Part shown: in pieces, positions 1 to 64,000 of the stretch
Numbering within the stretch: position 1 is the stretch's first letter
Layout: each line of letters opens with the position of its first letter
Origin: Candidatus Altimarinota bacterium
GTDB taxonomy: Bacteria > Patescibacteriota > Gracilibacteria > CAIRYL01
Length of the DNA stretch: 64,000 nt
Assembly: GCA_965250085.1 (NCBI GenBank)
Contig: OZ252287.1
Location: 672,001-736,000 of the forward strand
Reading direction: 5' to 3'
Position numbers and translations under genes: made by a program
The notes under the pieces: model-generated
Seen by the model: the letters and a program-made list of their open reading frames with translations, nothing else
Databases searched by the model: none
Told to the model about the DNA's origin: nothing

Positions 1-269
1 TCCAGTCAGTTCCAAGTGGTGCTACTGCTTATCCATATAACTACGCAGTGCTTACTTCTGAGTTAGCAGCCCCAACAAATTATGAAATGGCTGTTCTTTT
101 GGAAGCATCTTCTAACTTAACTGCCACTGGAGCCGCCCAAACTGATGGAGGTGGACAAACCGATGCATATGAAGTCGGTCCTGTCTCTAGTTACATTGAA
201 GGAGCCTCTGGAGCAACCGGCGCAAATACCGCTGCTACTTCTCCTGCCGCTACTATGAGTGTGTTGTAA
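1..269 (+). CDS. 3' part of a probable type IV pilin / GspG-like protein (5'-truncated)
   Basis: Frame is open from the window edge: QSVPSG..YPYNY..YEMAVLLE..TDGGGQTDAYEVG. This resembles the C-terminus of CPR pilin-like proteins. The prepilin N-terminus lies outside the window. Confidence 0.55.
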   Translation, partial: QSVPSGATAYPYNYAVLTSELAAPTNYEMAVLLEASSNLTATGAAQTDGGGQTDAYEVGPVSSYIEGASGATGANTAATSPAATMSVL

Positions 270-296
270 TACGTAATACACTTTCTTAGGCTTGAT

Positions 297-328
297 AAAA
301 AGACCGACTCATCTGAGTCGGTCTTTTT
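297..328 (+). terminator. Intrinsic terminator, possibly bidirectional
   Basis: AAAAAGACCGACTCA-TC-TGAGTCGGTCTTTTT perfect hairpin with A and T tracts. Confidence 0.85.
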
Positions 329-460
329 GAAAATATATTATACACCCCCCCTCCCTTCGTTGGTTCAGGTTTTTTCTCCATCGAATGTTCGTGACATAAA
401 GGTGTGTTTATGAGAGAATAATAGTCCGAGAGAAAAAACCTCTTTGCTCTTTATCACCAC

Positions 461-908
461 GGGGATGACTGGCTTTCGACAGGAAGAATGCCAGATATAT
501 AATTGCCATTCGGGGATTCGTTCTTTCCTCCCCGCATATCCGGAAAAAACACTATAAGTGCAAATACTTTTGCCTCTAAAGCTCAAAGGTTCTTTGCTCG
601 CTTCGCTCCTGCAAAGGTAGCGCCAGCATTTGCAATGGCCTAAGCTTTTTTCTCCGTTGAGCATAGCTCCGGAGAACGCTGTTCCTCTCTGTATCCTAAA
701 GTGGAAGGTAGCAGTGTAGACTTTTTTAGGACGTAATGTTTTTCTTTTGCCTCTTTTTAGAAACATTCTGTATACCTAAAAAGAAGCCTTTTGTGCGGCT
801 TTACGCCTCTCTTTTATCGCATAAGAGCACCCCTGAAGAGAAGCTATGATGGAAGATATTATGTATTTGCCTTTCTGGACGGGGGTTCGATTCCCCCCAT
901 CTCCACCA
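461..908 (+). ncRNA. ssrA: tmRNA
   Basis: 5' GGGGATG pairs with 3' CATCTCC-ACCA, with the G3:U Ala identity pair. 5' motif GGCTTTCGAC, T-arm GGGGGTTCGATTCCCCC. Tag frame 560-643 follows ATAAGT and reads ANTFASKAQRFFARFAPAKVAPAFAMA*. Confidence 0.97.
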
Positions 909-1169
909 GTATATTTATGAACTTCTGAATATGTTTTTTTGAACTATACACATTCAGAAAAACAGTTTTAAACCTACAAAAATAAAATTTTATTACCGAT
1001 GGCACACTGCTACATTGCTGAACATCTTCATACTGGAATGATGTTCGGATGTGAAGTTCTATAAAACTTCAAAAAGCCCTGATTCCTTCAAAGCAATGTT
1101 TTTAATCATTTTGCTTCACGTTCATCGAAATTACATTCAAGATAACTTTGATATGCTTTACGCAACAGA

Positions 1170-1367
1170 TTAATTATCTTGATTGTTCTCGCCCCCGCGT
1201 TTCTCCATTCTTCCATGAACACTCAATACCCTATTAATACGTTTCCCTCTTTCACTTGCTGAGAATAAAACAGCATCCCGTATAAGATGAGAACTGGGAT
1301 GACGGGGATCAAATTTGGGATGATCAGTACGACCACTATTGGATGCTTCTGGAGTTCTTTCGAGCAT
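1170..1367 (-). CDS. Short hypothetical ORF, possibly the 5' part of an eroded gene
   Basis: ATG with an AT-rich leader. Coding-like sequence continues in other frames toward ~920. Confidence 0.3.
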   Translation of the reverse strand: MLERTPEASNSGRTDHPKFDPRHPSSHLIRDAVLFSASERGKRINRVLSVHGRMEKRGGENNQDN

Positions 1368-1416
1368 AAAAATAAAAAAGAGAATATAAAATGATAATAT
1401 ATTTTTATCTTAAGTA

Positions 1417-4400
1417 TTATTTGATTTTTGTCAAGTATATCCTGATCTTACTTTCATTGAGGACTATTTTCTGTTCAAAATGAGCATTTTTTATCTCTTT
1501 TTCAAATTTTATTTGCTTCGCCAAAACCTCTGCGGCAATTTCTTTTTCAAATTGCTTGAGAGTTGCTAAAGTGCTTTTTTCTCCTGCAACTGTAAGCTCT
1601 ATACGATCGGCAACATCAAATCCGGCCTCTTTTCGAGCATCTTGGACACAACGGACAAATTCTCGCATGAGTCCTTCATCTTTAAGTGATTCGGTAATAT
1701 TCATGTCGAGAGAAACCACAATGCCTTTAAACGAACTCACATCATGATCGCCTTTGCCATGATACTCCACTTCATAAGTTCCTTCCTCGAGGAAATACTC
1801 CCCTACTTGCACTCCTCCTTTGGTTTCTGTGTATTCACCTGATTTTGCCATTTGTATTACCTGCTGCATATTTTTCCCAAACACAGGACCCAATTTTCTC
1901 GCGTCTGGCTTGATGATGCATTCACATATTTCTTCTGCCGTTTTCATGAGCCTCACCTCTTTGACATTCAGTTCTTTGAGGATAACCTCTTTGTTGTCCT
2001 GCAAAGTATTTTGAGAAAATTTATGAGGAAGAAATACTTCTGCTTCCTGTAGAGGCTGGCGTAATTTGATTTTCTGTTGTGCTCTCAAAGAGAGCCCTAG
2101 GGAAATAATTGTCTCTACAACTTCAAATTCTCGCCTGAGCTCAGAATCATCTGGAAGATTCTCGAACTCAGGAAAATCTGTCAGATGCACGCTTGTTTGC
2201 TTGGTAAGATTTTGATAGATGTGCTCCGTCATAAAAGGAGCAAATGGAGCAAGTACCTGACAAAAAGTAGTCAATACTGTGTACAGCGTCTGAAATGCTT
2301 CTTCTTTATCTTGTCCCATCCCAGATTTCCAAAATCTTCGCCGAGAACGTCGTACGTATCCATTTGTAAGCTTATCAAGGAACACGCGAATATTTTTCAC
2401 TGCATTAAAGAGGTCATATCCTTCCATTTCTGTCGTCACATGACGCACAAGTTCTCTGAGCTCTGTCAAAATCCAACGATCAAGTTTTGCTTGCCCTGAA
2501 CCTGCCGAAGGGGAGTTTGGAGTTTTGAGTTTGGAGCTTTTTTTACTCCCTCCTCCCTTCTCTTCACTCCCTGCTGGCACCCATCCATCTATATTGGCGT
2601 ATGTCACAAAAAACGAATACGCATTCCAAAGAGGCAGAAATACATTTCGCATGTTTTCAAGTACTGCTTTTTCAGAAAATCTCAAATCATCTGCTTTGAC
2701 GACTGGTGAATTCATAAGCGTAAATCGCACGGCATCTACTCCAAAACGTTCAAATACTTCATGAGGATCAGGATAGTTTTTTTTGGATTTGGACATTTTC
2801 TGTCCGTCTTCGGCCAGCACAATTCCATTTACAATTACATTTTTGAACGCTGGTTTGTCAAAAAGTGCAGTGGAAAGTACATGCAAGGTGTAAAACCATC
2901 CTCGTGTTTGATCCAGTCCTTCAGCAATAAAATCCGCTGGAAAGTTTTGTTCAAATTTTTCTTTATTCTCAAATGGATAATGACTCTGAGCATATGGCAT
3001 AGATCCGCTTTCAAACCAACAATCAAGTACTTCTGAGACACGTTCCATTTCCTTTCCTGATGCAGAAAGAATTGTAACTTCATCAATATATGGCTTATGA
3101 AGATCTACCTCTCCTTTTGGATTTTCTGGTCGACCGTCAAAACTATAGATCTCATACTCCCCCGTATCCAGCATTACCTTCTCAGATCCTTTGGGATCAA
3201 AAAGGAACTCTATAGATTCATGAGTAAAAAACTTTCGGATAATGCGGGCCGGGTCTCCATGTGTAATCACGAGAATGTTTTTGTCACGATATTCTTTTTG
3301 GATCTCTCGTAAAAACTCGCTTGCTCTCTGTAAAACATCTTCCTGAGTTTCTCCGTTATGAGAGTTTCCGTAATATCGTTCATGTGCATCTGGAAAGAGC
3401 TTACGAAACTCCGTAAGTTTTTTGCCTTCACGATCTCCTACATCTACCTCTTTGAGTCTTTTATCAACTCGGATTTTCTTTGGATCTATCTCGAGTTGGG
3501 TAGCGACAATTTCTGCAGTTTGACGAGTTCTGAGAAGAGGTGAAGTAAAAATCATATCAATCTTTTCTTTTCGAAGCTCCTGTCCGGCGCTTTGTGCTTG
3601 GCTTTTTCCTTTCCCGGTAAGCTCGACTGTTGAATCTATTCGAGAATCAATAAGCCCTGTAATATTGTGCTTCCCTTCTCCATGACGCATTACAATTATT
3701 TTGGAGTTTTTCTGGCTTCGTTCTTGGAGTTCTTTGATTGAGCCAATACATTCTACTTCACCTGTTTCTGGGCATCGCCACACCGGCAATGGTGCTCCCC
3801 AGTATCGATTTCGTGAAATCGCCCAGTCCTGAGCATTTTCTAACCAGTTGTGAAATCTTTTTTGACCAATGGCTTCTGGTACCCAATGAACTTGCTTGTT
3901 ATTTTTGAGCATCTGTTTTTTGATCTTTTCCACGTGTATAAACCAAGTTTTGACCCCTCGATACATCAAAGCGCTGTCTGTTCTCCAACAATGGGGATAG
4001 CTGTGGCGCACGCGATCATGACGAAAGAGATGTCCTGACTTTTTAAGTTCTTCAACTACCCAATCATTTGCATTGCTTTCTTTGGAGCCTGGCACTTCTG
4101 GATCAGGGCGAAAATATTTTCCCTCAAGTTCGGAAATAGTGTCATCAAAAAAGCAATTCTCATCAAACGGATACAACAGTTCCACATTATGAGCCGTCAA
4201 GATACGAGCATCATCTTCTCCCGTTGGTGCCATGTGTACCACACCCGTTCCTTCCTCGTCAGACACAAAATCATCTCCAAAGATTTGAAAAGCATTTGCA
4301 TGGTTCTTGAAAAATGGGAAAAGAGGTTGGTATTTTTTGTATTTTTTCAATAACTGATTTCCCTTAAAAGTTTCAACTAATTCTGCCATATTGAGTTTAC

Positions 4401-5322
4401 TATATTTTTTAGACTCAAATATTTTTTTTGATAAAATAAAAAACTGAGAACCTGCCGAGTGCAAAGCTTGCTTATTTGCTTCTGTTGCAGTTGGATAAGA
4501 AGAAAATTTATAAATTATTTCTCCTGCATGATTTTTCCAAACATCCCTTTTAACTTTCACATACTCAATTTCTGGATGCACTACGAGTCCCAGGTTCGAG
4601 GGCAATGTCCAAGGCGTTGTTGTCCACGCCAAGATGTATGTAGGTTCTTCATTCGTAACTCGTAATTCGTTATTTGGCATTAACTGAAATTTTACCGTAA
4701 CGGCTGGATCATCAATGTCTTTATAATTGAGACCTGCTTCAAAATTGGAAAGTGGAGATCCCAATTTGGGAGAATAGGGAACGACTTTTTCTCCTTCATA
4801 GATCAGTCCCTTGTCCCAGAGACTTTTAAACACCCACCACACTGACTCCATAAACTCGGGATTCATGGTTTTATAGTCGTCTTCAAAATCCACCCAGCGT
4901 CCCATACGAGTCACTGTTTTTTTCCAATCCTCTGCACAGCGCATCACAATACTTCGACACAGTTCGTTATATTTCCCTACTCCCATACTTTCGATCTCTG
5001 GTTTGCCACCAATTTTATTTTCTTTTTCTACCTGAAACTCGACCGGTACTCCATGACAATCCCAGCCAAATCGCCGTTCAATGCGCTTTCCTCGCATGGC
5101 AAAAAACCGGGGGATCACATCTTTGATTGTTCCTGCAAGTATGTGTCCATAATGCGGCAGACCGGTTGCAAAAGGAGGTCCATCATAAAACGCATACCGA
5201 TCCTTCGTATCTCTCATTTCAATACTCTTGCGAAATATATCGTTTTTTTTCCAAAACGAAATGATATCACGTTCTAGTTGTGGGAAGTTTTGCTTTGGAT
5301 CAACTGACTGAAAATATGTCAT
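1417..5322 (-). CDS. ileS: Isoleucine--tRNA ligase (IleRS2 type) with an inserted histidine-phosphatase domain
   Basis: DGPPFATGLPHYGH, GWDCHG, WTTTPWTLP, DWAISRNRYWG and KMSKS motifs. Start moved to ATG 5322 (MTYF) because the upstream ORF extension overlaps the T-box terminator. Confidence 0.97.
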   Translation of the reverse strand: MTYFQSVDPKQNFPQLERDIISFWKKNDIFRKSIEMRDTKDRYAFYDGPPFATGLPHYGHILAGTIKDVIPRFFAMRGKRIERRFGWDCHGVPVEFQVEKENKIGGKPEIESMGVGKYNELCRSIVMRCAEDWKKTVTRMGRWVDFEDDYKTMNPEFMESVWWVFKSLWDKGLIYEGEKVVPYSPKLGSPLSNFEAGLNYKDIDDPAVTVKFQLMPNNELRVTNEEPTYILAWTTTPWTLPSNLGLVVHPEIEYVKVKRDVWKNHAGEIIYKFSSYPTATEANKQALHSAGSQFFILSKKIFESKKYSKLNMAELVETFKGNQLLKKYKKYQPLFPFFKNHANAFQIFGDDFVSDEEGTGVVHMAPTGEDDARILTAHNVELLYPFDENCFFDDTISELEGKYFRPDPEVPGSKESNANDWVVEELKKSGHLFRHDRVRHSYPHCWRTDSALMYRGVKTWFIHVEKIKKQMLKNNKQVHWVPEAIGQKRFHNWLENAQDWAISRNRYWGAPLPVWRCPETGEVECIGSIKELQERSQKNSKIIVMRHGEGKHNITGLIDSRIDSTVELTGKGKSQAQSAGQELRKEKIDMIFTSPLLRTRQTAEIVATQLEIDPKKIRVDKRLKEVDVGDREGKKLTEFRKLFPDAHERYYGNSHNGETQEDVLQRASEFLREIQKEYRDKNILVITHGDPARIIRKFFTHESIEFLFDPKGSEKVMLDTGEYEIYSFDGRPENPKGEVDLHKPYIDEVTILSASGKEMERVSEVLDCWFESGSMPYAQSHYPFENKEKFEQNFPADFIAEGLDQTRGWFYTLHVLSTALFDKPAFKNVIVNGIVLAEDGQKMSKSKKNYPDPHEVFERFGVDAVRFTLMNSPVVKADDLRFSEKAVLENMRNVFLPLWNAYSFFVTYANIDGWVPAGSEEKGGGSKKSSKLKTPNSPSAGSGQAKLDRWILTELRELVRHVTTEMEGYDLFNAVKNIRVFLDKLTNGYVRRSRRRFWKSGMGQDKEEAFQTLYTVLTTFCQVLAPFAPFMTEHIYQNLTKQTSVHLTDFPEFENLPDDSELRREFEVVETIISLGLSLRAQQKIKLRQPLQEAEVFLPHKFSQNTLQDNKEVILKELNVKEVRLMKTAEEICECIIKPDARKLGPVFGKNMQQVIQMAKSGEYTETKGGVQVGEYFLEEGTYEVEYHGKGDHDVSSFKGIVVSLDMNITESLKDEGLMREFVRCVQDARKEAGFDVADRIELTVAGEKSTLATLKQFEKEIAAEVLAKQIKFEKEIKNAHFEQKIVLNESKIRIYLTKIK

Positions 5323-5415
5323 AGGGAATTTTAAATTTTGAATTATAAATTTGCTAAGAGCTAATGGCGAACTGCTAAAGGCTTTAAATATCAGAGCATC
5401 TTTCCCCACATTACT

Positions 5416-5632
5416 AAAAAAATACACAGACACATATAGTATCTCTGCAAGGGTTCAAAATTGAACGGTACCACCTTGCTTCCCCGCTCTGCGGGGCAAC
5501 TTTATTTCTTTTGATCACGGAGTTATTTGGACTGATTCTCCGGAAGAGTCTACTTTTCGCCTGAGGCGAATTTCTTTCTTCGGCGCACTCCTCTCTGGAG
5601 TATTGTAAAGTGATTCCTTTACTCTAACGCTT
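5416..5632 (-). promoter_or_regulatory. T-box riboswitch (Ile) upstream of ileS
   Basis: Antiterminator GCAAGG-TGGTACC-GTTCAA-TT-TTGAAC-CCTTGC (5479-5447). Specifier AUC in the loop of GTAAAG-GAATCA-CTTTAC. Stem II with GAA/AGUA, a CCGTGATC Stem IIA/B-like motif, Stem III, and an overlapping terminator with a U7 tract. Confidence 0.9.
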
Positions 5633-5746
5633 TTACATTGTTTCTAATGAACACGCAGAGTATCTCAAAAAAGAGTCCTGTCTTCAATAAGTTCTTTCAT
5701 CTTCAGAATTGTTTTTGTTTCCTTTTTTGCTGCAAAAATGAACACT

Positions 5747-6817
5747 TCAAGCTCTCATATTTTTCAGTTTCTGGATAGCTTTTGCATTCGCTGAAGGAAA
5801 TTTATATTTTCCGAATTCATGAGCCGGAATCCATTGTATTTCCTCGTGCTCTAAGCACTTTGGTGTGCCCTGCAAAATTTGGCATCGAAAAAATCGGATT
5901 CTCCATAAAAATTCACCATCCTCCCATACGTCTTCAAAAAAGTGAGGTCGTACTGAGACTTCGACTCCAAGTTCTTCCTGTATTTCACGTTTGAGTGCAT
6001 GCCTCCAGCTTTCGCCTTTTTCGCGTTTCCCGCCAGGAAATTCCCAAAAGCCACCCTGATTATCCGTTCGCTTGGCAATCAGATATTTTCTTTGGTGATG
6101 AATGCAAGCTGCTGCCACCTCTATCGCCGGTTTTAGAGAAACGATTTTTTTTCGTGGTGGAGAGAGCAAAGATTTTTCCCATTTTTCCTTTTTTCCACTT
6201 TGGAAAAATGAACACTCTGTTTGAAGTGGGCACACTTCGCATTGTACTCTTCTGCTCTGACAAAGAGTTGCTCCTAAGTCCATAAGTGTGTGGTTGAGAT
6301 TGGGAGCTTTTTTGTTGGCCAGCTCAAAAAGACTTTCTGATCGTTTTGGCAGCCCTTTATCGGTACAAAAAAATACTCGTTTTAAAACGCGCTTTATATT
6401 GGTATCTAATGCTGGAACAGGCTTATTGTATGCGAAACTCAAAATAGCAGATGCCGTATATTCACCTACTCCCGGCAGCTTCAGAAGATCGTTCCTCGTT
6501 CCTGGAAATTTGCCGCCAAATTCATCACAAATCATACGTGCCGTGAGCAGCATGTTTTTTCCACGTGAATAAAATCCAAGCCCCCTCCAGTACGGGAGAA
6601 TATCTTTCCATGTTGCTTCTGCAAGAGTCTGCACATCTGGAAATCGTTCCAAAAAGCGATGATAGTAGTCAATTACACGACTTACCTGTGTCTGCTGGAG
6701 CATAATTTCTGAAACCCAAACCTTGTACGGATCATGAGTATCTCTCCACAGTAAATCACGCTTTTTAGTTTTGTACCATTGCAGTAATTTAGAGGTGATG
6801 TTTTTATTTTTTTCTAT
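5747..6817 (-). CDS. mutY: A/G-specific adenine glycosylase MutY fused to a MutT-type NUDIX domain; start uncertain (non-ATG)
   Basis: WY..RDLLWR..DPYKVWVSEIMLQQTQV, LPGVGEYTA HhH motif, CX6CX2CX5C Fe-S motif, and Nudix box GGKREKGESWRHALKREIQEELGV. Frame is open to a TAA at 6823-6821. Confidence 0.9.
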   Translation of the reverse strand: MEKNKNITSKLLQWYKTKKRDLLWRDTHDPYKVWVSEIMLQQTQVSRVIDYYHRFLERFPDVQTLAEATWKDILPYWRGLGFYSRGKNMLLTARMICDEFGGKFPGTRNDLLKLPGVGEYTASAILSFAYNKPVPALDTNIKRVLKRVFFCTDKGLPKRSESLFELANKKAPNLNHTLMDLGATLCQSRRVQCEVCPLQTECSFFQSGKKEKWEKSLLSPPRKKIVSLKPAIEVAAACIHHQRKYLIAKRTDNQGGFWEFPGGKREKGESWRHALKREIQEELGVEVSVRPHFFEDVWEDGEFLWRIRFFRCQILQGTPKCLEHEEIQWIPAHEFGKYKFPSANAKAIQKLKNMRA

Positions 6818-6985
6818 ATTTTATGGGTCAGAAGCATTCTTTTGTATTGTTGCGAAAAAATATTATATATGGAAAGTAAAAACTTTTATATGATGAAGTT
6901 TTGATTTTTTCCGATAGTTGAAGTTGAATACTGTGACTAGTAATTTTATTTTATTTATGATATAATATTATAATTAAATATTTTA

Positions 6986-8383
6986 ATGCCAGAAGACTCT
7001 CTTGATATTTCGGCACAGCCTATAGCAGGCCAAGATCCAGATATCTTGTTGGAGAAGATTTCCTGTAATAACCTCGCAAGTCATCAGCTTTCAGGTCTTC
7101 AAGTAAAAATTGATTGTCATAACCAGTTCCAGTGGCAGGCTCGGCAAAATATACAATGGAAAGATGAAATTTTGCAAAAAAACAAAGAAATAATTGCATC
7201 TCTTTTTTCCGATTCTGTCCAAGTTCCGCCTCCAAAAGGACGTACAAATGAGTCTCTTATAAAAATGTTTGAGCGAGTGTACGCACAAGATAATTCCAGA
7301 AGGAACAAGGATGGAAAAAATTCATATGACTTGCTCTTTGAGGGCTGGCAAAGAATGATTGCATATGATCCTAAGCTCGGAAAAACACATTTACAGATGA
7401 TACATGAATATTGCATGGCGGAGAGATTTCCATTTGAACTGCTCCCTTTTCTTGCCCTTGCTGAGTCACACTGGAAGCCAAACGCTCTGTCTTCAAAAAA
7501 AGCAGCTGGATACCTCCAATTCATGCCAAAAACATGGGAAGCATGGGGTACTAAAGACGATAACGGAATGTCTGTAGATATGAGAAATGATCCCGTAGAA
7601 AGCGTCAAAGCCGGAATTCGGTATCTCAAGTGGTGTTATCGAAAAACGATAGAGTGGGACACTGGAAAAATGCCAATAGATAAAGAGGTCGATTATAAGG
7701 AGTCTCGGCGATGGCACTGGGCTATGTGGATATACAATTCTGGTCCTGGAAGGTCTACAAAGGGTGTATACCACCATTATAGAAAAAACAAAGATCCTAT
7801 GTACTATCCGAAAATTTGTAATAGTACAGAGAGCAAGCAGTATGTTCCTAAAATATATGCCATTCGGGAAGTTCTTAAAAAACAAATGCCAAGCATTGCA
7901 AATGTGCAAATTGCTCATTCTGAAACTGAAAAACTCCCAAGGTCAAATAAAGAATTAATTTCTTCTCCTCGACCAGAGATACAAGTGTCTCAAAATAATA
8001 AGAATCAAACGGAATCTGAAGAAGCTCAATTAGACAAAGAAGCTATAAAAGAATCTGTTGTATATCGTATGCACTTTGGTGATAGAGTTGCTGACATTGC
8101 ATTCCGACTTTGTGGATATGCATCTGACCGTGTCATAAAACAAATAAAAATGTTGAATCCTAGTCTCAACATCAATCGTATTCGATCTGGACAAAGGATT
8201 CGTATTCCCGCTGAAGAGATTATAGTACCAAAAACTGGAGTTGCTCAAATCACTGCTAGGAGATACATCTCAGGGGTAGACCCTCATGATGCCCGACTCT
8301 ATCTCCATTATCTCAATAGAAAAAATCCGGAGCTAAGCCCGATCAGACCGGGAGACACAATCATTGCACCCCTCGTGTATTAG
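6986..8383 (+). CDS. Lytic transglycosylase (SLT/MltD-like) with C-terminal LysM-like repeats
   Basis: LALAESHW..A.S...AAGYLQFMP.T, YNSGPG and ESKQYVPKI motifs. C-terminal LNPSLNINRIRSGQRIRIP and IRPGDTIIAP are LysM-like. Confidence 0.85.
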   Translation: MPEDSLDISAQPIAGQDPDILLEKISCNNLASHQLSGLQVKIDCHNQFQWQARQNIQWKDEILQKNKEIIASLFSDSVQVPPPKGRTNESLIKMFERVYAQDNSRRNKDGKNSYDLLFEGWQRMIAYDPKLGKTHLQMIHEYCMAERFPFELLPFLALAESHWKPNALSSKKAAGYLQFMPKTWEAWGTKDDNGMSVDMRNDPVESVKAGIRYLKWCYRKTIEWDTGKMPIDKEVDYKESRRWHWAMWIYNSGPGRSTKGVYHHYRKNKDPMYYPKICNSTESKQYVPKIYAIREVLKKQMPSIANVQIAHSETEKLPRSNKELISSPRPEIQVSQNNKNQTESEEAQLDKEAIKESVVYRMHFGDRVADIAFRLCGYASDRVIKQIKMLNPSLNINRIRSGQRIRIPAEEIIVPKTGVAQITARRYISGVDPHDARLYLHYLNRKNPELSPIRPGDTIIAPLVY

Positions 8384-8726
8384 TTTGTTCTGGAAAAATA
8401 AGTATGTTTGCTTCCGAACTAGTGCTTTTAGCAACGGGCGCAATTGGACCGACTGACAAACGATCGCACTCTTTTTGTATAAGACTAATGACTTCTTCTC
8501 TAGGATGTCTACTCGCAATATTTACTGCATAAATTTGGAGTTGATTGGCTTCCTCTGGATCATTTGGAAAAGGTATCCTAACCTCTTTTTGTCCAGGAAA
8601 AATTATTTGATAAAACCGATCCGCACAAGAAGTGATCTGCATTCTACAGTTTGTGTTAGTGAAGTTAAAATCCATTTTCCCTTTAGGGAGTGACCGTCTA
8701 TCTTCTATGGATACAACTTTAGACAT
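8361..8726 (-). CDS. Hypothetical protein
   Basis: 121-aa ATG ORF with an upstream TTGACA..TACAGT promoter-like sequence. Confidence 0.55.
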   Translation of the reverse strand: MSKVVSIEDRRSLPKGKMDFNFTNTNCRMQITSCADRFYQIIFPGQKEVRIPFPNDPEEANQLQIYAVNIASRHPREEVISLIQKECDRLSVGPIAPVAKSTSSEANILIFPEQTNTRGVQ

Positions 8727-8870
8727 ACTACTTAAGAAATGTATTAAGAAATGTATTTTGTACTGTACATGTTTGACAATTTATGTCAAGCATCGGAGAG
8801 ATTTGCTTGTTTCTATGTATGATCTGTGTTATAATGAGTAGAATTTTTAACAAGTTTATATACTTCTCGT

Positions 8871-9755
8871 ATGCCTGATGAATTTGTTGCTCCCGCAGAT
8901 TATGAAGATCGTGTTGCCGACAAGCACGAAGAAAAGCGGGATGTTATAGAAAAAATAGGAAAAAACTTTAAAAATTTTAAACAGGAATTTGTAGATGAGT
9001 TTACGCAGGGTATGTCCAATAAAAAGCTTGTTGGAGAGCTGGAAAGTGCGAATTGGAGAACTCTCACCGTTTCCAATGTTCTTGCGATTCAAACATTGCT
9101 GTATCGCCTCGGATTTAATTCAAAGAGCAATATAGACGGCGGATATGCTTGGAAAGCGGTGCAGCATTTGAGAAGTCCCGAGGAAATAAAGGCTCGTGGC
9201 AGTAAAACACAAAAAGCTGTCTTGGCTTTCCAGGAAAGATTTGGCTTGCAAACCGATGGGCAATTTGGCCCACAGAGCTTTGGAAAGCTCAAAGAAGTTT
9301 TTGCTTCCCTTCAGGGTAGTCAAAAAGGAGTTGCCGAGCAAGCACTCCCCACTGAACCTGCTGCTCAGAAAAAAGAAGTTGCCAAAAATCCTCCAAAAAA
9401 AGATTTACAAGAAGACTCCGAAAAGGAACAAGTGCCATCTCCTTCTCTGCAGAAGGTATTTCAGAGCCTGCAGCAGAGTGATGCTTTTGATATGGTATCG
9501 AAACCTCCCTTTCAGAAGGATGGACGGGAAAGGATTTTTATTCTCACGAAAGGACAAGAAGGAGCTTTTATTCTCACGAAAGAAAGCAACGTCTATAGCA
9601 TCAGCTATACATCGAAAAATCCTGAAGATCAGAGGTTTGAAACTTGGGCAGATCAAACCACAATATCAGACTCTTTTGTGTTGCATCCGCTTTTAACGCC
9701 GGAAAATGCTGTTGGAATCATAGAAAAATATATAAGGGAATATGAGGAAAGATAA
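8871..9755 (+). CDS. Peptidoglycan-binding domain protein
   Basis: VLAIQTLLYRLGF..IDG..KTQKAVLAFQERFGLQTDGQFGPQS matches a PG_binding_1-like motif. Confidence 0.75.
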   Translation: MPDEFVAPADYEDRVADKHEEKRDVIEKIGKNFKNFKQEFVDEFTQGMSNKKLVGELESANWRTLTVSNVLAIQTLLYRLGFNSKSNIDGGYAWKAVQHLRSPEEIKARGSKTQKAVLAFQERFGLQTDGQFGPQSFGKLKEVFASLQGSQKGVAEQALPTEPAAQKKEVAKNPPKKDLQEDSEKEQVPSPSLQKVFQSLQQSDAFDMVSKPPFQKDGRERIFILTKGQEGAFILTKESNVYSISYTSKNPEDQRFETWADQTTISDSFVLHPLLTPENAVGIIEKYIREYEER

Positions 9756-9892
9756 AAAGCTCAATTGAAATTCTTCTCAAGAAGGAAGCTTATTGATAGC
9801 GCTTAAAATTCAGTCCAAGGTTTTTGAGTATTACCTGTTGACAAGATTGCGTATATTATATAATAATACGCTTCTGTTTTTTTATTTACGCG

Positions 9893-10699
9893 GTGTCTTT
9901 CAATAAAAGTACTATCGATTCCTCTTTTTCCTCTTCTTTCGATCTTTCGAGCGATAGGAGTCTCTCTTTTAATAGTCTCCTGCGCGCTGCTTCTGCTCGA
10001 GCTCTTATTGCAGGACTCCTGAGTCTCAATGGGCTCGCACTGGGAATAAAAGGAGCAAATGCACAGGAGATTCCAGATGATATATGGGAAAGAAAAATTG
10101 CCATCACGAGAGCCCTCGAGTCAGATTCTTCATCTGAACCCGTTGTTCCTGATGAAACTCTCTCCTTGCCTCCTGCTCCCCAAAATGATATTGAGGAGGG
10201 TATCGCAAATATTGAGAGCACTGCTTTTGATGAACCCAAAAAAGAAATGGTTTCTCTTCCTCAAGAACAAGAACCTGAAAACACTTTTTTTTGGCACAGT
10301 GTCATTGGAGGTCGAACACTTGCAATATTAACAGCACTTACAGCACTGGGCTCAGCAGGTTATCTATTGCGAAAAAAAAATCAATCTGATGCATCTCCTG
10401 AATCTTTCAAGCCTCGAACAGATTTCTCCTTTTTGCCTGCTCAAATAAAAGAAAAAATGTGGTCTCTCTCTTCAAAGGCAGGAGCAACCATTTCTAGTCT
10501 TAGAGACGCGTTGAAAAAGAAGGTTCATGCTTTGAAGAAAAAGAGAGAAAATGAGCAAATATCAGATTCACCGGAGAGGAATGATTTTGCTGATAAACCT
10601 TCTGACGAAGAAGTGAGTAGTGAAGGCGGCGACCTATTTCGCCTTTCTCCTGAGGAAGCAGAAAGCATACCCAGTTTTTTTGATGGAAATGATCAATAA
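9893..10699 (+). CDS. Hypothetical membrane protein (internal signal-like segment plus a TM helix)
   Basis: ALIAGLLSLNGLALGIKGANA-QE, then TM segment TLAILTALTALGSAGYLL-RKK. Confidence 0.65.
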   Translation: MSFNKSTIDSSFSSSFDLSSDRSLSFNSLLRAASARALIAGLLSLNGLALGIKGANAQEIPDDIWERKIAITRALESDSSSEPVVPDETLSLPPAPQNDIEEGIANIESTAFDEPKKEMVSLPQEQEPENTFFWHSVIGGRTLAILTALTALGSAGYLLRKKNQSDASPESFKPRTDFSFLPAQIKEKMWSLSSKAGATISSLRDALKKKVHALKKKRENEQISDSPERNDFADKPSDEEVSSEGGDLFRLSPEEAESIPSFFDGNDQ

Positions 10700-10739
10700 G
10701 AGAATTTTTACATTTTTTACGCAACCTTAACTCATAATT

Positions 10740-13700
10740 ATGTTCAAGATTAATACTCCAAAACCAGATTCTGATTCTCCTGATAATTCGCCACGTCCTG
10801 AAGAGGCTCTTCCAACAGGTGCATTAGAGGCAGTCCAGAGTCAAACGCATGTTTCGGCAGAGACTGTGCAGGAATACCCAGAGGTAGAACCAGATATGAG
10901 TGCTGAGAACGCCCTTGATGCATCAGAGGGAGAAGATATATTGATCCAAGTAGAAGTGGTAAGCCTTGAAAAGAATGGAAAAATTGTTGTGAGTATTGGT
11001 CCCGATTATAATACCTATGATTCTCACACAAGAGCCAATCCAAGAGTCAATCATACCCTTGTTCTTCCCCCTGAAATACAAGATCCCTCTCGCTTGGATA
11101 CCACAAAGCAAGTGATACTCGCCATTGCTTCTGCTCTTCACCTCTCCATGGAAAAGGAGTTGCATTCATCAGAGCAAATTCATTCAGGGCTTGCCAAGAT
11201 AAGTGCTATGAGAGGATCATTTGGAAAACAGTTTCGGAAAGGGTTCCCGAATTCAGAAGTTTTTAAAAGCGTAGTAAGAAAATTGAGTCAAGAATGTATC
11301 GGGGTTGCAAGACACCATGAGACAGGTGAAGTTCTGTCCTACATTGAAGCTCTTCAGAAGATAGCCAAACAATCAAAAACGACTCTACAAAAAGATATTT
11401 CTCCTGAACAACTTGGGAAATGTATAAGACCCATTTTTCGAGAGATTGCACGCATTGAAGAGTCCTTCTCTCTCTCTCGTTCTACAAGACGTCAGTATGA
11501 TTCATTTACAGAAAGTCTGCAAGAGGCCAAAACGAATAATTTTCACAACATCAAAGAATGGTGTATGAAAAATATCGTTGCTGATATTAAAAAAGCTTCT
11601 AAGGTACAAGGAGATACTTCACACCAAAGTCGAAAAGAAAAGACTGATCAAAAGCTGCGTATCTTACAAGAGTGTTTAGAAACCGTCGAATCACAGCTCT
11701 CTTCAGAGGATAAGAATTTATTTGTACAGCGCTATGCAGAGCCATTGATGCGTGAAGTTCAGTTTGTCCAAGGGGTCTCTCAGGAAGAATATTTTCAAGG
11801 CATATTGCAGGGTACTAAGCATTTATTAGAAGAAACAAGGAAGATCTCATTTGATGTAAATAGAGGAAGGGAACAATTTAAAAGCATTCGAACGTCAGCA
11901 AAACTTTTGGAGCAGCAAGGGAGGATTCTAGGCACCGACCAGAGAGCCGAAATAACAGCAAAATTGGATGAAGTTGAAAGCGCTCTTACCAGCATTGTTA
12001 CGGAACCGTTGGGGATTCAATTACAGAAGCTTAATGAGAAGCATTTGATAAAAACCATTAAGGGAAGAGATCCTGCTGATTTTAAAGATTTTAGAGCAAA
12101 GGTTTCTTCCCATATAGGAGCATTAAAAAAGATGGGGGAGGATGTTAGAAAACTTGATCCCAATCATCCTATCGTACAAGCTATACAAGATGAACAAATA
12201 CGGCAGGAAAGCCGCCTCTTCACAAGCTTTGTGGATGAGATGACCCTCCTGAGAGAAGATCTCGAGAGTGACCTCTCACAGATTGATACAAAAACAAATG
12301 TAGATGCCTGGATGTCACAAATATCTACCATAAGTGAAAAATATGTAACAAAGATCCGAAGCCTGGTCGGAAAAATACAGCGTGCACCTTTTACCAGTAT
12401 CAGTAAAAATAAAATAGCATCAGAAATGGATGCATTTAAAACGCATGTATCTTTGCAGTTTTATGAATTTTTGAAAAAACAGATATACGCAATATCTGAT
12501 TTGCAACAGAAGCAGTTACAAGAGGGATCTCCTCTACAGCTCACGACCAGTCAAAGTCAGGTCGATCTTTCCTCTCTAGAAGCTGAATTTTCGGGAAAAA
12601 ATATTCCAGACAGATTACGTCATATGATTGAACGTCTTGGAGATATAAAAAATGAAAAAAGACTCACCGTGGATCCTGAAGTTTTACAATCTCTTTGCAA
12701 AGGAACAGGAAATGAAATCGAAATACAAGCAACACGCGCAATGCTTATGGAGAGAAACTCTCAAATCAGCAGTCATATTGCAGTACTAGAAAAAAATTTA
12801 GAAGAGATTCCAAAGCTTATGAGATCTGTATCTCATTATTCAGAGGTCTATGAACAAACGCGAGACAGTCTTATGAAAGAAAGAGGGGAATGCAGAGAAA
12901 TTTATGACAGTATGGACCAAGATTTTTCCAGGAATATAGATGCGATCTCAGCCTTATTAGAAAAACTTGAGTCAATTGATGCGGAGAAGTCTGACATCAA
13001 AGCACTCTTAAAAGATCACCAGAAACATCTCAATATGATTCTTGTGCAAGGGAAGGAGCTGATCACGAAAAGACGAGGTGCTGTGCGGTCACAGGCAAGG
13101 AGTGCTCTTGACCAGATGGTCTCTCTTCTGAATCAAAAAGCCTTACAGCGAGATACTCTTCAGGAACAATTGTCTGATTGGCAGGAACTGTCTTCAGGCT
13201 TTCGAAAAGTAGAAAGAGATATGAATAATTTTCTCAAAAAGCTCCTCCAGTGGCTCCAAGAGTGCCAGGGTAATCTCTCCGCTCTGGAAGTAAAAATGAA
13301 ATCGGAAAATATAGAACTGTCTGATGCGTTCTTTCCTTCAGAAGCTTCTCTCCCAGATACATCCTCTCCTGCTAAAAAACAAGCACCAAGAAAATCAATA
13401 CCCTTAACGCCTCGACAAAATTCAGTAGACCGACGACAAGAAGAGCGCTTACACAAAACTCTTTTCCTCTGGGCAAAGGAAATGACAGACGTATGGGATC
13501 GTGCTGATATAGTGAAAAATGGAGCTCGTGAGACAAGGTCCAATGGTCGTGAAAATGATATTTTTGTCCTGGGGAACCCTCTTGGCGACCAAGCACATTT
13601 TGACAAATCTATGAAGATGAAGATTCTTCCAAATGGCTTTCAACGCAAATTTATCATTGGCTCCGATCACAACCTTCTCACTCTTGCTCTTGCTATATAT

Positions 13701-15179
13701 GAAGGAAAAAACTCACTTGGTAGAGATCTTATGAGCCTGCTAGACACAAAAGGTGGATACAGTGTTCTTCAGACAATTTATGAGAATTTTGGTCCTTCTG
13801 AGGATCGAGATAGTGTGCTAAATTTTAATATTTCTCAAAAAAGTGATCGTATAAAATTTTTAGAAGCATTCTTACGAAGCAGATCGTGCATACTAAAAAA
13901 CATGGGAATAAGCCCATTTAAAACGATTGTATCTCATAGTGCAGTAATAGGCATGATTGATGATACCCTTGTCCTTAATGGTCCATGTACAAAAGATATT
14001 CTTGAGTTTCTCCAGCTTTTTCCAGAGAGTACACTTGCTGATGTGGTCCGATCAATTAATAAATGTTATGCCAATGTTTTTCAGGAGGGCATGGTCTTTG
14101 AAGGTATGAGCAGTTCATCTATTTCGCGTGAGAAAGTTATAGAAAAAATAGACGCCGGAGTAGGACAAGAACACCCCTTTCAATTGCCCACTTGTGATCA
14201 GGGAGGAGGTATTCAAAAAACGAATTTCGAATTTTGGGAATGGTCATTGGAAAAATTTGAGAGAGAAATGCATCGTCTTTATCAAAATAAAATTACCCAT
14301 GCCTATATTCGAAAGCCAGATGACATAACTCTCGACGAATTCATAAAGACGCTTGAAGATCAGCTCGAAATAACAATATCAAGAGGAGAGATAGTAGAGG
14401 CCATCGGTAATGCTCGATCGGGAAAAAAGGGAAATGGTCACCCCATAAAAAGAATCCCTATTCCTCTCAGAGTAATTGGGGGATTGAAAGAATTTCAAAA
14501 ATCACGAAAGTGGAACCTGACTGATCAAATAGAGGTAAGAGCAAATAACAACCATGTCTTCACAGATTTTTTCTGTAGTGATAAATATCCGCAGTATTTT
14601 CCTCAAGAAGTATTGTGGGCGGAAAATGAGCTATCGAATGAAGAAAGAACTCAACTGAAATTATTTTGGGAAATTCAGGATACATTTTTTGGACCAAAAA
14701 AAAGAATAACTCCTCCGACAAAAAACCAGCTTCAAAGATTACAACAAATTGGCATCAATACCATTGTCACCCCAGAGACTATTTATGTACTCGATGACCA
14801 AGATGAAGAAGGCACGATATCTCCAAAGCAAGTCCATCGTGAAGACAAGGGGGATATAATGCGTATCTTCCAAGATGGATCGATTGCTTTTGAAACCCTT
14901 CAGGAGAAACCGCCGAAAGAAAGTATACGAGATCGTCTACTGAATGCAATTCCTGCAGGAGTTGCTGACACCCTCAAATCTCGATTGCCAGGTTTAAATT
15001 CTCCTTCTCATTCTGAAGAAGGAGAACTGGTAGAGCACTTAGACTTTGTAGTGGGCGATGATTCTTCTGTCGAATCTCCTGCAGGAATGCGAGATGCAAT
15101 CTCCACCTTATTTCGCGGACACAGAAGAGGTCTTTCTGTTCAAGATTTGAAACCTTTGGGGGACAATAACAAGGATTAG
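10740..15179 (+). CDS. Large hypothetical protein (long helical/coiled-coil region plus a possible degenerate metallophosphatase domain)
   Basis: 1479-aa uninterrupted ORF, helical and rich in E/K/L/Q over the first ~870 aa. Confidence 0.8.
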   Translation: MFKINTPKPDSDSPDNSPRPEEALPTGALEAVQSQTHVSAETVQEYPEVEPDMSAENALDASEGEDILIQVEVVSLEKNGKIVVSIGPDYNTYDSHTRANPRVNHTLVLPPEIQDPSRLDTTKQVILAIASALHLSMEKELHSSEQIHSGLAKISAMRGSFGKQFRKGFPNSEVFKSVVRKLSQECIGVARHHETGEVLSYIEALQKIAKQSKTTLQKDISPEQLGKCIRPIFREIARIEESFSLSRSTRRQYDSFTESLQEAKTNNFHNIKEWCMKNIVADIKKASKVQGDTSHQSRKEKTDQKLRILQECLETVESQLSSEDKNLFVQRYAEPLMREVQFVQGVSQEEYFQGILQGTKHLLEETRKISFDVNRGREQFKSIRTSAKLLEQQGRILGTDQRAEITAKLDEVESALTSIVTEPLGIQLQKLNEKHLIKTIKGRDPADFKDFRAKVSSHIGALKKMGEDVRKLDPNHPIVQAIQDEQIRQESRLFTSFVDEMTLLREDLESDLSQIDTKTNVDAWMSQISTISEKYVTKIRSLVGKIQRAPFTSISKNKIASEMDAFKTHVSLQFYEFLKKQIYAISDLQQKQLQEGSPLQLTTSQSQVDLSSLEAEFSGKNIPDRLRHMIERLGDIKNEKRLTVDPEVLQSLCKGTGNEIEIQATRAMLMERNSQISSHIAVLEKNLEEIPKLMRSVSHYSEVYEQTRDSLMKERGECREIYDSMDQDFSRNIDAISALLEKLESIDAEKSDIKALLKDHQKHLNMILVQGKELITKRRGAVRSQARSALDQMVSLLNQKALQRDTLQEQLSDWQELSSGFRKVERDMNNFLKKLLQWLQECQGNLSALEVKMKSENIELSDAFFPSEASLPDTSSPAKKQAPRKSIPLTPRQNSVDRRQEERLHKTLFLWAKEMTDVWDRADIVKNGARETRSNGRENDIFVLGNPLGDQAHFDKSMKMKILPNGFQRKFIIGSDHNLLTLALAIYEGKNSLGRDLMSLLDTKGGYSVLQTIYENFGPSEDRDSVLNFNISQKSDRIKFLEAFLRSRSCILKNMGISPFKTIVSHSAVIGMIDDTLVLNGPCTKDILEFLQLFPESTLADVVRSINKCYANVFQEGMVFEGMSSSSISREKVIEKIDAGVGQEHPFQLPTCDQGGGIQKTNFEFWEWSLEKFEREMHRLYQNKITHAYIRKPDDITLDEFIKTLEDQLEITISRGEIVEAIGNARSGKKGNGHPIKRIPIPLRVIGGLKEFQKSRKWNLTDQIEVRANNNHVFTDFFCSDKYPQYFPQEVLWAENELSNEERTQLKLFWEIQDTFFGPKKRITPPTKNQLQRLQQIGINTIVTPETIYVLDDQDEEGTISPKQVHREDKGDIMRIFQDGSIAFETLQEKPPKESIRDRLLNAIPAGVADTLKSRLPGLNSPSHSEEGELVEHLDFVVGDDSSVESPAGMRDAISTLFRGHRRGLSVQDLKPLGDNNKD

Positions 15180-15253
15180 TGTTTTTACAGAGGATTCAAT
15201 ATTTTTTATTTTATAGATCCAGTGATTTTCTGTATTTTTCCACAAAGTCAACA

Positions 15254-15330
15254 TGGTGGACAATACTGGATTCGAACCAGTGGCCTCCCGCAAGTCAAGC
15301 GGGCGCTCTAGCCAACTGAGCTAATTGTCC
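15254..15330 (-). tRNA. tRNA-Val(GAC)
   Basis: GGACAAT..AGCTCAGTTGGCTAGAGC..CCCGC-TTGACTT-GCGGG..ACTGGTTCGAATCCAGT-ATTGTCC-ACCA. Full cloverleaf with encoded CCA. Confidence 0.96.
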
Positions 15331-15441
15331 ACAAATTTATTTTTTGGGAACTCAATTATACGAAGTCTTGCTTAATAAAAACAAGAAAACTTGTGCTGAA
15401 TGCGCTTTTACAGGTATAAAGGGTAGGATTTTTTCCGATGA

Positions 15442-17367
15442 ATGACCCTTCTGGATGTCATCACCGATCTCTGGAAAGATGAGATTGCTCGCAAAACATG
15501 CAAGAGGATTTTTATTGGCATCCTCCTCTTAGTGGCTCTCGCAACTCTTATTTTTGCTGGAGATATTGTACGCGTATTTGTTATTACTATAGGCGCCTTA
15601 TATCTGTTTACTACAGAAAGATTGCCCGTAGATCTCACTGCTATCACCATCATGGTGACGCTTATGATCTTTGGACTCGTCTCCCCTGCTGAGGGAGTTT
15701 CTGGATTTTCTAATTCTGCAACCATCACGGTAATGGCAATGTTTGTCATCTCTGCTGCTATACAAAAAACAGGAATTATTCATACCTTGGGAAGAATGGT
15801 TTTTCAATTTGCTGGGAAAAACGAATTTCGCCAACTCCTCTGTATTGCGGCAATTATTGGTCCAATTTCAGGAGTCATCAATAACACTGCAGCAGTTGCT
15901 ATTATGCTGCCCATGGTATTAGATCTCACCAGAAGGGCAAAAACATCCGCTACAAAGTTGCTGATCCCCCTGTCTTTTATTTCTATGGCGGGAGGAATGC
16001 TCACTCTCATTGGGACCTCTACCAATATATTGGCCAGCAGTATTTTGGAAGAACACGAGCATTTTGAGCCACTTGGAATGTTTGAATTTTCAAAGCTGGG
16101 AATTATTGTACTCGGAATCACAATTCTCTTTTTCTTAGTCATTGGAAGATTTTTATTACCTCAGAAAAGAAAAAATGAAAAAACTTCAGAGCTCGATGCT
16201 ATTGAATCAGATTTTCTAATAGAAATTATTCTGCAAAAAGGATCTCGTCTCATCGGAAAAACCCTCAAGAACTCTAAATTTTTAAGTAAACATGATGTTA
16301 AGCTGGTCAAACTGATTCGTGGGAAAAGTGCATACCTCAAGGATGCAATGGAAAAAGAACTCAAAGAAGGAGATGTCCTGATGCTTATGGCAAATCAACA
16401 GAGAATTATCGATCTGGATAACAATGAGAAAGACGACATCAAATTGCTCCTTGATTTTGATGAATCACGAAGAAAATTGCCGGGTAGCGGACAGATTGTA
16501 AAAGTATTAGTGCGCGCTTCAAATGTTTTTCGTCAAAGATCACTCGCTTCCATTAAATTTTGGAAACGATTTGGAGCAGCGGTGGTCGGCGTACATCGTG
16601 AAGATGTCTCTGCCAAGCGTCTGGCAGACATGAAGCTCGACGCAGGGGAAATATTACTCGTAAAAGCTTCTCGGACGGCTCTTGCGGAACTCCAGAGATC
16701 CGATGATCTGATGATTGTGGAATCTATTGATGGAGAATTTAATCGAGAAAAAATGTGGATTGCCATTTCTATTGTTTTTGGCGTTATCGCTGTAGCTGCC
16801 CTCGGCTTCTTGCCTATTATGGTATCTGCTCTTGCAGGAGTAGTGCTCCTGATACTCACCGGCTGTTTAGATCCTAGTGATTTACATCGATCCGTGAGTT
16901 GGGATGTTATTTTTTTGCTCGCCGGCGTGATTCCTCTTGGTATCGCCATGCAAACAAGTGGAGCGGCTGATATGATTGCTGAATTTTTGGCGGAGAGTGC
17001 TAACTTCCTACCTCCCATTCTTATTCTAGGACTTTTTTATGTTATGACCACGATCATCACAGAGATTGTTTCAAACAATGCTTCTGTCGTTCTTCTCATC
17101 CCCGTTGCTATTTCGGTAGCAGAAAAACTCTTCTTAAATCCAAAAGCATTTGTGTTGGCTGTTATGTTTGCCGCTTCTACCAGTTTCTTGACACCAGTGG
17201 GATATCAAACCAATACCATGGTGTTTGGAGTTGGAAATTATAAGTTTTCTGATTTTATTAAAGTGGGAGCTCCTCTCAATGCCTTATTAGCAATCATTAC
17301 CACTCTTCTGATTACTTATTTCTGGGGACTTGATGCCATAGTGGAAATCTCAGAAGTTACATCATAG
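15442..17367 (+). CDS. SLC13/CitMHS-like permease with TrkA-C domains
   Basis: INNTAAVA, GGMLTLIGTSTN, SNNAS and FLTPVGYQTN motifs, with central soluble RCK_C-like repeats. Confidence 0.9.
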   Translation: MTLLDVITDLWKDEIARKTCKRIFIGILLLVALATLIFAGDIVRVFVITIGALYLFTTERLPVDLTAITIMVTLMIFGLVSPAEGVSGFSNSATITVMAMFVISAAIQKTGIIHTLGRMVFQFAGKNEFRQLLCIAAIIGPISGVINNTAAVAIMLPMVLDLTRRAKTSATKLLIPLSFISMAGGMLTLIGTSTNILASSILEEHEHFEPLGMFEFSKLGIIVLGITILFFLVIGRFLLPQKRKNEKTSELDAIESDFLIEIILQKGSRLIGKTLKNSKFLSKHDVKLVKLIRGKSAYLKDAMEKELKEGDVLMLMANQQRIIDLDNNEKDDIKLLLDFDESRRKLPGSGQIVKVLVRASNVFRQRSLASIKFWKRFGAAVVGVHREDVSAKRLADMKLDAGEILLVKASRTALAELQRSDDLMIVESIDGEFNREKMWIAISIVFGVIAVAALGFLPIMVSALAGVVLLILTGCLDPSDLHRSVSWDVIFLLAGVIPLGIAMQTSGAADMIAEFLAESANFLPPILILGLFYVMTTIITEIVSNNASVVLLIPVAISVAEKLFLNPKAFVLAVMFAASTSFLTPVGYQTNTMVFGVGNYKFSDFIKVGAPLNALLAIITTLLITYFWGLDAIVEISEVTS

Positions 17368-17391
17368 TTTTTTCTTTTTATACTATTCTCC

Positions 17392-17934
17392 ATGAATACA
17401 CCTCAAATGACTCCCGATGAAAATTCGGAAGAAATACAAAAACGCGAAGAAATAAAACAAGAAGTTCTTCATGATCTCAAAGTAGCAGCTTCTTCGGAGG
17501 CACGTGTTCGTACATTTGGAAAACTACTGGATACCTACGGAGTAGATGGGATATTTGGACTAGTGGTACCAGAAATCGGTGATGCCGGAGCCTCAGGACT
17601 TGCAGGACTCTACTTGCTCTGGGAAGCTCAAAAGGCAGGACTCAGCAAAGTGTCATATCTCAAAATCATTGGTTTGCAGAGTATAGATTTTGCTATAGGA
17701 GTCGTGCCAGTGGCTGGTGATGCTGTTGATTTTCTTTGGAAGGCCAATAAGTGGTCTACACATTCATTTGAGAAAAAAACAGATGAACTTGTTGAAAAAG
17801 CTAGAGAAGCTGGAATCCCCGAGTCAGATATTGCCAAAATTACGCTTCCCGCAGAAAAAGTGACCCGACTGGTCAGCAGGGCTATTGCACTCAGCAAACC
17901 TATGGGAGAGCATTTGAAAGATCAGAAAGTATAA
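17392..17934 (+). CDS. DUF4112-family protein
   Basis: G.DGIFGLVVPEIGD...IDFAIGVVPVAGDAVDFLWKAN pattern. Confidence 0.75.
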   Translation: MNTPQMTPDENSEEIQKREEIKQEVLHDLKVAASSEARVRTFGKLLDTYGVDGIFGLVVPEIGDAGASGLAGLYLLWEAQKAGLSKVSYLKIIGLQSIDFAIGVVPVAGDAVDFLWKANKWSTHSFEKKTDELVEKAREAGIPESDIAKITLPAEKVTRLVSRAIALSKPMGEHLKDQKV

Positions 17935-18020
17935 ATCTCCCCTAACCCCTCTTTACAAAAGAGGGGAAATTCCAAACATTTTTCTCCTCCCTTTTTCAAA
18001 GGGAGGTTGGGAGGGATTTT
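17935..18020. repeat. Bipartite palindromic (REP-like) element
   Basis: CCCCTCTTT-AC-AAAAGAGGGG and CTCCCTTT-TTC-AAAGGGAG hairpins inside outer inverted arms. Confidence 0.7.
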
Positions 18021-18041
18021 AAAAGTTTTTTACAAATAAGA

Positions 18042-18097
18042 GAGATTCCTCGACTCACTCATCTTCCATGCTGTACGATGATTTCGCTGGGAATGAC
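18042..18097. repeat. Degenerate REP-like element (GAGATTCCTCG...CGCTGGGAATGAC)
   Basis: Ends resemble the widespread GATTCCTCG..TCGGAATGAC palindrome family, with an internal insert. Confidence 0.5.
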
Positions 18098-18106
18098 GCG
18101 ATACAA

Positions 18107-18652
18107 ATGACCGAACTCATCATCATCATCCTACTTCTGGGAATACTTGCCATCAATGTGCTGTTTGCTCTCTCTCTCATTGGATGTCTATGGGGTGGTC
18201 TCTCAGGAGCTCCTTATGTCCCCACAAAGAGATCTGTCGCCGAACAAATGATCAGGCTTGCAGAAATTGAACCTGATATGAAGGTGTTTGATCTTGGATG
18301 TGGAGATGGGCGACTTGTATTTATGGCGGAAAAAAAAGGGGCCGTCGCAATTGGTGTAGAGATTTCGCTCCCCGTATATATATGGGCAAAATTGCTCCAG
18401 AAGATACGAAAGCATAAGGGTACTATTGTGCATGGAAGTATGTGGAATGCAGATGTCAAAGATGCTGATGTCATTTTTACCTATTTGTTCCCCAAGATGA
18501 TGGATCGATTTCAGCAGGAGATGTTTCCCCAATTAAAAAATGGCTGCAAAGTTATTACTCATGGATTTGCACTCAAGGGCAGAGAACCTGATATTTTTTG
18601 GAAACCAAAAACCGGCAAACGGGGTAGAATATTTGTGTATATAAAAAAATAA
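18107..18652 (+). CDS. Membrane-anchored class I SAM-dependent methyltransferase
   Basis: N-terminal TM helix, then APYVPT, DLGCGDGR, GVEIS and ADVIFTYL motifs. The upstream ATG at 18068 lies within a repeat. Confidence 0.85.
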   Translation: MTELIIIILLLGILAINVLFALSLIGCLWGGLSGAPYVPTKRSVAEQMIRLAEIEPDMKVFDLGCGDGRLVFMAEKKGAVAIGVEISLPVYIWAKLLQKIRKHKGTIVHGSMWNADVKDADVIFTYLFPKMMDRFQQEMFPQLKNGCKVITHGFALKGREPDIFWKPKTGKRGRIFVYIKK

Positions 18653-18656
18653 GAAT

Positions 18657-18685
18657 GTAAGGACGTAACACTGCTACGTTCCTCC
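18657..18685. repeat. GTAG-type REP-like hairpin
   Basis: GTAAGGACGTAACACTGCTACGTTCCT between two convergent genes. Confidence 0.5.
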
Positions 18686-18706
18686 TATTTCACTGACTCA
18701 CTTGCT

Positions 18707-19813
18707 TTACCCTATTCGATCAGCTACAAAGATTTTGCGCTTATAGTTGGTATAGATTGGCCAGCACGTCATAAGAGTCGAAATCTCTTTGTCCCGTGGC
18801 TGGTACAGTACGGATGTATCTTCTGGCCAGACAATTTTTTCTTCATAGATCTGGTATTCATGTTTTTTTCCTTGAAAGTACACCTTATATGTATCCCCTA
18901 CTTGAAGTTCGCCAAGTTTGGTAAAAACATAATTATACTTCCCCGGATCATTGGTGTAATACGAAGAATGACCGGTGATAAAAGCATTCCCAATATCCCC
19001 TGGTTTCGCGGTTCCTGGGTAGTGCACTACTCCATCACGAAGCCCAACCAACAAATCTTTTTCGAGCTGTCGCCAGTTTTCATCTATGAGTGACTGTTCT
19101 CCAATACCAAAAACAACAGGAGCGGTGATACCAAGCTTATCGATCACAATACAGCTTTCACATGGTGGGATTTCAATTGCATCGAGCTGAGCATATGTCT
19201 TTGAAGGCTTATTGGTAATTTCTGTATCCAAGAGATAAATGATTTCTGCCACTTCTGCGCGAGTTATCAGGGAAGCAAAATGATCAATAGTTGGAGGAAT
19301 TGCTTTGCGTTCTTCCAAGCTCCGCACATATGGTTCATACCAAGTGCGAGATCCAGACCCTTTTGGAAGTCGAAATACATTGGTAATGATCTTGGCTGCC
19401 TCTACAAATGAGATATTCTCCGCTGGGCGAAATGTTCGATCTGGATATCCATGGATAATCCCTTCCTGCTGAGCCACGCAAACATAAGGTGCATACCACT
19501 GCTTTGTCTCTATATCCGGAAAATACACATACCACCACTGTTTGTCCTTATATGGTTGGATGCAGCTCTGAATAACCTGCTCATCATACCGACCGGCAAT
19601 AAGAATTTTGATAAATTCAGCACGATTGATCTGTGTTTTCGGACGATAGTACCGTCCGTCCAAATATCCTTCGATAATTCCTTTTTCTTCTACGTACTCT
19701 ATTGCTTCACGGTATTCATAATCATACGCCACATCCCGAAATACCGCATGTGCAGATGTACTCCAGATAAAAAGACCAATGAGAAGTACTGAAAAGATTT
19801 TTGGAAATTTCAT
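18707..19813 (-). CDS. Secreted S-layer homology (SLH) domain protein fused to a sortase
   Basis: Signal peptide ending AHA. SLH repeats GIIEGY.DG..YRP...INRAEF, GIIHGYPDRTFRP and ITRAEVA. Sortase motifs HYPGT..PG..GNAFITGHSS, LMTCWP and a downstream Arg. Confidence 0.9.
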   Translation of the reverse strand: MKFPKIFSVLLIGLFIWSTSAHAVFRDVAYDYEYREAIEYVEEKGIIEGYLDGRYYRPKTQINRAEFIKILIAGRYDEQVIQSCIQPYKDKQWWYVYFPDIETKQWYAPYVCVAQQEGIIHGYPDRTFRPAENISFVEAAKIITNVFRLPKGSGSRTWYEPYVRSLEERKAIPPTIDHFASLITRAEVAEIIYLLDTEITNKPSKTYAQLDAIEIPPCESCIVIDKLGITAPVVFGIGEQSLIDENWRQLEKDLLVGLRDGVVHYPGTAKPGDIGNAFITGHSSYYTNDPGKYNYVFTKLGELQVGDTYKVYFQGKKHEYQIYEEKIVWPEDTSVLYQPRDKEISTLMTCWPIYTNYKRKIFVADRIG

Positions 19814-19954
19814 AAATATCGCAAAGACGGACGTAGATCCTATTGTAAAAATTAGACAAAGTCAACAAAATGTGTCATTTGTAATCTGCATATTGTGGGC
19901 GAGATTACAAAAAATCCTCAGGGCGGGTTAAAAAACAGAGTTAAAAGAGAAAAT

Positions 19955-20563
19955 CTAGTTTACCAATTCTTTTCCTCCTTCAATTCTTTCTACTAGACTC
20001 ACTTTTTCTCCAGTTGCTACTCCAGACTGTTTCACTTGTTTTGAAAATATAAATCGCATTTCTTCTGGGGTAGATCTACTCATTGAAAGTCTTCTCTCTA
20101 CTCCTATCTGCTGTACCAAAATATTAGAACCCTTTTTTTCTCGTCCTTCGACTTCCTGAAAGAGGAAATCATAACTCTCTGTTACGGCTATTTTTTCTCC
20201 ATCTTGATAGAGAGCAAATGGTCTTTGACTCTCTGGAAGTTCCAATATGTTGTCATATATCCCAGATTTAAGGTCTTTTTGATATTGTTGAAAATTCAAT
20301 TCTTGAGGATTGTCTATGAGCATATGGAGTTCTTCTCTCACTGCTTGAGTAATATCCCCTTCCAAGGGAATAATTACTTCTTGTACTTCTTCTGAAGTTT
20401 GAACAAGTCTTTCTCCATAAATAAATTCTGCAATTTCTTGTATATAGAGATCTGGGGTTTCCTTATTCTCTAATGGAAAGAAAAACTGCTTACTTCCTTT
20501 AGTTCCTGGTGTTTGAAGCTTGATACAGCCTAAAAAATTTTTTGATTGAGGTTCTGTAGGCAT
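19955..20563 (-). CDS. Hypothetical protein
   Basis: 202-aa ATG ORF with no recognised motif. Confidence 0.65.
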   Translation of the reverse strand: MPTEPQSKNFLGCIKLQTPGTKGSKQFFFPLENKETPDLYIQEIAEFIYGERLVQTSEEVQEVIIPLEGDITQAVREELHMLIDNPQELNFQQYQKDLKSGIYDNILELPESQRPFALYQDGEKIAVTESYDFLFQEVEGREKKGSNILVQQIGVERRLSMSRSTPEEMRFIFSKQVKQSGVATGEKVSLVERIEGGKELVN

Positions 20564-20608
20564 TATATATAATTATAGATGTGCATACTAATACTTTTGT
20601 ATGTTTTG

Positions 20609-22021
20609 TCAACCAGTAAAATATCTTTCTGCCAAGATCTGTGCAAGATCCGATATTTTGATTCGATCTTGCTTCATCGTGTCCCTATCGCGAACCGTCA
20701 CCGTGCCATCCTCCAAACTGTCATAATCCACCGTAATGCAGACGGGAGTACCAATCTCATCATGACGTCTATACCGCTTGCCAATTGACCCTCTTTCATC
20801 ATATTCCACGTTTCCAAGGGAACTGAGAGCGGAAACAATCTCTCTGCATTTTTCCGGCATTCCATCTTTTTTCATAAGAGGAAACACCGCTACTTTGACC
20901 GGAGCGATGCGTGGCAAAAATTTCATAACATTACGCGTGCTTCCGTCTTCCAGTTTTTCATTGGTATACGCCGAGAGCAGGATGGCAAGCGCTGGTCTTG
21001 CTACGCCAATACTGGGCTCAATGACATGTGGGAGAAATTTGCGACCGCTCTCTTCATCACGATATTCCAGATCTTCTCCGGAAACCTTTTGATGTTGCTC
21101 CAAATCATAATCAGTACGATACGCTCCTGCTGCGCAGAGCTCACCCCAGCCAAATGGAAATTTGTATTCAATATCAGTGGTTCCTTTGGAGTAATGAGAG
21201 AGTTCATCCTTCTCATGATCACGGAATCGCACATTCTTTTTATCGATCCCCAGAATATCTATAACAAATTGCATCGTGAGATTCTTCCACTCCTCCCATA
21301 GCTTGTTCCAGTCATCTTTTTCTGGATCAAAGAAATACTCGATCTCCATTTGCTCAAACTCACGTGTGCGAAAAATAAAATTCCCTGGGGTGATTTCATT
21401 CCGAAATGCTTTTCCGATTTGAGCGATACCAAATGGAAGTTTTTTACGAGTTGTGCGTTGGACACTTTTGAAATTCGTAAAAATCCCCTGTGCTGTTTCT
21501 GGACGCAGGTAAATCTCATTACTGCTCTCCTCCGTCACCCCTTGGTGCGTCTGAAACATAAGGTTGAACTGTTTCGGCTCGGTCCAATCACATGCTTCGC
21601 ACTCAGGACAATTGATTTTCTCTTTTTGAAAAAACTCTAATATATCTTTTGCAGGCGTTTTTTCTCCTGCCCAATTGTTTGGTCGTCTATCTCCCTGATC
21701 TTCGATGATTTTATCAGCACGAACGCGAGTCTTACACTTTTTACAATCCATCAGAGGATCACTGAAACTCCCCACATGACCGCTCGCTTCCCAAACCTTG
21801 GGATTCATCAATATTGCAGAATCCAGACCTACAATATCTTCACGACCATATACAAAAAACTCCCAAAACGCTTTTTTTATATTGTTCATGAGCTCTGTGC
21901 CCAGTGGCCCATAATCCCATGCATTTGCCAGACCTCCATAGATCTCAGACCCGGGAAAAATAAACCCTCTGTTTTTACTCAGCGCCACGAGTTCTTCCAT
22001 TGAAAGGGTGTCGTTTGACAT
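20609..22021 (-). CDS. glyQS: Glycine--tRNA ligase (homodimeric alpha2 type)
   Basis: EIYGG..WDYGPLG, YLRPETAQGIF, FRNEITPGNFIFRTREFEQME and IGKRYRRHDEIGTP motifs. Confidence 0.97.
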   Translation of the reverse strand: MSNDTLSMEELVALSKNRGFIFPGSEIYGGLANAWDYGPLGTELMNNIKKAFWEFFVYGREDIVGLDSAILMNPKVWEASGHVGSFSDPLMDCKKCKTRVRADKIIEDQGDRRPNNWAGEKTPAKDILEFFQKEKINCPECEACDWTEPKQFNLMFQTHQGVTEESSNEIYLRPETAQGIFTNFKSVQRTTRKKLPFGIAQIGKAFRNEITPGNFIFRTREFEQMEIEYFFDPEKDDWNKLWEEWKNLTMQFVIDILGIDKKNVRFRDHEKDELSHYSKGTTDIEYKFPFGWGELCAAGAYRTDYDLEQHQKVSGEDLEYRDEESGRKFLPHVIEPSIGVARPALAILLSAYTNEKLEDGSTRNVMKFLPRIAPVKVAVFPLMKKDGMPEKCREIVSALSSLGNVEYDERGSIGKRYRRHDEIGTPVCITVDYDSLEDGTVTVRDRDTMKQDRIKISDLAQILAERYFTG

Positions 22022-22084
22022 GAAAACTATGAAACATCAGGCTGTATTCTCCAGATTTTAAGGCGGGAAGTCAAAACACATGTG

Positions 22085-22648
22085 CTACTTTTTTTGTTTT
22101 TCCAAGTACTTGGCAAAAATATCTGTTTCTACATTTACTGTCTCTCCTGCTTGCAAATCACATAAATTCGTATGCTTGAGTGTGTGTGGAATTATGGCAA
22201 TTAAAAATGAATTTTCTTTAACATCGGCAACAGTGAGTGAAATCCCATTGAGAGTAATGCTCCCTTTTTGAACAATATATTTCTGAAATTCTTTGGGAAG
22301 CTCAAAAGTAAACTTTTCTCCTAGTTCTTCTTTCTCTCGATGTAAAAGTGTAATGGTTTCATCCACATGTCCCAATACTATGTGTCCTTCAAATCTTCCA
22401 TTTGCTCTCATTGCTCTCTCGAGATTTACTTTTTTTGATTCAGAAAGATTGGTCTTTTGAAGTGTCTCTGGCACTACTTCAAAACACATCTTCGTATCAG
22501 AAAATGAAACGACCGAAAGACAAGCCCCATTCACCGCAATACTCTGACCTTTTGCAAGATCAATAAATTGTTTGGGTCTTTTAATTTTCAAAACTCCATC
22601 ATGAAAACTTATAACTTCAGCCGTGGATTCAATGATACCAGTAAACAC
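22085..22648 (-). CDS. ribE: Riboflavin synthase (alpha chain)
   Basis: MFTGIIE N-terminus, SIAVNGACL, VNLERA, GHIVLGHVD and IIPHT motifs. Confidence 0.95.
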   Translation of the reverse strand: MFTGIIESTAEVISFHDGVLKIKRPKQFIDLAKGQSIAVNGACLSVVSFSDTKMCFEVVPETLQKTNLSESKKVNLERAMRANGRFEGHIVLGHVDETITLLHREKEELGEKFTFELPKEFQKYIVQKGSITLNGISLTVADVKENSFLIAIIPHTLKHTNLCDLQAGETVNVETDIFAKYLEKQKK

Positions 22649-22653
22649 TTTGG

Positions 22654-22688
22654 AAATTATAAATTAAAAATTAAAAATTGAAAATTGC
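22654..22688. repeat. Heptamer tandem array (AAATTNN)x5
   Basis: AAATTAT AAATTAA AAATTAA AAATTGA AAATTGC directly upstream of ribE. Confidence 0.7.
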
Positions 22689-22772
22689 TGACCGCAAAAG
22701 TTACTGAGGAATCCATTGATTTTTTTCATCATATTTGCAATAATGGCTCTGTACTCATCGTTAGTGAGTGAT

Positions 22773-22807
22773 GAAGAAAGTGATCCATTGATCCTTTCTT
22801 TTTTTTC
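22773..22807 (+). terminator. Terminator-like hairpin in the nusA leader
   Basis: AAGAAAG-T-GATC-CATT-GATC-CTTTCTT followed by a T tract, downstream of a promoter-like TTGATT-17-AATAAT (22716-22744). Confidence 0.55.
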
Positions 22808-22850
22808 TGTCCCTTGCAACTTTTGACTTTATACACTTTCTACTCTTTCC

Positions 22851-24329
22851 ATGAATACTCAATTTCTTGCTGCAGTAAATCAGATCTGTGCTGAAAAAAA
22901 TATTGAACGTGAGATAGTGCTGGGCGCTGTCAAATCAGCTATTGCTACTGCGTATCGCAAAGATTATGGAAACAAAGAACAGGAAATAGACGTTATTCTG
23001 CGAGACGATGTAGAGTTTGCTACTATTTTGCTCGTAAAAGAAGTGGTAGAAGAAGTAGAAAATGAAAATTTTGAAATTTCTCTTCAGGAATCAAAAAAAA
23101 TAAAAAAGGGTGTCAGTGTAGGAGACGAAATTCAGATAGACGTGACTCCCGTAGATTATGGGCGAATAGCAGCACAGTCTGCCAAACAAGTTATTTTACA
23201 AAAATTGCACGAGGCAGAACGTACGGCACTCTATGAACGATTCAAAGATCGAGAAGATCGCCTTTTGACCTCTCTTGTCAGCCAAGTAGAAGGGACTCAG
23301 GTCCTTATAGAAATCGAAAAAAGCACCGTACAGCTTCCCTTGCGACAGCAAATCCCTAATGAACGCTACTTTCCCGGAAAGCGTATGCGCGTCTATTTGG
23401 AAAAGGTAGCCCAGACCACCAAAGGACCCCAATTACAGGTTTCCAGAACACATCCTCAGCTGGTGGAACGTCTTTTGGAGCAAGAAATTCCTGAAGTAGA
23501 GCATGGTGACGTAGAAGTGATGGCAGTAGCGAGAGATCCTGGTTTTCGATCAAAAGTTGCGGTCAAGGCAGACGAACCTAAGATTGATCCTGTGGGAGCA
23601 TGTATCGGACAACGTGGATCACGCATCCAGCCGGTTATGGATGAACTGGGCGGAGAGCGAGTAGATATCATTGAATATGATCCAGATCCTACCAAACTCA
23701 TTGCCCGTAGCTTGCAGCCTGCAGAAATATCTCACGTGGTCATTGTCACTCCAGAAGAGTACGAAGATACAGAAACCGGAAAACGGGTCAAAAAAAGAGC
23801 TGCTGTCTTTGTGGACGAAGAGCAACGTGCTATGGCAATCGGAAAAAAAGGACAAAACATTCGCCTCGCATCACAATTGACCGAGTTTGAACTGGATATG
23901 TACAACGCTGAAGAATATGAGCCCTTTAAGGCAAAACTGCAGGAGATTATGGATGGCGGTGAGATAATTGAAAGCGCTATTCAAACAGATAAGCCAGAAG
24001 CAGAGTCCTCTGACGAAACTCAGGATAAATCTCCTCAGAAAAAAGATGCAAAGGGGAAGGGAACTCCAAGGAAAAAAAAATCAGAACCAAAAGTTGAGGA
24101 AAAAGAGGTTCCTGAAGAATCCATTGCTGTAGAAGAGGCAGATACTCCAAAAGATAAGAAACCTGAAAATGCAGAAGATAAAACCCCTCAAATAGAAGAT
24201 GTACCAGCAGAAAGAGAAGGAAAAGAAGCTCCTGCAGAAGAAAACACTGAGGAATCAGAAAGTAATGCAGCAGAAGAAGAAACTCAAAAAGATACTATTT
24301 CAGAAAAGGAAGGGGAAAAAACAGAATAA
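22851..24329 (+). CDS. nusA: Transcription termination factor NusA with a long acidic C-terminal tail
   Basis: GRIAAQSAKQVILQK, S1 domain, ARDPG.RSKVAV, DPVGACIG and AIGKKGQNIRLAS motifs. Confidence 0.97.
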   Translation: MNTQFLAAVNQICAEKNIEREIVLGAVKSAIATAYRKDYGNKEQEIDVILRDDVEFATILLVKEVVEEVENENFEISLQESKKIKKGVSVGDEIQIDVTPVDYGRIAAQSAKQVILQKLHEAERTALYERFKDREDRLLTSLVSQVEGTQVLIEIEKSTVQLPLRQQIPNERYFPGKRMRVYLEKVAQTTKGPQLQVSRTHPQLVERLLEQEIPEVEHGDVEVMAVARDPGFRSKVAVKADEPKIDPVGACIGQRGSRIQPVMDELGGERVDIIEYDPDPTKLIARSLQPAEISHVVIVTPEEYEDTETGKRVKKRAAVFVDEEQRAMAIGKKGQNIRLASQLTEFELDMYNAEEYEPFKAKLQEIMDGGEIIESAIQTDKPEAESSDETQDKSPQKKDAKGKGTPRKKKSEPKVEEKEVPEESIAVEEADTPKDKKPENAEDKTPQIEDVPAEREGKEAPAEENTEESESNAAEEETQKDTISEKEGEKTE

Positions 24330-24340
24330 CACGCTTTTCT

Positions 24341-24420
24341 TCCCCCCTTTGAAAAAAAGGGGCTAGTCTTCGACTCTGAGGGATGAGCCCCTCAGGCTCA
24401 GACTCGAATGAGGGGAATTT
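24341..24420. repeat. Nested composite palindromic repeat
   Basis: Outer CCCCCCTTT-G-AAAAAAAGGGG..AGGGGAATTT, middle GTCTTCGACT..GCTCAGAC, inner CTGAGGG-N6-CCCTCAG. Confidence 0.6.
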
Positions 24421-24490
24421 ATTCTTTCTAACTAATGTTCATATTAGTCTTTTGGGCTAGAGCCTTTCCTATCATATTTTATAAGCGCTC

Positions 24491-24516
24491 GCTGGTGCGC
24501 GTTTCAAATGCGTATT
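24491..24516. repeat. GCTGGYGCGCGTTTC hairpin repeat, copy 1
   Basis: 14/15 identity to 53406-53420; folds as GGTGCGCGTT..AATGCGTATT. Confidence 0.55.
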
Positions 24517-24740
24517 TTTTAGTTATTTCAAGTGCACGCGTCACATTTATCCGCCACTAGGAGGAGGCGCGCGCTAGCGAAGGAGCTAATAAAATCTCCG
24601 TAAATAGAAGCCAGCGAAGGCACCACAATTCAATCCGCATCAAGTGAGGAAGGAACCGCCACATATTTGCGAGCCCCAGCGGTATGCTGATTGAAATCGC
24701 GATTACAGCCCCTAGTACCTGTTGCAAATAATCAGACAAT

Positions 24741-25511
24741 TCAGCTCCTGCTACTGTCAACTCGGTACAGGGGACCTTCGACTCGAGAAGCGGCATGCCC
24801 AAGATTCGTAATCTCAAAGAAAAACAGACGCTTTCTTGTGACGAACTGTGCTTCGGTTAGGTCCATGAGGCTCACAGAGAAATCCGGATACTTCCACGGG
24901 AAGCAATCCTTCGTTTCTTCGACTACCTCCCGATGCAAAACGCTCCGTTTCATTCCTTTTTTTAGGTGTCTGTTACTAGATTTCTCCAAAACACGGAGTA
25001 TTGCAACACTAACTCGGTTTCCAAGCGTTACTGAACGAACATAGTCAAAAAATGGAGTCGAAACTTCCTCCAGATTTCGCTGGGAAAAAGGATAATTTCC
25101 GAGCTCCGCCAAGAGATCGCTTGCTCGACTAATTTTGATCATAGCCTCGCTCCATTCTGGCGTCGACACATCGCATTGGGACGAATCCAACTCGTCAGCT
25201 TCAGAGAGCAGTCGAAGACATTCTCGTATGAGACCAAGCGATTCAGGTTCATGAGTTGCATCGTGCAGCGATTCGTCGAGTACAGCTAGATAACGCTCGA
25301 CGACTTCTTTGTACGTTTTCCAGTTACTTTCCTCATCTGTCAGAAGCTGCTCACGCGCTTGGAGTAGGCTCTTCCCAGCCTCTTCTAGCAGATCGAGGTC
25401 TTCAGGGATACTGCAATCCGATCCATCAAGGATCGTGAGAACCTTTTCTAGAAGCGCGCTTGCATCTTCCCTTTGTTTTCTCGGCTCATAGTCACTTGGC
25501 ATTTTTGGCAT
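24741..25511 (-). CDS. Hypothetical helical protein with atypical, higher-GC composition
   Basis: 256-aa ATG ORF with upstream TTGACA and TATAAT-like boxes. Confidence 0.65.
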   Translation of the reverse strand: MPKMPSDYEPRKQREDASALLEKVLTILDGSDCSIPEDLDLLEEAGKSLLQAREQLLTDEESNWKTYKEVVERYLAVLDESLHDATHEPESLGLIRECLRLLSEADELDSSQCDVSTPEWSEAMIKISRASDLLAELGNYPFSQRNLEEVSTPFFDYVRSVTLGNRVSVAILRVLEKSSNRHLKKGMKRSVLHREVVEETKDCFPWKYPDFSVSLMDLTEAQFVTRKRLFFFEITNLGHAASRVEGPLYRVDSSRS

Positions 25512-25671
25512 CTCAGGTTGGTTATAGGGGTCTCATCGTATTATAATAATAATTCCTTTTCTATATCTTGTCAACAATATCTACAAAACTAAAACACGTC
25601 ATTTGTCCATCCTATCTCCGTGAAAAAACTCCGTTTTTCTGCTATAATGAGCGGATATATCTCACATTCTG

Positions 25672-28095
25672 ATGAAAACAAATATCAAAAATATCACTTC
25701 CTTCGTTCTCGGGTTTATAGCTCTTGTGTCAGCACAAACGGCGCTCTCAGCTGGTTTTGGACCTCCTGTGAACGTCACTGGAGTGGACACTATTGCAGGA
25801 TATTCCACATCCCTCACCACCTCTCGTGGCGCAGATAATGAAGATATTGTTTTCCGTATTGAGAGTCCTTCTGGAACCATTTTGGAGCTTGAATCCACTA
25901 CCAATGAAATCGGAGTATCAAGTGTAGATGTATATGGATTTCATACTCAAACAGCTGGGGAATACAGCGTGAGTGCTTATTACCGAGATTATGCATCAGA
26001 AAGACCTCCCATCAACTTTTTTGAAGTCTTTCCAGATACCGTTTCTGCAACCCACTCATCTCTCAAAACAAATATGAGCTCTCTTCCCGCAGGAGAAGGT
26101 GAAAATGTACTTTTGACCGTACGACTCAAAGATAAATATGGAAACCCTATCTCCAATCATCAATTGACAGTCATTTCTTCACGGTCAGATGATTTGATTT
26201 TTGAAGTAGCCCCCAACACTCCAACTGATGAGCGAGGTGAAAAGATTTTTCGTGTTTCTTCAAGTGCCCCAGGTGTTTCATATTTGAGTGTCTTAGATCG
26301 GGCTACTGGTACTACTCTCGAAGAAAGAGCAAAGCTCGTATTTTTTGAACCAGATGCGAGTCCTACAGGAGGAAGCCTGCTTCAAGCAAATATTTTTGAA
26401 AATACAGATACTACTTCTCTCTCTGGTCCTATTGCCCGATTCAAACTAGAATTTACCGATGGAAATGATAATGCCGATGTTGCTGTCGTTGGAAGTGATC
26501 AAAATTACTTTCGAATAACAGCAGTAGATACTGATGATAATACGGTGCGAGATTATACGGGAAGCATCTTGATTTCTGCTCCTGACGATCCAAAAGCACT
26601 CCTTCCTAATAATGGACAATATACATTTCGTGGGGCTGATGCTGGATCTTTTGAATTTAGCCTCGCGTTTCAATTCTCTGAAATCGGAACGCAGATGATC
26701 GAAGTATTTGAATACAATCCTGAAACAGGAGAAATATTTGCTAATATCAAGGGCTCAAAAGAGATAGAAGTAGTGCAAAGTGGAGGAATTGATGACGATT
26801 TTGATGACGGCTCAGATGCGAAGGGCATTGAAATTAAAACTCCAGAAGATGGGAGTGCTTTTGCTACAGCAGAGGTCGCACTTACTGGAAAAGGAAATCC
26901 CAACACAGATCTCAGAGTTTTTGTAGATAATACAGAAATAGATGAGGTTTCTACCGATATTGATGGCGTATTTTTTACTACTCTCTCCAATATTGCTGAA
27001 GGTGATCATGAGCTCTATGTACAAGAAATAGAAGGAAGCAGAGAGTTTTCTGTAGCAGTTTCCTTTTCTGTAGATACCACTCCTCCTACACTGCAAAGCG
27101 TCTCTGTCTTTCCAGAAACTGTAGTAGATGCAGGCGGTGTCCTTACTTTTTCACTTGTCTCTGAACCGAACTTAGGAAAAGCGATGATTCGGCTGGATGG
27201 TGAAGAACATGAACTTGAAGAAATACACAGCAAACCTGGAAACTATGAAGGGGCTTTTTCAGCTTCTCAAAATGCAGGTGAGTATAGCGCTGATGTAATT
27301 TTGGAAGACGATCTTGGCAACGAGAGTAAGTTCCTTTCAGAAGCCACTCTATTAGTGCGTGCATCAGAAGTTATTCCTCCATCTCCTAAAAACATAAAAG
27401 TGCTCCCTCTTCAAGAAGCGGTGCATGTCAATTGGGAAAAAGTAGAGGGTCATGTTGAAGAAATCGTTCTGTACGTTATATATATGGGAACTTCTGAGTT
27501 TTCTCTTTCAGAAAAAACAAGTGTTGCCCCCACAGAATCTTCTACTGTCATCGACGAACTCGAAGCTGGAAAAGAATACTTCTTTGCAGTGACCGCTGTT
27601 GATATGGCTGGAAATATGAGCGAGCAGTCACAAATATTTTCTGCTCGACCTTTGTTTTCTGAAAAAATCTCAAGCCGCATTACTGCTGTCTCCAGAGATG
27701 GCTCTATTGATCTTTCCTGGGAACAGAGTCTGCAAGACCCTGATCTTTATATTGTAGAATATGGTATTGAATCAGGAAGATATGTAGAAAGAATGTTGGT
27801 TGCAGGAGAGAGCACTCAGAAAAACGTGTATGACCTCATCAACGGACTCACATACTATTTCACAGTAACTCCATATAAAAATGGGAGCCCCACTAGTGAA
27901 GAAACATATGGAGAAGTGTCTTCAACCCCAGAGTCGCAAGGGTTACACGCTGCTGCAAAATCTCCAGCACCAATTATCAATGTTCCGAAATACCCGGCTA
28001 CTGGACCTGAAGCCGCGTTTGTTTTTGTGGGAATTTCATTTCTCGCAACCGCATATATCGTACAGAGAAGAAAAAAGCATGCCTTTATCAATTGA
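25672..28095 (+). CDS. Cell-surface Ig-like/fibronectin type III protein with an LPXTG-like sorting signal
   Basis: Signal peptide, LKDKYGNPI (Big_1-like), DTTPP and FN3 motifs (LEAGKEYFFAVTAVD, LINGLTYYFTV). C-terminus YPATGPE + TM helix + RRKK. Confidence 0.9.
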   Translation: MKTNIKNITSFVLGFIALVSAQTALSAGFGPPVNVTGVDTIAGYSTSLTTSRGADNEDIVFRIESPSGTILELESTTNEIGVSSVDVYGFHTQTAGEYSVSAYYRDYASERPPINFFEVFPDTVSATHSSLKTNMSSLPAGEGENVLLTVRLKDKYGNPISNHQLTVISSRSDDLIFEVAPNTPTDERGEKIFRVSSSAPGVSYLSVLDRATGTTLEERAKLVFFEPDASPTGGSLLQANIFENTDTTSLSGPIARFKLEFTDGNDNADVAVVGSDQNYFRITAVDTDDNTVRDYTGSILISAPDDPKALLPNNGQYTFRGADAGSFEFSLAFQFSEIGTQMIEVFEYNPETGEIFANIKGSKEIEVVQSGGIDDDFDDGSDAKGIEIKTPEDGSAFATAEVALTGKGNPNTDLRVFVDNTEIDEVSTDIDGVFFTTLSNIAEGDHELYVQEIEGSREFSVAVSFSVDTTPPTLQSVSVFPETVVDAGGVLTFSLVSEPNLGKAMIRLDGEEHELEEIHSKPGNYEGAFSASQNAGEYSADVILEDDLGNESKFLSEATLLVRASEVIPPSPKNIKVLPLQEAVHVNWEKVEGHVEEIVLYVIYMGTSEFSLSEKTSVAPTESSTVIDELEAGKEYFFAVTAVDMAGNMSEQSQIFSARPLFSEKISSRITAVSRDGSIDLSWEQSLQDPDLYIVEYGIESGRYVERMLVAGESTQKNVYDLINGLTYYFTVTPYKNGSPTSEETYGEVSSTPESQGLHAAAKSPAPIINVPKYPATGPEAAFVFVGISFLATAYIVQRRKKHAFIN

Positions 28096-28154
28096 AAGTC
28101 ATAAAAGAGAACCTGCTATACATTCATATATAAAAATAAATACAAAAAATATCT

Positions 28155-29231
28155 ATGAAGAAACCAAAAGTCTGCACTCTCGGCAGTATGACCATTGATA
28201 TCTTTATCAAACCAAATGATACAACGGTGATAAAAATGTGCAGAGAGAAAACAAGTAATGAAGAGTACATCGCCTTCCCATACGGAGGAAAAATTCATGC
28301 TTCTGAGACTCATGAGCTCTTTGGTGGGGGTGCCAACAATACGTGTGTTGGACTTTCCCGACTTGGATTTAATGCGAGTCCAGTAGCGCAGATAGGTGAT
28401 GATATCTATGGAGAAAAATTGATTGAAAATTTAAAAAAAGAACTTGTCTCAATAGAAAATATGCAGATCGCAAAAAACTCAAAAGAACACACTGGTGTTT
28501 CTGTTATTTTGAGATCGTTCGAAGGCGAACGGACTGTCTTCTATTATCCAGGAACAAATAAAACCTTTTCTGACTTCAACGTAAAAATTCTAGATGATGT
28601 GGAAGGACTTTTTTTTAACCATATATCTGCGAGAGGAAATAATGCTGATGTTATTTTTCAAAGTATAAAGCGCCATTTTTTGAAATATCCGAAAAAGTTT
28701 CTTTTTTGGAATCCTGGAAAAGAACAAATTTCTCAGGGGGCTCTCTCCTTTATTGATTTTTTTCCTGTGGTAGATGTAATGCTCCTGAATAAAGAAGAAG
28801 CTGAGGCTTTTACTGGTCGCAAGGCTCGTAAAAGACGTTCAAAAAAATCTCAACAAGATTTTCCACATTCTGCAGCTGATTATAGTGAAATATTTCAGGT
28901 ATTTATGCGTCAGGGAGTTCAAAATGTTGTCATTACCGATGGCAGAAATGGATCGCAGATCTGTGATGGCAAAAATATTTATTTTTGTGGTATTGATGAA
29001 GTGTCTGAAAAAATTGATACCCTTGGAGCAGGAGACGGATTTGGCACCGGTCTTTTTTATGCGATTTTTCATAAGAAAAAATTGCATTCTTCGCTGAAAT
29101 ATGCGACAATAAACGCTGCTTCTGTTGTTTCCCAAGTAGGAAGTCAGACAGGACTTCTGACGGAAAAAGGACTTCTTTCTCGTTTAAAAAAAGCCTCGTT
29201 CTATCAGGCACAACAAAAATTCTCCTTATAA
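28155..29231 (+). CDS. PfkB-family carbohydrate kinase
   Basis: GGGANN..GLSRLG, IGDD.YG, WNPG, NKEEA and DTLGAGDGFG motifs. Confidence 0.92.
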   Translation: MKKPKVCTLGSMTIDIFIKPNDTTVIKMCREKTSNEEYIAFPYGGKIHASETHELFGGGANNTCVGLSRLGFNASPVAQIGDDIYGEKLIENLKKELVSIENMQIAKNSKEHTGVSVILRSFEGERTVFYYPGTNKTFSDFNVKILDDVEGLFFNHISARGNNADVIFQSIKRHFLKYPKKFLFWNPGKEQISQGALSFIDFFPVVDVMLLNKEEAEAFTGRKARKRRSKKSQQDFPHSAADYSEIFQVFMRQGVQNVVITDGRNGSQICDGKNIYFCGIDEVSEKIDTLGAGDGFGTGLFYAIFHKKKLHSSLKYATINAASVVSQVGSQTGLLTEKGLLSRLKKASFYQAQQKFSL

Positions 29232-29265
29232 AAACATATCTTTTTACTTTCTTATACAAATATAA

Positions 29266-29829
29266 ATGTCCTCCGAAATGTCTCAAATCGCCTTAGTGCG
29301 AGAAATGCTTGATTCCGCAGAAAAGTCTCTGCGTCATGCGCGAAAAATACTTGCGGAACTCACTGGTGAAACCCTTTCATCCGTAGAATTTTCAGAAAAA
29401 GACTTTAAAAAAATAATCGCTTCCAAATCCTCCAACGCTGAAGGACGAATAGTGGAAGGATTATTTGATGGACAAAATATGAAAGATGCAGAGGGAGGCA
29501 GCTATCCTGTTCCCGCAAATTATGCTTCTAAATCAAAGCTTGTGGTGGGCGATCATTTAAAACTCACTATTACCCCTGAAGGACGGTTTATCTACAAATC
29601 TATCAAACCAGTGGAACGAAAAACACTTATTGGCACCCTTACCTATGAAGATGGACGATACAAAGCCTTGGCGGAAGGAAAGGCATATAGTGTTCTTCTG
29701 GCTTCTGTCACCTTTCTTAGGGCCGAAGTCGGAGATGAAATTTCGCTCTTTGTTCCCAATGATCAAGAAAGCGAATGGGCTACGATAGATGCGGTGATTC
29801 CTAGTGGAACAGAAATAATTGCAACATAA
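29266..29829 (+). CDS. Conserved hypothetical protein (CPR-type; N-terminal coiled coil plus beta domains)
   Basis: IVEGLFDGQNM..YPVPANYASKSKLV.GD.LKLTI motif, recalled as recurrent in CPR genomes. Confidence 0.75.
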   Translation: MSSEMSQIALVREMLDSAEKSLRHARKILAELTGETLSSVEFSEKDFKKIIASKSSNAEGRIVEGLFDGQNMKDAEGGSYPVPANYASKSKLVVGDHLKLTITPEGRFIYKSIKPVERKTLIGTLTYEDGRYKALAEGKAYSVLLASVTFLRAEVGDEISLFVPNDQESEWATIDAVIPSGTEIIAT

Positions 29830-29890
29830 GAGGTCATGAAACCATGATCAATTGAGCAAAAGGAAGGATTCAGAAAATCAGCATTTTCTC

Positions 29891-29919
29891 TTGCTCAACA
29901 ACCCACTTTTCACTAGAAT
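29891..29919 (+). promoter_or_regulatory. Sigma70-like promoter for rplO-secY-adk
   Basis: TTGCTC-17 bp-TAGAAT. Confidence 0.55.
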
Positions 29920-29957
29920 ATGCGGGATTTTTTGCCAAAGCTTTTTTCTGGTCTGCT

Positions 29958-30452
29958 ATGAAATTACACGACCTCAAACCAAATCACAGGTCAAAGACAT
30001 CAAAGATTCGAAGAGGCCGTGGAAATGCTTCTGGGTATGGTACTTTTTCTGGTAGAGGTTGTAAAGGTCAGAACTCAAGAACAGGTGGAGGGGTTCGTCT
30101 TGGATTTGAAGGTGGTCAAACCTCTCTTTTGCAGCGCATTCCTAAGCGAAGAGGATTTACAAATCCGAACAGAAAAGAGTATATAGCGGTGAATCTCGAT
30201 ACTTTAGAAGCAATATTTTCAGATAAAGATACCGTATCTGTGGAGAGTTTGACTGAAAAAAACGTAATTCAAAATAAAGACATTTTGGTCAAAATCCTTT
30301 CACGAGGAGAGCTTTCAAAAAAAATAACTATAAAAAACCTTCCAGTATCTGCTGCTGCTGCTAAGAAAATTGAAAAAGCGGGAGGAAAGGTAGAGGGGAT
30401 GAAGACTGCTGAAAAACCTGGGACGAAAGATACAAAAAAGGCAGAGGGATAA
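29958..30452 (+). CDS. rplO: 50S ribosomal protein L15
   Basis: RRGRGNASG.GTFSGRG.KGQNSR and GFEGGQT motifs. Confidence 0.97.
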   Translation: MKLHDLKPNHRSKTSKIRRGRGNASGYGTFSGRGCKGQNSRTGGGVRLGFEGGQTSLLQRIPKRRGFTNPNRKEYIAVNLDTLEAIFSDKDTVSVESLTEKNVIQNKDILVKILSRGELSKKITIKNLPVSAAAAKKIEKAGGKVEGMKTAEKPGTKDTKKAEG

Positions 30453-30601
30453 AATTTCTAATTTCTAAATCCTCATTTCTAAACCCGTCCCGCTCAGCGG
30501 TGATAAATTCTAATCCTTGAGCCATAAACTCTATAAAAAGTTTTTAAAATTAAGATTTTAGATTTATTTCAAAAATTACAAAATTAAAAATTATAAAATT
30601 T
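30453..30601. repeat. Spacer made of opposed heptamer arrays
   Basis: AATTTCT repeats at the left, AAATTAN repeats at the right, and a small internal CCGCTCAGCGG hairpin. Confidence 0.55.
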
Positions 30602-30605
30602 CTAC

Positions 30606-31874
30606 ATGAACTATCTTCTTCAAATTTGGAATTCAAAAGATCTAAGGAAAAAAATACTTTTTACGGTATTTGTATTACTTTGTTACCGATTTATGGCACA
30701 TATTCCTGTGCCGCTTCAAAATATTAACTTCGATGCTCTCGCTGGCCTTCACGGAAGTGCACTCGGCGTTTTTTCTGCTCTTACAGGAGGATCTGTTGAA
30801 AGATTTTCACTTATCATGATGGGGCTTTCTCCTTACATCAATGCCTCCATTATCATACAACTCATGACGGTCGTATTTCCCTATTTAGAAAATCTCAAAA
30901 AAGAAGGAGAGCAAGGGCGAAGAAAAATAAACATGTATACTCGGTATCTCACAGTCCCACTCGCGCTTTTGCAAAGCTATGGGATGATATTTTTGATTTC
31001 AAATGCCGTGCAAGGATCAGTAGATCCCTACGATTGGTCCACTGTTCTTCCAGCAATGGTTATTGTAACCACGGGAACTCTTGCCGTTATGTGGCTCGGA
31101 GAAATTATTTCTGAAAAAGGGATTGGAAATGGTGTTTCACTTATTATTACTGCTGGTATTGTTTCTTCTATTCCCAGCGTATTCGGAAATATTGTAGCGG
31201 GAATAAATGCTGGAGATGAAACCAAGCTCCCTGCCTTCGCTTTCCTGTTGATCATCACATTTTTTATGCTTATTTCCGTCATTCTGGTCACAGAGGGACA
31301 TCGAAGAATCCCCATTACTTATGCCGCTCGAAGTGCTGCCCGTAGCATGTCTGCTCTTCCAATCCGTATTTTACAAGCAGGAATGATACCTATTATCTTT
31401 GCAATTTCCATGGTTTCCTTTCCAGGAATTCTTACACAGTTTTTAAACACTGGTGGACCTGTGGTAGATTTTTTAAACCGAAATTTTAATTCTGGAAACC
31501 CTACTGCTGTGTATCTTGCCGTATATTTCTTGTTTATTATTTTCTTCTCATACTTTTACGTCTCTATTACCTTCAATCCTGATAATATTGCGGAAGATAT
31601 TCAGAAGAGAGGTGGGTTTATTCCTGGCCATAGGCCTGGAAGAGAAACGAGTGCATATTTAGGGAAAGTTTCCAATAGGCTCAATCTTTGGGGTGGGATT
31701 TTTCTGGCATTCGTAGCTATAGTCCCCGTACTCTTTACTATATTTTCTGATCTTTCGAGCACAGATCTCATTCTGAGCGGATCAGGGCTCATTATTATTG
31801 TCGGAGTCTTGCTTGATTTAATCAGACGAATCAATGCAGAACTGGTAATGCATGATTATGAGAAACTCGTATAA
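30606..31874 (+). CDS. secY: Preprotein translocase subunit SecY
   Basis: SPYINASII.QL, WLGE.I...GIGNG.SL, AGMIPIIFA and GGFIPG.RPG motifs. Confidence 0.97.
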   Translation: MNYLLQIWNSKDLRKKILFTVFVLLCYRFMAHIPVPLQNINFDALAGLHGSALGVFSALTGGSVERFSLIMMGLSPYINASIIIQLMTVVFPYLENLKKEGEQGRRKINMYTRYLTVPLALLQSYGMIFLISNAVQGSVDPYDWSTVLPAMVIVTTGTLAVMWLGEIISEKGIGNGVSLIITAGIVSSIPSVFGNIVAGINAGDETKLPAFAFLLIITFFMLISVILVTEGHRRIPITYAARSAARSMSALPIRILQAGMIPIIFAISMVSFPGILTQFLNTGGPVVDFLNRNFNSGNPTAVYLAVYFLFIIFFSYFYVSITFNPDNIAEDIQKRGGFIPGHRPGRETSAYLGKVSNRLNLWGGIFLAFVAIVPVLFTIFSDLSSTDLILSGSGLIIIVGVLLDLIRRINAELVMHDYEKLV

Positions 31875-31886
31875 CTTGTTTTTTGC

Positions 31887-32444
31887 ATGAAAAATCTTAT
31901 TGTTTTTGGTATGCAAGGCGCTGGGAAAGGAACTCAGGCGCGGCTTATTGCTGAAAAATTTGGATATCGTATATTTGAAACTGGAGCGGAGCTCCGGAAT
32001 TTGATAAAGCAAGACTCAAAACTAGCCAAAAAGGTACGCGATATTATTCAGCGTGGTGATTTGGTTCCCAATGAAATCGTTATGGAAATGGTAGAAGATT
32101 TTGTACAAGAATCTCCAGAGGCATCTCCCTTGCTTTTTGATGGTCTCCCCAGAAGTATGGAACAAAAAGAAACTTTTGACGCTATACTCAAGAGATATAA
32201 TCTTTCTATATTCGGGGTCTTTATCGATATTACAAAAGAAGAAGCTATCAAAAGACTCCTTCTCAGGAAAAGGAGTGATGACACCAAAAAAGCAATAGCC
32301 CAAAGAATAAAAAATTATACTAAGGAAACTCTTCCGGTGATTGAAGCGTATGAAGAGGAAGGGGTGTTGATGAGAACAGATGGACTTCCTTCTGTTGAGG
32401 AAGTATTTGCAAGTATTTCAGGAATAGTAGAGGAAAATACTTAA
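31887..32444 (+). CDS. adk: Adenylate kinase (short LID)
   Basis: G.QGAGKGTQA, GDLVP, DGLPR and RSDDT motifs; directly follows secY. Confidence 0.93.
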   Translation: MKNLIVFGMQGAGKGTQARLIAEKFGYRIFETGAELRNLIKQDSKLAKKVRDIIQRGDLVPNEIVMEMVEDFVQESPEASPLLFDGLPRSMEQKETFDAILKRYNLSIFGVFIDITKEEAIKRLLLRKRSDDTKKAIAQRIKNYTKETLPVIEAYEEEGVLMRTDGLPSVEEVFASISGIVEENT

Positions 32445-34315
32445 AAATCTATTTCATATACTTTATTCTCATCTGCAATAACTAAGGTCGTCGGTGCATT
32501 TGCCCACATCGCCTGAAGCGTCCCCACATTCTCCAAAACAATCTGACTCTGATATGTCGCCTGGTTATTTCCTTTGAAGTACACGTACACGGTCGATTCT
32601 GAGGGATTGAGCAAGAGTATGTGCTCCAGTTCATCATCTGTATATATTTGTGTCACGTTTTCTAAAATTCCATCAGGGGTTCCGATAAGACTATATTCCT
32701 GGCTCACTCCCTTCAAAAACTTCATCAGTTCCCCTTCCGCAGTAAACACAAAAACTTCACCATCAATTGCAAAAGAGATGGCCGAGGAAATATCTATCTC
32801 TTCAGCAATATATGGAATTGCTGTCCCATAGTTTTCCTCTTTCCGCTCATATTTCCATATCTGATTCTCTTCTGGGCTCAAGAGATAAACATATTTTGAA
32901 TATGCAAATATATCTTCTCCTTTCTTCCAAATACTATCTTCTGTTTTGGCAAGAGAGAGTTCTTTTTGTTCAGCATCATATTCGAATATTTTTCCCTTAG
33001 CATCGGTAAAAATAAATTGTTTTTTATTGGTCAATGGAACCCCATTTATCAATTCAGATTCTGAAATGAGGGGAATGGTGTCTACAAATTCATCATTGAG
33101 AACAATTCGAAAAAGTGTGTTTTTATCAAAGGAGAACCATTCTCCTTCATATTCAAAGACCCCCACAAGTGATACGTCACTTTTTCGGGTTTTCAGGTTT
33201 GCCAATTCTTTTGGAGTAGAGATACGAGTTATGTCATTTATTTGATCTTTTACTTGAGACACTTCTTCTAAAAGCACCAAAGCTTCGCTTCGAAAAAAAC
33301 TTGATTGTAATATTTTTTCCAAGTCACGATCAATCCGTGACAAGTTTGCATTTGCTCGATCTTTCTCTCCTAGTATTTCCTGGTCCTTCACATTTTTAAG
33401 AGATGCTTGTATTTGACCCAGAAGTTGCTTGTACTCATCTCTCTCATCATTATTCGTACGATCTGCAAAAGATGTTACGAATGAAAGAATGAGAATAAGT
33501 CCCAGTATTCCCAGAAGTAATCCGAGAAATGGTTTATGATCCCCTGCTCGGAGTCGCCAAAAAAATTTTGTCATATTTTTTCTTGACTGATCCCAAGAAA
33601 AATTTTGCAAAAAACTTGTAGAAGAAGTAGTGGTAAAACCTTTTTTTCCTCTCTCTTTGTTTGTTTCAAGAGGGAGCGGAGTTTCTTTCCCTTCAAAAGA
33701 AGCAAGTACGAAGGATACGTTATCTCCAGCTCTTTCGAGGGTATCTGTTAAAGTATTCTTCCCTTCCTGTATGTTCATGTGAAGAATCTCTGTAAGCTCA
33801 GACTCTGTCATATGCCTGAGAATTCTTGATTCGGAAAAAAGGAGTGTGTCACCATGAGAAAGTTCGCCACTTGCAATGTTTATAAACACATCTGGTTGTA
33901 TTTTTTGAGGTGAAATATTCTCAGATATGATATTAAGTTTTCCTTTTCGTGCTAAATATACTTCAAAAGTTCCTACTGTGGAGATATGGAGCTCTCCTTC
34001 TGCAAAAAGTACAAGTACTATGGAGTGCGTTCTTATAAAATCTGGATGCACCACAATTTGATCTTCTGTAATTTGAGTATTTAAAATCTTGAGAGACTCC
34101 TCAAATCGATCATAAGGATTCTGCTCTTGGAGGATGTGAAAATATGCGTTTTTGAGAGTCTCCCAAATAGCTTCCGCAAAGCTTTGTTCTCCTTCCGGAC
34201 CAGAAAATATCATCCACATACGTGTCTGAAGATTTTGACTTTCTTCTTTCTTGATAATTTTGGTGTATTCAGATGGGCTTCCCAGATGTTCTGCCAGCAC
34301 AATATTTTCTCCCAT
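32441..34315 (-). CDS. Membrane protein: PP2C-like N-domain, single TM, coiled coil, beta-propeller
   Basis: VYLARKGKL..IASGEL..GDTLLF is PPM-like. TM segment LGLLLGILGLILILSF. Propeller-like repeats YVYLL..NQIWKY and AIDGEVFV. Confidence 0.75.
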   Translation of the reverse strand: MGENIVLAEHLGSPSEYTKIIKKEESQNLQTRMWMIFSGPEGEQSFAEAIWETLKNAYFHILQEQNPYDRFEESLKILNTQITEDQIVVHPDFIRTHSIVLVLFAEGELHISTVGTFEVYLARKGKLNIISENISPQKIQPDVFINIASGELSHGDTLLFSESRILRHMTESELTEILHMNIQEGKNTLTDTLERAGDNVSFVLASFEGKETPLPLETNKERGKKGFTTTSSTSFLQNFSWDQSRKNMTKFFWRLRAGDHKPFLGLLLGILGLILILSFVTSFADRTNNDERDEYKQLLGQIQASLKNVKDQEILGEKDRANANLSRIDRDLEKILQSSFFRSEALVLLEEVSQVKDQINDITRISTPKELANLKTRKSDVSLVGVFEYEGEWFSFDKNTLFRIVLNDEFVDTIPLISESELINGVPLTNKKQFIFTDAKGKIFEYDAEQKELSLAKTEDSIWKKGEDIFAYSKYVYLLSPEENQIWKYERKEENYGTAIPYIAEEIDISSAISFAIDGEVFVFTAEGELMKFLKGVSQEYSLIGTPDGILENVTQIYTDDELEHILLLNPSESTVYVYFKGNNQATYQSQIVLENVGTLQAMWANAPTTLVIADENKVYEIDF

Positions 34316-34473
34316 GTATAAAGTGGAAAAGTCAGGCTCAAGAATATCAAAAAACAGCAACAAGGCAAAAGAAAAATATAATTCTTTTTGACATAAATGT
34401 GTTGTGATTTACAAAATAGATCCATACTGCTTGAAGATTTCTGTATATTATATACGATTCTGATCTCTTCGTT

Positions 34474-36651
34474 TTGATTTGTAGCAACGTGCCAACAAGA
34501 GAACATCTACAAAAATTGGCTAGTCGAAAAAAGATTCCTCTAGAAAAAGGAATCTTGTCTCGAGCAGAAAAATTTGCTGCAAGCCATGTATCGTCATCTG
34601 CAATGAGGGAAGCGTTTTCTGTAGGAAGAATTCTTATTGAATTCTCTCCAGATCAAGACACTCTCATCGCAAGTATCCTCCTAAAGCTTGCTGAGATAAA
34701 GAATCCTCCTTTTGATGAAATTGAAAAAGAATTTGGAGAATCAGTAGCAGATCTTTTAAGGTCACTACAAAAACTCGTTCTGCTGGCTGAAGTTTCTCTT
34801 AAAAAATCAGGGTCAAGAACTACTACGTTGAGAAAAATGTTTTTGGCACTTGCGAGGGATACTCGTGTAGTATTTTTGAAGCTGGCAAATCGTTTATACT
34901 CTCTCGAACAAATTAAAGGAAAGCCGAGTATAAAACAAAAAATATACGCAAAAGAGGTTTTTGAGCTTTATGGTCCTATATCCTCAAGACTCGGAATTTA
35001 TCGACTCAAGAGAAGATTAGAAGATTTGGCGTTTCAAACTCTCCTTCCGAAAGAATATCACCGTATATCAAAAAAAATAGAGCACACCAAAAGTCTTCGT
35101 AAGGGAATGCTCAAAAAAGGAGAAAAAGTTCTCATGGAAATACTCCGTAGATCAAATATTACCGGAAAGGTTGAATCTCGTGTGAAGGACCCCTATAGCA
35201 TATACTTAAAACTCAAAAGAAAAGAAACCTCAGAGATTGAAGATTTAAACGATCTATTTGCATTTCGTATATTGGTTCCACAAGCAAATGATTGCTATGT
35301 CGTTCTTGGGAAGATTCATCAAAAATGGAATGTGCTTCCTGGTCGCTTTAAAGATTATATTACTGTCCCCAAACCAAATGGATACTCCTCTTTACATACC
35401 AGCATCCTGAGTGATTTTTATAAAAAAGCTCCTTATCCAATAGAAATTCAAATACGAACTTTTCAAATGCATGAAGATGCAGAATTCGGATCTGCTGTAC
35501 ATTGGCACTACAAAGAGCGAGGAAGCCACGAATCAGCAAATCAGAGCTGGTTTGCCAGTCTTGCAAAAACAAATAAGAAGCTCAATGAGTCGAAAAACTT
35601 TGAAATATTTGTGAAGGATTTTTTGGGTGATCGAATATTTGTACTTACTGAGAAAGGAGATATTAAAATCCTTCCTGAGAATTCCACGCCACTTGACTTT
35701 GCATATTCCGTACATTCAGATATTGGAGAACATTGTCAGAGCGCTATCGTAAATGGAAAGATTGTTCCTTTGAGGTATACGCTTCAAAACGGTGATATTG
35801 TAAAAATCGCAACTAATAGGAGGGTTGTTCCTCGGGAATCATGGCTCGCAGTGGCTACTGCAGCCTCAACACGACAAAAGATTAGAGCTTTTCTCAGGCA
35901 ACATGACAAAGAATTTTTTGTTCGAGAAGGAAAAAAAATGTTGAATGCAGCACTGAGTAATATGGGGGCAAAAGAACTTGATAAAAAACTTTCTTTTCTC
36001 AAGGGGTATGAAACAGAGAAATCTCGAAGTTTAAAGTCGCGAGAAAGCATTCTTCAGCGTATTGGCGTTGGAGATCTGAGTGCTCAAACTGTTTCTAAAA
36101 AACTCCTGAGTCAAAATCCTCCTGCTCAAAAAAAAATAGTGTCTTCTCATAAAAAAAAGAATCGAAAAAAAGAAGACGTTCTCGTTGCAGGAGAAAAAGG
36201 ATTTTATACAAAAAGAGCTCAGTGTTGCAGTCCTGCTCCAGGTGATCTGATTCTCGCTTTTATTACTAGAACTGGCACCTTTACGCTTCATAAGAGGCAT
36301 TGTGCAGTATTAAAAAAACTTGACCCACATAGATTCCTCGCGGCTCGCTGGACCAATGATCCTGTTCCTCTGCAAGTTCATCTTCGCATTAAAAAAGATC
36401 CCGATCACTTTGGTATTATTCAAGAAATATCTCGCGTATTTGCATCTCTGGGGGTAAATCTGGTGCAAATACATTATTCCGGCACTGCTGTGCCAGGAAT
36501 GACAAAAAAGAGAGAGATCTTTGTTGCTATTGAAGTTCTCAAGAAACAAGTGATACCACAAATCCTAAAAGATCTCAGAGACATCATGGGAATTGAAGAT
36601 ATTCAGGAAATATCTGAAAAGGAAATCCCCTATAGAAATATACAAGAGTGA
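34474..36651 (+). CDS. relA: Long RelA/SpoT homologue, (p)ppGpp synthetase with degenerate hydrolase; start may be GTG 34489
   Basis: DLFAFRI, RFKDYI..PKPNGYSSLHT, EIQIRT, TGS domain TPLDFAYSVH, AQCCSP and an ACT-like C-terminus. Confidence 0.93.
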   Translation: MICSNVPTREHLQKLASRKKIPLEKGILSRAEKFAASHVSSSAMREAFSVGRILIEFSPDQDTLIASILLKLAEIKNPPFDEIEKEFGESVADLLRSLQKLVLLAEVSLKKSGSRTTTLRKMFLALARDTRVVFLKLANRLYSLEQIKGKPSIKQKIYAKEVFELYGPISSRLGIYRLKRRLEDLAFQTLLPKEYHRISKKIEHTKSLRKGMLKKGEKVLMEILRRSNITGKVESRVKDPYSIYLKLKRKETSEIEDLNDLFAFRILVPQANDCYVVLGKIHQKWNVLPGRFKDYITVPKPNGYSSLHTSILSDFYKKAPYPIEIQIRTFQMHEDAEFGSAVHWHYKERGSHESANQSWFASLAKTNKKLNESKNFEIFVKDFLGDRIFVLTEKGDIKILPENSTPLDFAYSVHSDIGEHCQSAIVNGKIVPLRYTLQNGDIVKIATNRRVVPRESWLAVATAASTRQKIRAFLRQHDKEFFVREGKKMLNAALSNMGAKELDKKLSFLKGYETEKSRSLKSRESILQRIGVGDLSAQTVSKKLLSQNPPAQKKIVSSHKKKNRKKEDVLVAGEKGFYTKRAQCCSPAPGDLILAFITRTGTFTLHKRHCAVLKKLDPHRFLAARWTNDPVPLQVHLRIKKDPDHFGIIQEISRVFASLGVNLVQIHYSGTAVPGMTKKREIFVAIEVLKKQVIPQILKDLRDIMGIEDIQEISEKEIPYRNIQE

Positions 36652-36675
36652 GTCATAGGAAGTTCATCTTTACTC

Positions 36676-37137
36676 CTAGTATCTTGCCATATACGCAAAA
36701 GCTTTGTTGGCTTGGGCCATACGATGAACATCTTCTCTTTTTCGGAAAGCATCTCCCTCCATGTTAGCTGCTTGTGAAATTTCTTCTGCAAGTCTTTCTG
36801 ACATTGGTTTTCCTGATTTTTTGCGACATGCTCCAATAATCCATCGAATGGCTAATGTGAGCTGTCTTTTTGGAGGAACTTCACGAGGAACTTGATACAC
36901 AGATCCCCCCACTCTTTTTGCTCGCACTTCTATATTCGGCTTCACATTCCCTATCGCCACCTCAAATATTTCAATTGCATCTCTTTCATCTTGTTTTTTT
37001 TCAGAAATTTTTTTCAGTGTATTAGCAAATATTTTTCGAGATATGGATTTTTTTCCACCTCTCATGAGACAATTAATAAATTTTTCCTGGACATGACTTG
37101 AGTTCGTCGGCACGAACTCTACTCGCTTTTGTGGCAT
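36676..37137 (-). CDS. rpsG: 30S ribosomal protein S7
   Basis: RVGGSVYQVP and HRMAQANKAFA motifs. Confidence 0.97.
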   Translation of the reverse strand: MPQKRVEFVPTNSSHVQEKFINCLMRGGKKSISRKIFANTLKKISEKKQDERDAIEIFEVAIGNVKPNIEVRAKRVGGSVYQVPREVPPKRQLTLAIRWIIGACRKKSGKPMSERLAEEISQAANMEGDAFRKREDVHRMAQANKAFAYMARY

Positions 37138-37157
37138 ACAACAAAAATAAAAAAATA

Positions 37158-37574
37158 TTATTTAGGCTTTTTGGCTCCGTACTTTGATCTTCCTTGCTTC
37201 CGATTTTCAACACCTTGAGTATCAAGACTCCCTCGAACGACATGATATCTCACCCCTGGAAGATCTTTCACTCTCCCCCCTCGGATAGTCACAACAGAAT
37301 GTTCCTGTAGATTGTGTCCTTCTCCTGGAATGTACGCATTTACTTCCGATCCGTTCGTAAGACGAACACGAGCAATTTTTCTCAATGCAGAATTAGGCTT
37401 TTTGGGAGTCATAGTACGTACCTGAGTACACACTCCTCTTTTTTGAGGTGCTCCTCTACTGAGCTCTACGGCTTTTCCTTTGAGCGTATTTTGAGTGAAA
37501 AGCATTGCAGGAGATTTAGACTTTTTGGTCACTGTTTTTCGTTTTCGACGGATAAGTTGATTGATAGTAGGCAT
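37158..37574 (-). CDS. rpsL: 30S ribosomal protein S12
   Basis: [18 protein letters not shown] and [12 protein letters not shown] motifs. Confidence 0.98.
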
Positions 37575-37598
37575 TAAGAAAGAAAATTATGGACCTGG

Positions 37599-37627
37599 AT
37601 TCTAGAGAGCTTTCTTGGAAAAATCAA
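37599..37627 (-). promoter_or_regulatory. Sigma70-like promoter for rpsL-rpsG
   Basis: TTGATT-17 bp-TAGAAT on the minus strand. Confidence 0.55.
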
Positions 37628-37678
37628 GGAATTTCAAGCAAGAGATGTTGCTGTGTACAATGTATAAATCATTACTCT

Positions 37679-40600
37679 CTATTTTTTGTCACGATAATAT
37701 TTTTTATGATATACAGCTCCTGCAGGGATGAGTTTTCCAATAATGACATTTTCTTTGAGTCCTTCAAGGTGATCTACTTTTCCTGTAGTGGAAGCCTCTA
37801 CCAGTACTCGTATGGTCTCCTGAAACGACGCGGCAGAAAGCCATGATTTCGTGGCAAGGGCAATTCGAGTAAGGCCTAAAAGTAATCTTTCATATGTTGG
37901 TGGCTTCTTTTTTGGATTTTCACGAATAAATATCTGAACTGTTTGATAATCCATTGTCTCTCCAGGCAGAACTCCAGGAACATCTCCCGGATCAATGATG
38001 CTCACAATAGAAAACATTTCTTTTACAATAATTTCTATATGCTTGTCACTAATAGTCTGTCCTTGCGAAGCGTAAATGCTTTGTACTTCATTTGTAATAT
38101 ATTTTTGAACTGTCTGAAGATCTGTTTTTTCCATGAGTTCTCTGAGGTTGAAATGCCCAAATGTTAAAGGCGTTCCGATCTCTACTGTGTCCCCATCTTC
38201 TATCATGAGTCGAGATGTTGAAGAAAATGAATGTTTTGCTATTACCTTTTTTGTATGCTTTATGACAATTTTATTTTTTTCAATTTTTTGTATTTTTCCT
38301 CCATATTTTGCTCTGAATATTTTGATACCCTTTGCTAGTATTTGGTTTTCCTTCACAAGATCTCCTTTTTTTACAGCAACTTTTGCTCCTTCATTAATAA
38401 AATATGTATCTTCTCCTAGTTTCGAAGCTTTAATTGTTAAAATAAATTCTTGATCGTGGTGATCAATAGATGCCATTCCAGAAACATCTGCTAAGATCGC
38501 TGGCGTCTTTGGCGTTCGTGCTTCAAAAAGTTCTTCTACACGTGTGAGTCCTTGAGTAATATCTGCTCCTTCCGCTACACCTCCCATGTGGAATGTTCTC
38601 ATGGTAAGCTGAGTACCAGGCTCTCCAATACTTTGAGCAGCAATAATACCAACCGGAGTTCCTACCTCTACTGTTTTGCTAGTTCCCAAGTCACGACCAT
38701 AACATTTTTGACAAATACCTCCAGGTGTTTCACAATTCATAATAGAGCGTACCTTTACAGCTTCAATACCACGTTCAATTATCTCGCCTAAAAGAGCGAC
38801 CCCTATCTCTTTATTTCTTTTGGCAATGATTTCTCCTGACTTTGGATCAGCAAGTGTTGCGGCAAGTGTTCGTCCGAAAATCCTTCTGTCAAACTGTTCT
38901 CCAACGTTCTGAGATTCTTCTTCTGTAATTTTATATATTTCTTTTGTTCCGCAGTCTTCTTCTTTGATAATAATGTCTTGTACCGCATCTACCAGACGTC
39001 TTGTCAGATATCCAGCTTCTGCCGTTTTGAGCGCCGTGTCCGATTTTCCTTTCCTTCCTCCATGAGTCGCAATAAAATATTCTAGAATAGAGAATCCTTC
39101 TTTCAAGTTTGCTTTAATGGGGAGTTCAATGGTTCGTCCAGATGGACTCGCAACAAGTCCTTTCATTCCTGAAAGTTGTGTAATTTGTCCCCAGTTTCCT
39201 CGAGCACCAGAATCAATCATGTAGAATATGTCATTTTCTGGTTTTTTGGAGTAATGTCCGACCATAGCGTTCGACAGTTCTGATTTAGCTTCTGCCCAGA
39301 TCTTTATGACATGGTTGTACCTTTCATTATCCGTTATAAGGCCTTTTGAGTATTGATTTGAAATAATAACTACCTTTGCTGTGGCTTTTTCTAAAACATC
39401 CTTTTTTTCTTCAGGAATCTCTATATCATCAACTCCTATAGAAATTCCCGACATTGTGGCATAGAAAAATCCCAGTTTTTTCATTTTGTCAGCTGTTTGT
39501 GAGGTAGTTTCAGCATCTGCAATTTCAAAGATATCACTGAGAAGTTTTTCAATTCCCTTTTTCTGTAGTGGCGCATTGATAAAAGGAACTATGTCAGGAA
39601 TCGCATCATTGAAAATAATTCTTCCCACAGAAGTTTCTACAATTTCTTCTCCTATTTTCACTTTCACAAGAGCTTGCAAATCAACATGGCCTAGGTCATG
39701 TGCAAAAATAGCTTCCTCTTCACTTCCAAACACAATTCCTTCTCCTTTTTTACCTTCATGTGTTCGCATCAAAAAGTAAATACCCAGCACCATATCCTGT
39801 GTTGGAGTGATGATGGGGTCTCCTGAAGAGGGCTTAAGAATATTGACACTCGAAAGCATAATCTCTCTTGCTTCTCGCTGGGCCTCTTCTGAAAGGGGAA
39901 GATGCACTGCCATTTGGTCTCCATCAAAGTCAGCGTTAAATGCTGCACAAACAAGTGGATGTACTTGGATTGCTTTTCCTTCAATGAGAATAGGTGAAAA
40001 TGACTGGATTCCAAGTCTGTGCAGTGTAGGAGCACGATTCAGGAGGACATGTTTTCCTTTAATTACATCATCCAGAATATCCCAAACAATCTTCTTTCCG
40101 GACTGAATTATTTTTTCAGCTCCTTTTACATTATGAGCAAATTCTCCACGAATAAGCTCTCCGATAATAAAGGGCTTAAAGAGCTTCATAGCAATTTCTT
40201 TTGGAAGTCCACACTGATTGAGGCTCAATTCTGGACCAACTACAATTACTGATCGTCCAGAATAATCCACACGTTTCCCTAGTAAATTTTGTCGAAATCT
40301 TCCTTGTTTCCCCTTGAGCATATCAGAAAGTGATCTCAGCTTTCTTCTATCCCCAGCAGTAAATACTGCTCTTCCTCCCCTGGGAGAGTTGTTAATAAGG
40401 GTGTCGACCGCTTCTTGCAGCATTCTTTTTTCGTTCCGACAGATTACTTCTGGTGCTCCTATTGCCATGAGTCTCTTGAGACGATTATTTCTATTGATAA
40501 TCCTTCTGTACAGGTCATTAAGGTCAGATGCTGCAAAACGTCCTCCATCAAGCTGCACCATAGGACGAAGATCAGGAGGAATGATTGGAAGTTGTTTCAA

Positions 40601-41497
40601 AATAAGCCATTCTGGGCGAATTTTTGCTCTTTGGAGACCACCTAAAAATCGGATGCGACGTAATGTCTTTTTCTGTTTTTGTCCACTGGCTGTTTGAGCA
40701 TCTACTTGAAGATTTTTGAGCATTTTCCCTACGTCTATTCTTTCTAAAATTGCCCGTATGCTTTCTGCTCCTGTCCCCGCCTTGAATACATGTCCAAACT
40801 TCATGTTCATTTCTCGATACTCTAGTTCTGTCATGAGTTTCCAGTCTGTTATTGACTCAAGTTCTTTTTTTGCTTTTTCATGAGTTTCTTTAAGGTCATC
40901 CATCTTTTTTGCTTCTTCAGATTCAAGTATTTCAATTTCTTTGGGAGGGGCATCTGATTTTTTAAGGGCTTTTCGTTTTTCTTTATAATCGTCTTGAATT
41001 TTTTTCTTATATGCTTTGAATTGTCGGTCAAGGTCATCTCTTGCTTCTTTTTTAGCCTCTTCATCAACAGAAATAACAATGTAAGAAGCAAAATATACAA
41101 CATGTTCAAGTCCTTTGATTGGAAGATCCATAATAAGACCAATGCGAGAAGGAGTAGATCTTAAGAACCAAGTATGTGCTACTGGTACGGCCAAAGAAAT
41201 ATGTGCCATTCGTTCTCTTCGGACAATCGCACGAGTTACTTCTACTCCACATTTTTCACAAATAACTCCTTTATATCGAATTTTTTTATATTTTCCACAA
41301 TAACATTCCCAATTTTTTATTGGTCCAAAGATCTTTTCGCAAAAAAGACCATCTCTTTCTGGTTTTTGAGTTCTATAATTTATGGTTTCAGGTTTTGTTA
41401 CCTCTCCATATGACCATCCTTGAATGCGATCTGGAGAAGCAACTGTAAGAGCAATCGAGTTAAATGAGTTGCTTTTTTTGTGACGAGGAGAAGGCAT
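37679..41497 (-). CDS. rpoC: RNA polymerase beta' subunit
   Basis: KPETINYRT, zinc finger, NADFDGD and GEPGTQLTMRTFH motifs. Confidence 0.99.
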   Translation of the reverse strand: MPSPRHKKSNSFNSIALTVASPDRIQGWSYGEVTKPETINYRTQKPERDGLFCEKIFGPIKNWECYCGKYKKIRYKGVICEKCGVEVTRAIVRRERMAHISLAVPVAHTWFLRSTPSRIGLIMDLPIKGLEHVVYFASYIVISVDEEAKKEARDDLDRQFKAYKKKIQDDYKEKRKALKKSDAPPKEIEILESEEAKKMDDLKETHEKAKKELESITDWKLMTELEYREMNMKFGHVFKAGTGAESIRAILERIDVGKMLKNLQVDAQTASGQKQKKTLRRIRFLGGLQRAKIRPEWLILKQLPIIPPDLRPMVQLDGGRFAASDLNDLYRRIINRNNRLKRLMAIGAPEVICRNEKRMLQEAVDTLINNSPRGGRAVFTAGDRRKLRSLSDMLKGKQGRFRQNLLGKRVDYSGRSVIVVGPELSLNQCGLPKEIAMKLFKPFIIGELIRGEFAHNVKGAEKIIQSGKKIVWDILDDVIKGKHVLLNRAPTLHRLGIQSFSPILIEGKAIQVHPLVCAAFNADFDGDQMAVHLPLSEEAQREAREIMLSSVNILKPSSGDPIITPTQDMVLGIYFLMRTHEGKKGEGIVFGSEEEAIFAHDLGHVDLQALVKVKIGEEIVETSVGRIIFNDAIPDIVPFINAPLQKKGIEKLLSDIFEIADAETTSQTADKMKKLGFFYATMSGISIGVDDIEIPEEKKDVLEKATAKVVIISNQYSKGLITDNERYNHVIKIWAEAKSELSNAMVGHYSKKPENDIFYMIDSGARGNWGQITQLSGMKGLVASPSGRTIELPIKANLKEGFSILEYFIATHGGRKGKSDTALKTAEAGYLTRRLVDAVQDIIIKEEDCGTKEIYKITEEESQNVGEQFDRRIFGRTLAATLADPKSGEIIAKRNKEIGVALLGEIIERGIEAVKVRSIMNCETPGGICQKCYGRDLGTSKTVEVGTPVGIIAAQSIGEPGTQLTMRTFHMGGVAEGADITQGLTRVEELFEARTPKTPAILADVSGMASIDHHDQEFILTIKASKLGEDTYFINEGAKVAVKKGDLVKENQILAKGIKIFRAKYGGKIQKIEKNKIVIKHTKKVIAKHSFSSTSRLMIEDGDTVEIGTPLTFGHFNLRELMEKTDLQTVQKYITNEVQSIYASQGQTISDKHIEIIVKEMFSIVSIIDPGDVPGVLPGETMDYQTVQIFIRENPKKKPPTYERLLLGLTRIALATKSWLSAASFQETIRVLVEASTTGKVDHLEGLKENVIIGKLIPAGAVYHKKYYRDKK

Positions 41498-41539
41498 GTT
41501 TAGAGAAAAAATGTGAGAGAAAGAAAGGCAAAAAGAAGA

Positions 41540-42019
41540 TTATTTCTTTTCAGAGGCATCTTCAATATCTGAGAAGAAATCATCATCAATTTCATTCAAT
41601 GGATCTGACGATCCATCTGCCTGAGGAACATCTTCTTCAAAGTTAGAATTCTCTTCAGTCTCGGGATCGTTACCCTCATCTGAAGGAGCTCTCTTTTCTA
41701 GCATTATCATGTCATTTGCAACAATTTCTGTTCGGAAGATTTTGACTCCAGATTCATGATCCCATGACCTGGTTTTTAAATATCCTTCAATATAGACAAG
41801 TTTTCCTTTTTTAAGGAGTTCTTCACAGAGTTCAGCAAGTCTCCCCCAGGCAACAATATTATGATATTCCGCTAGAGATTGCTTTTGTCGGTCCGAGCCA
41901 ACCCATTCTCTATTCGTCGCAAGTCCAAATGTTACAATTGTTTGTCCATTTGTTGTTTTTCGTATCTGTGGATCTCGAGTGATGTTTCCTACGAGAATGA
42001 CTTTGTTAATGCTTCTCAT
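41540..42019 (-). CDS. ssb: Single-stranded DNA-binding protein
   Basis: INKVILVGN..RDP, H.IVAWG.LAE and KG.LVYIEG.L.TRSW motifs, with an acidic tail. Confidence 0.95.
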   Translation of the reverse strand: MRSINKVILVGNITRDPQIRKTTNGQTIVTFGLATNREWVGSDRQKQSLAEYHNIVAWGRLAELCEELLKKGKLVYIEGYLKTRSWDHESGVKIFRTEIVANDMIMLEKRAPSDEGNDPETEENSNFEEDVPQADGSSDPLNEIDDDFFSDIEDASEKK

Positions 42020-42051
42020 AATTACGCAATAATGAAAAAATAAAAAATAAC

Positions 42052-45000
42052 TTATAAAGCTTTTTCTTTAGCAGCGTCAGATATTTCTTTCTCCATAGTT
42101 TTGCCTCCCACGTCTCCTTCTCCATGAAGTTCTTCTTCAATTTCTTCTTCAGATTCAGAAACCAGAGTTGCCTCTTGAAGTTCACTCATCTTGTCGGATG
42201 CGGGAAGAATATCGGCGACATCTTGTTCAGGAGGCAGTTCTACATGTTCTACTTCCCTACCACTCTCTTCCATAAGGTCCACATAGATACAAAGTGCTTT
42301 CAGTTCATGTACTAAGACATTAAATGACTCTGGCGTGTTGGGTCTTCGGATGTCTTCTGCCTTTACTATACTTTCATATGCACGAGCACGACCAATGACA
42401 TCATCTGACTTGATCGTCAGCATTTCCTGTAAGGTGTGCGCTGCTCCATATGCCTCAAGTGCCCATACTTCCATTTCTCCAAAACGCTGTCCTCCATGCT
42501 GTGCTTTTCCTCCCAAGGGCTGTTGTGTCACAATAGAATATGGTCCCACTGATCTAGCATGCAGTTTATCTGCCACCAAGTGAGAAAGCTTAAGAATATA
42601 CGCCATTCCTACAGTTGTTTCATGAACAAATGGCTCTCCTGTTCTTCCATCGTAAAGTTGCACTTTTCCCGTTTCTGGCAAATTTGCTGTCTTGAGGAGT
42701 TCCACAATGCTTGCGGGTGGAATACCGTTAAGTACTGGGGTGGCAAATCTCAGCCCCAGTTCAGAAGCTGCCCATCCCAAATGCGTTTCCAGAATCTGAC
42801 CGATGTTCATGCGAGAGGTTACCCCAAGTGGATTCAAAATAATGTCCACAGGCGTTCCGTCTGGAAGAAATGGCATATCTTCCTGGGGAACAATTTTTGA
42901 AATAACTCCTTTATTTCCATGCCTCCCTGCTACTTTATCTCCTACTTGGATTTTTCTTGTTTTGGCGACAAATACCCTGACTTGTTTAATAACTCCCTGC
43001 GGAAGATCATCACCTCCATCACGAGAAAAAATTTGAATATCTACTATTTTTCCTCCTTCACCACCAGGAAGTCTGAGTGAAGTATCTTTTACGTCTTTTG
43101 CTTTTTCTCCAAAGATTGCCTGTAAAAGCCTTTCTTCTGGGTTAAGTTCTGTTTCTCCCTTAGGAGTAATTTTTCCTACGAGAATATCTCCTTCGTGCAC
43201 CATAGATCCTATTCGAATGATTCCATCTGTATCTAGATCTTTGAGCTTTACTTCTCCTACATTTGGAATATCCCTTGTGATCATTTCTGGTCCAAGCTTG
43301 GTATCTCTTACGTCAATGGTAAAGTTCTCGATATGAATCGAATCATATACTCCGTCTCTTACGAGGCGATCAGAAATTACTACTGCATCTTCAAAATTAT
43401 ATCCGCTCCAAGACATATAGGCCACAAGCAAATTCTTTCCGAGGGCTATTTCTCCCTTTTCCACCGCTGCTCCATTGGCCAGTACTTGGCTTTTTTCAAA
43501 TTTTTCTCCTTTATTCACTGCTGGGCGCATGTGAAAACACATCGCTTGATTTGAGCGCATAAAATTGGCAAGAGGGTAGGTGTGTTTTTTTCCATTTTCG
43601 TAAAGGACTGTGATTTCTGAAGCATCGAGATTTACCACCTTCCCCGCTTCTTCTGCAAAAATCGCTTGACCAGAGTATCTTGCGACGGTTTCTTCAAACC
43701 CTGTTCCCACCAATGGTGCCTCTGGCGAAACCAGTGGTACAGCTTGGCGCTGCATGTTGGATCCCATAGAAGCACGAGTATTGTCATCATGTTCGAGAAA
43801 AGGGATAAGGGCGGTGCTTTCAGAAATAATTTGTCGAGGCGAAACATCAATATGTGTAACTTCTGTAGTATGGACCATGACCGCTTCTCCATTCTTTCGT
43901 GCAGAAATTTGATCCTTCACAAACTGGCCTTTGTCATCCAAGAATGAATTTGCCTGTGCTGTCACAAGCCCTTTTTCTTCATCCGCATCATAGTATTTAA
44001 CGTCATCAGTAATATGGGCTCTTACCTGCACCTCTTTTCTCTTTTTATCTGCGCCAATTTTTTTTGTCATCTCCGAAGTAATTACACTCCCTTTTTTCCC
44101 AGCGCGAGCAATGCTTTCTTCCAAGATTCTCCCTAATAAGTGCTTTTGAGTATTTGGAACAGCATGAGCTACTGCACGAAAAGGGGTTTCTATGAATCCA
44201 TAGGAGTTCACCTTGGCATATGTTGCTAAATGTACCACCAATCCGATATTTGGCCCTTCTGGAGTAGAAATGGGGCAAATGCGGCCATAATGAGATGAAT
44301 GTACGTCGCGTACATCAAAGCTCGCTCGCTCTCGTGAAAGTCCTCCTGGTCCCATAGCAGAAAGTCTTCGCTTATGTGCGAGTTCTGCTAAAGGATTAGT
44401 TTGATCCATAAACTGCGAAAGTTGTGAACTGGCATAAAACTCTCTCATTGCTGCCGTAATAGGCCGAGAGTTAATGAGTTGTGTTGGAGTGACTGTTTCG
44501 AGGTCTACGACAGTCATTCGGTCTTTAGCAATACGATCTGTACGCATGAGACCGACACGAAACTTATTCTGTACCAGTTCGCCAACACTTCGTATTCGCC
44601 TATTGGAAAGATGATCAATATCATCTTCAAGTGGTGCTCCAATGTTGAGACCCACCAATTCACACAGAATACTGTAAAAATCTTCTGCCTGAAAAGTGCG
44701 ATGTTCGTAGTCGTTTGGAAAATCTGTGCCAAATCGTTTATTAAGTTTGTAACGGGCAATAGGTCCCATGTCGTATCGCTTAAAATCGAGGAACATGCCG
44801 TCTATAAGTGATTTTGCATTTGCTGCTGTTGCCAGATCTCCAGGACGAATTTTTCGATAAATAGCCTGATACGCTTCTGGTACTGCCTTTACACTGTCTT
44901 TCTCAAGTGTCTTTAGGATACCGTTTTCTTCAGGACGTTCTGTCAAATGACCAAATGCGGCCATGATCTTTTCATCTGTATCATATCCAAATATTCTGAG

Positions 45001-45645
45001 AAGTTGTGTAACCGGAATTTTTCTTTTTCGATCTATTTTAACCGTAATCATTCCTTTTTTATCTGTCTCAACCTCCAGCCAAACCCCTCTCTTTGGAATT
45101 ATTTTGGCATTGAATGATCCAGGAACTGTTGAATTTTTTGAAAAGAATGCTCCAGGAGATCGAACGAGTTGATTGACCACCACTCGCTCAATACCATTGA
45201 CTACGAAGGTTCCTCTTTGCGTCATAAGTGGGATAGCTCCGAGAAATACTTCCTGCTCTTTAATTTCTCCAGTTTCTTTATTGACCAACTTAACACGGAC
45301 TTTCAAATTTGATTCATACGATGCATTTTTTCGCTTCGCTTCAGCAGCTGTCAGTTTTGGCTTCTCAAAAGAATGCTTCAAAAAATAAAGCTCCATCTTT
45401 TTGCCAGAAAAGTCCGTGATGGGAGATACCTCATCTAGTAGCTCACGTATTCCCTCTTGCAAGAACCATTCATACGAATTGAGTTGTACTTCTATAAGAT
45501 TTGGGACAGAAAATCCATCTCCAGAATCCGTAAGAAAAAGGCGTCCATTTTGATTCTTAAGAACCTCAAATGGAAGCTTTGGAAGTGAAGGAGATGTCTT
45601 TTTAGAAGTTTTCTTTTTTGAAGAAGTTTTTTTGATCTTTGGCAT
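42052..45645 (-). CDS. rpoB: RNA polymerase beta subunit
   Basis: SQLSQFMDQTNPLAELAHKRRLS, GDKVAGRHGNKG and GGQRFGEMEVWALE motifs. Confidence 0.99.
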   Translation of the reverse strand: MPKIKKTSSKKKTSKKTSPSLPKLPFEVLKNQNGRLFLTDSGDGFSVPNLIEVQLNSYEWFLQEGIRELLDEVSPITDFSGKKMELYFLKHSFEKPKLTAAEAKRKNASYESNLKVRVKLVNKETGEIKEQEVFLGAIPLMTQRGTFVVNGIERVVVNQLVRSPGAFFSKNSTVPGSFNAKIIPKRGVWLEVETDKKGMITVKIDRKRKIPVTQLLRIFGYDTDEKIMAAFGHLTERPEENGILKTLEKDSVKAVPEAYQAIYRKIRPGDLATAANAKSLIDGMFLDFKRYDMGPIARYKLNKRFGTDFPNDYEHRTFQAEDFYSILCELVGLNIGAPLEDDIDHLSNRRIRSVGELVQNKFRVGLMRTDRIAKDRMTVVDLETVTPTQLINSRPITAAMREFYASSQLSQFMDQTNPLAELAHKRRLSAMGPGGLSRERASFDVRDVHSSHYGRICPISTPEGPNIGLVVHLATYAKVNSYGFIETPFRAVAHAVPNTQKHLLGRILEESIARAGKKGSVITSEMTKKIGADKKRKEVQVRAHITDDVKYYDADEEKGLVTAQANSFLDDKGQFVKDQISARKNGEAVMVHTTEVTHIDVSPRQIISESTALIPFLEHDDNTRASMGSNMQRQAVPLVSPEAPLVGTGFEETVARYSGQAIFAEEAGKVVNLDASEITVLYENGKKHTYPLANFMRSNQAMCFHMRPAVNKGEKFEKSQVLANGAAVEKGEIALGKNLLVAYMSWSGYNFEDAVVISDRLVRDGVYDSIHIENFTIDVRDTKLGPEMITRDIPNVGEVKLKDLDTDGIIRIGSMVHEGDILVGKITPKGETELNPEERLLQAIFGEKAKDVKDTSLRLPGGEGGKIVDIQIFSRDGGDDLPQGVIKQVRVFVAKTRKIQVGDKVAGRHGNKGVISKIVPQEDMPFLPDGTPVDIILNPLGVTSRMNIGQILETHLGWAASELGLRFATPVLNGIPPASIVELLKTANLPETGKVQLYDGRTGEPFVHETTVGMAYILKLSHLVADKLHARSVGPYSIVTQQPLGGKAQHGGQRFGEMEVWALEAYGAAHTLQEMLTIKSDDVIGRARAYESIVKAEDIRRPNTPESFNVLVHELKALCIYVDLMEESGREVEHVELPPEQDVADILPASDKMSELQEATLVSESEEEIEEELHGEGDVGGKTMEKEISDAAKEKAL

Positions 45646-45758
45646 ACAAAAACAGACGAAAGAGGTTCAAAGAAGCCATTCCTATATTTGGAATTTTTGC
45701 TTTTTTGTGCCCAAGCTCAGAACTCACGATTTTCTCTGGGTTCAAAAATGTCTCGAGG

Positions 45759-45786
45759 ATTATACCGAAAAGAAAGTCCATTGCAA
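45759..45786 (-). promoter_or_regulatory. Sigma70-like promoter for rpoB
   Basis: TTGCAA-16 bp-TATAAT on the minus strand. Confidence 0.55.
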
Positions 45787-45886
45787 GAGAATATTTAGAA
45801 AAATGTAAGATTGTCTTTTTGGGAAAACAATATGGAAAAAAGCTGTATTTTCTGCTATAATGATAAGATGTTTTGATCAATCATTC

Positions 45887-46591
45887 ATGCAAAAAATCCC
45901 TTTTACGCAAAAGGCTATAGAACTCAGTAGTACGTTTTTTAATTCTAGTACTCAGAATTTTGGACAAATTTTGCAAGTGCTTGGCAATGTACTGATTGCT
46001 GTGGGAATTGTTCTTCTCGGATGGATGCTTGGAAAATATGCAGAAAAGTTGTTTCGCAGGCTGGAAAAGAAACTCAAAGTAGCAAAACTGTATCAAAAAA
46101 TAGGACTGACTCACCTTTTACAAAAAGCAAATATCAAAGCTTCTGCAGGTGAGATTATTGGAAAACTAGCAAAAGGATACATAATTACCATTTTTGTCAT
46201 TACCGCTGCAAACGTTTTAGGATTTACGCAGGTTTCTGAGTTTCTCGACAGTGTTATTGCCTATATCCCTAATGTTCTTATCGCACTCGTTATTATTTTG
46301 CTCGGCATGAGAATTGCTGATACGAGTAGTGCTATTTTAGAAAATACTCTCAAATTGGCCCACTCGGGTGCTGCAAAAACTCTTGCTCTGAGTGCAAAAT
46401 ATATCATCATTACCTTTGCTATTCTTGGAGCACTTTTTGAACTCAAAATTGCAGAAGACCTTGTTCGCATTCTTTTTACAGGATTCATTGCCATGATTGT
46501 CCTTGCTGGAGGACTTGCTTTTGGGCTTGGGGGAAAGGAAGTGGTAAGAGAGTTTTTGGATGACATGAAACGTGCACATCCAAAGAAATAG
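45887..46591 (+). CDS. CmpX-like / mechanosensitive-channel-associated TM-helix protein
   Basis: Repeated YIPNVLIA..I...G TM motif and C-terminal LAFGLGGKE. Confidence 0.8.
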   Translation: MQKIPFTQKAIELSSTFFNSSTQNFGQILQVLGNVLIAVGIVLLGWMLGKYAEKLFRRLEKKLKVAKLYQKIGLTHLLQKANIKASAGEIIGKLAKGYIITIFVITAANVLGFTQVSEFLDSVIAYIPNVLIALVIILLGMRIADTSSAILENTLKLAHSGAAKTLALSAKYIIITFAILGALFELKIAEDLVRILFTGFIAMIVLAGGLAFGLGGKEVVREFLDDMKRAHPKK

Positions 46592-46628
46592 TTCCTATTT
46601 TTACATACATCAAAGATCCTTGTGTGTA

Positions 46629-47447
46629 TTATCTTCTTTTTGAAGAATGAGGTGTCCTTTGTGACTTATTGCGAGTAAGAAGTGTTTTTTGTAGTTTGTT
46701 TCGAGTAACTTTAGAATTATTCCTTGGGAGTGAAACATGTCCCCAGAGGGCCACTTGATCGCCATTCAGATCATCACCGTACCGAATTTCTGCATTGAGA
46801 CCAAACCTTTCATTTCCTACTGAAGCTCTGAAAGAAAGGTGTCCTTCAAAACTTTTCCGAACTATGATTCGTGTCGGATACAGGCTGTGAGAGGCAAATG
46901 TATTTCCAATGCCAGCAGAGGTCTCTGAGAGATGAAAAGAAAGTTCATTATCCCACCTTTCTTCTCCTTCTTGTAACGATTTTTTTTCTTGTCTTCTCTC
47001 TTGATAAGAGTCAAAAAATCCAGAAAACAGATCGTTATCAATTTTATCTCGAATAAGTTTTTCAAAGGCGTCTGCATATGCCTCTCTCACCTCTTCATAA
47101 CCCGGCAGGGTTGTAATGTCATTTCCAAATGCGAATGCTCTGTCATATTCAGATCTTGCAAAGAGAAGGTCCCTTTCTTTCCTTCCTTCCAGTGCATCTT
47201 CATCAAAAATATTCTCTTCTCTCTCTATCTGAAGTGAATATGGAGGTGTTTCAGTTGCAAGAGATTCTTGAAATTCCAATCGCATGTCACTGATTGCTTG
47301 TCTCACGGCTAAAAAGATTGGCTGGGAATCAGGCGACTTGATTTCTTGCTCCTGTGCAAGTGCCTCTGTCCCGCCCATCTTCAAAAGAATTGCAAGCGCC
47401 ATGGCTGTCCTACTGGGCAATCTTTGATTTTTTGAAGAGCCTTTCAT
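46629..47447 (-). CDS. Hypothetical protein, possibly exported
   Basis: Signal-like MALAILLKMGGTEALA-QE and a beta-strand-rich C-terminus. Confidence 0.65.
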   Translation of the reverse strand: MKGSSKNQRLPSRTAMALAILLKMGGTEALAQEQEIKSPDSQPIFLAVRQAISDMRLEFQESLATETPPYSLQIEREENIFDEDALEGRKERDLLFARSEYDRAFAFGNDITTLPGYEEVREAYADAFEKLIRDKIDNDLFSGFFDSYQERRQEKKSLQEGEERWDNELSFHLSETSAGIGNTFASHSLYPTRIIVRKSFEGHLSFRASVGNERFGLNAEIRYGDDLNGDQVALWGHVSLPRNNSKVTRNKLQKTLLTRNKSQRTPHSSKRR

Positions 47448-47584
47448 GAACTCAAAAAATATTCAAGAACTAAAAAATTGTTCACAATAAGGATACACCT
47501 CGTAGACATATTTGCAAGTTTTTTTGAGCAGGGAAGAAGCCGATCTTCTTATGAAAGAAGATCTCTTGATTTTCAATTCCTCTA

Positions 47585-47929
47585 TTACTTCATCACTTTC
47601 TCCACTACTGTCTTGAATATTTCTGGATGTTCTACTGCGAGATTTGAAAGCACCTTACGATTAAGAATAATCATGTTGCTTGTAAGCCCATGCTGAAAGC
47701 GAGAATAATTATATCCTTGCTCTTTGAGTGCAGCAGAGATACGAGTAATCCAAAGCTTTCTAAAATCTCTTTTTTTTGTTCTGCGATGAGCATATGCGTG
47801 TTGCCCTGCCTTCATAACTGCATTCTTTGCGAGTCGAAAGAGCTTGGATCTTCCCCATCGATATCCTTTTGCCATTTTTAATATTTTTTTGTGGCGCCTG
47901 CGCGTCGCTGGACTGTTCGTAACTCTCAT
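47585..47929 (-). CDS. rplT: 50S ribosomal protein L20
   Basis: MRV..RRRHKKILKMAKGY..AY.HRR.KKRDFRKLWITRI; start set at ATG 47929. Confidence 0.97.
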   Translation of the reverse strand: MRVTNSPATRRRHKKILKMAKGYRWGRSKLFRLAKNAVMKAGQHAYAHRRTKKRDFRKLWITRISAALKEQGYNYSRFQHGLTSNMIILNRKVLSNLAVEHPEIFKTVVEKVMK

Positions 47930-47948
47930 GAGCGATAAATATGAAAAA

Positions 47949-48167
47949 TTAGAATGAAGGAAGAAGTTTTTTGACTGCTTTTTTGTTTGATGCACCCAAA
48001 ACATGTGGCTTGTCTGCCAATTTCTTCTGACGTTTTGATTTTTGCAAAAGAAGATGATTTCTTCCTGGTTTTTGAATTTTCCATTTTCCACTTCCAGTGC
48101 GAGCTATTCTTTTTTTTGCTGCAGATTTATTCTTTTGCTTGCCGATTTTACCAATTTTGCCTGCCAT
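47949..48167 (-). CDS. rpmI: 50S ribosomal protein L35
   Basis: K.KSAAKKR..TGSGK...H.L..KS pattern, located between infC and rplT. Confidence 0.93.
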   Translation of the reverse strand: MAGKIGKIGKQKNKSAAKKRIARTGSGKWKIQKPGRNHLLLQKSKRQKKLADKPHVLGASNKKAVKKLLPSF

Positions 48168-48262
48168 AGGAGGAATACAAATGAGAAATAATAAATACAG
48201 ATGGCTACTAATTTTTGATCTTTAATAAATGGTGAATGACTCACTATGGAGCAGATCGAGTA

Positions 48263-48796
48263 TTACGAATTCTTTTTTTGATTTGGAAGCGTTCGAAATT
48301 CTACAATAATACTTCTTCCCTGTTTTTTTGGCTCCTGTTCTACTTTAGCAATTTCTATCAAGCTTTCTCTCATTTGGTCTATTCGCTTGAGACCTATCTC
48401 TGGATGAGACGCCTCTCTTCCTCGAAACTGCAAAATAACCTTTACCGGATGTCCTTTGGAAAGAAATTCTTCTGCTCTTCGCGTTCGAACTTCAAAATCA
48501 TGGTCAGAGATGCGAATGCCAAAGCGAATTTCTTTTGTCTCCTGCGCTTTTGAAAGTCTCTTTTGTTTTTTTTCTGCCTTCTTTTGGTGATACAAATAGT
48601 TCCCAAAGTCCATTATTTTGCATACTGGTGGCTGCGCCTTGGGGGAAACCTCTACAAGATCTAATTCTTGCTCCCCAGCTCTTTTCATTGCCTCAGCAAG
48701 AGACATTACACCCAGTTGTTCATCATTCTCAGCAATAACACGTATCTCTTGTGCGGTAATTCCAGTATTTTTCCGCGGGATTTTTTTCGAAGACAC
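48263..48796 (-). CDS. infC: Translation initiation factor IF-3; start GTG 48796 or ATT 48817
   Basis: LDLVEVSP.A.PPVCKIMDFG, KEIRF..I.DHD and FRGRE motifs. Confidence 0.95.
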   Translation of the reverse strand: MSSKKIPRKNTGITAQEIRVIAENDEQLGVMSLAEAMKRAGEQELDLVEVSPKAQPPVCKIMDFGNYLYHQKKAEKKQKRLSKAQETKEIRFGIRISDHDFEVRTRRAEEFLSKGHPVKVILQFRGREASHPEIGLKRIDQMRESLIEIAKVEQEPKKQGRSIIVEFRTLPNQKKNS

Positions 48797-48833
48797 AAGA
48801 AAGGAAAAGGCAAAAATTCTAAAGCGTGCGGGG

Positions 48834-48862
48834 AGTGTAGGCAAAAAACGAACTGAAGTCAA
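48834..48862 (-). promoter_or_regulatory. Sigma70-like promoter for infC-rpmI-rplT
   Basis: TTGACT-17 bp-TACACT. The TTG start in the ORF track is this -35 box. Confidence 0.7.
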
Positions 48863-48911
48863 TTCGTTTTTTGCCTCACGAAGTTACGATTTATACGATA
48901 TTATTTCGACT

Positions 48912-49322
48912 CTATTTGTCCTGTTTTACACAACAGCAACCAGGCATCGTAAGTGCCAAAGCAATCACTATCAGATAGAGAAAGTGATCTGCCATGGCTC
49001 CCATGTTTCCTTGGAGCAACTGTCCAAGTATGAAAATTAGGAAAAGGACGCCGGTGCAAAAGAGGCCGAGCACTCGCTTGTATCCTGAGAGAAGCCATAC
49101 ACCAAGAGCAACCTCGATGAATGGTACAAGATACAGAAATGCCTCTGCCAAGCCTACTGGAAGCATTGTTTCTGCAAATGGAGCGGACATGGCGCCGGCA
49201 AAGCCAGCAACACCTCCTTCGCTCATAAGCTTACCAATTCCAGCAAGAAGCATAAAAATCCCCATTCCAACACGAAGGAGGGTTTCTCCTTTTGCCGGCA
49301 TGGCTTCAGACATATGTTTCAT
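48912..49322 (-). CDS. DoxX-family membrane protein
   Basis: LLRVGMGIF...G..KL..P.IE..LG..LL.G pattern with four TM helices. Confidence 0.8.
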   Translation of the reverse strand: MKHMSEAMPAKGETLLRVGMGIFMLLAGIGKLMSEGGVAGFAGAMSAPFAETMLPVGLAEAFLYLVPFIEVALGVWLLSGYKRVLGLFCTGVLFLIFILGQLLQGNMGAMADHFLYLIVIALALTMPGCCCVKQDK

Positions 49323-49461
49323 ATAAAAAGGGGAAAAAGATAAAGAAAGAATAAAAAAGTTGTTCATATAATAGCTGAGCCCGCTACGTAGTCAACTTTT
49401 TTTAGATTTTTGAAAGAGAAATATGTTGAAATATTTTAAAAAAATAGTAAAGTATATATTG

Positions 49462-50919
49462 TTATTTTTCTTTTTTTTGTGAGAAGTAATACCACGCTAT
49501 ACCCAGTATCCCATACCATATTCCCAAGCCAATACCCTCTGTTGAAAGCGGCGTGTCTGCAAAAGGAATTTGAGAAAACACATGAGTTATAAATAGTGCA
49601 AAATGAAGAATTCCATATGCCAAAAACCCTGAGAAGAAGTGAAATCCTGGGAAAAAAGTAAAGAACGAAAAAAACATCGCCAGGGGAACCAGTGGTGCTA
49701 CCAAGAGATTGGCAACAGGAGAAACAAGTGAAATGCGACCAAAATAAAGGGCTACTAGTGGGAGTGCCATAATTTGGGCTGCGAGAGTTGTCTGTAGTGC
49801 ATCTCGAAATCCAAAAGCAGTAGGAATAGAGACAAATACTTTTTGCCAAAGTGGTGTAAAAAGAATAAGGCCTATGACCGCCGCAACAGAAAGTTGAAAG
49901 GAAATATCTGAATACAATAAAAAAGGATTGAAGCTGACAATAAGTACTATGCTCCATAAGAGAACATAAAGTGGCGTTCCGTAATATCCAAAGTGAAGTA
50001 TAAATAATGCGAGTGATCCCATGACAGCTGCTCGTACCACCGAAGCAGAAGCTCCTGTAAGAAGGACAAAAGCGCAAACAAAACTAAGTGTCAGAAAGAG
50101 ATTTGTTTTGCGCGGCAAAAACTGAAACATCCAAAATACGAAAAGAATGAGAATTGTTATGTTGAATCCTGAGAGAGCCAGGAGATGAGAAAGTCCTGTG
50201 ATTCGAAATTCTTCTACAATATCTGTTGGGAATCCCTTGTCACCCCCAAAAAGAATACCTACCGCAAAACTTGCTTCTGGCTCTGGAATATGGAGACGAA
50301 GTAGTGTCTCAGCCTTAGCGCGAAGATGAAAAAGTGTGGAAAAAAATGTGATTTTTGTGTTCTTCTCAATCAACTCTGCCTCTGCCCATGGAATATAGGC
50401 ATATATGCCTTCTTTTTCTAAATATCTTCGATATGAAAAATCTTCCCATTCTGGAGGAAGAGTAAGCTTTCCTCGAATGCGAAGAGTGTCTCCATATAAA
50501 AATTGTGGATACAGTGGAAGATTCAGGAGGATCGTTCCGACAACATTTATTTCTTGCTGGTCTTCTGCAAACTGCAAACTCTTTACCTCAAAACGTACTT
50601 GTACTTTTTTAAGACTTCCGTCTGGAAAAGAAGATATTTTTCCTGTCATGAGAACTCTTGGAGCCAACTCTTTTTCTTCAGCATAAAATGCTACTTCAGA
50701 AGGATCTGGCGTATGTATCGCTAGCAAGATGCGAAGCATGCCGAGTAAAAAACATCCATTCCAAAGAAAAAAAATCCGGAGTGAAACCTTGGGGAGAAAA
50801 AGAAATATACAGAGAAAAAAAGGAAGGAGAAGAGTGGCATCATTTCGCGTGCTGTCCAAAAGAAAAATTCCGAGAAGAAAAGAAAGAAAGGCGCCAGAAA
50901 TAATATATTTGCGTTTCAT
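49462..50919 (-). CDS. comEC: ComEC/Rec2 competence protein (DUF4131 + competence domain)
   Basis: F.YRRYL, TGLSHLLALSGFN, G.SASVVRAAVM, SFQLS and S..ANLL motifs. Confidence 0.93.
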   Translation of the reverse strand: MKRKYIISGAFLSFLLGIFLLDSTRNDATLLLPFFLCIFLFLPKVSLRIFFLWNGCFLLGMLRILLAIHTPDPSEVAFYAEEKELAPRVLMTGKISSFPDGSLKKVQVRFEVKSLQFAEDQQEINVVGTILLNLPLYPQFLYGDTLRIRGKLTLPPEWEDFSYRRYLEKEGIYAYIPWAEAELIEKNTKITFFSTLFHLRAKAETLLRLHIPEPEASFAVGILFGGDKGFPTDIVEEFRITGLSHLLALSGFNITILILFVFWMFQFLPRKTNLFLTLSFVCAFVLLTGASASVVRAAVMGSLALFILHFGYYGTPLYVLLWSIVLIVSFNPFLLYSDISFQLSVAAVIGLILFTPLWQKVFVSIPTAFGFRDALQTTLAAQIMALPLVALYFGRISLVSPVANLLVAPLVPLAMFFSFFTFFPGFHFFSGFLAYGILHFALFITHVFSQIPFADTPLSTEGIGLGIWYGILGIAWYYFSQKKEK

Positions 50920-51055
50920 GAGGATTCATTGTTCAAAAGCTGGTGAAAAAGAGCAATATTTAAAGAAATATTAAGTCCAGAGGTGAAATCCGATATGATA
51001 TGATCCTTCTCACAAAAATATTTGATTTTCAACCTGCCACCTTTTACTCGATTCT

Positions 51056-52231
51056 ATGAAGAGGATCTATCTCGATCACGCGGCTACTACTCGCCTCAAT
51101 GAAGAAGCTTTAAAGGCGATGGAGCCGTATCTGACAGAGAATTTTGGGAATGCTTCTGCTGTGTATAGAGAAGGGCAGAAAGGAAGAGAAGCTATTGATG
51201 ATGCGCGTCATGAGATTTCAAAAATCTTGGAGTGCAGCTTAGAAGAGATTGTATTTGTCAGTTCAGCAACTGAAGGAAACAATTTTGCGGTCAAAGGAAT
51301 TCTCCAGGCATGGAGAAAGAAACATCAAAAAAAGCCCCATTTTATTACAAGCCCCATAGAACACTCTTCAGTACTGAGAGTGGCAGAATATCTGGAGGAG
51401 GAAGCATTGGCGGAAGTGACATATTTGCCAGTTGATAATGAGGGGCGTATAGACCCTGATGACTTGAGAAAAAGTATTCAGGAAAATACTGCACTTGTTT
51501 CTATCCATTATGTGAACAATGAAATTGGAGTTATCGAACCCGTTCCAAGACTTGGAAAAATTTGCGAAAAACACGATATCCCATTTCATGTAGACGCCGT
51601 GCAGGCTGCTGGAATACTTCCTCTTTCCGTACAACGCCTCCATTGCAATCTTCTCACTCTTTCGGCTCACAAATTTTATGGACCCAAGGGCATTGGACTT
51701 CTCTATGTGAGACGCGGAACAGAAATGGCTTCGCAAATGCATGGGGGCGGACAGGAGCGCAAGTACAGAAGCGGTACGGAAAATGTGGCAGGCATCGCCG
51801 GTATGGCAAAAGCACTACAGATTGCAGAAGAAAAACGGGAAAAAGAATCTGTGAGATTGAGAGAATTACAGGAGTTCGGTTTGAAACTCATGCAAAAAGA
51901 ATTTTCTGAGATAAAACTCAATGGTCCGGAGCTGGGGGATAAACGCACTCCAACCAATCTCCATTTTGGCTTTGGAGAACTGGATGGAGAAAGCTTGCTG
52001 ATTCGCTTAGACCTCGAAGGCCTTGCTTGTTCGCTGGGCTCTGCATGCTCTTCAGGCATGCTAGATCCTTCTCATGTGCTCAAAGCTATTGGTGTCTCAT
52101 CAGAAGAAGCCCGCAGTGGACTGAGGCTCACGACGGGGCGAAGTACAAAAAAATCAGATTTTGAGAAAGTAATTCCGATGATTGTGAAAACAGTGAAGCA
52201 ATTACAAAATGAACAAGAGTTCTTGACATAG
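51056..52231 (+). CDS. iscS: Cysteine desulfurase
   Basis: IYLDHAATT, HVDAVQ, SAHKFYGPKG, RSGTEN and GSACSSG motifs. Confidence 0.94.
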   Translation: MKRIYLDHAATTRLNEEALKAMEPYLTENFGNASAVYREGQKGREAIDDARHEISKILECSLEEIVFVSSATEGNNFAVKGILQAWRKKHQKKPHFITSPIEHSSVLRVAEYLEEEALAEVTYLPVDNEGRIDPDDLRKSIQENTALVSIHYVNNEIGVIEPVPRLGKICEKHDIPFHVDAVQAAGILPLSVQRLHCNLLTLSAHKFYGPKGIGLLYVRRGTEMASQMHGGGQERKYRSGTENVAGIAGMAKALQIAEEKREKESVRLRELQEFGLKLMQKEFSEIKLNGPELGDKRTPTNLHFGFGELDGESLLIRLDLEGLACSLGSACSSGMLDPSHVLKAIGVSSEEARSGLRLTTGRSTKKSDFEKVIPMIVKTVKQLQNEQEFLT

Positions 52232-52246
52232 CATCATAAAAATGTA

Positions 52247-52956
52247 GGCTCTAGAGTAGGAGATTTTAAAAATCTCTGATAATTTTGGACATTATAACAA
52301 AAATATCTTGATCTTTATAGTTCCATCGCCACTCACATTCTTTGAGGTGAAAGTTAAACTTGTGAGAAGCAATTCCGTTAAACTTAGAGAGTCTTCTTTT
52401 CGCAAAAGACCAAAAGGATTCAATACCATTTACATGACATTTTCCTCGTGCAAATTCATTTTCTGAGTGATGAATACGATAGTGATCATATCCATTGAGA
52501 ATGAGTCCATCATAAGCTCTCCATCCATCAGTATGAATAGTTGATCCTTCTAGTATTTTTCCTTGAATAATAGGTAGGAGCTCTTTTCTGGAGCAATCTT
52601 TTACAATAGAAACAAATACCCTTCCTTCTCTTTGAAGGATTCCAAAGACAGGAGTCTTTCCTGCGGCTCCTCTTCCTCTCTTTCCTCTCACTCTCTTTGC
52701 TCCAAAGTAACTTTCATCAAGTTCAAATTCTCCAAAACTCTTTGACTGTGCTAAAGAGAACTTTGCAATCTTTTCTCTAAAAATATTAAAATATCGATCA
52801 ACCGTTCTCCGATTGAGATCTAGAATATTTGCTGTTTTTGATGCATTGAGATCTTCACAAAAACACTTCAATATTTTTTTGATCTTATAATTCGATATTT
52901 TACTGTGTTTAAGCATGTTAAGAGAATAATTGAAGTAATTATTCTACTCAAGAGCC
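52247..52956 (-). mobile_element. IS1595-family insertion sequence (710 bp)
   Basis: Terminal inverted repeats GGCTCTAGAGTAGGA / GGCTCTTGAGTAGAA, flanked by direct repeat AAATGTA (52240-52246 and 52957-52963). Confidence 0.92.
52266..52916 (-). CDS. IS1595-family (ISXO2-like) DDE transposase
   Basis: ELDESYFG, GKRGRGAAGKTPVFG, IHTDGWRAY, HVNGIESFWS and HLKECEWR motifs. Confidence 0.95.
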   Translation of the reverse strand: MLKHSKISNYKIKKILKCFCEDLNASKTANILDLNRRTVDRYFNIFREKIAKFSLAQSKSFGEFELDESYFGAKRVRGKRGRGAAGKTPVFGILQREGRVFVSIVKDCSRKELLPIIQGKILEGSTIHTDGWRAYDGLILNGYDHYRIHHSENEFARGKCHVNGIESFWSFAKRRLSKFNGIASHKFNFHLKECEWRWNYKDQDIFVIMSKIIRDF

Positions 52957-53020
52957 AAATGTAATATTATTCCCTGTTTTTGTATTCTTGCATTCTTATT
53001 TTTCTTTTTATGTCAAAATT

Positions 53021-53401
53021 ATGTCAAAAAACACAATAGAGTCCACTCCATTTGATACTTTTGCAGAAGTGTCTGCAGCAATAGAAAAATTGCAAAACCG
53101 TACAGCCAACGAGTCTGTTTCACGAGCTATTTTTGGAGCTCCGTGTGAGGAAATTGTAGCTGACATTGAGACATTAAGATCTTGTCTGACATCAGATGTG
53201 GTGCCACAAGAATTAAAAGACGATTTTAAGTCGGTGTGTCAAACATTTCTAGCACGCATGGAAATACTCGAAGGACAACATGCAGATAGTATTGAGGTAA
53301 TAGGATTTGCCTCGGGAGAATACGGAGGCAGTATTCGTTTTCTTAGGCATTATGTATCACAAACAAGAGCCTCTCTTTCACAAGAGGTGCCATTGAGTTG
53401 A
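53021..53401 (+). CDS. Hypothetical protein
   Basis: 126-aa ORF from ATG 53021. Confidence 0.55.
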   Translation: MSKNTIESTPFDTFAEVSAAIEKLQNRTANESVSRAIFGAPCEEIVADIETLRSCLTSDVVPQELKDDFKSVCQTFLARMEILEGQHADSIEVIGFASGEYGGSIRFLRHYVSQTRASLSQEVPLS

Positions 53402-53405
53402 TTCT

Positions 53406-53450
53406 GCTGGCGCGCGTTTCCTCCAAAGGCGGACACGGATAACGCATGCC
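53406..53450. repeat. GCTGGYGCGCGTTTC hairpin repeat, copy 2, with an insert
   Basis: GGCGCGCGTT..AACGCATGCC arms around CCTCCAAAGGCGGACACGG. Confidence 0.55.
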
Positions 53451-53674
53451 AAATTTCCGTGGAAACCGATACCCTATTCATCGTGGTCTTTTGAGCTACG
53501 GTATATTTGTGGTTTCAGCCAAAGCCTATTTGTCTTTGTAAGAACAGAATAGTGAGTCTTCATTTAAAATCTTTAATTTATAATCTATCCTCCTTCGTAC
53601 CTGATAAGTCGGGATTACGGCGGATAACTGCTTTTTATTTATGTTTTCATACGGAGCAGTTATAATTTGTCCTG

Positions 53675-54709
53675 ATGGCAATATCTCGACAAGAATCGGA
53701 AGTAGTAGCGGCTCCTCATGATGCCAAAGAGGAAGTCTTTGAGGCGACTTTGAGACCGAAGACATTTGATGAATATGTAGGACAAAGGCAGATCAAAAAA
53801 AATCTGAAAGTTTTTATCGGTGGAGCCAAAAAACGTGATGAAGCCTTGGAGCACATCCTTGTCTACGGACCAGCGGGACTGGGGAAGACAACACTTGCAC
53901 ATATCATTGCCCGAGAGATGGGCGGGAATCTGCGAATTACTTCTGGACCCGCTATTGAAAAGACAGGAGATCTGGCAGCACTTCTTACGAGTTTACAAAA
54001 GGGAGACGTGCTGTTTATTGATGAGATTCATCGACTCAAAACCATAGTAGAAGAGATTCTGTATTCCGCTATGGAAGATCATGCACTCGATCTTATGGTC
54101 GGCAGTGGACCGGGGGCAAAATCTATGCGGCTTTCGCTCGAGCCATTTACCCTCATTGGCGCTACGACCAAAATCGGACTGCTCTCCTCCCCTCTTCGTG
54201 ACAGGTTTGGGAGTATCCATAAGCTTGAGTTTTATAGTCCAGATGAGATTGCTCAGATACTCAAGCGAAGTGCTGAGATCTTGAAATGCAAGATCGACGA
54301 CAATGCGAGGAAGTTTCTGAGTACCTCAGCCAGATCTACTCCGCGTATTGCCAATAGACTTCTCAAGCGTGTACGTGACTTTGCCGATATGGATGGTCAC
54401 GCTGTTATCTCGCAAAAGATTTGTGAAGATGCTTTGGGACATTTGGGCATTGATGAGCAAGGGCTTGATGCGACTGATCGTGCATTGCTCACTGCTATTA
54501 TCGAAAAATTCTCCGGTGGACCAGTAGGACTCAGTACCCTTGCTGCCGCTATGGCAGAAGAAAAAGAAACTATAGAAGACATCTATGAACCATTCCTTAT
54601 GCAGATAGGATTTCTCCAGCGTACTCCCAAGGGTCGCATGGCTACAAAACACGCCTACAAACACTTGGATATGGAGACGCCAAAAGATGCACCTTCGCTT
54701 TTTTCGTAG
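53675..54709 (+). CDS. ruvB: Holliday junction branch migration helicase RuvB
   Basis: LRPKTFDEYVGQ, GPAGLGKTTLA, FIDEIHR, PLRDRFG and GGPVGL motifs. Confidence 0.98.
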   Translation: MAISRQESEVVAAPHDAKEEVFEATLRPKTFDEYVGQRQIKKNLKVFIGGAKKRDEALEHILVYGPAGLGKTTLAHIIAREMGGNLRITSGPAIEKTGDLAALLTSLQKGDVLFIDEIHRLKTIVEEILYSAMEDHALDLMVGSGPGAKSMRLSLEPFTLIGATTKIGLLSSPLRDRFGSIHKLEFYSPDEIAQILKRSAEILKCKIDDNARKFLSTSARSTPRIANRLLKRVRDFADMDGHAVISQKICEDALGHLGIDEQGLDATDRALLTAIIEKFSGGPVGLSTLAAAMAEEKETIEDIYEPFLMQIGFLQRTPKGRMATKHAYKHLDMETPKDAPSLFS

Positions 54710-54718
54710 AATACCAGT

Positions 54719-56590
54719 CTAAATAATCGTGCAAGATATGTTTGCTACAAACAGTGGAACAAAATTATCTCCATCTTTTTTATAAACCTCTGCTTTTACT
54801 TTACCGAAGGTGGCGATAGTATTTCCTCTCAGTTTTCCAATTTTTCCACGAGTTACTAGCGTATCTCCTGCTTTCAAATCTTGTATCGCACGTGAATCCA
54901 ATTGCTTTTTCTCGATACTCGTTATCATTACATTCTTTCCAGCAAATTGCTCGGACATCCCAGCGGCGGCAATTCCTTGTGATGCAATTTCTGACAACAA
55001 TGGTGAGCTTATATTTCCTGATTTGGTTGTGTCGATTGTATTAGCAGTAATATCGCCAATCTTAAATTCTGCTTCAAGAATATCGTCAGGATAATTTATT
55101 GCAGTGTCTACCATCAGGAATCCATTACTATGAGGGAGTATCCCTTTAATAGTGCTACGGTCTAGTTTTTTCGCATCTGACTGAGGCGCATTTTGAAGTT
55201 CTGGCTCAAGAGAATTTCTTGCCTTCTTTTTTGATACCTCAATATAAACAATGTCCGGATTATCTGCACTCACTACGAAGTATTTCTCATCCGACTGAAT
55301 ACATTGCACCTTTTCATACGGAAGAATTGGCTTTCGGTATTTTACCGAAAGCTCAGTATCATCTATCTTAAATTTACTTATGAGGAGTTCTTCTCCGGCA
55401 ATACCTGGAGCGATTCCCATATGATCACACAAGGTCTGATTATCAGTTCCCGCCATTTGATATATACCATCATCCAATTTAGTAAATAATCGGAATTGAT
55501 CCTCTGGCTCTGGAGTATTGTCTGATGATACTTCAGGAATTAGGTATGAAGGATTGTTAGGAGTGAAGTACCCTCCCTGCAAAATACTTTCTTCATCAAT
55601 CCCAAGGGCATCTATCATATCTCTGTTTTTATTTACAATTTCCTTTACCTCATATGCCACCTGTTCTTTGAGTGCCTCTGAGATGGTTTTTCCAAAAAAT
55701 TGTAAAAATCCCAAACGTAATCCTTTTTCTTTCATTTTTCCTGTAATCAAATCATTGAGTTCTTTTCCAGTAAGTCCTTCTCTTTCATATTGTGATACTT
55801 TATCAATTTCTTCAAAAATACACAGTACTGCATCTCTATATTCTGAGAAATAAGGAACGCCCTCCAGGCAATCAATCAGTGGTTTCCAAAATAGATCATC
55901 CCTTCTGTCATCAATTTTTTCACAAAAATCATGAATAATTTTGAGAGAAGTGAGCGGCATTATAGAAGTGGAGTCGGTGTATATCTCAGGAGCACGATAG
56001 GCGTATCCATTTTTCAAGGAGCTGATTGCTTTTTCACCATGGGCTTTTGCGTCTTGCATCACATATGCTTGTGCAAAATCTGATTGATACGAAAGAAATG
56101 TTTTTACTGTTTGGTCAGTTACTATCCCTTCTTCTTCCAAGTTCTGGAGAAGTTGTAAAAATTGATTCACCGCTACTTCTCTAAGTGAATCGAGAATTTC
56201 CTTACGTTTCAAAATTCTTTTTGATCCTTCGTTCTCTGGATTTTTACTAGCAGATGTTAATTCTTTTTCGGTTGGATAAGAAACTTCATGAGCATCAAAG
56301 CTTTGTGTGGCAGCAAGTGCTGCTTCCTTTCCCTTGCCGGCTCCTCCAAGAATAATGGAACTGAGTGTGGATCCTCGTAGAGCATCGACAATTCCTTTTA
56401 CTTGCCTGTCAAAAACTTTATCTGCTCCTCCAAATTTGAGCGCGAATTGACGTGGAGGATCTCCTGATGTTGTTCTTGTTGTGGCAATATTTCTCTCTTT
56501 ATTAGTCTGAAGCGCATGAATAATGGCTCCTCCAATACCACTGGGATTCCCTCCAATAATAAGGTCTGTATACGTCTGCTTTTCTGCCAT
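54719..56590 (-). CDS. Putative Rossmann-fold reductase-like plus hot-dog (FabZ-like) dehydratase fusion
   Basis: N-terminal LIIGGNPSGIGGAI. C-terminal I..ILPH...FLMVD..LLSEIASQ is FabZ-like. Confidence 0.55.
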   Translation of the reverse strand: MAEKQTYTDLIIGGNPSGIGGAIIHALQTNKERNIATTRTTSGDPPRQFALKFGGADKVFDRQVKGIVDALRGSTLSSIILGGAGKGKEAALAATQSFDAHEVSYPTEKELTSASKNPENEGSKRILKRKEILDSLREVAVNQFLQLLQNLEEEGIVTDQTVKTFLSYQSDFAQAYVMQDAKAHGEKAISSLKNGYAYRAPEIYTDSTSIMPLTSLKIIHDFCEKIDDRRDDLFWKPLIDCLEGVPYFSEYRDAVLCIFEEIDKVSQYEREGLTGKELNDLITGKMKEKGLRLGFLQFFGKTISEALKEQVAYEVKEIVNKNRDMIDALGIDEESILQGGYFTPNNPSYLIPEVSSDNTPEPEDQFRLFTKLDDGIYQMAGTDNQTLCDHMGIAPGIAGEELLISKFKIDDTELSVKYRKPILPYEKVQCIQSDEKYFVVSADNPDIVYIEVSKKKARNSLEPELQNAPQSDAKKLDRSTIKGILPHSNGFLMVDTAINYPDDILEAEFKIGDITANTIDTTKSGNISSPLLSEIASQGIAAAGMSEQFAGKNVMITSIEKKQLDSRAIQDLKAGDTLVTRGKIGKLRGNTIATFGKVKAEVYKKDGDNFVPLFVANISCTII

Positions 56591-56666
56591 CAGTATTTTT
56601 AAGAATACAAAAGGCAAACAAAGTATAATTATTCTTCATAAATGTCAATATTATTATCTTTCTGTT

Positions 56667-58034
56667 TCATAGTATCTCTCCCTTACAAATCCACACATCT
56701 GCCTCTTCTATTTTGACCGGAACGATCTCTCCTACAAACCTCTCCGCTTTTTTCCCAACCGGAAAGAAAATTGTTTGCCCCGTGTGACACTTGCCTTTTG
56801 CAATGTTTTTGTCATCCACAGATTCCACCAGTACCTCCACCTGTTGTCCTATAATCCGTTTGTTTTCACTGAATGAAGTCTCTCTGAGTTTTTCGGTAAG
56901 GATCTGAAATCGACGGTCTTTTTCCTTTTTTGAGATATCATCTGGCATTTTTTCTCCCGCAAAAGTCCCCGGTCGCGGAGAATATTTGGAGATATATGCC
57001 ATCAGGAATTGCTCCTGATCAAAAAGATCCATGGTCATTTGAAACTCTTCTTCTGTTTCACCAGAAAATCCCACAATGATATCTGTAGTAATTGTGATAT
57101 CTGGCATGAGCTCCCGTGCCTTCGCTGTGGTACGTTTGAAACGAGCAATATTGTGCTCACGCCCCATACGTCTGAGTACTTCAGATGATCCGCTCTGCAC
57201 GGGCAGATGAATACTCCGAGCAATATTAGAATATGCCGCAATGACTTCCAGCACATCATCTCCCATATGCCTGGGGTGAGGAGAAGTAAACTTGAGTCGC
57301 TTGAGATTTGGAATCTGAGCAATTTGTTCAAGCAGAAAAGCAAAATCTGTTTGCCTTTGAAGCATCTTTCGTTTGCTGTCATCCAGGAAATACGCATTCA
57401 CATTTTGTCCCACCAGAGTGATCTCTTTGGCTCCATTTTCCACGTGGTTTTCGCACTCAGTCATAATCTCTTTGAAAGAACGTGAACGTTCTCTTCCCCG
57501 CGTAAATGGCACCACGCAATAGGTGCAAAATTTATCACACCCTGTCATGATAGGCACGTATACGCGGAATTTTTCTGTGAGCTTGGGAGAAATATGCAGG
57601 TAGTCATTCAGATCAAATTCATGTTTTGGACGCTGGAGAGAGGTATCAAATTGCGAGAGAAAATCAGGAATTTTGGGCAAGTCTTCTATTCGGAATACCA
57701 TATCTATTTTTTTATGTTTTTTGAGGAGTGGATCGCGATCTTCATCTTCCTGCGTGGATGATTTTTTGACCATGCATCCCGTGAGACCCACCATCTTTCC
57801 CTTTTTTTTGGCATTGTGTACAAATCCATGCACTCGGTCCTCTGCATGCTGCTTGATAGAACACGTATTGAGAAAAACGATATCTGACTCTTCCATTGTC
57901 TCTACCTTTTGCATATTCAGACTCTCCAGTACGGTTTCGAGCCTTTCAGAATCAGAATGATTCATCTGACATCCAAACGTTTTGAGAGAGAACTTTTTGA
58001 GATGCTTTGGGAATGGTGCAACGAAAGAAGTCAT
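56667..58034 (-). CDS. miaB: tRNA-2-methylthio-N6-dimethylallyladenosine synthase MiaB
   Basis: TFGCQMN..DSE, NTCS, GCDKFCTYCVVP.TRG radical SAM motif and a C-terminal TRAM domain. Confidence 0.95.
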   Translation of the reverse strand: MTSFVAPFPKHLKKFSLKTFGCQMNHSDSERLETVLESLNMQKVETMEESDIVFLNTCSIKQHAEDRVHGFVHNAKKKGKMVGLTGCMVKKSSTQEDEDRDPLLKKHKKIDMVFRIEDLPKIPDFLSQFDTSLQRPKHEFDLNDYLHISPKLTEKFRVYVPIMTGCDKFCTYCVVPFTRGRERSRSFKEIMTECENHVENGAKEITLVGQNVNAYFLDDSKRKMLQRQTDFAFLLEQIAQIPNLKRLKFTSPHPRHMGDDVLEVIAAYSNIARSIHLPVQSGSSEVLRRMGREHNIARFKRTTAKARELMPDITITTDIIVGFSGETEEEFQMTMDLFDQEQFLMAYISKYSPRPGTFAGEKMPDDISKKEKDRRFQILTEKLRETSFSENKRIIGQQVEVLVESVDDKNIAKGKCHTGQTIFFPVGKKAERFVGEIVPVKIEEADVWICKGEIL

Positions 58035-58072
58035 AGCAGAAAGATTGTACTGCATTTTTTGAGAAACTCAAT

Positions 58073-58987
58073 TTACGCGACAAAACGTTTTGGTACTGCA
58101 GTTAATTTCTCCTCACCCCATTCTCCGCCAGCAAACTCTAAAAGGGCAAGCGCCTTTTGCTCAACGTCCACGACAACTGCAGTAGGCTTATGAGCACGAC
58201 TTAAAAAACTGCCACAGTCAGCAATTATTTTTCCATCTTCCAAATGTAAATATGGAGAATGATGGTGTCCACGAATCAGTGCCCAGGAATCGGTAGATTC
58301 GAGAAGTCTATGAGAATCTTCCAAAGCAGGGTGCTTGCTTCTTCCTCGTTCATGTCTTGTGAGCTGTGCAGGAACAATTCTTTTTTGCACAACAGCATCT
58401 ACAAGATCCATCCTTGCAAGAGAAACTCTTGGTGCGGTGCGATGGAGTAATCTCCAGATGGCATCCCATGATCGAAGATTTCTCTCAGTTTTTTGTAAAA
58501 CTCTTTGAATTTGTGGATCTTCAGAGAGAGATCTATTGAGTGCTGTTATATCACTTTCATTTTTCCTCAGAAGCTCTCGAAATCGCCTGAGTCCGAGAAA
58601 GTGTCCATGAGTAACAACCGTGCTTTCTTTTTCTGAAGAATAAATAGCTGGTAAACGAGTATAAGGAATTTCTGAGATATACTGATCGAGCTCATCTGCA
58701 AGATATGGATCATGATTCCCTTCCAAAAACTCAGGAACAAATTGCGTTTGATAATAATATCGCACCAGTTCTCTGCGAAAAGAATCTGATTCTTCCTCTG
58801 TATGGAGACATCCGAACATGGTACTGGTTTGCTCAAAGGTATCTCCTACAAATCTCAACTGCGCTCTGACATTAATTGCCATATCGACAAGAGCTTGAAA
58901 CGCCCTTTTAAATCGCTCGTGTACACCTCTATTGATTTGATCCCCCAGATGAAGATCGGAAATATGGATTATATTTTCTGTTCTCAT
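58073..58987 (-). CDS. Calcineurin-like metallophosphoesterase (LpxH-like fold)
   Basis: SDLHLG, VGD, GNHD, HGH and GHHH motifs. Confidence 0.85.
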   Translation of the reverse strand: MRTENIIHISDLHLGDQINRGVHERFKRAFQALVDMAINVRAQLRFVGDTFEQTSTMFGCLHTEEESDSFRRELVRYYYQTQFVPEFLEGNHDPYLADELDQYISEIPYTRLPAIYSSEKESTVVTHGHFLGLRRFRELLRKNESDITALNRSLSEDPQIQRVLQKTERNLRSWDAIWRLLHRTAPRVSLARMDLVDAVVQKRIVPAQLTRHERGRSKHPALEDSHRLLESTDSWALIRGHHHSPYLHLEDGKIIADCGSFLSRAHKPTAVVVDVEQKALALLEFAGGEWGEEKLTAVPKRFVA

Positions 58988-58989
58988 AA

Positions 58990-60735
58990 CTACAGTTTTT
59001 TGATTTGGATACAGAGTTCTTTCATTTGTTCTTCTGGCATTGGTCCGGGGGCACCGAGCATAAGGTCTTGGGCTTGTTGGTTTTTGGGGAAGGCAATTAC
59101 TTCACGAATATTTGGCTCTCCGGCAAAAAGCATGACCACTCTGTCAAGACCCATCGCACATCCTCCATGTGGTGGTGCTCCATACTCAAAAGCGCTCAGC
59201 ATGTGTCCAAATCTCGCTTCAGCATCTTTTTTAGAAATTTTGAGAATATCAAATATTTCTGCCTGCAAATCTGATTCATGAATTCTCAGTGATCCTCCTC
59301 CGAGTTCAACTCCATTCATGATGACGTCATACGCATGTGCTCTTGCCTTGAATGGGTCAGTTTTGAGGAGCTCGACATCCTCTTCGAGAGGGCGAGTAAA
59401 TGGATGATGTACCGCTCCCACTGCCCCCTCGGAGTTTTGTTCAAACATCGGAAAGTCATGCACCCAGAGATAAGAAAATTCATCCGGATTTTTGAGACCA
59501 AATATATTTCCCAACTCTGATCGCACTGCTCCCAGCGGTTCAAGTGCTGTAGCAAAACTCCCTGCTCCAAAGAGAATTACATCTCCATTCGCAGATTTTG
59601 TTTTTTTGACAAGTTCTTCGATAAATTTTTTGTCTGCAAATTTTGCCACTGGACCAGAGTCTTCTCCCACTCGATACCAAGCAAGTCCTCCTGCGCCATG
59701 TTTTTTGGCAAGATCAGTAAGGTCATCAATATTCTTGCGGGTAAGCTCACCAGTCTTCTGCGCTATTGGAAGTGCAAATACATATTCAGAGTTTTCAAAC
59801 ACTCCAAATCCACATTTTCTTGAGTCTTTAGTGATATCTACAAGCTTTAAGCCGAATCTCAGGTCCGGCTTATCCGATCCATACGTAGTTATTGCTTCAT
59901 GATATGTCAAACGAGGAAATTTTTTAGGGTATTGTTTCTCAGGAGCAAACTTTTGAGTAAGCTCGATAAAGCATCTTTCGATAATATCCATAATATCCTC
60001 TTCGGTAGCAAAACTCATCTCTAATTCAAACTGTGTAAATTCTGGCTGTCGATCTCCCCGTTGGTCTTCATCGCGAAAACACCTCGCTACTTGAAAATAT
60101 TTATCAATTCCTCCCACCATCAGCAATTGCTTGAGCTGTTGTGGTGATTGAGGAAGCACATAAAACTCTCCTGGATACAATCGACTCGGAACCAGATATT
60201 CTCGAGATCCCTCTGGAGTCCCCTTAATCATGATAGGAGTCTCTATATCAATGAATCCTTCGTCATAGAAAAAATCTCGGATCATCTTTACCATCTCCGC
60301 TCGAAGAATGATGTTGTTTTTAACTCGTTCACGACGAATGTCTAAATATCGATACTTGAGACGCAGTTCTTCTCCCACATCCTTGTCCTGATCTATCTCA
60401 AAGGGAGGCGTCTTGGATGTATTTAAAATTTCAAGTGAATGGACCTCAACTTCTATCTCACCTGTTTTCATACTTGCATTCGCTTGGTTTTTGGGTCGTG
60501 GTCGGACCTTTCCTACAATTTGAAGGACAAATTCCGGACGTATCTGCTCTGCTAAATGAAAATCTTCAGATGCAATATTGGGGTCAAATACAATTTGAGT
60601 AAGTCCATATCTATCTCTGAGATCAGCAAAAATGATACCTCCGTGGTCACGCCGTCTATGTACCCAGCCACAGAGAGTGACTTCATTTTTGTCATTTTTT
60701 TTGGTTAACTCCGCACATGTATGGGTTCTGAGCAT
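58990..60735 (-). CDS. aspS: Aspartate--tRNA ligase
   Basis: RTHTC, LPQSPQ..KQLLM, ARCFRDED.RGDRQPEF and GAPPHGG motifs. Confidence 0.98.
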   Translation of the reverse strand: MLRTHTCAELTKKNDKNEVTLCGWVHRRRDHGGIIFADLRDRYGLTQIVFDPNIASEDFHLAEQIRPEFVLQIVGKVRPRPKNQANASMKTGEIEVEVHSLEILNTSKTPPFEIDQDKDVGEELRLKYRYLDIRRERVKNNIILRAEMVKMIRDFFYDEGFIDIETPIMIKGTPEGSREYLVPSRLYPGEFYVLPQSPQQLKQLLMVGGIDKYFQVARCFRDEDQRGDRQPEFTQFELEMSFATEEDIMDIIERCFIELTQKFAPEKQYPKKFPRLTYHEAITTYGSDKPDLRFGLKLVDITKDSRKCGFGVFENSEYVFALPIAQKTGELTRKNIDDLTDLAKKHGAGGLAWYRVGEDSGPVAKFADKKFIEELVKKTKSANGDVILFGAGSFATALEPLGAVRSELGNIFGLKNPDEFSYLWVHDFPMFEQNSEGAVGAVHHPFTRPLEEDVELLKTDPFKARAHAYDVIMNGVELGGGSLRIHESDLQAEIFDILKISKKDAEARFGHMLSAFEYGAPPHGGCAMGLDRVVMLFAGEPNIREVIAFPKNQQAQDLMLGAPGPMPEEQMKELCIQIKKL

Positions 60736-60786
60736 GGTGTTTAGGATGCAGGTAAATTGTTACAGTTGAGCAAGTGAAAGGCAATT

Positions 60787-61749
60787 TTATTTGTTATTGT
60801 TTGCTTGCAAAAATCGCACAAAAAAATCTTCAAGACGTTCTTTTTCGGCAAAAATATCTTTGATTTCAATATTGTTCTGAAAGCATTTTTGCAAAAATTC
60901 AGAGAGAGTATTTTTAGTATCAAAGTGAAAGTGATATGCGTTCGCATCTTTTTGCCCCATGTGTTCCATCTTGTCGTAGTCGGAGCATTTTTCTCCATTA
61001 AATTGTGTGAGGAGATCTGAAGAAATTTGTACAGACTTTGGAAATCGAACGAGATAGTACTTTGCGGTGAGTCGATTCATGATTTTTTCTTTGTTTTCAT
61101 CGAGTATAATTTTTCCGTTATGGATGATAGCAATGCGATCACAAAGTGCTTCGGCTTCTTCTAAATAGTGAGTGGTCAGAAGAATGGTTACCCCTTTTTT
61201 GTTGAGCCTCTGAGTAAATTCCCATATTTTGCGACGAAGCTCGACATCCACTCCGGCTGTAGGTTCATCAAGAATAAGAATCTTTGGGTTATGAAGAAGC
61301 GCTCTCACGATCAGAAGCCTCCTTTTCATTCCTCCAGAAAGAGCAACAATTGGTGCTTTTTTTTTGTGTTTTAGCTCCATAATGTCCAGGAGTTCATCTA
61401 TCTTTTTGTAGGCCCTATTTCGTGGAATGCCAAAATACGAAGCAACGATGAGTAAGGATTTTTCTACTGTTTGAAAGGTGTCAAAATTAAACTCTTGTGG
61501 CACTACTCCCACTATTTGTCGTGACCGTTTGTAGTCTTTTGTGGTTTCATGTCCAAATATCTTTGCTTCTCCACTTGTCTTCATAACGAGTCCGGTGAGA
61601 ATGCCGATCGTAGTTGATTTTCCAGCTCCATTGGGACCCAGAAGTCCGAAAAAGCTTCCTTCTGGAACTTGCAAATTTATCGAATCAAGCGCCGTAACGG
61701 TTTTATATTTTTTGGAGAGATTTGTGATAGAAAGTGCGTTTGTTGTCAT
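60787..61749 (-). CDS. ABC transporter ATP-binding protein (YadG/CcmA-like)
   Basis: GPNGAGKST, LSGGMKRR, ILDEPTAGVD and LTTHYLEEAE motifs. Confidence 0.93.
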   Translation of the reverse strand: MTTNALSITNLSKKYKTVTALDSINLQVPEGSFFGLLGPNGAGKSTTIGILTGLVMKTSGEAKIFGHETTKDYKRSRQIVGVVPQEFNFDTFQTVEKSLLIVASYFGIPRNRAYKKIDELLDIMELKHKKKAPIVALSGGMKRRLLIVRALLHNPKILILDEPTAGVDVELRRKIWEFTQRLNKKGVTILLTTHYLEEAEALCDRIAIIHNGKIILDENKEKIMNRLTAKYYLVRFPKSVQISSDLLTQFNGEKCSDYDKMEHMGQKDANAYHFHFDTKNTLSEFLQKCFQNNIEIKDIFAEKERLEDFFVRFLQANNNK

Positions 61750-61878
61750 GTGATACGAATGGGGAGCTGATACATTGTGATCGTTTTTGCTGATGTTGAA
61801 AAGGGTTTTCTGTGCTCTGATTTATTTCTTTTCTTGTCTATTTCTGCTATATATAGACACAAAAGAAACCAAAAAAAT

Positions 61879-63510
61879 ATGCTTGTTCCTGGGTTTTTGC
61901 AAAAAACAACGATTCGCACAAAACGCATTCTGATGTACTACCTGGCAGCAATGAATTTTATGTTTGTGTACACGATTCTTGCATATTCTATTGCTGTATT
62001 TTTGAAAGATCGATTTCCAGATACTCCTAATGCTATTTTTCTTGTAGGTCTTATTTTGGGGACAGCAAGCTTTTTTGCTCTTTTTGTGGATGTCTTTTGG
62101 GCATACCTCCAGAGAATCAAAGCTGCTCGATTACTCTTTCTATGGGCTCTGTGTGGACTTGCTTTTACTGTTTCTATTTTTTTGTTTTCCCAGTTTGATG
62201 TTGAAGTCTTTCAGCCCTTCAAGTGGGCGCTCTTTACTGTGGTAGCGGCGTTTTCATATGGATGGAGTTATGATTTGTATGAAGTAACGATGACAACATA
62301 TATCCTCAAGAGATCTCCAAAGGAAGAATTTGCGCAAAACATCTCTCAAAAAAAAGTATCTGAAGCAATTGGAATGCTCGGAGGATTGATCGTAGGAGGC
62401 ATTGCCCTTTCTTTCGGCTCTCAGGTCGCACAGACATTTCTTCTTTTCTTTCTTTTTGCAGTCTTTCTTTTTGTAAAACATCATTTTGATCAAGAGGAGG
62501 ATGAAGTGCCTCTTCAGTTCTCAGAAACCTCACTGGTAAATTGGAAAGAAGTATTTGCTCTTATTGCTCATCCAGACAGAGTAGCAACAGCTGTTGGAAG
62601 TGCTAAGGATTCTGTGCGTGAGGGGGTTCTCAAACTTTCTCATGAAACAGCTGAAGCAGTGAAGAATCTACCAGAACAAGCAAAACACACCGCAGATGAA
62701 GTATTGGACACCGCTAGAAAAAAGTTGATTGATCTCTTGATGAAAGAAGAAGAGATGCAACAACGAAAAGATGAGAAGCCTCAATTTGAATTTAAAAAAA
62801 TGATGAATGAGGTATGGGTTCTTTTTTCAGAATTTACCCATATTTTTTCGCGTAATACGCCATTTGCCATCTTTTGGGTCATGGCTATTGTGATGTTCTT
62901 CTCCTTTTGGGATACGATGGCTATAACATTTCAGCCATTGTTTCTTGCTCGATTTGCTGATCAACTCGGTCCAGGAGGAAAAGCTTTGGGAGGAATGATT
63001 ATGGGTCTTTTTATTTTGCCTGTTTTTGCTCTGCAAATTCCATTTGCTAAAATGGCAGATAAGCGTGGAAGATATGTAATGATTTTGTTGGGAATTGCTA
63101 TTTCTGGTGTTTCTCTTTTGATGCTAGGTCTTATTGACAGTGTCTTTGGAGGAAGGATTGTGATTTTGATTTTTGCCGGCATGCTCAATAGTGTTGGATA
63201 TGCTGCTGCTTTCTCCCCAGCTCAAGCGATGTTTGTAGCTCAACATCAAAAGTATATCTATGAAAAAACAGGGAAAAAACTCGATAATGAAGCTGGAGCC
63301 GCGCCATTGAGACTGGTTCTCAATATTGGAAATATTTTTGGACAAATGGCTGGTGGATTTATTTTTGCGTTTTTAGGATTCACCAGCGGATTCCTCATCT
63401 TTGGAGTCTTGTTGCTCACGATAGCACTTTTTACTCTTCCCTTTCTGGGAAAGTTAAAGAAATCAAAAACTTCTCTCCCTGAAGTGCAATCTTTTGATGA
63501 GAATATTTGA
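61879..63510 (+). CDS. MFS transporter with a long central helical insertion
   Basis: Two 6-TM halves, motif A-like KMADKRGR, and a ~120-aa charged central loop. Confidence 0.8.
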   Translation: MLVPGFLQKTTIRTKRILMYYLAAMNFMFVYTILAYSIAVFLKDRFPDTPNAIFLVGLILGTASFFALFVDVFWAYLQRIKAARLLFLWALCGLAFTVSIFLFSQFDVEVFQPFKWALFTVVAAFSYGWSYDLYEVTMTTYILKRSPKEEFAQNISQKKVSEAIGMLGGLIVGGIALSFGSQVAQTFLLFFLFAVFLFVKHHFDQEEDEVPLQFSETSLVNWKEVFALIAHPDRVATAVGSAKDSVREGVLKLSHETAEAVKNLPEQAKHTADEVLDTARKKLIDLLMKEEEMQQRKDEKPQFEFKKMMNEVWVLFSEFTHIFSRNTPFAIFWVMAIVMFFSFWDTMAITFQPLFLARFADQLGPGGKALGGMIMGLFILPVFALQIPFAKMADKRGRYVMILLGIAISGVSLLMLGLIDSVFGGRIVILIFAGMLNSVGYAAAFSPAQAMFVAQHQKYIYEKTGKKLDNEAGAAPLRLVLNIGNIFGQMAGGFIFAFLGFTSGFLIFGVLLLTIALFTLPFLGKLKKSKTSLPEVQSFDENI

Positions 63511-63583
63511 GACGCAGAGTCAAGAGGACATTTTTGACAAATATTTTTCATATTCTAAGATAAAAAAGTTATCAGAGAGAAAT

Positions 63584-64000
63584 ATGAGTCTTGCGCTTCC
63601 TCGTCACGAGCACCCGGAATCATTGAATGAGAGTCCAGATAACCTGGGAAATGTACCTTTTTGCAAAAGCGTTGCAGATTTTCAGAGGACAGAAACCAAA
63701 ATTGCTATCGGCAGATTGTTTGGTGGTTTTTTGGAAGACCGCAATGCTCATGTGGGCAAACTTCTTTCTGATGCAAATTTACAAGAAGCATTTCTCGATG
63801 ATGCAAGAAATAGAAGGATAATACACGAAATTGGAGTATTCCAAGCAAGGGAACAGTACCAAAAGAACCACCCCTTTTTATATGCCCTGCATGGAATTGT
63901 CCATAACCTCAATTTCTTCTTTTCCCGTAAACCTGAAAAAGATATCTCTGGTCATATCAAGGATATTCGCTTGCAAAAACTCGGCTCACTTATTATGCAA
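63584..64000 (+). CDS. Hypothetical protein (3'-truncated)
   Basis: ATG 63584 (MSLALPRHEHPES...) with the frame open to the window end. Confidence 0.6.
   Translation, partial: MSLALPRHEHPESLNESPDNLGNVPFCKSVADFQRTETKIAIGRLFGGFLEDRNAHVGKLLSDANLQEAFLDDARNRRIIHEIGVFQAREQYQKNHPFLYALHGIVHNLNFFFSRKPEKDISGHIKDIRLQKLGSLIMQ

Follow-up and report, generated by a model that had tools for sequence, protein, structure and literature searches.

The isoleucyl-tRNA synthetase gene (ileS) in the window (the whole 64-kb stretch of DNA that was analysed) is preceded by a leader that comparative analysis supports well as a real Ile-specific T-box riboswitch, in which a Class III sensor and a Class I style terminator appear to be combined on a three-way junction. 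The element probably controls ileS through transcription attenuation. This reading is supported by the anatomy of the leader, its match to the tRNA of its own genome, covariation among related leaders, the correspondence between the displayed triplet and the downstream gene, and the enrichment of terminators behind such leaders.

Architecture of the leader and its match to tRNA-Ile

The leader (5634-5416, minus strand) lies in a 424-nt gap between a MutY-like gene (5747-6703; HhH-GPD and NUDIX domains) and ileS (1417..5322, minus strand; ATG at 5322), which it precedes. From this ATG, ileS encodes a 1301-aa IleRS with tRNA-synt_1, Anticodon_1 and DUF5915 domains and an inserted histidine-phosphatase domain (His_Phos_1). 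The host genome comprises 1.37 Mb in one contig, with 40% G+C. A candidate promoter (5641..5668, minus strand), identified by reading the sequence and falling below the criteria of the promoter scan, consists of TTGAGA (5668-5663), a 16-nt spacer and TAGAAA (5646-5641); it would place the RNA start near A5634, just before AAAAGCG. Relatives carry -10-like boxes (TACAAT, TATAAT, TAGAAT) about 8-12 nt upstream of a conserved AAAGCG, and these candidate boxes leave no room for a longer Stem I. Another promoter-like site (TCGCCA and TATAAT, 17 nt apart; 5370-5342) occurs between the U-tract and the ileS ATG.

All elements of the leader lie on the minus strand. Its 5' end reads AAAAGCG (5634-5628), then UUA-GA, and the 5' domain (5583..5630) is closed by a helix pairing GCG(U) at 5630-5627 with GCGC at 5586-5583. 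This helix is flanked by UUA-GA (5626-5623) on the 5' strand and by AA (5604-5603) after Stem I. The ultrashort Stem I (5605..5622; GUAAAG-GAAUCA-CUUUAC) has 6 bp and a six-base apical loop that holds the triplet AUC (5614-5612), followed by A5611; it folds with a dG of -6.0, which none of 200 shuffles equalled. Separated from it by AAU, an extra hairpin (5587..5601; ACUCC-AGAGA-GGAGU; dG -6.9, 2/200 shuffles) forms the third arm of the junction. Stem II (5543..5581) carries S-turn motifs in the arrangement GAAGA-AAGAAA, then UUCGCC-UCA-GGCGAA, then AAGUAGAC-UCUUC, its outer pairing joining GAAGA (5581-5577) to UCUUC (5547-5543) around the inner hairpin; AAGAAA precedes that hairpin and AGUA (5554-5551) comes after it. 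The AAGAAA and AGUAGA motifs are conserved in relatives and the Stem II helices covary; by these motifs, Stem II is predicted to adopt an S-turn fold. Stem IIA (5518..5542) pairs CGGAG (5542-5538) with CUCCG (5522-5518) around 15 nt. It is followed by the conserved CCGUGAUCA, and an A-rich linker joins it to Stem III (5482..5496; CCCCGC-AGA-GCGGGG, then AA; dG -11.6, 0/200 shuffles).

The antiterminator (5447..5479; dG -11.2) has the form GCAAGG-UGGUACC-GUUCA, loop AUUU, UGAAC-CCUUGC, and its 5' side is the conserved T-box sequence AAGGUGGUACCG. The 7-nt bulge UGGUACC (5473-5467) presents UGGU at 5473-5470. An intrinsic-terminator-like hairpin with a U7 tract follows (5416..5449), composed of UGCA.AGAUAC, loop UAUAU and GUGUCU.UGUA (5449-5423; dG -12.1, 1/200 shuffles) and the U-tract itself (5422-5416), from which 93 nt lead to the ileS ATG. 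Over the whole 231-nt leader, the fold has a z of -4.0 and no shuffle (0/200) is as stable. An earlier note on this DNA, made from the sequence alone, had placed the AUC loop, the extra hairpin, Stem II, Stem III and the bulged antiterminator in these positions, and each was recovered there. Its Stem IIA/B held for IIA, which is 98.8% paired as helix 5 of the relatives' alignment described below, whereas IIB was not supported: the sole candidate pairs AUCA (5536-5533) with UGAU (5517-5514) over 4 bp, follows IIA without a linker and finds no backing among relatives. Two same-family leaders (G001 and G004) have an extended hairpin instead, and other CPR leaders show clear loop-to-downstream pairing, e.g. 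UUGUUUGC/GCAAAACAA.

The genome encodes tRNA-Ile(GAU) with the 3' end ...GGUCC-A-CCA and discriminator A73. Given this anticodon and A73-CCA end, AUC would pair with the anticodon and UGGU with ACCA. The leader thus shows a UGGN bulge within an antiterminator, a specifier that fits both ileS and the tRNA, and an N of UGGN that complements A73.

Conservation of the sensor and its specifier

The general T-box model RF00230 scored 29.3 bits (E = 1.1e-4) on 551 nt, far from its gathering score of 93 bits; at that threshold the leader was not reported, surfacing with relaxed filters only. The RF00230 scan that the earlier note had proposed therefore gave a divided answer: the T-box sequence, Stem III and antiterminator align well, and the score stays below the cut-off, with a long Stem I being forced onto the leader with many non-standard pairs. 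Elsewhere in the genome, RF00230 has weak matches with E = 0.197 and 6.57; the model described next finds one site only.

From the same family and order, a DNA search of 61 related genomes recovered leaders that could be aligned. Three order-level ileS leaders lack the second hairpin, display a plain K-turn pattern (AGC-NNNN-GA-stem ... stem-GA-GCU) and have an apical-loop AUC. They served to build a covariance model (R1; 167 positions, 40 pairs). A MAFFT alignment of six leaders was also tried as the basis for a model and discarded, as leaders that lack the extra hairpin were misaligned in Stem I with those that have it. R1 recognizes the leader with 70.1 bits (E = 1.7e-18) as the one match in the 64-kb window and the single match in the whole genome. 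It handles Stem I and the extra hairpin of the window as a 36-nt insertion, so the R1 alignment does not test the window's own Stem I, for which codon-blind parsing was used instead. When 31 relatives' leaders were aligned to R1, a fit that itself favours the structure, 95.5% of cells held standard pairs, compared with 37-51% when 3' partners were slid, and 38 of the 40 pairs changed on both sides; none of 500 shuffles reached any of these measures. Helices 3 and 4 of this alignment, which represent Stem II, are 96.4% and 94.8% paired, with 11/11 pairs changed on both sides, and helix 6 corresponds to Stem III. The covariation across CPR leaders that the earlier note had called for is therefore present.

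Identification of the specifier draws on the relation between triplet and gene in a wider set of relatives. R1 hits numbered 97 in total (69 + 28), or 85 distinct leaders once duplicates were removed. Downstream genes were classified by tblastn against ORFs named by NCBIfam, which confirmed the gene names in 19 of 20 downstream ORFs checked. All 64 triplets were then counted at positions 1-2 bases before the 3' end of a loop, in 5'-region hairpins with 4 bp or more. AUC is the top triplet in 42 of the 44 low-GC leaders that precede IleRS or ThrC-like genes (all but L060 and L072), the runner-up UCA (33/44) being the same site shifted by one base. GUC occurs in 11/11 low-GC leaders before ValRS, and AAC in seven of eight before AspRS-type genes, the eighth having GAC. 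One TrpRS leader combines a UGG triplet with a UGGC bulge. Among high-GC IleRS leaders, the census finds AUC in 6/12. The arms of Stem I vary meanwhile, with 17 distinct versions among 26 parsed three-way-junction leaders; nothing argues more strongly for the apical triplet as specifier than its constancy while the stems differ. A rule that takes the first GA-flanked hairpin finds the cognate codon in the loop of 55 of 77 parsed leaders, with five more unparsed. A simple hairpin picker for Stem I often chose promoter or extra hairpins, and the triplet census was relied on instead. The relatives thus show the apical AUC to be the predicted specifier, and its conservation, on whose loss the earlier note had staked its reading, is upheld by the low-GC Ile set. 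Gene order is in keeping: in two same-family genomes the Ile T-box is followed by a PALP enzyme (ThrC/IlvA superfamily) fused to a LeuA allosteric domain, and in one of the two a RidA homologue lies between this enzyme and ileS. An isoleucine-responsive operon with the order ThrC-like/RidA/ileS would suit the AUC specifier.

We know of no k-junction in T-boxes. The 5' domain is, by its pattern, a K-turn-like base elaborated into a three-way junction. It was analysed with a codon-blind parser, which expects in order a closing helix, a bulge, Stem I, 0-4 nt, a hairpin and the return of the closing helix; parsing begun 50 nt upstream misread many leaders and was begun at the leader 5' end instead. 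Of 27 leaders chosen by eye as bearing a second hairpin, 26 were resolved and one (L062) was not; 23 were judged to have the expected arrangement and three (L155, L189 and L069) to be wrong. For the 5' domain of the window, none of 200 dinucleotide shuffles reached the parser score, the other leaders ranging from 0 to 35/200. The usual reading of the junction is ...UU-GA-[Stem I]-GA/AA-[hairpin]-.... The position of the extra hairpin is conserved, whereas its sequence and loop are not: there are 24 distinct arms in the 26 parsed leaders and no shared loop, so AGAGA in the window is not a conserved AG bulge. In the available text of PMC10573300, a k-junction is a K-turn with a helix added on the non-bulged strand. 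The leader shares the order of closing helix, 2-3-nt bulge, GA, Stem I, AA or GA, inserted hairpin and return strand, and, going by sequence pattern alone, its extra helix sits on the non-bulged strand. It differs in having GA on the bulged strand and AA on the other, which would make the second sheared pair A.A, not A.G.

Terminator, mechanism and alternative readings

The competing terminator claimed in the earlier note was found as a hairpin with U7 (93 nt before the ATG, estimated there at about 95). Terminator and antiterminator overlap by just 3 nt, U5449, G5448 and C5447 of the antiterminator 3' strand, so that what they compete for is the lowest four pairs of the terminator stem. When each state is forced in 5500-5414, the terminator has -30.6 and the antiterminator -29.3 kcal/mol, a gap of 1.3 with the terminator lower, and the modelled energies suggest a near-balanced switch with the terminator as default. 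Once the antiterminator is formed, the remaining hairpin has 6 bp and ends 5 nt before the U-tract, probably too far away for termination; when 5481-5414 is folded by itself without constraints, the antiterminator forms together with a shortened hairpin. The terminator stem is rich in A/U and G.U pairs and contains an internal G.G mismatch.

Comparison across relatives supports a terminator as the usual predicted output of low-GC leaders. Leaders were scored for a single hairpin of at least 5 bp with dG <= -4 that ends no more than 2 nt from a U-tract, the U-tract beginning 6-50 nt after the antiterminator; the parser of antiterminator ends was unsuccessful for several leaders, and the end of the model hit was used as well. 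Among 81 leaders counted (excluding L063, L064 and L066, which match in the 3' domain only, and L254, which has a long Stem I), 57 have such a hairpin and U-tract. These comprise 55 of the 68 leaders with G+C <0.60 (13/68 fail the criteria) and 2 of the 13 with G+C >=0.60. At control positions in the low-GC loci the frequency is 820/13141 (6.2%), a difference that supports the transcription-terminator output named in the earlier note. The median overlap with the antiterminator in relatives is 3 nt, the same as in the window. The same-family leaders G001 and G004 have stronger terminators (-13.4 and -13.5 kcal/mol), and in G004 the distance from the antiterminator to the start of the ORF is 169 nt. 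Several CPR lineages couple an apical-loop Stem I to very strong terminators (-20 to -32 kcal/mol), which share 7-12 nt with the antiterminator. Elsewhere in the phylum, high-GC members carry instead a CCUCGC..GCGAGG sequestrator next to the AUG, with no U-tract, which is a putative translational platform. Genome-wide, a hairpin with a U-tract follows 98/701 long ORFs compared with 48/701 positions inside them, about 2-fold, and a generic terminator scan did not exceed shuffles (23 vs 16.2 +/- 4.4). A search of sequencing runs for this organism turned up none of RNA.

The following mechanism would account for these features. The leader RNA would start near AAAAGCG (about 5634) and fold a K-turn-like three-way junction as its 5' domain. 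A 6-bp Stem I would display AUC and then A in its apical loop, with no distal elbow platform, and the Stem II S-turn may clamp the codon-anticodon helix, as in solved actinobacterial ileS T-boxes. On binding of uncharged tRNA-Ile(GAU), A73-CCA would pair with UGGU and stabilize the antiterminator (5479-5447), which would keep U5449-C5447, block the lowest four terminator pairs beside the U-tract and so allow readthrough into ileS. If no tRNA is bound, or the tRNA is charged, the terminator (5449-5423 plus U7), slightly the more stable of the two, would form and transcription would stop 93 nt before the ATG.

Other readings of the output accept the sensor. Termination may be inefficient, or a second promoter may serve ileS, in which case the T-box would act through RNA processing or stability, pausing, factor-dependent termination, or partial control. 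The weak, mismatched hairpin with its 3-nt overlap, the modest genome-wide enrichment of terminators and the promoter-like site downstream of the switch (5370-5342) all lean towards such a reading. It is nonetheless rather unlikely: the U-tract directly follows the hairpin in 55/68 low-GC leaders against 6%, the strong terminators of other CPR lineages stand behind a Stem I of the same kind, and promoter-like sites are not above chance (3 found vs 1.5 +/- 1.3). A translational T-box as in Actinobacteria, with an alternative helix hiding the ileS ribosome-binding site, has precedent in that the ultrashort T-boxes described in the accessible parts of the literature are all translational, and in the sequestrators of high-GC members of the same phylum. 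For the window this is very improbable, as the switch stops 93 nt short of the ATG, a distance too great for masking a ribosome-binding site, and U7 directly follows the hairpin; the sequence before the ATG, as read, has no purine-rich Shine-Dalgarno, and 5415-5323 holds no complement of the antiterminator strand.

The sensor itself could be parsed differently or be doubted altogether. Were a canonical long Stem I to span 5630-5561, AGAGA would be its AG bulge and the specifier would lie on the 3' side in GAAAUUCG (AUU or UUC), and cmscan does align CAGAGA and GAAAUUCGCC at matching model positions. The forced RF00230 alignment that yields this fold was rejected on comparative evidence, which leaves it scarcely credible: its 29.3 bits come with numerous non-standard pairs, no relative conserves the AGAGA loop, GAAAGAAA-hairpin-AGUAGA covaries as Stem II in 31 leaders, and same-order relatives without the extra hairpin still keep the apical AUC. 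To dismiss the leader as a decaying or chance resemblance without regulatory function, one could point to its score below the Rfam cut-off and its status as the sole T-box in a reduced 1.37-Mb genome. The probability of this is just as slight in light of the z of -4.0 against shuffles, the R1 E of 1.7e-18, the exact match of bulge, specifier and tRNA, and covariation across families. Transcription attenuation by an Ile-specific T-box accordingly remains the preferred reading.

Relation to known T-box classes and distribution in CPR bacteria

The earlier note had set T-boxes with a terminal-loop specifier, known from actinobacterial ileS as translational regulators, against transcriptional T-boxes, which normally have a long Stem I, a contrast that agrees with the literature in its available parts. 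According to PMC7583486, as far as its accessible text extends, transcriptional T-boxes as a rule depend on a long Stem I, whose elbow-binding motif lets them capture tRNA quickly, and ultrashort Stem I's belong to translational T-boxes. This tie between transcriptional T-boxes and the elbow platform speaks against attenuation by the leader described here (PMC7583486, in the same portion). The available portion of preprint 10.1101/2023.02.28.530422 describes the ultrashort class as translational, with all members regulating ileS. Class III is defined in the available text of PMC10482949 by a short Stem I, a specifier in a penta- or hexanucleotide apical loop and a required Stem II, Classes III and IV being 'mostly' translational regulators. 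TBDB, in the portion available, applies its short-Stem-I model to Actinobacteria and truncated class I hits only.

As described in the accessible parts of these sources, the actinobacterial ultrashort (Class III) ileS T-boxes of Mycobacterium smegmatis, M. tuberculosis and Nocardia farcinica, solved with tRNA-Ile, share with the window a short Stem I without an elbow-binding platform, an apical loop of five or six bases in which a purine follows AUC, a Stem II with S-turn motifs, which Class III requires, the IIA part of IIA(/B), Stem III, the UGGN bulge, and ileS as the regulated gene. R1 also matches high-GC ileS leaders of the actinobacterial kind, at 33-55 bits. In contrast to Class III, the output in the window is a hairpin and U7 located 93 nt upstream of the ATG, with no Shine-Dalgarno sequestrator; the host belongs to the CPR; an extra hairpin at the base of Stem I creates a three-way junction; and a IIB pseudoknot is not evident. 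Whereas all members of the ultrashort class regulate ileS in the part of the preprint available (10.1101/2023.02.28.530422), the CPR design also occurs with Val, Asn/Asp, Trp and probably Gly. With Class I T-boxes (Bacillus subtilis tyrS; RF00230), the leader has in common a K-turn-like base of Stem I, the Stem II S-turn motifs, Stem III, the T-box sequence AAGGUGGUACCG, and rival antiterminator and terminator helices with a U-tract. It differs from them in lacking the long Stem I, the specifier internal loop, the AG bulge and the distal double T-loop platform (IDTM), in a terminator that overlaps the antiterminator by only 3 nt, and in its RF00230 score of 29.3 < 93 bits. The hybrid character proposed in the earlier note, a Class III sensor with a Class I style terminator, is thus supported, and it is not a one-off, given R1 matches in 32/151 genomes of the phylum sample. 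The leader in the window is better regarded, from these comparisons, as one member of a widespread CPR design than as a unique hybrid.

Beyond this leader, it is an evenly balanced proposition that CPR bacteria (Patescibacteria) harbour a large undescribed branch of T-boxes, with a minimal apical-specifier Stem I routinely coupled to intrinsic terminators and with Ile, Val, Asn/Asp, Trp and Gly specificities. Stem I in this branch would often sit on a k-junction-like three-way junction, and the Gly form seemingly lacks both the elbow platform and Stem II. In the accessible literature, a search on T-boxes with CPR, Patescibacteria and Saccharibacteria found no description of them, though they may have been listed before.

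T-boxes are a model for how one RNA reads another. If the branch is as proposed, the translational ileS T-boxes of Actinobacteria would represent a side branch of a broader, possibly older design, and if the CPR elements act co-transcriptionally, the elbow-binding platform would not be kinetically necessary for transcriptional T-boxes. In the available text of current reviews, a long Stem I with an elbow platform stands for fast kinetic control of transcription and a short Stem I for slow equilibrium control of translation; natural short-Stem-I T-boxes with terminators would open this kinetic argument to direct testing. Such elements would also provide compact (about 190-220 nt) transcriptional tRNA sensors usable for engineering, and sensing of amino acids through tRNA charging may be a common device in otherwise regulator-poor CPR bacteria. 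Leaders of this kind score far below the threshold of the Rfam model and constitute a blind spot of it.

R1 matches were obtained in 9/20 genomes of the order and 38/151 genomes of the class sample, as well as in 18/80 metagenome contigs and 20/80 titled genome records encoding IleRS relatives. No match occurred among 57 records titled as other phyla, and the matched titled records (20/20) are all named Gracilibacteria, Peregrinibacteria, Peribacteria, Altimarinota, Patescibacteria or plain 'bacterium'. The CPR host deduced in the earlier note agrees with the record titles of the nearest named IleRS relatives. In the NCBI taxonomy, 'Candidatus Gracilibacteria bacterium' belongs to the Patescibacteria group.

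Specifiers and bulges of the apical-loop T-boxes

Among the leaders of related genomes matched by R1, a covariance model built from three order-level relatives, L048, L051, L057, L058, L059, L065 and L227-L251 are apical-loop T-boxes whose specifier is not an isoleucine codon. These include leaders with a GUC specifier upstream of ValRS (nine ORFs, by NCBIfam names), where the loop is often larger and contains a conserved UAAU-GUC-A, with AAC or GAC upstream of AspRS or Asp-tRNA(Asn) ligase (nine ORFs), and with UGG upstream of TrpRS (one ORF). Variation is also seen in the antiterminator bulge of isoleucine leaders, which is UGGA in L161. Two further leaders, L074 and L156, present AUC in the apical loop before IleRS, yet have a UGGC bulge, from which a G73 discriminator base is predicted in the cognate tRNA.

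A reduced architecture occurs in L063 and L066, which R1 matched at the 3' domain only. Upstream of these matches, a short hairpin presents GGC followed by A in its apical loop, and Stem III is reached after a linker of just 17 nt, so that a long Stem I and a Stem II are both missing. Each leader has a UGGA bulge and a strong terminator (-14.5 and -13.2 kcal/mol, respectively), and the two would be glycine T-boxes of the same class. The next long ORF of L063, approximately 330 nt downstream, looks like GlyRS judging by its N-terminus. To our knowledge, a minimal T-box of this type, lacking both a long Stem I and Stem II, has not been described.

Possible alternative pairings in isoleucine leaders

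Five high-GC leaders of the same phylum (L232, L233, L234, L241 and L246; GC 0.68-0.71) share the short Stem I with AUC and are best read as a translational platform within CPR. In all five, a copy of GCGAGG, complementary to the CCUCGC strand of the antiterminator, adjoins the AUG. L232, L233, L234 and L246 have no U-tract, and a script search for a hairpin followed by a U-tract found a short hairpin with U5 in L241. Among the order-level leaders, L036, L037 and L038 have CCUUUCUUUC in common, immediately 3' of a terminator-like hairpin and 23-35 nt past the antiterminator; it is complementary to the conserved GAAAGAAA in Stem II of the same leaders.

The ileS locus of the window

Rfam searches of the whole window at the gathering threshold matched only a tmRNA gene (461-908, plus strand; 108.3 bits) and a tRNA gene (15257-15330, minus strand; 67 bits). 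Between the T-box terminator and the ileS start lies a promoter-like site, TCGCCA-17-TATAAT (5342-5370, minus strand; 10 of 12 matches), which could be a source of T-box-independent basal transcription; promoter-like sites were not above chance (3 found versus 1.5 ± 1.3 in shuffles).

While ileS directly follows the leader in the window, in two same-family genomes the gene after the isoleucine T-box encodes a fusion protein, a PALP (ThrC/IlvA-like) enzyme joined to a LeuA allosteric domain, with ileS last in both (L034, ORFs 384-2210 and 2667-6494; L035, ORFs 404-2239, 2202-2693 and 2799-6668). A RidA homologue lies between the fusion gene and ileS in L035. The window IleRS (1417-5322, minus strand) contains a complete His_Phos_1 domain inside its catalytic core (residues 542-707), and this domain is likewise found inside the IleRS core in L034 and L035.
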